From Methylorubrum extorquens (GTDB lineage Bacteria > Pseudomonadota > Alphaproteobacteria > Rhizobiales > Beijerinckiaceae): a stretch of DNA of 32,000 nt. Of this stretch, positions 1 to 32,000 are shown one piece after another. The DNA lies in NCBI GenBank assembly GCA_900234795.1, contig LT962688.1:2670001-2702000 (forward strand), in the 5' to 3' direction. Positions within the stretch are counted from its first letter, which is position 1. Each line of letters begins with the position of its first letter. The notes below the pieces were generated by a model, which was not told the DNA's origin, searched no databases, and saw nothing but the letters and a program-made list of their open reading frames with translations. The translations under genes and the position numbers were made by a program.

Positions 1-30
1 GGCGCCTCTCGATCCTGGGTTTGAGGCGCC
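1..30. terminator. GC-rich hairpin at the window edge (perfect 8-bp inverted repeat, 14-nt loop). Possible terminator.
   Basis: Read directly: nt 1-8 (ggcgcctc) are the reverse complement of nt 23-30 (gaggcgcc). On the + strand it is followed by gcgTTTcc. It lies about 50 nt beyond the tspO stop on the minus strand. The U-tract is weak and the window edge cuts off the context. Confidence 0.25.
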
Positions 31-78
31 GCGTTTCCACCAACCGGCGCACCCTTCGTCGGGATGCGCCCTCGAGCC

Positions 79-594
79 TCAGTTCATCTGCCAGATCGTT
101 CCGTTGAGCAGGCAGGCAAACGCCACCCAGGCGGCGTAGGGCACGAGCAGCCACGCCGCGGCCCGGTCGAAGCGCCAGGAGAGGCGGATCGTCCACAAGA
201 TCATCGCGAGCATGGCGAGCGCGACGATCAGCGCGAGGCCGAGCTGGTGGGCGGCGAAGAAGACCGGTGTCCAGGCTGCATTGAGGACGAGCTGGGCGCC
301 GAAGGCGGCGAGTGCCAGCCACCACGCCTTCCGGGCCGGCCCCGGCACCGGGCGCGCGCCGAGCAGCCGCCAGAGCGAGACAGCGATCAGGGTGTAGAGG
401 ACGGTCCAAGCCAGCGGAAACACCCAGTTCGGCGGGTTGAAGGCCGGCTTGCGGATCGTCGTGTACCACTCCTCGATATTGGCGCCGGTCGAGAGCGACC
501 CCACCGCCGTCACCAGGAGGACGGGGAGGATCGCGGCGGCGAGCCGCGGGATCGGCGGCAGGGCCGGCCGCTCGGGGATGTCCAGTGCGCTCAT
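79..594 (-). CDS. tspO: TspO/MBR family tryptophan-rich sensory protein
   Basis: 171-aa ORF, Trp-rich, with about five hydrophobic helices. Segments FNPPNWVFPLAWTVLY, LNAAWTPVFF and LLVPYAAWVAFA are typical of the TspO/MBR family. ATG at 592-594 on the minus strand. Confidence 0.9.
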   Translation of the reverse strand: MSALDIPERPALPPIPRLAAAILPVLLVTAVGSLSTGANIEEWYTTIRKPAFNPPNWVFPLAWTVLYTLIAVSLWRLLGARPVPGPARKAWWLALAAFGAQLVLNAAWTPVFFAAHQLGLALIVALAMLAMILWTIRLSWRFDRAAAWLLVPYAAWVAFACLLNGTIWQMN

Positions 595-691
595 GCGCTG
601 TGCAATGCTCCGTCGCTCATTTCTTCGCCTTGCCCGGTCCGGCGGATTCGCTCAAGCCGACATTGCGATCCGACCTCGAGCAAGGAAACCC

Positions 692-1921
692 ATGAGCCGG
701 TCCAACGCGCCTCACGGCACTTCCGATGCAGCCCCCGATGCAGCCCCCTCGGAGGCGCTGTCGCCCGCGGAATGGCAGCCGGCGACGCTGGCCGCGCAGG
801 CGCTCGGCCGGATCGATCCGGTGACGCGGGCGGTGGTGCCGCCGCTTCATCTCTCCACCACCTATCTGCGCGACGCCGACAACGCCTACCGCTCCGGCTT
901 CGTCTACGCTCGGCCCGACAACGCCACGACGCGCGAGGCGGAGGACGTGATCGCCGCGCTCGAACGGGCGGAAGCGGGCGCCCTCCTGTTCGGCTCCGGC
1001 ATGGCGGCGGCGGCGGCCGTGTTCTGCGCGCTGGAGCGCGGCGACCACGTGATCGCGCCTGAAGTCATGTATTGGGGGCTGCGTCGCTGGCTGCGGCAGG
1101 AGGCGCCGCGCCTCGACCTCGCGGTCGATTTCGTGCCGATGGACGACCCCGAGGCCGTGCGTGCCGCGATCCGGCCCGGCAAGACCCGGCTCGTCTGGAT
1201 CGAGACGCCGGGCAACCCGCTCTGCACGGTCGCCGACATTGCCCGCATCGTCGAGATCGCCCATGCCGCCGGGGCGCGGGTCGCCGTGGACTCGACCGCC
1301 GCGAGCCCGATCCTGACCCGGCCGCTGACGCTCGGGGCCGACATCGTGATGCATTCGGCCACCAAGATTCTGAACGGCCATTCCGACGTGGTGGCTGGCG
1401 TCCTGGCCGGGGCGCGGAAGGATGCGTTCTGGGATCGCCTCGTGGCGATCCGCGGCGGCTGGGGCGCCATCCTCGGCCCCTTCGAAGCTTACCTGCTGAT
1501 GCGAGGCTTGCGCACGCTGCCCTTGCGCGCCGCCGCCCAGAGCGCCGGGGCGCTCCACCTCGCGCAGCGTCTCTCCGCGCATCCGCTCGTGAGTGCTGTG
1601 CTCTATCCGGGGTTGCCCGACCATCCCGGCCATGCGGTGGCCGCGCGGCAGATGACGGGTGGGTTCGGCTACATGCTCTCGATCCGCGTGGCCGGCGGCG
1701 AGTCTGCGGCGATCGAGACCGCCGCGCGGGTGGCTCTGTGGAAGCGGGCAACCTCGCTCGGCGGCGTGGAAAGCCTCATCGAGCACCGCGCCTCCGTCGA
1801 GGGGCCGGGCACCCCCTGCCCGCCCGACCTGTTGCGCCTCTCCACCGGCATCGAAGATCCGGATGACCTGCTTCGCGATCTCGACGCCGCTCTGACGGGC
1901 GCGCATCGGCCGACCGAGTGA
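692..1921 (+). CDS. Cys/Met-metabolism PLP-dependent enzyme (cystathionine gamma-synthase/gamma-lyase family)
   Basis: An in-frame ATG at 692 is preceded by AAGGAA. PLP-lysine motif SATKILNGHSD. The family-typical C-terminal block LGGVESLIEHRAS...LLRLSTGIED is present. The ORF stretch upstream of 692 is antisense to tspO and was rejected. Confidence 0.9.
   Translation: MSRSNAPHGTSDAAPDAAPSEALSPAEWQPATLAAQALGRIDPVTRAVVPPLHLSTTYLRDADNAYRSGFVYARPDNATTREAEDVIAALERAEAGALLFGSGMAAAAAVFCALERGDHVIAPEVMYWGLRRWLRQEAPRLDLAVDFVPMDDPEAVRAAIRPGKTRLVWIETPGNPLCTVADIARIVEIAHAAGARVAVDSTAASPILTRPLTLGADIVMHSATKILNGHSDVVAGVLAGARKDAFWDRLVAIRGGWGAILGPFEAYLLMRGLRTLPLRAAAQSAGALHLAQRLSAHPLVSAVLYPGLPDHPGHAVAARQMTGGFGYMLSIRVAGGESAAIETAARVALWKRATSLGGVESLIEHRASVEGPGTPCPPDLLRLSTGIEDPDDLLRDLDAALTGAHRPTE
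723..746 (+). repeat. Perfect 12-bp tandem duplication (ccgatgcagccc x2) inside the CDS
   Basis: Read directly: 723-734 equals 735-746. It is in frame and encodes DAAP-DAAP in the N-terminal tail of the PLP enzyme. Confidence 0.9.
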
Positions 1922-2010
1922 CGCAGTTCCGAATTGTGTGAAGGCGCGTGGCTGTTGCGGGGCTCCGTGCGTTGTCGGGTCTACGAGCCCCCAACGGGAC
2001 GAAAACCGCC

Positions 2011-2517
2011 ATGATGAACCGTACGCCCCTCCTCCTTGCCGCGCTGTCCCTTGGCCTTGTCTGCGGCGCAGCGCGGGCTGAGGATGGACCGCCGAAGCTC
2101 GACGTCGCGGCGACCTGCCAATCGGCCCAGCGGGTGCAGAAGACGCTCAGCGACAATGTCAGCGCGGATGCCTGCCTCAATTCCGAGCGCGGCGCCGAGC
2201 GGGATCTGAAGAAGCGCTGGAGCGAGTTTCCGGCCGCGGCCAGGACGCAATGCACGCAGCAATTCCAGGCCGGTGGCTTCCCGTCCTATGTCGAACTGCT
2301 GACTTGCCTCGAACTGGCAAGCGGCGCGGTCCCGACACAGCCCGCTCTCTCGACTCTGCGGGGAAGTCCGATGGCGGCGGTGCAGCCAGCCGCGGCGACA
2401 GGAAGGGTGGGAGCACCCTCACCCGCGAGCCGGCGCCCACCCAGCGCACCAACCCGATCGAGGTGCTCCAGGGCAAGTAGCCCAGCGGCTTATCCGCGCC
2501 GACCTATGAGCGTATGA
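2011..2517 (+). CDS. Small secreted Cys-containing hypothetical protein. The 3' end is probably mis-framed.
   Basis: ATGATG at 2011 gives the signal peptide MMNRTPLLLAALSLGLVCGAARA/ED. The mature part has 4 Cys. G/C third-position bias is strong to about 2360, then collapses in this frame. The -1 frame, which ends at TAG 2478-2480, has near-uniform GC3 from about 2390. The true end is therefore probably 2480 after a 1-nt indel. Confidence 0.6.
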   Translation: MMNRTPLLLAALSLGLVCGAARAEDGPPKLDVAATCQSAQRVQKTLSDNVSADACLNSERGAERDLKKRWSEFPAAARTQCTQQFQAGGFPSYVELLTCLELASGAVPTQPALSTLRGSPMAAVQPAAATGRVGAPSPASRRPPSAPTRSRCSRASSPAAYPRRPMSV

Positions 2518-2538
2518 GCGCCGAGGGCTGCGCCCTCA

Positions 2539-2563
2539 CGCCGAAGCCGAATTCCCTTCGGCG
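2539..2563. terminator. Hairpin between convergent genes (8-bp stem cgccgaag/cttcggcg, 9-nt loop)
   Basis: Read directly. It lies 9 nt beyond the stop (2572-2574) of the shifted opgH C-terminal frame, and downstream of the + strand small-protein gene. There is no clear U-tract. Confidence 0.35.
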
Positions 2564-2571
2564 CGGAAGGC

Positions 2572-2898
2572 TCAGCGCAGGGTCGGCGCGCTCGCCTCGT
2601 CGATGGTCACCGGGAGCCACGGGGACGGCGCGGCGGTGATCGCCGCCGGCTCGGCACCGGCGGTGCGGGTTTGGTGCAGTTCAAGCAGTTCCGGAGCCGG
2701 GCGCGTGTCGTCCTCGGTGAGGAAGAGGCCGCGCGCCTTCGACCCGAGGCCGAGGCGGGTGCTGCTGGTGAGCACGCTCTGGAACGGGCTCGTCAGCAAA
2801 GCGAGGGCGACCGGCGCCATCCACAGGGCAAGCCAGGAATTGCCGAAGGCGAGCAGCACGGTAAGCGCCCCCGCCCGCCGCGACCGCGTCGCTTTGAA
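2572..2898 (-). other. opgH: Out-of-frame C-terminal segment of opgH (about 108 codons, +1 relative to the main ORF)
   Basis: Third positions are almost all G/C in this frame. The main opgH frame loses that bias below about 2900. The translation ...WMAPVALALLTSPFQSVLTSSTRLGLGSKARGLFLTEDDTRPAPELL resembles the conserved OpgH C-terminal region. Confidence 0.7.
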
Positions 2899-4504
2899 GG
2901 CGGAACGCCTCACGCCACGGCACGCTGCGATCGTCGCGGGACTGCGTGTCCCAGCGAACCACCCGCCCGAACACGGTCGTCACCACGGCGCCCGCCGCGA
3001 ACAGTGCCATCACCGGCCAGAGCAAGATCCAGATCGCCTGTTCGAGCGCCGCGCTGACCAGCAGCGAGCGGGTGCCGCCGAAATCCGCCCGGCGCCGGGG
3101 CGAGGCGAGGACGTAGCCGAGGCTCAGGAGCTTCGGCAGTGCCATCACCGCGATGACGAGGGCGGCGAGCGCCCAGGCCGCCGCGTTGCCGCCGTCGAGG
3201 CCGTAGCCGATCAGCCCGAGTTCGCCGGAGCGCACCGCCTGCCACGTGCCGAGCCCGAGGAAGGCAATCCAGAGCGGATAGACGCAGTAGCCGAGGATAC
3301 CCACGCCGAGATGCCAGCGGCTGGCGCCGAGCAGCCCCTTCATCGTCAGCACGCGGAGATGCTGCAGGTTGCCCTGGCACCAGCGCCGCTCGCGCCCGAG
3401 CAGGTCGATGAGGTTGGTCGGCATTTCCTCCCAGGTGCCGCCCATCTCCGGCAGCAGGCGCACGTCCCAGCCGGCGCGGCGCAGCAGCGCCCCCTCGACG
3501 ATATCGTGGCAGAGGATCTCGCCGCCCAAAGGCGGCTTGCCGGAGAGGACCGGAAGCTCGGCGTTGTTGGCGAACGCCTCCACGCGCAGGATCGCGTTGT
3601 GGCCCCAGTAGGAGCCGTCCGGACCCTGCCACGTCTCGAGGCAGCGCAGGGAGAGCGGCGCGTAGAGGCGCACGGCGAATTGCTGGATACGCGCGAACAG
3701 CGTGTCGCGGCCGGCGGCGTAGGAGACGGTCTGGATCAGGCCGGTGCGCGGGTTCTCTTCCATCAGCCGGGCGAGCCGGCGCATGGCGGCGCCGGTCATC
3801 AGGCTGTCGGCGTCGAGCACGATCATGAAGTCGTATTCGTGCCCGTAGGTGGCGCAGAACTCGGCAATGTTGCCGGCCTTGCGGCCGGAATTGTCGGCGC
3901 GGCGGCGGTAGCGGATGCGCGGCATGCCGCGGCCTTCGCGCTGGCTCCAGGCCTGGATGCGGGCGAATTCGTGCTCCTCGACCGCGCTGATCGCGCCCTC
4001 GCGGGTATCGGAGAGGACGAAGATGTCGATGTCCGAACCGTCGCCGCCCTCGCGCTGGAGCGAGCGGGCCATGACCCGGATCGCGGAGAACACCGCGAGC
4101 GGGTCCTCGGCATGGATCGCCACCACCGCCGCCGTGCGGCTGAGGCCCGTGGGACGGGTCGAAATCGTCGCGGCGCGGCGCTCCAGCGCGGACAGGGCGC
4201 GGTCGCCCATCAGTGCGGCGATGAGCCCGTAGAGATACTGCCACGCGGTGAAGCTCTGCCACGCCATCAGCACGACGAAGAGCCCGAGCACGGCGCGCCC
4301 GAGCCATGTCTCCGGCACGCCGTAGGCCGCGAGCGCCAAGGCGGCGATGACCGCGGCGAGGGCCAGCGTCGGCCCGGCCAGCGCGAGGCGGCGCAGGCGG
4401 AACGAGGCCGGCCGCGGCGCGGGGCCCGCGCCCCTCGGCCGGGTTCCACCCTCGTCCCCCGCCTCGACGGAGCGTTCAGCCTGCGGCAAGTCTGGGCTGG
4501 ACAT
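2681..4504 (-). CDS. opgH: Glucans biosynthesis glucosyltransferase H (OpgH/MdoH). The main frame is genuine only down to about 2900.
   Basis: Family-2 glycosyltransferase core: DIDIFVLSDTRE, MIVLDADSLM, LCHDIVEGALLRRAGW and the Q/RxxRW-type motif GRERRWCQGNLQH. It is flanked by multiple TM helices. The start was taken at ATG 4502-4504. There is no clear SD, and in-frame ATGs also occur at 4588 and 4603. The last ~70 codons of this ORF, down to 2681, look non-coding. Confidence 0.85.
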   Translation of the reverse strand: MSSPDLPQAERSVEAGDEGGTRPRGAGPAPRPASFRLRRLALAGPTLALAAVIAALALAAYGVPETWLGRAVLGLFVVLMAWQSFTAWQYLYGLIAALMGDRALSALERRAATISTRPTGLSRTAAVVAIHAEDPLAVFSAIRVMARSLQREGGDGSDIDIFVLSDTREGAISAVEEHEFARIQAWSQREGRGMPRIRYRRRADNSGRKAGNIAEFCATYGHEYDFMIVLDADSLMTGAAMRRLARLMEENPRTGLIQTVSYAAGRDTLFARIQQFAVRLYAPLSLRCLETWQGPDGSYWGHNAILRVEAFANNAELPVLSGKPPLGGEILCHDIVEGALLRRAGWDVRLLPEMGGTWEEMPTNLIDLLGRERRWCQGNLQHLRVLTMKGLLGASRWHLGVGILGYCVYPLWIAFLGLGTWQAVRSGELGLIGYGLDGGNAAAWALAALVIAVMALPKLLSLGYVLASPRRRADFGGTRSLLVSAALEQAIWILLWPVMALFAAGAVVTTVFGRVVRWDTQSRDDRSVPWREAFRLQSDAVAAGGGAYRAARLRQFLACPVDGAGRPRFADEPVPERAHQQHPPRPRVEGARPLPHRGRHAPGSGTA

Positions 4505-4538
4505 GATCGGCGTCGACACTCGCGGGAGGGATGAACGG

Positions 4539-6215
4539 ATGGCAGGACCGTCGGACGCGGACAACGAGGCGCCCGAAGAAATCGACATTTCGCGGCGCGC
4601 CATCGTCCGTGGCGCTTTTCGAGGTGCTCTTGCCGGTACGGCCGGCTTGAGCATTCCTGGCCTCTTCGACCTGAATGCCGCCAGAACGATGGCTCAAACG
4701 GTGCCAAACGCCTCACCCCCAGCGCCCTTTGATGCGCGTCCGGTCACCTTCGAGGCGGTGGCCGCACGGGCCGAGCGGCTGGCGGCGCAGGTTTACGCGC
4801 CGCCGAACAACCCCCTGCCGCCGGAGCTGGCCGAGCTCGACTACGACGCGTTCCAAGCGATCTGCTTCCGATCCGAGGCGACGGTCCCACTCGGGCCCCG
4901 CTTCTCGATGCAGCCGTTCCACCGCGGCAACCTGCACGCCAAGCGGGTGGAGATCTTTCTGCAATCGCCCGAGGGCGTGCGCCCCTTCGGCTACGATCCG
5001 GACCTGTTCGATCTCGGACCGGCCTTGCAGGGCCGCCGCTATCCCGCCTCGCTCGGCTATGCCGGCTTTCGCATCGCCCATGGGTTCGATGCGAGCCGGC
5101 CGCAGGCCCACGAGGAATTCCTGGTCTTCCTCGGTGCCTCCTATTTCCGCATCCGCGGCCGGGGGCAGATCTACGGCCTCTCGGCCCGCGGCATCGCCGT
5201 GAATACGGGATTGCCGCAGGGCGAGGAGTTTCCCGATTTCACCAGCTTCTGGATCGAGGCGCCGCAGGGCGACGCGGCGTCGATCACGATTTTCGCGCTG
5301 CTCGACGGTCCGAGCCTGACGGGCGCCTACCGCTTTGCCGTCACGCCGGGCGATCCGTCCCATGTCGCAGTCGAAGCCGCCCTGTTTCCGCGCCGTCCGA
5401 TCGCGGCGCTCGGCCTCGCGCCGCTCACCAGCATGTTCCTGTTCGGCGAGAACGGGCCGGGCGTACGCCGCGCCGAGCCGTTCGACGATTTTCGCCCGCA
5501 GGTGCACGATTCGGACGGGCTGGTGGTGCAGACACCCAGTGACCGGTTGTGGCGGCCCCTCGTCAACGGCCGGCCCGCGCCGCAGATCTCGTCGTTCCGC
5601 GCGGATCCACTCGAAGGCTTCGGGCTGCTGCAGCGGGAACGGCACTTTGCCGCCTATCTCGACGTGCAGGCGCAGCACGAGGACCGGCCGGGCCTGTGGG
5701 TGACGCCGCAGGACGGCTTCGGCGCGGGCGCGGTGCGGCTGTTCGAGATTCCCTCGCGCACGGAGGCGACCGACAACATCGTCGCCGCCTTCGTGCGCGA
5801 GGCGCCCGTCGCGGCGGGCAAGACGCTGCGGCTCGCCTATTCCCTCGTCACGGTCGGTGCCGAGCCGGCGCCGGCCCTTGCGCCGCCGCTCGCCCGTGTG
5901 GTTTCGACACGCATCGGTTCGGCCGAGCGTCTGCGCCCGACCGATCCACCGTCGCCGCAGCGCCGCCTCTACGCCATCGACTTCGAGGGGCCGGGCCTGC
6001 CCGACGACCCGAAGGCGGCCATCGACGTGGCGCTCTTGGCGAGTGCGGGCGCGCTGGTCGAGCCCTATGCCGAGCGGGTGCCGCAGACCGGCGGCTGGCG
6101 CCTCTATGCCGAGTTCCGGCCGCCCGATCCGTGGCCCGCGGGGGACGTGGTGCTGCGTGCCCGCCTCTCGCATGCGGGTCGCGTCATCACCGAGACGTGG
6201 GACGCCGTCGCCTGA
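4539..6215 (+). CDS. opgD: Periplasmic glucan biosynthesis protein, OpgG/OpgD family, with a Tat-type signal
   Basis: SD GGGAGGG sits 8 nt upstream of ATG 4539. Twin-arginine signal ISRRAIVRGAFRGALAGTAGL. The length (558 aa) and blocks such as FLGASYFRIRG fit the MdoG/MdoD family. The opgD symbol rests only on the Tat signal. Confidence 0.85.
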   Translation: MAGPSDADNEAPEEIDISRRAIVRGAFRGALAGTAGLSIPGLFDLNAARTMAQTVPNASPPAPFDARPVTFEAVAARAERLAAQVYAPPNNPLPPELAELDYDAFQAICFRSEATVPLGPRFSMQPFHRGNLHAKRVEIFLQSPEGVRPFGYDPDLFDLGPALQGRRYPASLGYAGFRIAHGFDASRPQAHEEFLVFLGASYFRIRGRGQIYGLSARGIAVNTGLPQGEEFPDFTSFWIEAPQGDAASITIFALLDGPSLTGAYRFAVTPGDPSHVAVEAALFPRRPIAALGLAPLTSMFLFGENGPGVRRAEPFDDFRPQVHDSDGLVVQTPSDRLWRPLVNGRPAPQISSFRADPLEGFGLLQRERHFAAYLDVQAQHEDRPGLWVTPQDGFGAGAVRLFEIPSRTEATDNIVAAFVREAPVAAGKTLRLAYSLVTVGAEPAPALAPPLARVVSTRIGSAERLRPTDPPSPQRRLYAIDFEGPGLPDDPKAAIDVALLASAGALVEPYAERVPQTGGWRLYAEFRPPDPWPAGDVVLRARLSHAGRVITETWDAVA

Positions 6216-6221
6216 CGCCGA

Positions 6222-6248
6222 TGAACTGGGCAGGGTCGCCGGCTGTTA
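6222..6248 (+). promoter_or_regulatory. Candidate EcfG (general stress sigma) type promoter upstream of the PRC-barrel gene
   Basis: tGAAC (6222-6226), then 17 nt, then tGTT (6244-6247). The alphaproteobacterial EcfG consensus is GGAAC-N16-17-CGTT. The core GAAC and GTT are present at the right spacing, about 36 nt before ATG 6284. There are two mismatches. Confidence 0.3.
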
Positions 6249-6283
6249 ACGGGGCACCAGCACGTCCGAACCCGGAGTCAGGG

Positions 6284-6928
6284 ATGCGTCCCAACTTGTC
6301 CAGCGTCCCGCGATCCGCGCTCGCCGCCCTTGCCCTCGCACTCGCGGTTGCCCCGCTCCCTGCCCTCGCCGAGACGGCGCCGGCCGGGCCGGCGGCCGCC
6401 CGCTTCGTCGAACGGCCCGAGGTGGGCACGATGCGCGCCTCGAAGGTGATCGGCGTCGCTGTGGTCGGCGCGGACCATGTCCAGGTCGGCAAGATCGAGG
6501 ACGTGCTCGTGGACGGCACCGGCCGCATCCAGGCGGTGGTGATCGGCGTCGGCGGTTTCCTCGGCGTCGGCGAAAAATACGTTGCGGTGCCCTTCGACCA
6601 GCTCGCCTGGAATTTCGAGGACGTGTCGCTCACCGGCGGGACGTCCTCGGTGGTGACGCCGGACAACGCACCGAGCGAGAAGGCCGCCGACAAGGCCAGC
6701 GCGGAGACGATGCCGGGCTCGAACGTGTCCCCCGAGGTGCTGGGCGCGGTGCAGAACCAGCATAGCGGTCGCGTCACCGAGTCGACCGGTTCGGTCGAGC
6801 CGAAGCGGCCGAGTTCCACGCCCGCGACGGTGCTCGTGGGTCACGACCTGATTCACGCCGAAGTGCGCCTGACCAAGGCACAGCTCAACGACGCGCCGGC
6901 CTTCCAGTTCGAGAAGGCGAAGCAGTAA
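6284..6928 (+). CDS. PRC-barrel domain protein with signal peptide
   Basis: ATG 6284. Signal peptide ...ALALAVAPLPALA/ET. PRC-barrel core ASKVIGVAVVGADHVQVGKIEDVLVDGTGRIQAVVIGVGGFLGVGEKYVAVPF. A second partial barrel lies at the C-terminus (LIHAEVRLTKAQLNDAPAF). Confidence 0.8.
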   Translation: MRPNLSSVPRSALAALALALAVAPLPALAETAPAGPAAARFVERPEVGTMRASKVIGVAVVGADHVQVGKIEDVLVDGTGRIQAVVIGVGGFLGVGEKYVAVPFDQLAWNFEDVSLTGGTSSVVTPDNAPSEKAADKASAETMPGSNVSPEVLGAVQNQHSGRVTESTGSVEPKRPSSTPATVLVGHDLIHAEVRLTKAQLNDAPAFQFEKAKQ

Positions 6929-6971
6929 CCGCCTCCGCCCGGGCGGCCTGAATCTTTGGAGTTTGCGTATC

Positions 6972-7208
6972 ATGAGACACGCCGCCCTCGCCCTGACGGT
7001 CTGGTTCGCCGGACTTCATGCGGCCCTCGCCCAGGCGACCAACCCTGCCCCGCCGATTCCGGAATCGGGGCCGTCCGGCTCCAGTTCGGGCGCGGCGACG
7101 TCCGCGGCCACCGATTTCAACTGGGTCTGGGTGAGCGTGCTGATCGCGCTCGCGGTGCTTGCCCTGTGGATGTTCGCCCGCAAGCGTCAGTCCGGCCCGC
7201 CGCGGTAG
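6972..7208 (+). CDS. Small (78 aa) exported, C-terminally membrane-anchored hypothetical protein
   Basis: ATG 6972 has TGGAG 10 nt upstream. High GC3 throughout. N-terminal signal MRHAALALTVWFAGLHAALA/QA, a Ser/Gly/Pro-rich linker, and a C-terminal TM helix WVWVSVLIALAVLALWMF followed by ARKRQ. Confidence 0.6.
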   Translation: MRHAALALTVWFAGLHAALAQATNPAPPIPESGPSGSSSGAATSAATDFNWVWVSVLIALAVLALWMFARKRQSGPPR

Positions 7209-7245
7209 AAACGGGACCGACGCGACCTTCCTATCCAACCCTCGT

Positions 7246-7353
7246 CCTCACCCTGAGGTGGCGGCGCGAAGCGTCGCCCTCGAAGGGTCCTCCAGTAAGC
7301 ATACGGGAACGAGAGGATCCTTCGAGGCCGCTGCGCGGCACTTCAGGATGAGG
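7246..7353. repeat. REP-like nested imperfect palindrome between convergent genes
   Basis: The left arm is 7246-7292 (cctcaccctgaggtg...cctcgaagggtcctc). The right arm is 7313-7353, whose reverse complement reads cctcatcctgaagtg...cctcgaaggatcctc. Each arm carries its own internal GC hairpin (ggcggcgc-gaa-gcgtcgcc and ccgc-gca-gcgg). This resembles the abundant intergenic palindromic repeats of Methylobacterium-type genomes. It could also act as a bidirectional terminator. Confidence 0.5.
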
Positions 7354-7377
7354 CAGTGCACGGGAGGTGGACGGTCG

Positions 7378-8205
7378 TCAGCCCTTCTTCGCGCTCGGGA
7401 AGAACAGCGGCTCGCCGTTGATCTTGTAATCGGCGATTGCCCGCTGTCCCTCGGGCGAGACCAGCCAATCAATGAAGGCTTGGCCCTCCTTCACCTTCAC
7501 GGTCGGGTGCTTCTCCGGGTTCACCAGCATCACGCCGTAGGGGTTGAACAGGCGCTTGTCGCCCTCGACGAGGATGGTCAGGTCGCCCCGGTTCTTGAAT
7601 GAGAGCCACGTGCCGCGATCGGCGAGGATGTAGGCGCCGAGCGACGAGGCGGTGTTGAGCGCCGGACCCATCCCCTGTCCGACGTCGCGATACCAGTCGC
7701 CGCGGACCGCCGGGAGATCGACGCCGGCCTCCTTCCAGCTCCGCAGCTCGGCGCTGTGGGTGCCGGAGCGATCGCCACGCGAGACGAAGGGCGCTTGTCC
7801 CGCCGCGATGGCCTTGAAGGCGTCGTCCACCCCCTTGCCGCGTATGCCGGCCGGGTCGGCCTTCGGGCCGATCAGCACGAAGTCGTTGTACATCACGTCC
7901 TGCCGCCCCTTGGCGAACCCCTCGGCGACGAACTTGTCCTCGGCCGGGCGGTCGTGGACGAGCACGACGTCGGCGTCGCCCCGGCGCGCCGCGTCGAGGG
8001 CCTGGCCGGTGCCGAGCGCCACCACCTTCACCTCGATCCCGCTCTTCTGCTTGAACAGCGGCAGGATGTGCTTGAACAGGCCCGATTGCTCGGTCGAGGT
8101 CGTGGAGGCGACGACGATCGAGGCGGGCTCGGCCCGCAGCGGCGAGGCCGTGCCGAGAGCAGCCAGGAGCGAGAGGGTCAGGAAGCTGCGGCGAAGGCGG
8201 TCCAA
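7378..8205 (-). CDS. tupA: Tungstate/molybdate ABC transporter substrate-binding protein, TupA family
   Basis: Signal peptide MDRLRRSFLTLSLLAALGTASPLRA. TupA-type blocks VASTTSTEQSGLF, VKVVALGTGQALDAARRGDADVVLVHDRPAEDKFVAEGF, MYNDFVLIGP and SRGDRSGTH. It overlaps tupC by 28 nt. Confidence 0.85.
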   Translation of the reverse strand: MDRLRRSFLTLSLLAALGTASPLRAEPASIVVASTTSTEQSGLFKHILPLFKQKSGIEVKVVALGTGQALDAARRGDADVVLVHDRPAEDKFVAEGFAKGRQDVMYNDFVLIGPKADPAGIRGKGVDDAFKAIAAGQAPFVSRGDRSGTHSAELRSWKEAGVDLPAVRGDWYRDVGQGMGPALNTASSLGAYILADRGTWLSFKNRGDLTILVEGDKRLFNPYGVMLVNPEKHPTVKVKEGQAFIDWLVSPEGQRAIADYKINGEPLFFPSAKKG

Positions 8206-8894
8206 GGCAGTTCTCCGGTGAGGTAGGCCCGCGCTTCGGGTGTGCGGGGTGAGAAGAGGACGGATCGGGTCGGGCCCCGCTCCACGGCGCGGCCGGCGGC
8301 GAGCACCACGGTCTCGTCGGCGAGCCGGGCGACCTGCCCGAGATTGTGCGAGACGAGGAGCACGGTGGTGCCGGTCTGCGCCATCTCGGTGATCAGGCTC
8401 TCGACGGTCTCGGTCGCGGCTGGATCGAGGCTCGCGGTCGGCTCATCGAGGAGCAGGAGGTCGGGCTGCATCGCCCAGGCGCGGGCGAGCGCGAGGCGCT
8501 GCTGCTCGCCGCCCGAGAAGCGCGTCGCCGCGTCGTTGGCCCGCTCCGACAGGCCGACGCGGGCGAGCGCCGCCGCGATCCGCTCGGCGCGCTCCCGGCG
8601 GGACAGCTTCAGCGAGACCAGTCCGAGGGCGACGTTGGCGGAAGCACTCGCCCGCACCAGGGCGGGGCGCTGGAACACGAAGGCGCGGCGGCCGGGCGTG
8701 AGGCGCACCGTGCCGCTATCCGGCCGCAACAGGCCGTCGATCACACGCAGGGTCACGCTCTTGCCAGCCCCGTTGGGGCCGATCAGGGCGGTGATGCCGT
8801 GCGCGGCGACGTCGAGGTCGAGACGGTCGAGGATCACCCGTCCGCCGAGCGCCAGGCTGACGCCGTCGAGATGGATGGCGGGCGCAGCGCTCAT
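8178..8894 (-). CDS. tupC: ABC transporter ATP-binding protein (tungstate-type system)
   Basis: Walker A GPNGAGKS, signature FSGGEQQR and Walker B LLLLDEP. Its start overlaps the tupB stop by 4 nt (ATGA). Confidence 0.85.
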   Translation of the reverse strand: MSAAPAIHLDGVSLALGGRVILDRLDLDVAAHGITALIGPNGAGKSVTLRVIDGLLRPDSGTVRLTPGRRAFVFQRPALVRASASANVALGLVSLKLSRRERAERIAAALARVGLSERANDAATRFSGGEQQRLALARAWAMQPDLLLLDEPTASLDPAATETVESLITEMAQTGTTVLLVSHNLGQVARLADETVVLAAGRAVERGPTRSVLFSPRTPEARAYLTGELPWTAFAAAS

Positions 8895-9586
8895 CCGTAG
8901 GCCCTCGCGACATGGCTGCGCAGGAGCGCGGCGGCGGCATTCACCGCCAGGACGAGGCTCATCAGCACGAGGCCGAGCGCCAAGGCGAGGCTGAGGTCGC
9001 CCTTCTGCGTCTCCAGCGAGATCGCCGTCGTCATGGTGCGGGTATGCCCGTCGATATTGCCGCCGACGACGAGCACGGCGCCGATTTCCGAGATCGCCCG
9101 GCCGAAAGCGGCCAGTGCTGCCGTGACCAGCGAGAAGCGCGCATCGTAGATCAGCACCCCCGCTCGCTGCGGTGCGGAGAGGTGAAGGGAGCGGAGTTGT
9201 TCTCCCAGGTGGGCCTCAGCGTCGGCGATGACTTGTCGCGTCAGCGCCGCGACGAGCGGCGTCGCCAGCACCGCCTGCGCTGCCACCATCGCAGCTGGGG
9301 TGAAGAGCAGGCCGAACGCTCCGAAGGGACCCGAGCGGGACAGGGCGAGATAGAGGATCAGCCCGACGATCACCGGCGGCAGGCCCATGAACGTGTTGAG
9401 AAGCCCGACCACGGCGCCGCGCCCCGGAAATCGCGCCACCGCAATCAGCGCTCCGAGCGGAATGCCGAGCACAAGCCCGATTCCCACCGCGGTGACGCTG
9501 ACGCGCAGGGACAGCCGCGCGATCGCCAGGACATCCCGGTCGAGCGTCCACAGGCGCGAGAACGTCTCCTGAAGGGTTTGGCTCAA
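8891..9586 (-). CDS. tupB: ABC transporter permease (tungstate-type system)
   Basis: BPD-transport permease with about five TM helices. It includes the SLE..K..L loop motif expected for this family, TMTTAISLETQKGDLSLALALG. There is no in-frame ATG near the conserved N-terminus, so TTG at 9584-9586 (LSQTLQETFSRLW...) was chosen, giving 231 aa. The Arg/Pro-rich upstream ORF extension to 9808 was rejected. Confidence 0.8.
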   Translation of the reverse strand: MSQTLQETFSRLWTLDRDVLAIARLSLRVSVTAVGIGLVLGIPLGALIAVARFPGRGAVVGLLNTFMGLPPVIVGLILYLALSRSGPFGAFGLLFTPAAMVAAQAVLATPLVAALTRQVIADAEAHLGEQLRSLHLSAPQRAGVLIYDARFSLVTAALAAFGRAISEIGAVLVVGGNIDGHTRTMTTAISLETQKGDLSLALALGLVLMSLVLAVNAAAALLRSHVARAYG

Positions 9587-9610
9587 GGGGCTCGGCTCGA
9601 AGAAATTATC

Positions 9611-9645
9611 GCATCCGCACCGGGGGCGCACCTGAGGTGCATCCG
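9611..9645. promoter_or_regulatory. Candidate operator in the tupB / regulator divergent intergenic region
   Basis: Read directly: the direct repeat gcatccg occurs at 9611-9617 and 9639-9645. The pair flanks and overlaps a perfect palindrome, gcacc-tga-ggtgc (9628-9640). An AT-rich patch (gaagaaattatc) lies just upstream. The function is not established. Confidence 0.2.
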
Positions 9646-9711
9646 GGGCTGCGCGGCGCAAGCCGGGATGATACGCCAGATGACGCAAGATCAATAGGAA
9701 AGGCCTTGCAT

Positions 9712-10749
9712 ATGGCTGTCGAGGACGGGCGGGCCGTGGCTTCGGTCGCTTCCGGGTGGGACGGGCTCCGCGTACGCCTGCATGTCGAGGGCCGCTGCGA
9801 GGGTGCATCCGACTTCCCGCTGCGCGGTGCGCACCAGCTTCTCGAAGCGCTCGGCCGGACCGGCTCGCTCCAGGGGGCGGCCGAGGTGCTCTCGATTTCC
9901 TACCGTTCGGCCTGGGGGCAGCTCGACGCGCTGGAACAGGCCCTCGGCCAGCCCGTCGTGGTGAAAACCAAGGGGCACGGCAGCAGCCTCACGCCTCTCG
10001 GGGTGGCGCTGCTGACCTTGCTTCAAGCGTCGCAGACGCGCCTCGCCCCGGCCCTCGCAGCGGAGGAGATGGCGCTGACGGACGGCTTGCAGCGACTTCT
10101 GGAGCCGTCCGATGCGCGTATCCGTCTCGCCGCGAGCCACGATCCTCTGCTGCTGGAGGCGATCGAGGCGCAGCGCGAGATCGACCTGATGGTCGCCGGC
10201 AGCCTCGACGCCCTGGCGCGGCTGCATGACGAGTCCGTCGATGCCGCGGGCTTCCATTACGGCTCGGACGGCCCGCCACCAGCACCCTTCGGCGCCGTGT
10301 TCGACCGTCGCGACCTCGTCGTCATCCCCCTGTTCCGCCGGGAACAGGGCCTGATGCGGGCGGCCGGCAACCCGCTCGATTTGGGAAGTGTCGCCGACAT
10401 CGCCGCGCGGCGGGCGCGCTTCGTCAACCGGCAACGGGGTGCCGGCACCCGGATCTGGTTCGAACGGCTCTGCGCCGAGGCGGGCATCGACCTCGCGCGC
10501 ATCGTCGGCCATCAGACCGAGGAATTCACGCATCAGGCGGTGGCGGCCCTAATCGCCACCGGCGCGGCCGATGTCGGCATGGGCACCCGCGTGGTCGCCG
10601 AGCGCTTCGCCCTGGATTTCCAGCCCGTGGGTTGGGAGACGTATTTCCTCGCGATCCGCGCGAGGATCGATACGGAACGGCTCGGGCCGCTCCGCGAGGA
10701 TCTCTGCAGCCGAGCCGGACGGACACCCGGCTACGCGCCGCCCCTGTGA
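9712..10749 (+). CDS. ModE-type HTH regulator fused to a PBP-like (oxyanion-binding type) domain; TunR-like
   Basis: SD GGAAAGG sits 8-10 nt before ATG 9712. The N-terminal HTH LLEALGRTGSLQGAAEVLSISYRSAWGQLDALEQALGQPVV...SSLTPLG matches the ModE N-domain pattern. The C-terminal domain shares blocks with the C-terminus of the MoeA fusion at 12594-14570 (ASHD..L, GSLDAL..L....VDAAGFH, VNRQRGAGTR, H.AVAA.IA.GAADVG). Confidence 0.75.
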   Translation: MAVEDGRAVASVASGWDGLRVRLHVEGRCEGASDFPLRGAHQLLEALGRTGSLQGAAEVLSISYRSAWGQLDALEQALGQPVVVKTKGHGSSLTPLGVALLTLLQASQTRLAPALAAEEMALTDGLQRLLEPSDARIRLAASHDPLLLEAIEAQREIDLMVAGSLDALARLHDESVDAAGFHYGSDGPPPAPFGAVFDRRDLVVIPLFRREQGLMRAAGNPLDLGSVADIAARRARFVNRQRGAGTRIWFERLCAEAGIDLARIVGHQTEEFTHQAVAALIATGAADVGMGTRVVAERFALDFQPVGWETYFLAIRARIDTERLGPLREDLCSRAGRTPGYAPPL

Positions 10750-10806
10750 TGTTGCGTGCTCGCGATCTGGGGCTCAGCCTCGCCGATCAGGTCGAAAGGC
10801 GAGCCC

Positions 10807-12057
10807 TCACCACAGCAAGACGTGCGGATAATACGCCAGCGAATCGCCGGGACTCACGCCGGTCGCGTCGTCGGGCAACTCCACGAGGCCGTCGCTCTCG
10901 GTAAGCGAGGTCAGCACGCCCGCTCCGTCGCGCGGGAATTTTTGTGCTTCCAGAGCGCCCTCGCCACTGCGGACGAGACTGACGCGGACGAATTCGCGGC
11001 GGCCCGCCTTCTTACGGTAGCTGAAGCCCGCCCGCACCGGCCAGGACAGCGGCGGCTCGTAGCGTGCGCCGCCGAGCCGGGCGAGCAGCGGCCGCACCAC
11101 GAAGAGCAGCGTGATGTAGACTGCCACCGGATTGCCCGGCAGCCCGACGAAGGGCGTCCCGGCGACCAGTCCCACCGCAACCGGACGGCCGGGCTTGATC
11201 GCCAACCGCCAGAGCATCAGCCGGCCCTGGGCATCGACGGCAGTCTTCACATGGTCCTCCTCGCCGGTCGAGACGCCGCCGGAGGTGAGGATCAGGTCGT
11301 GGTCCCGCGCCGCCTCGGCGAGGCGGGCCGGCAGGGTGACGGGATCGTCGCGCAGGATTCCGAGGTCGTCCACCGCGACGCCGAGCCGGGTCAGCAGGGT
11401 CACGAGCAGCACGCGGTTGGAATCGTGGATCGCGCCGGGGCGAAGGGGCGCGCCGGGCTCGGTCAGCTCGTCGCCGGTCGAGAACACGGCGACCCGCAAC
11501 CGGCGGCGCACGGCAATCTGCGCATGGCCGGTCGCGGCGGCCAGCGCCAGATCCTGCGGGCGCAGGCGCCGCCCCGCGGGGATCGCGAGCCCGCCCGCCG
11601 CCAGATCCTCGCCGGCGGGGCGAGCGTTGGCGCCGGGCTTCAGCCCCGACGGCAGGACGACCCGGTCGCCCTCGCGGCGCACATCCTCCTGCATGAACAC
11701 GGTGTCAGCGCCGGGCGGCATCGGCGCGCCGGTGAAGATGCGGATCGCGGTGCCCAAGGGCAGCTCTGCGGCTGCCGCGCCGGCCGCGAGACGACCGCTG
11801 ACCGGCAGGACGGTCTCGGTCCCTGCCTCGAGGTCGGCGAAGCGCACGGCGTAGCCATCGACCGCGGCATTGGCGAAGGGCGGCAGGTCGTGACGCGCGA
11901 AGACGTCCTCGGCGGCGATCCGCCCGTCGGCGAGGCCGAGCGGTATGGTCTCCGTGCCAGCGACCACGGGGAAGCGCTCGGCGATCATCGCCACCGCGTT
12001 CTCGATCCGCATCGGCTTGCCCCCGAAGGCGAAGCAATCGTCGGTGAGCTGTGCCAT
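10807..12057 (-). CDS. moeA: Molybdopterin molybdotransferase MoeA (canonical length, 416 aa)
   Basis: MoeA N-domain DLPPFANAAVDGYAV, RIFTGAPMPPGADTVFMQEDV. MoCF-binding domain VAVFSTGDEL..PG....G.I.DSN and LILTSGGVSTGEEDH. MoeA C-domain LW.LAIKPGRP. Confidence 0.9.
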   Translation of the reverse strand: MAQLTDDCFAFGGKPMRIENAVAMIAERFPVVAGTETIPLGLADGRIAAEDVFARHDLPPFANAAVDGYAVRFADLEAGTETVLPVSGRLAAGAAAAELPLGTAIRIFTGAPMPPGADTVFMQEDVRREGDRVVLPSGLKPGANARPAGEDLAAGGLAIPAGRRLRPQDLALAAATGHAQIAVRRRLRVAVFSTGDELTEPGAPLRPGAIHDSNRVLLVTLLTRLGVAVDDLGILRDDPVTLPARLAEAARDHDLILTSGGVSTGEEDHVKTAVDAQGRLMLWRLAIKPGRPVAVGLVAGTPFVGLPGNPVAVYITLLFVVRPLLARLGGARYEPPLSWPVRAGFSYRKKAGRREFVRVSLVRSGEGALEAQKFPRDGAGVLTSLTESDGLVELPDDATGVSPGDSLAYYPHVLLW

Positions 12058-12060
12058 GGC

Positions 12061-12597
12061 TCAGGGTCTTTCCAGCCGGGCGAGTACGGTTTCAAGAGCC
12101 TCGGCGCGCTCGGTCACGAGATCGGCGATGGCCTCGATGTCGTCGAGCCCGACCACCGGCACCGCCGCCTGCGGGAAGGGCACGTCGCTGGCGATGCCGA
12201 CGATGCGCGGGTCGTCTCCGTGCAGGGGCGGACGGCCGTTGGCCGCGCGGAACACTTCGAGCTTGGGATGCGCCTCGCGCTTGAAGCCCTCGACCAAGGC
12301 GAGACCGGTCGGCGTCAGCCGGCGCAGCAATTCGGGCAGGGTCGCCTCCGCGCCCTCTCCGACCTCGCGGATCTGCGCCCATCGCCGGGCGGAGGATACG
12401 ATTACTTCGCTCGCCCCGGCCTGCCGGTGGACGAACGAATCCTTGCCCGGCTGATCGATGTCGAAAGCGTGGTGGGCGTGCTTGAGGGTCGCGACCCGCA
12501 TTCCGCGGGCGACGAGCACGGGGATGAGGCGGGCGAGCAGCGTGGTCTTGCCCGCTCCGCTCCAACCGGCGAGGCCGATGACGCGCAGGTCGTTCAC
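12061..12597 (-). CDS. mobB: Molybdopterin-guanine dinucleotide biosynthesis adapter protein MobB
   Basis: GTG start at 12595-12597 overlaps the upstream gene's TGA (GTGA). P-loop GLAGWSGAGKTTLL. MobB blocks ATLKHAHHAFDIDQPGKDS and LVEGFK. The Arg-rich upstream ORF extension to 12795 was rejected. Confidence 0.85.
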   Translation of the reverse strand: MNDLRVIGLAGWSGAGKTTLLARLIPVLVARGMRVATLKHAHHAFDIDQPGKDSFVHRQAGASEVIVSSARRWAQIREVGEGAEATLPELLRRLTPTGLALVEGFKREAHPKLEVFRAANGRPPLHGDDPRIVGIASDVPFPQAAVPVVGLDDIEAIADLVTERAEALETVLARLERP

Positions 12598-14570
12598 GAT
12601 TCGCCTGCGCCGGGTTCGAACCCTAGTTCGTTTAGGGCCGCATCCGCCGCGCGTGTGCCGAGCAGCGCCAGGAAGGCGGCGAGCGCGGGCTTCTCGCGAT
12701 CCGCATCGCGGTAGGCGAAGTCGTAATGCTCCTGCGCCAGCGGCAGGAAGCCGAGGCCGTAGGCCGTTGCGACGCTCGCGATCGCCACGCCCCAATCGGC
12801 CCGGCCCTGCGCCACCGCCGCCGCGACGGCGTTGTGCGAGCGCGGCTGGTTCCAGAAGCCGGCCGGGCGGGCCGGCCCGATCAGGCCATCGACGAGGAGG
12901 CGGGTGCCGGAGCCGGCGTTACGGTTGACCATCACCGCGTCGGGGTCGGCCAGCGCCGCGTTCACCGCATCGGCAGCGCTGCGGCCCTCGAAACGGGCAT
13001 CGTTCTTACGGAACACCACGCCCTGGAGCCGACGCCAGCCGAGGGCGAGTTTCATGCCCGCTTCGAGGAAAGGCGCGTTGTAGCGGCCGGTCTCGGGGTC
13101 GAGCAGGTGCATGGCGGCCAGGTCGCATTCGCCCCGGCGCAGGGCCGCGAGCCCCCCGGCCGAGCCGACCCATACGGTGCGGGCGCGAAAGCCTTGCTCG
13201 GCCAGCAGTCCGACCACCCGGTCGAGCCCGATGCAGTGGCTGCCGATGATGGTGAGGTCCGGCGGCCGAACGCCCGCCCCGAGGCGCACCACCGAGACCG
13301 TCTCGCCCGCCTCGACGCCCGAGCGCGCGGCCGGCACGGCAAAGAAGCCGTCGGCCTGCGAGAAGGCGGTGACGGAGCCGGAGCCTTTCGGCAGCGGCAG
13401 GGCGACCAAGCCATCAGCCGCCTGAGCGAGCGAGGCCATCACGAATTCGGTGCGGCCGAGTTCGGACGTCAGCCGCTGCGGCAGGCGCGCCGACACCGCC
13501 TCCTCTTCCCGCGGCGGCAGTCCGGCAAGCGCGCGCACCAGCGGCACCACGAATTCGTGGAAGGTGAACATCGCCGAGGTCGGGAAGCCGGGCAGCACCA
13601 CCACCGCCTTGCCTTCGGCGACGGCGAGGCAGAGCGGCTTGCCGGGTTTGAGCGCGACGCCGTGGACGAGGATGCCGGGCGGGCCCAGCCGCGACAGGAT
13701 GCGGTGCGAGACATCGCCCGCGCCCTTCGAGGTGCCGCCGGAGAGTACGACGAGGTCGCTCCGGGTCAGCGCATCGCGCAGGGCACCATCGAGCGCCGCT
13801 TCGTCGTCGCGGACGATGCCGAGCGGCACGGGCTCGCCGCCGTTCTCGGCGACCGAGGCCGCGACGATGGCGCCGTTCGAATCAAAGATGGCGCCCGGTC
13901 GCAGTTCACCGCCCGGCGCGACCAGCTCGTCGCCCGTCGAGAGTACGGCGACGCGGGGGCGGCGCACCACCACGATCTCGGCGAGCCCGCAGGCGGCGAG
14001 CATGCCGATCTCGCGGGCGGTCACCACTGCCCCCTTGCGTAGGACGGTTTCGCCGGACGCCATGTCGGCGCCGGCATAGCCGACGAATTGCCCCGGCCGG
14101 ACCGGACCCGTCACGTCGATGGCGAGGGCGTCTTCGAAGAACTCGGTCTGCTCGACCATCACCACGGCGTCGGCCCCGCGCGGGATCATGCCGCCGGTGG
14201 CGATCGGCGTCGCGGTGCCGGTGGCGACCGAACCCGTCGGGGCGACGCCGCAGGCCAGGATCTCGCGGTTGAGAGCGAGCCGGCGGGGCCGCGCGGCGTT
14301 GGCGCCCTCGGTGTCGGCGGCGCGCAGCGCAAAGCCGTCCACCAAGGCGCGGTCGAAGGGGGGCACGTCGATCGGCGAGGCAATATCGCCGGCGAGCACC
14401 CGTCCCAGCGCCTGGGCCAGCGGAACGGTCTCCGGTGGAAGCGCCGCGTGGGGAAGTGCCGCGCGGAAGGCCGCATGCGCGTCCTCGCGGCTCATCACCG
14501 TCAGGAACTGCTCCTGCCGGGCGGCCGCGGCGAGGCGCTGGGTAAAATCCGTCTCGCGATCCGCGCTCAT
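12594..14570 (-). CDS. MoeA fused to a C-terminal PBP-like domain (658 aa)
   Basis: The N-terminal ~410 aa are MoeA-like (DVPPFDRALVDGFAL, IATGGMIPRGADAVVMVE, VAVLSTGDEL, VVLSGGTSKGAGD, ALKPGKP). The C-terminal ~240 aa are PBP-like (IIGSHCIGLD, VGSAGGLAALRRGECDLAAMHLLD, VNRNAGSGTR, HNAVAAAVAQGRADWG). There are 4-nt overlaps at both ends. Confidence 0.85.
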   Translation of the reverse strand: MSADRETDFTQRLAAAARQEQFLTVMSREDAHAAFRAALPHAALPPETVPLAQALGRVLAGDIASPIDVPPFDRALVDGFALRAADTEGANAARPRRLALNREILACGVAPTGSVATGTATPIATGGMIPRGADAVVMVEQTEFFEDALAIDVTGPVRPGQFVGYAGADMASGETVLRKGAVVTAREIGMLAACGLAEIVVVRRPRVAVLSTGDELVAPGGELRPGAIFDSNGAIVAASVAENGGEPVPLGIVRDDEAALDGALRDALTRSDLVVLSGGTSKGAGDVSHRILSRLGPPGILVHGVALKPGKPLCLAVAEGKAVVVLPGFPTSAMFTFHEFVVPLVRALAGLPPREEEAVSARLPQRLTSELGRTEFVMASLAQAADGLVALPLPKGSGSVTAFSQADGFFAVPAARSGVEAGETVSVVRLGAGVRPPDLTIIGSHCIGLDRVVGLLAEQGFRARTVWVGSAGGLAALRRGECDLAAMHLLDPETGRYNAPFLEAGMKLALGWRRLQGVVFRKNDARFEGRSAADAVNAALADPDAVMVNRNAGSGTRLLVDGLIGPARPAGFWNQPRSHNAVAAAVAQGRADWGVAIASVATAYGLGFLPLAQEHYDFAYRDADREKPALAAFLALLGTRAADAALNELGFEPGAGES

Positions 14571-15652
14571 AGCGGCACCACCTCGACCACGCTGCCGACC
14601 GGGTAGCCCTCCCGCTCCGGCGGCACCAGCACGAATCCGTCCGCTTCGATCAACCGGTGCAGGGCGAGATCGGCTCCGCCGAGGGGGTCGATGTCCGTCC
14701 CCTGGACGCGAACGAAGACGATTTCGGCGAGCCCGACGATCGAGGTGATCTTGCGCGAGATTTGCCCCATCCGCGCCGCCGGTTCGACGGCAGCGGTCAG
14801 CGCGGCGATCAGCGGCCGGCCGAGCGCCAGGACGGCCGCGAGCGCCGCATCGGGCCGGCCGGGCAGGAGCAGGACCGGGCGGTCCCCGGCTTCGCCGACC
14901 CCCGCCGTCTCGCCGGGCCGCAGGGCGAGGCCGTGAGCGACCACACGTCCGGCTTGCGCCAGCGCTTCGGCGCTGCGGTCGCTGCGCCCGAACCCGGTGC
15001 CGCCGAGGACGAACACCGCATCCGCTCCGTCGGCCGCGATGGCGTGGGCGATCCGTTCGGGGTCATCCGGCACCGCCACCGTCTCGGCGAGGCCGCCCGA
15101 CCGCGCGATCACGGCGCCGAGCGTCGGCGACAGGACGTCCGGCGCCCCCGTCACCACGAGGCGAATCCGGGCTTCGCGGATCGCGACTTCGACAAACCCC
15201 GCGGCCGCGAGGCCGAGAAGGTGGCGCGGCTCGATCCGCTCGCCCGCCGTCAGGAGAGCGTCGCCTTCGGAAAAATCCTCGGCCGCGGCGCGGGTGCTCT
15301 CGCCCGGACCGACTTCCGCCACGGCACTGCGGTGCTCCAACCCCTCGGCGGCCAGGATCGCGTCGGTGCCGGGCGGCAGGCGCTCGCCGGCTTCGACCCA
15401 GGCGGGGGCGCGTGGCAGCATCACCGGCGCGTAGGGTGAGGCACCGCCGATCTGCGCGGCTTCCACCGCGAAGCCGTCGCGCAGGGCGGTGAGCCCGGCC
15501 GGGATGTCATGGGGAACCGTGAGCGATGTCGCGGCGATGTGCCCGGCCGCTCGAACCAGCGGCACCGATCGCGGCGCGACCGGTTTCGCGCAACGCAGCA
15601 GCAGGGCGAGCGCGTCGGCGAGCGGTGTCAGGGCGGCGGAGGCTGCGCGCAT
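14567..15652 (-). CDS. Short MoeA-like molybdopterin-binding protein (361 aa), first gene of the operon
   Basis: MoeA-like blocks are recognisable but divergent: LTALRDGFAV, ERLPPGTDAILAAE, RLVVTGAPDV, VFVLGGTGFGRSD, GLALRPGE. It overlaps the next gene by 4 nt (ATGA). Confidence 0.7.
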   Translation of the reverse strand: MRAASAALTPLADALALLLRCAKPVAPRSVPLVRAAGHIAATSLTVPHDIPAGLTALRDGFAVEAAQIGGASPYAPVMLPRAPAWVEAGERLPPGTDAILAAEGLEHRSAVAEVGPGESTRAAAEDFSEGDALLTAGERIEPRHLLGLAAAGFVEVAIREARIRLVVTGAPDVLSPTLGAVIARSGGLAETVAVPDDPERIAHAIAADGADAVFVLGGTGFGRSDRSAEALAQAGRVVAHGLALRPGETAGVGEAGDRPVLLLPGRPDAALAAVLALGRPLIAALTAAVEPAARMGQISRKITSIVGLAEIVFVRVQGTDIDPLGGADLALHRLIEADGFVLVPPEREGYPVGSVVEVVPL

Positions 15653-15870
15653 CGTTCAAGCGTCCGCGCGCGCCGGCAGTGCGGCGGGCTGAGCGGCAAG
15701 AATGCGTGAGGCTCCGTCCTGTCTCATCACCGCGAGCGATGCGCCATCGCCGGGCGCGGATCAAGGTTCGGCATCTCGCCACTCCGGCGCCTGAGACACA
15801 AACCCTCACCTTCGGTGGGCGGACGGCGTCCCGACCGGTCGCGTATGGTCCGCCGGGGAAACGGAGTTGG

Positions 15871-17193
15871 ATGACGATGCCGATGCGGGCGACGCGGATT
15901 CTCGGTCTGATCGCGGCCCTCCTGCTCGCATTGCCCGCGGGGGCGCAGATGCGCGGCCATGGCGGGCCGGTTCGTGCGCTCGCCGTGACGGGCGACGGCC
16001 GCCTTGCGGTCTCCGGCGGGTTCGATCAGGCGGCGATCGTCTGGGGTCTCGAAACCGGCGCGGCTTTGAGCGTCCTGCGCTTCCATGACGGCGCGGTGAA
16101 CGCCGTGGCGGCCCTTCCCGACGAGCGCTTCGCCAGCGCCTCGGAGGATGGGCGCATCGCCCTGTGGCGATTGGGACAGGCCGAGCCGGACTGCGTACTC
16201 GCGGGACATGCCGGCCCCGTTGCCGGGCTCGCCGTCTCGCCCGACGGGACCATGCTGGCGTCCGCCGCCTGGGACGGTACCGCGCGGATCTGGCCGCTGG
16301 CGGGTGGGCCGGCGCGGATTCTCGAAGGACACAAGGGCAACGTCAACGCGGTCGCCTTCCTGCCCGACGGGCGCCTCGTCACGGCCGGCGCCGATGCGAG
16401 CGTGCGGATCTGGACGCCGCAGGGGGAAACCGCCGTGACCGCGACGCTGCCGAGCGCGCTCAGCGCGTTGGCCGTCATCACGGACGGCGAGATCGCAGCG
16501 GCGGGGGCGGATGCCACGGTGCGGTTCCTGGCGCCCGACGGGCAGGTGCGGTCAGAGGTCGAACTCGGCCCTGCCCCGGTGATCGCGCTGGCGCCCGCGC
16601 CCGACGGCACCCGGATCGCCGCCGCGAGCGCGGGCGGCACCGTCGCGATGATCGAGCGGGCGAGCGGAAAGATCCTGTTCACGCTGGTCGGGCCGGGCCT
16701 GCCGGTCTGGTCGGTGGCGTGGCGGCCGGATGGGAGCGAACTCGTCACCGGCGGCGGCGACCGCCTCGTGCGGCGCTGGAACGCGGCGACCGGCGAGCCG
16801 ATCGGCCCCCTCGCCATGCCCCGGCCCGCGGACGCGCTCGCCGCGTTTCACGGCGAGCGCGGCGCGGAGGTGTTCCGCGCCTGCGTCGCCTGCCACACCT
16901 TGGCGCCCGACGACGCGCCCCGCGCCGGACCGACGCTCGCCGGCCTCTTCGGCCGGCGCATCGCGACGGTTTCGGGCTACCGCTACTCGGAGGCGCTGAA
17001 GGGCATGGACATCGTCTGGACGCCGGAGACGGTTGCCCGCCTGTTCGAAGTCGGGCCGGCACGCTTCACCCCCGGCACCCGGATGCCGGAGCAGACCATC
17101 AACAGCGCCGAGGATCGCGACGCGCTGATGCGCTTCCTCGCCAAGGCAACGGAGAGACAGCCGACGGGGACGCCGCTGACCGGGCCGAACTGA
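15871..17193 (+). CDS. Periplasmic seven-blade WD40 beta-propeller fused to a C-terminal c-type cytochrome domain
   Basis: GGAG sits 7 nt before ATG 15871. Signal peptide MTMPMRATRILGLIAALLLALPAGA/Q. There are seven WD-like repeats (for example HGGPVRALAVTGDGRLAVSGGFDQAAIVW and HKGNVNAVAFLPDGRLVTAGADASVRIW). The heme motif is CVACH with a downstream Met (TRMPEQ), typical of class I cytochrome c. The upstream ORF extension to 15526 was rejected. Confidence 0.85.
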   Translation: MTMPMRATRILGLIAALLLALPAGAQMRGHGGPVRALAVTGDGRLAVSGGFDQAAIVWGLETGAALSVLRFHDGAVNAVAALPDERFASASEDGRIALWRLGQAEPDCVLAGHAGPVAGLAVSPDGTMLASAAWDGTARIWPLAGGPARILEGHKGNVNAVAFLPDGRLVTAGADASVRIWTPQGETAVTATLPSALSALAVITDGEIAAAGADATVRFLAPDGQVRSEVELGPAPVIALAPAPDGTRIAAASAGGTVAMIERASGKILFTLVGPGLPVWSVAWRPDGSELVTGGGDRLVRRWNAATGEPIGPLAMPRPADALAAFHGERGAEVFRACVACHTLAPDDAPRAGPTLAGLFGRRIATVSGYRYSEALKGMDIVWTPETVARLFEVGPARFTPGTRMPEQTINSAEDRDALMRFLAKATERQPTGTPLTGPN

Positions 17194-17220
17194 GCGGCGC
17201 CCGGTCGGGCCTTCGACGGA

Positions 17221-17394
17221 TCAGCCGTGGCAGCTGCAGCCGGCGTGGTCGCAGCCGGCATGATCGGGATGACCTTCGGCGCACTCGTCGCAGCAGAAGG
17301 CCTTCTCGTCGCGTTTCACCGCCTTGGTCACCGAGACCACGCACACGCAGTCCGGGCAGGCACACTTCACCATATCGACATCGACGCTCGCCAT
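17221..17394 (-). CDS. Bacterial metallothionein, SmtA/BmtA family (57 aa)
   Basis: GAAGGA sits 8 nt before the ATG at 17392-17394. The product is MASVDVDMVKCACPDCVCVVSVTKAVKRDEKAFCCDECAEGHPDHAGCDHAGCSCHG, with 10 Cys and 4 His. It aligns by eye with Synechococcus SmtA (VKCACEPCLC...YCSEACADGH...GCGHTGCNCHG), with every Cys and His of that SmtA segment matched. An alternative ATG 9 nt upstream (17403) has no usable SD spacing. Confidence 0.85.
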   Translation of the reverse strand: MASVDVDMVKCACPDCVCVVSVTKAVKRDEKAFCCDECAEGHPDHAGCDHAGCSCHG

Positions 17395-17548
17395 CGGGGT
17401 CATCCTTCTCGAGACGATTCTTTCCGCGCCCCGAAGCAGCGTGGCGCACAATCATCTTCCTGCGGGCGGATGCGGAGCGCAATCCATGCGCGCACGGGAT
17501 CGGCGGATGTGGCGCCAATGTGTCAGGTGTCGCGGGCGGGTGCCCCGA

Positions 17549-21143
<3,595 letters not shown>

Positions 21144-21147
<4 letters not shown>

Positions 21148-22229
21148 GCTGGCTTCCTCTGCGCGAGCCGCACGAGATGGGGCGCCACTTGATCGACGGG
21201 GAGCACGCGGGACGCCGCGTTGAGGCGCACCGCCGCCGCGGGCATGCCGTAGACGACGGCGCTGCTCTCGTGTTCGGCCACCGTGGCGGCGCCGGCCTTG
21301 CGCATGTCGAGAAGGCCCTGCGCCCCATCCTCGCCCATGCCGGTGAGGAGCACGCCGATGCCCTGCGCGCCGGCCTGCCGGGCGACGGAGCGGAACAGCA
21401 CGGTCGCAGCCGGGCGCTGGCCGCCGACGGGGGCGCCGTCACTCACCCGCAGCGTGCCGTTCGTTCCGAGTTCGAGATGACGATCGCCGGGGGCGACGTA
21501 GACATGGCCGGCCTGCATCGTCTGACCGTCCCGCGCCACCCCGACGGCGAGCGGCACGACGCCGTCGAGCCAACTCGCAAAGCCGTCCATGAAGGCGGCG
21601 CCCATGTGCTGAACCAGCAGGATCGGGAGCGGGAAATCCGCCGACAGGCCGCCGATCACCTTGGCGAGCGCCGGCGGGCCGCCGGTCGAGGCAGCCACGG
21701 CCAGTACGTTCGGTGCGGCCTCCGATTCTGAGGGGAACCCCAGTTCGGGCATGGGAGCGGTCTTGCGCGCGTTCCACTCCGCCCCGATCGGACGGCGGCG
21801 GATGACCGGGACCGCGGCCATGATGCGCAGCTGCGTGCAGATCTGGCCGGCGACCGCCTCGTAGCCGTCATTGGTCGTGGCCACCGGCTTCTCGACCACC
21901 GAGAGCGCACCGGCCCGGAGTGCGTTCATCGAGATCTTCAGCGAGGAATCCTCGACCGAATCGGCGATCACCACGATCGGCGTCGGCCGGCTCGCCATGA
22001 TCCGTCGGGTCGTCTCCAGTCCGTCGATGCCGGGCAGGCGGATATCCATTGAGATCACGTCCGGGCGCACGGTCTCGATCGCCGCGAGCGCCGCCTCGCC
22101 GGATTCCACCGCGCCGGCCAGTTCCAGCCGCGGATCGCGGGCGATGATGTGGGTGAGGAGAATCCGCACCACGAGCGAATCCTCGACAACCAGCACGCGC
22201 ACGCGCGGATTCGCAGCCCCTCTGTTCAC
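21144..22229 (-). CDS. cheB: Chemotaxis-type response regulator protein-glutamate methylesterase CheB
   Basis: N-terminal REC (VLVVEDSLVVR, VISMDIRLPGIDG). Methylesterase domain with AASTGGPPAL, LLVQHMGAAF and GVLLTGMGEDG. Confidence 0.9.
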
Positions 22230-24472
22230 AGCAACTGACCGATGGTGTCCAAAAGTTCGCGCTGATCGAATTTCTGCTTGGTGAGGTAGGCGTCGGCGCC
22301 GAGTTCCAATCCCCGTGCGACGTCTTCCTCGTCGCCGCGCGACGTCATCAGCACGATGGGGAGACGCGCGAAGTCTTCCTCGGCCCGCAAAGCCTCGACG
22401 AGGCCGAAACCGGTGAGGCGCGGCATCTCGACGTCGGCGACCACGAGATCGACTGGCTCGATGCGCGCCCGCAGACGGTCGAGCGCCTCCTGCCCGTCGA
22501 CGCAGACGATCACGCGGTAGCCCGCCGCTTCCAAGATGCTCTTCTCCAAGGTGCGGGTGGTGATCGAGTCGTCCACGACAAGAATCGTCGAACGTCGCGT
22601 TTCTGGGATCGTTCCGCTGCCGTCCCCAAGTCCTTTGGACGGGGACCGGGCGGCGCGCGAACCGGCACGGCCGAGTCGGTCGATGAGCCCGTCCGGATCG
22701 AGGACGAGGGCGGGCGTATCGGTGCCGAGGATCACCGTGCCGGTGACGAGGGCGGGATCGCTGCCGATCGGCGGTGCGGGCAGGACGAGGAGTGTGCGCA
22801 CCTCCTCCAGGCGATCGACCGCGAGCAGGCAGCGCCCCCGCGTGCCGCGTAGACGCACGATCGGGATCGTCGCGCCCTCCGGACGGGCGATGCCGAGGCC
22901 GAGCAGATCGCCGAGTTCGGCGAGCGGCAGCGTCACGGTCTCGCCGCCCTCTCCCGCCACCTGCGCCACGGGTCGGCCCGCGACCGTGGACAGGGCCGAG
23001 GCATCGAGCCGCGACAGCGCTTCCGCGGCACCGCTCGGCAGGGCGAAGCGCGTACCGCCGGCGGTGACGATCAGAACCGGCCGCCGCGCGGCCGAGAGCG
23101 GCAGGGTGAGGATCAGCGACGTGCCGTGCGGATGACGGCGGACGAGCTGCACTTGTCCGTGCAGGGAGCGGGCGACCTCGGCCACGACCGACAGGCCCAT
23201 GCCGCGGCCCGACAGGGCATCGACCGCCCCGGCGGTGGAGAAGCCCGGCTCGAACGGCAGCGCGAGCAGCCGATCCGGATCGAGCCTCTCGCCCGGCGCG
23301 ATCAGCCCGCGGGCGCGACCCGTCGTCTCGATCGCCGCGAGGTCGGGCCCGCGGCCATCGTCGTGAATACCGAGGACGAGCCGGCCGCCCTGCGCCTCGA
23401 CGGTGAGCCCGATCGACAGGGAGGCGGGCTTGCCCTGGCGCTGCCGGCTCTCCGGACTCTCCGCCCCGTGGCTCAGCGCGTTGCGCAGGGCGTGCAGCAC
23501 CGGATCCTTGAGCGCCTGAAGCATCGCCCGGTCGACCGGTAGGTCGAGCCCGCGCGTCGTGACCTCGACGTCCTGTCCGTCGGAGCGGGCCATGTCGCGC
23601 ACCGCGCGGGCGAGGCCGCCGAACACCGTCTCGGCCGGCACCAGCGCGAGGCGCTCGGTTTCCTCGCGCAGGCGGCGCGCGGCGGTCTCGACCGACAGGA
23701 TGACGGTCTTGTGCCCCTGCGCGAGGTCGGAGGCTTCGCGCGACAAGGCGGCCAGTCCGGTCTCGATCTCGGCGAGCGCCCGGCGCAAAGCCGCAACCTC
23801 CGTTTCGTCGGTCCCGCCGGGGACGGTATCCGGAACGCGGCGGGCGGCCTCCGTGCGGCGGCGCAGGGCCCCCGCATTCGCCGAGAGCCGCGTGATGCGC
23901 TCGGCGACGGCCCCCTGGCCCGGCAGCGCGGCCCAGAGCCCGTAGCTCGCCCGCGTCAGGGCTTCGACGGCCGAGGCGGGGACGCGAAGAACGGCCTGTG
24001 AAAGCTCGGCGGCCGGTTCGGTCGTGGCAGCCGGAGCGGCCGTTGGCGCGGGTGTCGGTGCGACCGGCGGCGAATCCGGCTCGGGCCGAGCCGCCTCCGA
24101 AGCGGCGGCTTCAGGGTCGAGGCAGGCGTTCAGCGCGGCCAGCGCATCCTCGGGCATGCTCGCCTGCCCTGTCGCCGTTGCGGCGACGTAGGCCTCGATC
24201 CGGTCGAGGGCGAGATGGGTCGCGGCCCGTGCCGCGCGGTCGAGCGGGCGCTGTCCGGCGCTGATGCGCTCGAACAGGGCTTCGAGCTGGTGCGAGACCG
24301 CCTCCACGGGAGGCAGGTCGACGGCGCGGGCGGCGCCCTTCAGGCTGTGGGCGCGACGGAACACGTCGTGCCAATCGACCGGCCCCTCCGCCGCGAGGGC
24401 GGCGCGGATCGCGTCGAGATGCTCGCGGTGCTCGATCTCGAAGGCGGCGAGAAGCTGCTGGCGGATGTCCAT
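22226..24472 (-). CDS. cheA: CheA-type histidine kinase with C-terminal receiver (Hpt, dimerisation, HATPase, CheW-like, REC; WspE-like)
   Basis: Hpt with RRAHSLKGAARAV. An Ala/Pro-rich linker follows. N-box HALRNALSHG, G1 DDGRGPD, G2 SGRGMGLSVV. CheW-like domain. REC (ILVVDDSITTR, LVVADVEMPRLTG, TKQKF). No P2 domain is recognisable. Confidence 0.9.
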   Translation of the reverse strand: MDIRQQLLAAFEIEHREHLDAIRAALAAEGPVDWHDVFRRAHSLKGAARAVDLPPVEAVSHQLEALFERISAGQRPLDRAARAATHLALDRIEAYVAATATGQASMPEDALAALNACLDPEAAASEAARPEPDSPPVAPTPAPTAAPAATTEPAAELSQAVLRVPASAVEALTRASYGLWAALPGQGAVAERITRLSANAGALRRRTEAARRVPDTVPGGTDETEVAALRRALAEIETGLAALSREASDLAQGHKTVILSVETAARRLREETERLALVPAETVFGGLARAVRDMARSDGQDVEVTTRGLDLPVDRAMLQALKDPVLHALRNALSHGAESPESRQRQGKPASLSIGLTVEAQGGRLVLGIHDDGRGPDLAAIETTGRARGLIAPGERLDPDRLLALPFEPGFSTAGAVDALSGRGMGLSVVAEVARSLHGQVQLVRRHPHGTSLILTLPLSAARRPVLIVTAGGTRFALPSGAAEALSRLDASALSTVAGRPVAQVAGEGGETVTLPLAELGDLLGLGIARPEGATIPIVRLRGTRGRCLLAVDRLEEVRTLLVLPAPPIGSDPALVTGTVILGTDTPALVLDPDGLIDRLGRAGSRAARSPSKGLGDGSGTIPETRRSTILVVDDSITTRTLEKSILEAAGYRVIVCVDGQEALDRLRARIEPVDLVVADVEMPRLTGFGLVEALRAEEDFARLPIVLMTSRGDEEDVARGLELGADAYLTKQKFDQRELLDTIGQLL

Positions 24473-24496
24473 GCGGCGGGACGCTCGGCCGGACCG

Positions 24497-26245
24497 CTAA
24501 AGCCGGTAGCGCTCGGCCAGAGCCATCAGCCCCTGTGCCAGCTCGGTCAGGTTGGCCGAGGCGGTTTCGACCTCGCGGGTGCCGGCGGCCGTCTGCTGGC
24601 TCGCCTGCCGGATGTTCTGCAACGCGCCCATCACCTGCTCGATGCCGAGCTGCTGCTGGTTGGTCGAGGCCACGATCTGCTGGAAGGTCTGCACGCCCTC
24701 CTCCACGCGTGCCGCCATCTCCTCGATGGTGCGGACGGTCGAATCGGTGCGGTTCTTGCCGGCGGCGGCGCGCTTGACCGCCTCCTCGGTGAGCATGACC
24801 GAGGCGTTGATGCCGCGCTGGATCTCCCCGAGGATGCCGCGCACCTGCGCGGTCGCGCCCTTCGCTTGGTCGGCCAGCAGCTTCATCTCGGAGGCGACGA
24901 TGGCGAAGCTGCGCCCGCTCTCGCCCGCCGCCGCCGCCTCGATGGCGGCGTTGAGGGCGAGCAGGTGGGTGCGCTCGGAGATGTCGTTCACCGTGACGAT
25001 GATCTCGCCGATGGCCTGCGTCTTCTCGCTGAGGGCGACGATGTTGCCGGCGACCGCCTCGCCCTGCTCGCGGATCGAATCCATCGCCTTGGCGGTGTCG
25101 GTGGCGGCGCGAAGGCCCGAGCGCGCGGTCTGCGCCGCGGCCTGGGCGGTGGCGATGACTTCGGTGGCGCGCTTCGAGATCTGCGCCCCCGAATGGGTGA
25201 TCTCGTCGACGGTCGCCGCAGTCTCCTGGACGGCAGCGAACTGCTCCTCGACGCTGGCCGCCTGCTCCTGGGCGGAGGCGCGGATCTCGGCCGCCGCGGC
25301 GTTGAGGTCGGCGGTGGCGGCGCGGTTGGTCCGGGCAAGGTCGGACAATCCGGCCACCATCCGGTTCAACGTGTCGCCGAGCCGCCCGATCTCGTCGTTA
25401 CCGGAGCGGTTCAAGCGTCCCGTGAGGTCGCCGTCACCGATCTGCGCGACGAAGCGCATCACGTCCTCCAGCGGGCGGACCACCGCGCGGCTGATCAGAA
25501 CCGTCACCAGGATGGAGAGCAGGATCGAGGCGGCGACCGTGATCGCGACGGAGATCACGCTGTTACGATAGATGTCGCTGACGCTGCGCTGGCCGGCGCT
25601 GATGACGCCGTCGAGGGCGGTGCGGGCGTTGGAGATGCTGCGCAGCAAGCCGTCATGCAGCCGGTTGACGTCCTCGTTTCTTGCCTCGACCGTGGCGATG
25701 TCGCGGGCATCCACCGCGCGGAGCTGCTGCTCGCTGGCGTTGCGGACTTGGCGGAACGCCTCGCTCGTCTCGGTGAAGACGGCTCCGAGGCGGCTCCACG
25801 CCACGACGCGATCCGCGGAGAGCGCGGCGGATTGGTACTCCTTCACCTCGCCGGTGATGGTGTTGAGGAGCCGTTCCAGCTCCGCCACGTTCTGGCGCCA
25901 GCTTCCCAGGAAATCGTCCGAGCGGCCAGAGGTCGGCGCGGTGTTTCCCTGCGCCTGCGTCAGAACGGCGATCACGGCGTTGCGGCGCACCAGACCCATG
26001 TTGCGCGCGACGTTGCCGAGGTCGTCGAGCTGACGAAGCACGCCGACGTCGCGCGTCACGATGAGGTCGGTCATGTCGCGCACGCTGCCGATCTGGCGCA
26101 GCGCGTAGGCGCCCAGAAGCGCCACGATCAGGCTCGCCGCCACGAAGCCGAGGAGGATGCGTTTTCCGATCGAGATCGACACGGGCGACATGACTCCGGC
26201 AGGCGGCGCGGGGAGAGGGTTCGGGTTCTCGGGGCCGCCCCCCAT
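24497..26245 (-). CDS. Methyl-accepting chemotaxis protein (two TM helices, helical periplasmic domain, HAMP, signalling domain)
   Basis: TM1 is ILLGFVAASLIVALLGAYAL and TM2 is VISVAITVAASILLSILVTVLI. HAMP is RPLEDVMRFVAQIGDGDLTGRL...IGRLGDTLNRMV. The hairpin tip is ERTHLLALNAAIEAAAAGESGRSFAIVASEM. There is no C-terminal NWETF-type pentapeptide. The start is ambiguous. ATG 26245 has GGAG 9 nt upstream and good GC3. ATG 26191 would give MSPVSISIGKR.... Confidence 0.85.
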   Translation of the reverse strand: MGGGPENPNPLPAPPAGVMSPVSISIGKRILLGFVAASLIVALLGAYALRQIGSVRDMTDLIVTRDVGVLRQLDDLGNVARNMGLVRRNAVIAVLTQAQGNTAPTSGRSDDFLGSWRQNVAELERLLNTITGEVKEYQSAALSADRVVAWSRLGAVFTETSEAFRQVRNASEQQLRAVDARDIATVEARNEDVNRLHDGLLRSISNARTALDGVISAGQRSVSDIYRNSVISVAITVAASILLSILVTVLISRAVVRPLEDVMRFVAQIGDGDLTGRLNRSGNDEIGRLGDTLNRMVAGLSDLARTNRAATADLNAAAAEIRASAQEQAASVEEQFAAVQETAATVDEITHSGAQISKRATEVIATAQAAAQTARSGLRAATDTAKAMDSIREQGEAVAGNIVALSEKTQAIGEIIVTVNDISERTHLLALNAAIEAAAAGESGRSFAIVASEMKLLADQAKGATAQVRGILGEIQRGINASVMLTEEAVKRAAAGKNRTDSTVRTIEEMAARVEEGVQTFQQIVASTNQQQLGIEQVMGALQNIRQASQQTAAGTREVETASANLTELAQGLMALAERYRL

Positions 26246-26325
26246 CGCGGGCGGCTCCAAGCTTGTGTTTTGACGCGCGCCCCACCGAAGCGGCGTCCGG
26301 TTCGGCGTAAGAGCGCTCGCGACGA

Positions 26326-26883
26326 TCAGGTCGTGAAGCGGGCGAGCAGGGCCGGGATATCGATGAGGGAGAAGTCCTCGGGGATTCCGCCCGTCCTGTC
26401 CGAGCCGGGCGGTGCATAGCCCGAAAGCGGCCCGCGTCCCAGACTTTCCGACTCCGTCGTCGGGCGGGTCAGCGTGGTTTCGATCTGCGCGATACCGAGC
26501 ACGCGATCGACGGCGAGTGCGACCGGCGGCTCCTGCGCGCGCAGGCGCACCACGTGTCCGCCTTCATCCGTCTCTGCGCGGTCGAGCCCGAGGCAGGCGG
26601 CGAGGTCGAGGACACTGACGATCACCCCCGACACCGCGGTGATGCCTCGGAGCGCCGGCGGTGCACCCGGCAGTGCCGTGCAGGGCCGCTCGGGCGTGAC
26701 GCCCGCGACCGCGGTGAGCGGCAGGCCGTAGCGCTCCGCCCCGCAGGCGCAGACGAGATAGGGCGCGGTCTCGATCGTCCGCTCCTGCCCTACCGTTCGG
26801 GCAGCGAGCGCGGCGGCGCGGGCATCGAGCAACGCGGCGGCGCGCGCTTCGGCATCCGCCCCGGCGGTCACGCCAATCTTCAT
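26326..26883 (-). CDS. cheW: CheW-like coupling protein (WspD-like position)
   Basis: CheW-like core YLVCACGAERYGLPLTAVAGV...LRGITAVSGVIVSVLDLAACLG...LAVDRVLGI. Its start overlaps the cheR stop by 4 nt (ATGA). Confidence 0.8.
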   Translation of the reverse strand: MKIGVTAGADAEARAAALLDARAAALAARTVGQERTIETAPYLVCACGAERYGLPLTAVAGVTPERPCTALPGAPPALRGITAVSGVIVSVLDLAACLGLDRAETDEGGHVVRLRAQEPPVALAVDRVLGIAQIETTLTRPTTESESLGRGPLSGYAPPGSDRTGGIPEDFSLIDIPALLARFTT

Positions 26884-28331
26884 GCGTTTCGGCCCGTGAT
26901 TCCGGCCAGGGCACGGCGTGCGCTCTCGGCCAAGCGTGCGGCGCTCACTCCGTCTCCCTCCGGCAGGATCGTTTCGGGCGGCAGTCCTTGCGCGAGGCGC
27001 AGGGCGTTGTCGAGGGCGCGGGCGGCCTCGCCCCGGCGTCCGACGCGGGCGAGCAGCAATCCGAGCTGAAAATGGGCCATGACGAAGCCGCGGTCGAGGA
27101 ACAGCGCCCCCCGCAGGGCCCGTTCGGCTTCACGCTCTCGCCCGAGATCGAGGGCGAGCAGGCCTTCGTAGTAACGCAGGGGCGAATCGGTGGCGTAGCC
27201 GTCGATCTCTTCGTGCAATCGGCGCCAGGCCCGCGCAGTCTCGCCCGCATCGGCCAGCACGCGAATCTCGGCCAGGAGATCGCCCGGCGACAGCGGATGC
27301 GCAATCGCGGGCGGCGCCTGGATCGGCACCGGCAGGGCCGGCGCCGCGGCGGCGGGAGCGGGTTCCGGCGGTGGCGCGACCAGGATCGGCGCCAGATCCG
27401 GAAGCGCGGGCACGAGGATAGGCGGCGGCGGGGGCACCGGCGTGTCGATCGGGCGGTAGGCGACCGTTCCCGGCAAGGCTACGGGCTGCAGCCATTGCGA
27501 GAAGGTGGGATTAGGCTCGGCATGCCCGATCAGGAGCCAGCCCTGTGGGTTGAGCCGCTCGCCGAGCGCCCGCACGATGCGGGTGACATGGTCGGTGCTG
27601 AAATAAATCAGGACGTTGCGGCACAGGATCAGGTCGAAGCCCCCCTGTGTCCGGTCGCTCCCGTCGATCAGGGTCAGGAGATTCTGCCGCTCGAAGCGCA
27701 CCATGCGGCGAAACGCCGGCCGCAAGGCGTAGCCGCCATGCGGCAAGCCCGGCCGGGCGGGGGTGCGGCGAAACCAGCGTGCGCGCTCCTCGGTGTCCAG
27801 GGTGCGCAGGGCCCAGGGGCCGAACTCCGCCTCGCGCGCGACGGCGAGCGCCCCGGCGCTGAGATCGGTGCCGAGGATCGTCACGGACCAGTCGGCAAGG
27901 GCGTCGCCGAGAAGGTCGTGCACGAGGATGGCGAGGGAATAAGGCTCGGCCCCCGTGGAGCAGCCGGCACTCCAGATCCGCAGACGTCGGATCTCGCTGC
28001 GCGCCTCGATCAATTCCGGAAGTATCGTCTTGCGCAGGGCCGCAAATTGCTCGGCGTAGCGAAAGAAGAAGGTCTCGCCGATGGTGATCTCGGCCTCGAG
28101 TGCGGCCCATTCTTCCCGACCGGCCGCGCCGTCGAGCAGGGATGAGTAGGCGGCGCAGTCGGCGACCCCACGACTGCGCATCCGCTTGCGCAGGCGGTCG
28201 TAGAGCAGGTCGTCCTTGTCTTCGTAATAGTTGTGCCCGGTCCGGGCGATCACCCGATCCTTCAGAGCCGGAAATCCGGGATCCACCGTCGCGCTCGCGA
28301 CGCGTCGGGACCGCTCGACGGGGGCCGTCAC
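26880..28331 (-). CDS. cheR: CheR-type MCP methyltransferase with a Pro-rich linker and C-terminal TPR domain (WspC-like)
   Basis: CheR N-domain and SAM fold (ETFFFRY, IWSAGCSTGAEPYSLA, ILGTDLS, DLILCRNVLIYF). A Pro/Ala-rich linker (PVPPPPPILVPALPDLAPILVAPPPEPAPAAAAPALPVP) precedes TPR-like repeats to the C-terminus. Confidence 0.9.
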   Translation of the reverse strand: MTAPVERSRRVASATVDPGFPALKDRVIARTGHNYYEDKDDLLYDRLRKRMRSRGVADCAAYSSLLDGAAGREEWAALEAEITIGETFFFRYAEQFAALRKTILPELIEARSEIRRLRIWSAGCSTGAEPYSLAILVHDLLGDALADWSVTILGTDLSAGALAVAREAEFGPWALRTLDTEERARWFRRTPARPGLPHGGYALRPAFRRMVRFERQNLLTLIDGSDRTQGGFDLILCRNVLIYFSTDHVTRIVRALGERLNPQGWLLIGHAEPNPTFSQWLQPVALPGTVAYRPIDTPVPPPPPILVPALPDLAPILVAPPPEPAPAAAAPALPVPIQAPPAIAHPLSPGDLLAEIRVLADAGETARAWRRLHEEIDGYATDSPLRYYEGLLALDLGREREAERALRGALFLDRGFVMAHFQLGLLLARVGRRGEAARALDNALRLAQGLPPETILPEGDGVSAARLAESARRALAGITGRNA

Positions 28332-28342
28332 GACCTTTGTCC

Positions 28343-28843
28343 TCAGACGGCTCGCGCCCCCTCGGGCTCGAACCGGGCAAGCCGCGTCGTTGCCTGCCGG
28401 GTCAGCGCGTCGAGACGGGTCCGCTCTTCGAGGGTCAGGATGCGGTCGAGGGCGAGGAGGTGCACGAGTTTGTCGCCCAGCGCGAATTCGCCGACGACGC
28501 AGCCGTTGAGGCTGCGGGCGGATTCGACCGGCCGCAGGGATTCTTCCTCGAGCTGAACGAGATCGAGTGCCCGATCGACGAGAAAGGCGATGCCGCCGCC
28601 GCGGGCCAGCAAGACGTGCCGGTAGGGATCACGACCGCCGCCCGCGTCGCGAAGCGCAAACAGGGCGGCGAGATCGATCACGGGTACCGGCTCGCCGGCC
28701 AGATTGAGAAAGCCCGCGAGCGGACCGCCCGCGGCCGGCGGCGTGTGCAGGCGCGGCAGCGGGAGGATCTCGCGGATCTCGGCCTGCGGCAACGCACAGG
28801 TCGTCCCGGCGATATCGAGCAGTAGGGTGGGCAAACGCGCCAT
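28343..28843 (-). CDS. cheW: CheW-like coupling protein (WspB-like position), first gene of the operon
   Basis: AAGGA sits 6 nt before the ATG at 28841-28843. CheW-like core LLLDIAGTTCALPQAEIREILPLP...LAGFLNLAGEPVPVIDLAALF...FLVDRALDLV. The upstream ORF extension to 28939 was rejected. Confidence 0.8.
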   Translation of the reverse strand: MARLPTLLLDIAGTTCALPQAEIREILPLPRLHTPPAAGGPLAGFLNLAGEPVPVIDLAALFALRDAGGGRDPYRHVLLARGGGIAFLVDRALDLVQLEEESLRPVESARSLNGCVVGEFALGDKLVHLLALDRILTLEERTRLDALTRQATTRLARFEPEGARAV

Positions 28844-28937
28844 CGCATGTCCTTGGGGCGGTTCGCCGCCGGAGCGGACGACGGAACCGCTCGTCACCTC
28901 GTTCATGCGGTTGACGCTCGCCGAATGCAAAGGTTTC

Positions 28938-28962
28938 ACGAACGACCGGTCCGGCCGTTCGT
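28938..28962 (-). terminator. Candidate intrinsic terminator after the mucR/ros-like gene
   Basis: On the minus strand the sequence is ACGAACGG-CCGGACCGG-UCGUUCGU. That gives an 8-bp stem including one G-U pair, or up to 12 bp with a tighter loop. It is followed by GAAACCUUUGCAUU, lies 20 nt beyond the stop at 28982, and is about 95 nt upstream of the cheW start. Confidence 0.45.
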
Positions 28963-28981
28963 TCCTGCGGCGAGCGCCGTA

Positions 28982-29470
28982 TCAGGCGACCTTCTGGCGC
29001 GAACGCGACTTCGTCGCCGGCTCGGGCGCGGGGGCCTCTTCCTCGATTCGACCACCCGGCCGGCCGAGACCGATCGACTTCGCGAGGGCGGAGCGCTGCG
29101 CGGCATAGTTCGGCGCGACCATCGGATAGTCGTTCGGCAGGCCGTAGCGCTGGCGATACGAGTACGGATCGAGGCCGTGGGTGCCGAGATGGCGCTTCAG
29201 CGTCTTGTACGGCTTGCCGTCGATGAAGCTGATGATCGCATCCGGCGTGACCGACTTGCGGACCTGCCCGGAGGACGGCTTCTCGATCACTTCCTCGGCG
29301 GGAGCGGCCACGGCCTCAGGGCTGCTGAGGGTCGTCAGCGCCGTATGCACGCTGATGATCAGGCCCGGAAGCTCGGAAGCGGGGACTGAGTTGTTCGACA
29401 CATAAGACGAGACGATGTCGCTCGCCAGTTCGACGAAATCGTTGAACGATTTCTGGTTTTCTTCTGTCAT
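28982..29470 (-). CDS. MucR/Ros family transcriptional regulator lacking the zinc-binding cysteines
   Basis: ATG at 29468-29470. The N-terminal block VELASDIVSSYVSNNSVPASELPGLIISVHTAL and the C-terminal block VRKSV...KTLKRHLGTHGLDPYSYRQRYGLPNDYPMVAPNYAAQRSALAKSIGLG align by eye with A. tumefaciens Ros. Ros has CLEC; this protein has SFID. Confidence 0.9.
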   Translation of the reverse strand: MTEENQKSFNDFVELASDIVSSYVSNNSVPASELPGLIISVHTALTTLSSPEAVAAPAEEVIEKPSSGQVRKSVTPDAIISFIDGKPYKTLKRHLGTHGLDPYSYRQRYGLPNDYPMVAPNYAAQRSALAKSIGLGRPGGRIEEEAPAPEPATKSRSRQKVA

Positions 29471-30050
29471 TCTGCTTGTCCGTTCCGTAGGCCCCCGGGC
29501 GCCAAAATCATACGTGATGCGCACCGATGCAAGAGAAGAATTCAAAAAACTACGCCAGGCTTGTGGGTATTAAGGACGGCACACTCAAGTCCAGCGTTGC
29601 CATTGAAGCGTAGAACGTTAAATGGAAGGCGGGCTCGCACGGTCCCGTGGTGTGTCATAGCTCAACTTTTCCGACCCCGACCCGGAGCGTTACGGCAGCC
29701 GGAACGTCCTATAAGCGACGGACGGAACGAGAGTTTCGTCGCGACGTCCGCACTACGCGCAACGGAGCGGAAGGACGATGCCGCACCGCACTCGCACCCC
29801 AAGCCAACCCACGAGACGCGGGACGGGAAACAGGTGACGCGTCGGCGCCTTAAGCACTCATATTCTTTGCTATACAACCTATGCGAGACGATCCGTCGCG
29901 CCGTCATCAAGCCTCGATTTGTATCGCGAAGTCCATTGGAGTCAGCGGTTTCAAGCGGGGGATGCCGTTCTTGTGAACATGGCGGCCGCCGCTCACTTCA
30001 CCCGCCGGCCTCTGTTGACGGCGGCGCGTCCATGCTACGGGTCAAGGACA

Positions 30051-30494
30051 ATGAAGTCCGCTCGTCCCATAGCGCTTTGGCTGGCGGCGGTGATCGTCAT
30101 GATCGCCGCGGCGCTGATGCCGTCCGGCGCCCGCGCGCACAGTGCCCATGGGCAAGACGTGCGTGAGCAAGGCGTGCACGCGCACGTCGCTCAGGCGCCT
30201 GACCTCGCGATGGCCGGATCGGACCTCCGGCTCGCCGCTCCGGCGTCGATCGTTCGAGCGGACGCGATACCGGTGATCGAGCAGTCCCGGATGGCCTGCG
30301 CCTGCCCGACTTGCGCGGCCGGCGGTGTTTGCGGCCATGCGCCGTCGTCCTGCTGCGCCACCGGGCTCGCCCCGTCACCGGTTCCGGATCTTCCGCCGGC
30401 CGGCGCGCAGGCCTGTGCCCCTGCGCGCGACGGACCGCGTCTGTCGGGCATCGTGCCCGAGGCGCAGATCGAACCCCCCCGAACCCTCGCCTGA
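30051..30494 (+). CDS. Small exported Cys/His-rich hypothetical protein (147 aa), upstream of a membrane fusion protein gene
   Basis: AAGGA sits 4-5 nt before ATG 30051. Signal or anchor sequence MKSARPIALWLAAVIVMIAAALMPSGARA followed by HSAHG. The Cys cluster is MACACPTCAAGGVCGHAPSSCC. I do not recognise the family. Confidence 0.6.
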   Translation: MKSARPIALWLAAVIVMIAAALMPSGARAHSAHGQDVREQGVHAHVAQAPDLAMAGSDLRLAAPASIVRADAIPVIEQSRMACACPTCAAGGVCGHAPSSCCATGLAPSPVPDLPPAGAQACAPARDGPRLSGIVPEAQIEPPRTLA

Positions 30495-30565
30495 CGCCCG
30501 ATCCCCATCCGGTACGCTCCGTGCCGGGTGATGTCGTTGCTCATCCGGCGAAGGTTTCGTTCCCC

Positions 30566-32000
30566 ATGACCATCCGTCTCGCGGCGGCGCTTCGGGCGCT
30601 GGCTGTCTTGCTCGCGCTTGCTGCCGCATCGGCAGCGGGTAGCGTCGCCCTAGCCCATGAGGGTCATAGCCACGGCGTCGAGGCGCCGACCCTCCCCGCA
30701 CAGACCACGCCGCGGGCCGAAGCGGCCTCGGCCAGCTTCGAACTCGTGGCGGTGGCGTCCGGCGACCGGATACGATTCTATCTCGATCGCTTCACCAGCA
30801 ACGAGCCCGTGAACGGCGCCGAGATCACAATCGAGACGCCGGACGGCCCGGCCGAAACGCGGGCCGTCGGCGACGGCGTCTACGAGATCGCGGCCCCGTG
30901 GCTCGCCCGCGGTCAGCGATACGATCTGCTCGCCACCGTGACCGCCGACGGTATGACGGACGTGCTGGCCCTCGACCTGCACCTGCCCGAGTTGGCGGCG
31001 GCAGCGATGCCGGTCCAGGCCGAGGCGTCGGCGTGGCTCGCCAATCTCCGCCGTCATCTCACCCATCAGGGGCCGATCGGTGCGGCCGCCGGCGGATTCC
31101 TGCTCGGGCTCGCCGTCATCATGCTGGTGCGCTCGCGCCGGGCCCTCCCCGCCTTCGCCGTCCTGGCCCTGACCCTGACGCTGCTCCTCGGCACCGCCGC
31201 CCTCGCCCATGAGGGACATGATCACGAGAAAAATGGGCCCGGCGAAGGGGAGGCCGCTTCGGTCCAGGGCGTGGCGCTCACCGCGCCCACGGCCGTGTCC
31301 ATCGAGCGCGCCCGGCGCCTGCCGGGCGGCGCGGTGTTCGTCCCGAAATCGACGCAGCGCCTGCTCGCTTTGCGCACCGGCCTCACCGGCATCGCCGACC
31401 ATCGCCGCACCGTTGAATTGCCGGGGCGCGTCATCGCCGATCCGAATGCCAGCGGCGTCGTGCAATCGTCGGTCGGCGGCCGCCTCGCCCCCCCGCCCGG
31501 CGGCTTCCCGAATCTCGGCACGCGGGTCCGCAAGGGTGAGGTGCTCGCCACCGTCACGCCGCCGGTCCAGGCGGTCGATCTCTCCGACATGCGCCAGACC
31601 CAAGGCGATCTCGACCAGCAGATCGCCATCACCGGCCGCAAGGTTGCCCGCTACGAGCGCCTCGCCACGACCGGCGCGGTGGCGCAGACGGCACTGGAGG
31701 ACGCCCGCGCCGAGCTCACTGGCTTGAAGGACCGCCGCGCCGCCCTCGACACGATCCGCCGCGCGCCCGAAGAGCTGATCGCCCCGGTGGACGGCGTCGT
31801 CGCCGAGCGGGCGGCGGTGGCCGGCCAGATGGCGGCGGCGGGTACGATGGTGTTCCGCATCGTCGATCCGGACAAGCTCTACGTCGAGGCGCTGAGCTTC
31901 GTCGGCCTGGAGCCCGGCGCCGCCGCGACCGCACGGCTGCCCGATGGGCGCACGCTGGCGCTGGCATCCCGCGGCGCCGGCCTCGCCGACCGCAATCAAG
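30566..32000 (+). CDS. HlyD-type efflux membrane fusion protein with an N-terminal His-motif extension. Partial, runs off the window.
   Basis: This is my own translation, because the ORF track omits it (it has no stop inside the window). The frame is open from ATG 30566 to 32000 with high GC3. It starts MTIRLAAALRALAVLLALAAASAAGSVALAHEGHSHG... and continues ...LLGTAALAHEGHDHE.... The MFP core then follows: VELPGRVIADPNASGVVQSSVGGRL, LGTRVRKGEVLATV, a coiled-coil region, and LIAPVDGVVAERAAVAGQMAAAGTMVFRIVDPDKLYVEA. Confidence 0.8.
   Translation, partial: MTIRLAAALRALAVLLALAAASAAGSVALAHEGHSHGVEAPTLPAQTTPRAEAASASFELVAVASGDRIRFYLDRFTSNEPVNGAEITIETPDGPAETRAVGDGVYEIAAPWLARGQRYDLLATVTADGMTDVLALDLHLPELAAAAMPVQAEASAWLANLRRHLTHQGPIGAAAGGFLLGLAVIMLVRSRRALPAFAVLALTLTLLLGTAALAHEGHDHEKNGPGEGEAASVQGVALTAPTAVSIERARRLPGGAVFVPKSTQRLLALRTGLTGIADHRRTVELPGRVIADPNASGVVQSSVGGRLAPPPGGFPNLGTRVRKGEVLATVTPPVQAVDLSDMRQTQGDLDQQIAITGRKVARYERLATTGAVAQTALEDARAELTGLKDRRAALDTIRRAPEELIAPVDGVVAERAAVAGQMAAAGTMVFRIVDPDKLYVEALSFVGLEPGAAATARLPDGRTLALASRGAGLADRNQ

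Follow-up and report, generated by a model that had tools for sequence, protein, structure and literature searches.

A probable tungstate import and tungsten cofactor-loading island of the Methylobacterium type with a strictly paired, degenerate MoeA

Three MoeA paralogues encoded beside a tungstate-type transporter raise the question of which metal such an island handles and what each paralogue does. The island lies within a 32,000-nucleotide stretch of DNA (the window) and, as assigned by Pfam and NCBIfam, consists of tupBCA, a divergent regulator, and an operon encoding a short MoeA, a MoeA-PBP fusion, MobB, and a further MoeA. It is very probably a Methylobacterium-type gene island that takes up tungstate and supplies the pterin cofactor of formate dehydrogenase with tungsten.

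The operon runs on the minus strand and opens with a moeA5 orthologue (14567–15652), encoding a short derived MoeA paralogue of 361 aa. It shares an ATGA overlap (14567–14570) with a moeA3 orthologue (12594–14570), whose 658-aa product joins an archaeal-type MoeA and a cytoplasmic PBP_like domain in one chain. A GTGA overlap (12594–12597) leads into mobB (12061–12597; 178 aa, GTG start, Walker A P-loop GAGKTT), and a gap of 3 nt (12058–12060), with mobB on its upstream side, is followed by a moeA1 orthologue (10807–12057) encoding a predicted 416-aa tungstate insertase. The regulator gene (9712–10749, plus strand; 345 aa) is separated by a divergent control region (9587–9711) from the minus-strand transporter genes. 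These are tupB (8891–9586; ABC permease, 231 aa), tupC (8178–8894; ABC ATPase, PF00005 at 95.9 bits), and tupA (7378–8205; predicted periplasmic tungstate-binding protein, 275 aa with a signal peptide), with an ATGA overlap between tupB and tupC. Domain scans and reading of the sequence bear out the gene list, coordinates, and junctions given in an earlier note on this DNA, except for the start of tupB. The gene itself stands, but the 305-aa ORF from 9808 is too long. The TupB profile begins at residue 78 of that ORF, tblastn matches in relatives begin at residue 1 of the 231-aa form, and the TTG at 9586 is the most likely start.

Judged by sequence, the operon is the orthologue of META1p3047-3050 (MoeA5-MoeA3-MobB-MoeA1) of Methylorubrum extorquens AM1. 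The gene order is identical, and the short MoeA of the window shares 27% identity with E. coli MoeA in alignment, compared with 26.7% for AM1 MoeA5 (PMC13197769). Both systems comprise the same four proteins and adjoining tupBCA in a genome with an FDH1-type enzyme. However, the window strain belongs to another species, its short MoeA being ~70% identical to the forms of the sampled Methylorubrum species. Its genome also contains four MoeA genes rather than the five of AM1, and none of the four is an orthologue of MoeA2, the Mo-branch insertase of AM1. The split between Mo and W may therefore be organised differently here.

The core of the pathway has been established experimentally in AM1, which represents a sister species. 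FDH1 loses both its activity and its tungsten when moeA1 or mobB is deleted (Phan & Kim, J Biol Chem 2026, PMC13197769). The tungsten FDH1 depends on MoeA1 and MobB, but the molybdenum FDHs do without them, and molybdenum FDH activity needs MoeA2 rather than MoeA3 or MoeA5 (PMC13197769). In the same study W wins even with a 30-fold excess of molybdate, and the R291K and A312S variants of MoeA1 show relaxed metal selectivity (PMC13197769). The window MoeA1 matches E. coli MoeA at 294 bits and carries K288, R291, A312, and R353 at the same numbering as its AM1 counterpart. R291 and A312, which correspond to E. coli K282 and S303, are found in 56 of 56 MoeA1 orthologues. With Arg291 and Ala312 on a canonical scaffold and with mobB adjoining, the window protein has the features of a W-selective MoeA. 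MobB is recognised by PF03205 (156.8 bits) and TIGR00176 (145.8 bits, cut-off 76.2). In E. coli, moeA1 and mobB form the minimal set for FDH1 activity (Nat Commun 2026, PMC13714276). The proposal in the earlier note of a W-bis-MGD loading module with tungstate uptake in an aerobic methylotroph is thus upheld by knock-outs, complementation, and metal analysis of the AM1 orthologues and by reconstitution in E. coli. The core interpretation holds, yet it is already published, and the moeA1-mobB-tupBCA cluster was pointed out by Phan & Kim themselves (PMC13197769). The AM1 papers are silent on the regulator, the PBP domain, and the degeneracy of MoeA5.

With high confidence, then, the island can be read as the tungsten acquisition and W-cofactor assembly module of the Methylobacterium group. 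TupBCA would import tungstate, and the cytoplasmic regulator would most likely bind oxyanion and control the divergent tupBCA promoter. By analogy with the AM1 orthologues, MoeA1 with MobB would insert W into adenylylated molybdopterin. MobA, encoded elsewhere, would add guanine nucleotides to the cofactor, and FdhD, also encoded elsewhere, would sulfurate it and deliver it to the NAD-linked tungsten FDH1. MoeA5 and MoeA3 would represent an archaeal-type MoeA pair, with MoeA5 as the non-autonomous partner of MoeA3. This pair would be accessory for FDH1 when W is plentiful, and might provide a scavenging or channelling route under metal scarcity or serve another enzyme. The TupA and TupB scores, which fall below NCBIfam equivalog cut-offs, the failure to find an operator, and the missing MoeA2 orthologue count against the tungsten reading, as does the almost complete lack of phenotype of the AM1 deletions against its roles for MoeA3 and MoeA5. 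Deletion of moeA3 or moeA5 in AM1 leaves 40–41 U/mg compared with 50 U/mg in the wild type, with ~80% of activity and W content retained (PMC13197769). The AM1 results therefore do not support, in the form stated, a sharing of FDH1 loading among three MoeA proteins, and the view that their division of labour was experimentally unresolved is out of date, given that AM1 FDH1 needs MoeA1 and MobB only.

The fusion MoeA3 appears to be an insertion-competent MoeA joined to an oxyanion-binding domain. It scores 796 bits against NF011068 (cut-off 534) and keeps all catalytic residues, while R137, E141, and R350 are absent. Its pocket has the Mo-type residues K311 and S332. In the tree it groups with archaeal fusions and P. 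horikoshii MoeA with support of 99/95. The PBP domain is modelled with a pLDDT of 92, its nearest folds being PstS, ModA, TupA, and LysR effector domains, and a sequence search of the domain against the PDB returned no match. Its fold neighbours are generic class-II oxyanion and LysR-type domains only.

MoeA5 has kept the fold but not the active site. All three MoeA Pfam domains exceed their cut-offs, and the AF2 model (pLDDT 93.7) displays an intact four-domain fold with TM scores of 0.74–0.80 to MoeA (1uz5) and Cnx1E, so that the full MoeA fold is present; the earlier note had named the lack of a molybdopterin-binding fold as grounds for refutation. The active-site set compared was T100, E188, D228, K279, K282, S303, R345, and S371 in E. 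coli numbering, which covers Cnx1E K294, K297, S328, R369, and S400. In the short MoeA, Ala stands in place of T100, E188 is missing through a deletion, D228 varies, and Asp or Glu takes the place of S371. K282 has become Glu in 61 of 62 sequences, R350 has become Phe or Tyr, and R345 has become Leu, Met, or Val in 57 of 62, with Arg in none. D59, D259, and G281 are retained. The short protein thus lacks the canonical insertase active site and is probably not an autonomous insertase. MoeA5 evolves 2–3 times faster than its neighbours, with a dN/dS of 0.31–0.39 that indicates purifying selection, and a nearly invariant motif, ALRPGETA, is peculiar to the family. The reading as a pseudogene was rejected on the basis of the dN/dS, the conserved motif, and the fold.

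The two genes are strictly paired. In a synteny survey of 70 loci, MoeA5 lies directly upstream of MoeA3 in 69 of 70, MoeA1 is downstream in 53 of 64, and tupAB lies within 10 kb in 31 of 56. Eight of eight independently sampled fusion-carrying genomes also show the adjacency. MoeA5 accompanies MoeA3 in Methylobacteriaceae, Hansschlegelia, and uncultured genomes labelled Acetobacteraceae, Stellaceae, and Gammaproteobacteria, and in distant relatives the pair adjoins fdh1A-like, FdhD-like, and MobA genes. The MoeA5 and MoeA3 clades have matching tree topologies, and MoeA5 is placed beside the archaeal upstream partners, on a long branch and with weak support (93/79 and 91/63). MoeA5 is read as the putative derived partner of an archaeal-type contiguous MoeA pair.

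Such pairs have been described before. Megrian et al. (Commun Biol 2025, PMC11733289) reported contiguous stand-alone MoeA and MoeA-PBP fusion genes and their link to TupA, so the combination was not new when first remarked on in this locus. The archaeal pair (MoeA1-PBP and MoeA2) resembles that of the window in having the stand-alone MoeA directly upstream of the fusion and in co-occurring with TupA. The bacteria included in that study were a few anaerobes and no alphaproteobacteria, and its authors proposed that the paralogues divide the metals, tungsten going to one and molybdenum to the other (PMC11733289). In contrast to the archaeal pair, the window partner is cut to 361 aa with several active-site residues lost, and a third, canonical MoeA performs W insertion in the window-type operon. 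What is new here is the loss of the active site in the short MoeA with its fold kept, the strict pairing, the reading of the short MoeA as the derived member of an archaeal-type pair, and the complementary residues of the two proteins.

The complementarity lies in R345, which is present in the fusion and absent from the partner, and in R137 and E141, which the partner carries and the fusion, also lacking R350, does not. The same alpha/beta residue split is seen in three archaeal and two Firmicutes pairs. These complementary sets suggest a heterodimer. Tentatively, MoeA5 and MoeA3 could be the two halves of an insertase that is an obligate heterodimer, a bacterial version of the archaeal MoeA2/MoeA1-PBP, in which the PBP domain feeds a composite active site and which provides a second high-affinity W/Mo route rather than an accessory to MoeA1. 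The adjacency of the genes, their overlapping stop and start codons, and the matching clade topologies are consistent with this, as is the fact that both monomers contribute to the active site of MoeA (PMC9458074). In D. vulgaris, the tungsten Aor needs both a stand-alone and a PBP-fused MoeA, with a cofitness of 0.85. However, the AM1 deletions retain most FDH1 activity and tungsten, the molybdenum FDH activity of AM1 relies on MoeA2 and not on the pair, and a confident homodimer model exists for the archaeal fusion (Megrian et al., PMC11733289). That R137 and E141 act in trans is also something we infer.

A broader form of the idea, equally doubtful, is that contiguous MoeA pairs of archaea, Firmicutes, and alphaproteobacteria are obligate alpha/beta heterodimers with half of the residue set on each chain, the PBP domain feeding tungstate or molybdate to a single composite site. 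If true, this would explain the presence of two non-redundant MoeAs in many organisms and would replace the idea of one paralogue per metal. The moeA (DVU2990) and moeA-2 (DVU0951) genes of D. vulgaris Hildenborough are comparable in that one MoeA is fused to PF12727, and the paralogues serve the same tungsten cofactor non-redundantly (PMC10102598). They are presumably not adjacent, given their distant locus numbers, and the AM1 fusion is by contrast dispensable for tungsten FDH.

Tungsten formate dehydrogenases are sought-after CO2-reducing catalysts whose production is limited by cofactor loading. As the core (MoeA1, MobB, and TupBCA) is already used for FDH production, this locus adds only another orthologue. 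The MoeA pair is of greater interest, since its strict pairing is maintained from archaea to methylotrophs and one member has a degenerate active site. With it, the long-standing puzzle of organisms that carry two MoeAs can be put directly to the test by interaction and activity assays, for which M. extorquens AM1 is a tractable aerobe in which both single deletions exist.

The transporter and the rest of the genome also bear on the tungsten reading. TupA matches PF12849 (PBP_like_2) at 150 bits and Geobacter TupA (3lr1) at 256 bits. Its binding site is kept, with STTST aligning to TTTST of 3lr1, conserved VHDR, SRGD, and SGT, and equivalents of H59, R118 (the Arg of SRGD), and T124 in D. alaskensis numbering. 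These residues confer picomolar tungstate binding, although TupA proteins also bind molybdate with nanomolar affinity. The NCBIfam models give 228 bits for TupA (equivalog cut-off 400) and 168 bits for TupB (cut-off 320; NF038017, 233 bits), and the two proteins represent a divergent subfamily. A preference for W over Mo would be expected from their relatives. The E. coli reconstitution included AM1 tupBCA among three transporter systems, the expression of which, taken as a group, went along with higher FDH1 activity (PMC13714276). Pfam scans of the remaining window ORFs found no Moco gene, in line with the earlier note. In genome-wide searches, none of the nine PF00384 genes and none of the MobA candidates fell within the window, and no AOR gene was found. 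The single FdhD and moaC (the latter recognised by eye in an ORF translation) are also outside, the fourth MoeA gene lies at 531 kb beside moaC, and the fdh1A/B-like pair is present, with FDH1 at 635843–640583. In this assembly, the coding sequences of modA and modB are both divided between two frames, which could leave Tup as the main importer of oxyanions, but the frameshifts may be assembly errors.

The split modA and modB genes, together with the Mo-type pocket of MoeA3, the nanomolar molybdate binding of TupA proteins, and the absence of a MoeA2 orthologue, would suit a non-selective molybdate/tungstate module serving mainly Mo enzymes, its link to W being incidental. This is improbable given the specific need of AM1 FDH1 for MoeA1 and MobB, the preference for W in AM1 under molybdate excess, the invariance of R291 and A312, and the conserved tungstate-binding residues of TupA. 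Even less likely is that MoeA5 is a decaying, functionless remnant or a paralogue repurposed outside the cofactor like actinobacterial Glp, since, despite the lost T100, E188, R345, and S371 equivalents, its fast evolution, the mild AM1 deletion, and C. glutamicum Glp (8bve) among its structural matches, it shows purifying selection, the ALRPGETA motif, an intact fold, adjacency to MoeA3 across several lineages, and only 110 bits against the Glp model NF045515 (cut-off 475).

Returning to the tungsten module, its regulator was first called TunR-like, which proved to be the wrong family. It is predicted to be cytoplasmic and oxyanion-sensing, and combines a ModE-type winged HTH (HTH_1, 39.7 bits) with PBP_like (PF12727, 161 bits); a Pfam scan found no Mop/TOBE and no integrase-like domain. 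It scores 40.7 bits against the ModE-type model TIGR00637, under the cut-off, and 18 bits against the ModE model NF007957 (cut-off 369). In the account of Kazakov from 2013, TunR reportedly joins a XerC/XerD-like DNA-binding domain to ModE-type Mop sensor domains. TunR and ModE sense metal through Mop/TOBE domains, whereas the window regulator has none, although its N-terminal wHTH is ModE-like and each of the three takes part in oxyanion homeostasis. The TaoR/TupR family, whose members respond to tungstate, is closer. TaoR (Rajeev et al., Environ Microbiol 2019; DVU3193) likewise couples a DNA-binding domain to cytoplasmic sensing of oxyanions by a PBP-like domain, and like the window regulator it is associated with tupABC. 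The DNA-binding domain of TaoR is of HTH_17 type (PMC11980592), unlike the ModE/LysR-type wHTH (HTH_1) here. Ligand-site motifs are common to the regulator and the PBP domain of MoeA3.

A comparison of ~30 loci found no operator in the tupB-regulator and moeA5 upstream regions, where the conserved elements are promoter-like only. A gcatccg repeat and palindrome (9611–9645) was considered as an operator and rejected, as it lies in a ~45-nt insertion absent from relatives. An Rfam search of 7000–17500 found no Moco riboswitch and no other credible RNA. Between tupB and the regulator, a promoter-like element, ATTGAT-N16-TATCAT (9666–9694, minus strand), is kept in ~20 orthologous loci, the consensus across loci being TTGATC-N15-TAKCAT. 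Upstream of moeA5, a second element, TTGATC-N15-CGCATC (15738–15764, minus strand), containing GATGGCGCATCG, is shared by loci of Methylobacterium, Methylorubrum, and Hansschlegelia. As either element has only a single occurrence in the genome, no regulon can be drawn from them. The element upstream of moeA5 probably serves as the promoter of the operon or as a control site.

The island is orthologous to a tungsten module already characterised by experiment, because its MoeA1 matches that of M. extorquens AM1 in key residues and the genome carries fdh1A-like (989 aa) and fdh1B-like (572 aa) genes (genome 635843-640583, outside the window). K288, P289, G290, R291, A312, and R353 occur in the window's MoeA1 under the same numbers as quoted for AM1, and an alignment found R291 and A312 kept in 56/56 collected MoeA1 orthologues. 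In AM1, MoeA5, MoeA3, MobB, and MoeA1 are the products of four genes in a row, META1p3047-3050, and MoeA5 shares 26.7% identity with E. coli MoeA (Phan & Kim, J Biol Chem 2026, PMC13197769). Without moeA1 or mobB, both the activity and the tungsten content of FDH1, the NAD-linked tungsten formate dehydrogenase, are abolished, whereas the moeA3 and moeA5 deletion strains still reach 41 and 40 U/mg, respectively, against 50 U/mg in the wild type. The molybdenum FDHs of AM1 instead need MoeA2, encoded on a second replicon, and R291K and A312S relax the tungsten preference of MoeA1 (PMC13197769). When the pathway was rebuilt in E. coli, moeA1 and mobB were the minimal set for FDH1 activity; three transporter systems, AM1 tupBCA among them, were also tried, and taken together their expression was associated with higher activity of FDH1 (PMC13714276). 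The earlier note's proposal of a dedicated tungsten-cofactor loading module is hence right in essence but already published through the AM1 orthologues, and Phan & Kim had also remarked on the moeA1-mobB-tupBCA cluster. Its description of the division of labour as unresolved is out of date given the AM1 deletion data (PMC13197769). The locus is a further member of a known system, and what is still of interest is its regulator and the pairing of MoeA5 with MoeA3.

The genome is a single 5.7 Mb contig with 70% G+C, of which the window covers 2670001-2702000; by its named relatives it belongs to the Methylobacterium/Methylorubrum group. Profile searches of the window recovered every island gene that had been claimed from the sequence, with the start of tupB as the exception. 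tupA (7378-8205) and tupC (8178-8894), identified by family profile searches, lie on the minus strand, as does tupB, for which profile matches, sequence reading, and relatives' matches make the TTG at 9586 the most likely start (231 aa); a longer ORF reaching 9808 was rejected as the extent of this gene. The regulator (9712-10749, plus strand) joins a ModE/LysR-type winged HTH to a PBP_like domain (PF12727). The minus-strand operon encodes the short MoeA5 (14567-15652, 361 aa), the MoeA-PBP fusion MoeA3 (12594-14570, 658 aa), MobB (12061-12597, 178 aa), and the canonical MoeA1 (10807-12057, 416 aa), and its reported junctions, ATGA and GTGA overlaps and a 3-nt gap, are exact when read from the sequence. 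As the earlier note held, no Mo/W enzyme gene lies in the window: whole-genome family searches place all molybdopterin oxidoreductases outside it, along with the MobA candidates and FdhD, and found no tungsten-type aldehyde oxidoreductase in the genome. moaC, identified by eye from its ORF translation, is likewise outside and adjoins the genome's fourth MoeA at genome 531 kb.

MoeA5 has all four domains of a complete MoeA. In its AF2 model (pLDDT 93.7), the TM scores to P. horikoshii MoeA and Cnx1E are 0.74-0.80, so the suggestion that the short protein might lack a molybdopterin-binding fold is not borne out on this model. Alignment of 62 orthologues with E. coli MoeA as the reference showed D59, D259, and G281 to be retained, while T100 is Ala, E188 is gone through deletion, D228 is frequently lost, K282 is Glu in 61/62, S371 is Asp or Glu, and R345 is Leu, Met, or Val but never Arg. 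The change at K282 is not decisive alone, since functional vertebrate gephyrins have Leu at the equivalent position. R345 corresponds to the molybdate-binding residue R369 of Cnx1E, and that the equivalents of R369 and S400 are missing is more telling. The family also has a near-invariant motif of its own, ALRPGETA. With dN/dS of 0.31-0.39 versus 0.11-0.21 for its neighbours, moeA5 is under purifying selection that is more relaxed than for the adjacent genes. MoeA3 retains every catalytic residue, with Mo-type K311 and S332, and lacks R137, E141, and R350.

These losses form part of a complementary pattern. In every pair examined, the alpha chain lacks R137 and R350, has Ser, Ala, or Asp at 141, and keeps Arg or Lys at 345; in the beta chain, E141 is present together with R137 or R138, R350 is kept, and R345 is missing. 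In canonical homodimeric MoeAs, a single chain carries the full set of four. Archaea and alphaproteobacteria have the PBP domain on alpha, Firmicutes on beta, and by its residues MoeA5 would be a strongly derived beta chain. We did not find this split described in the literature on these pairs. An obligate heterodimer is a tentative and rather doubtful reading of MoeA5/MoeA3-type pairs: the two genes are strictly adjacent and translationally coupled in the window, and a single tungsten enzyme of D. vulgaris needs both of that organism's MoeAs, whose cofitness is 0.85 (PMC10102598), but the AM1 moeA3 and moeA5 deletions have a near-absent phenotype, a confident homodimer model is already published, and the pairs sampled outside the alphaproteobacteria are few.

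An ancestral duplication of archaeal MoeA has been described, with contiguous paralogues of which one carries a fused PBP domain (Megrian et al. 2025, PMC11733289). That study reports a few bacterial recipients and co-occurrence of the fusion with TupA in 86%, and mentions neither alphaproteobacteria nor heterodimers. In all three archaeal and two Firmicutes loci examined, the gene immediately before the fusion encodes a stand-alone MoeA, and in the Firmicutes loci tupABC precedes the pair. Gene order in both Firmicutes contigs (L105, L106) is tupA-tupB-tupC-MoeA-MoeA-PBP, followed in L106 by moaA, moaC, and two MOSC-domain genes. A tree placed MoeA3 among archaeal fusions and P. horikoshii MoeA (support 99/95), and MoeA1 and the fourth MoeA beside E. 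coli MoeA. The MoeA5 sequences form a clade on a long branch, whose attachment near the archaeal partners is weakly supported; internally, this clade has the same topology as that of MoeA3.

A Pfam scan found no Mop/TOBE domains in the regulator, which is therefore not ModE and, given the Mop/TOBE-type sensor domains reported for TunR (Kazakov 2013), not TunR either. The label "TunR-like" had named the wrong family for a protein with a PBP-like sensor. This sensor is common to the TaoR/TupR family, but the DNA-binding domain is HTH_17 there and ModE-like here. The regulator's sensor (residues 121-345) and the PBP domain of MoeA3 (residues 441-658) share the ligand-site motifs S-H, G-S, VNR..G.GTR, (S/T)H.AVA, and AD.G. 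An AF2 model of the latter (pLDDT 92) resembles PstS, ModA, TupA, and LysR effector domains, which would fit an oxyanion ligand without proving it. Comparison across relatives found no operator upstream of tupB-regulator or moeA5, where only promoter-like elements are conserved. A gcatccg direct repeat and gcacc-tga-ggtgc palindrome at 9611-9645, within a ~45-nt insertion in the tupB leader, are unlikely to be a conserved operator, being absent from the closest relatives (L001-L014). A second ModE-type HTH and PBP_like regulator, 46% identical to the island's, lies at genome 1937441-1938517 on the minus strand with no obvious Mo/W gene adjoining.

TupA probably prefers tungsten. Aligned with Geobacter TupA, whose structure is solved, it scores 256 bits, and it retains the Thr/Ser motif, H59, R118, and T124 of the D. 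alaskensis binding site; its score falls under the NCBIfam equivalog cut-off. Elsewhere in the genome, family matches to modA (753974-754628), modB (1791286-1791907), and a PBP_like gene (1611114-1611648) are each split over two adjacent reading frames, reflecting either assembly frameshifts or real pseudogenes. If those in modA and modB are real, the molybdate importer would be broken, leaving Tup as the main oxyanion importer.

Among 70 loci found by a MoeA5 motif, the fusion directly follows MoeA5 in 69. Where there was room, MoeA1 lies downstream on the same strand in 53/64 loci and MobB downstream in 49/64; tupAB is <10 kb away in 31/56 and the regulator in 22/56. In distant genomes of uncultured bacteria with the labels Acetobacteraceae, Stellaceae, Hyphomicrobiales, and Gammaproteobacteria, only the pair is retained, often beside FdhD-like, MobA, and fdh1A-like genes. 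When 400 Pseudomonadota genomes were sampled independently, the fusion exceeded the family cut-off in only eight others, all of the window's order and all (8/8) with a MoeA5-like gene immediately upstream; it occurs in 3/6 genomes of the window's own genus. Most Methylobacteriaceae loci have MobB-MoeA1 after the pair, whereas a Methylorubrum populi MAG (L016) and M. zatmanii (L017) have none within the next 3.5-8 kb. Divergent from moeA5 at 15871-17193 (plus strand) is a gene whose periplasmic product joins a WD40 beta-propeller to cytochrome c; this gene is a divergent neighbour at <1.5 kb in 37/62 related loci with room; this adjacency may be a functional link or merely conserved synteny. 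More than 20 relatives carry a gene for an FdoG-like, Tat-exported formate dehydrogenase alpha subunit ~8.5-10 kb upstream of moeA5 (L011, L013, L014, L016, L019-L022, L025, L026, L028, and others; positions 1 to ~1800). These genes share 85-97% identity with one at 5.6 Mb in the window's own genome, which lies 2.9 Mb from moeA5.
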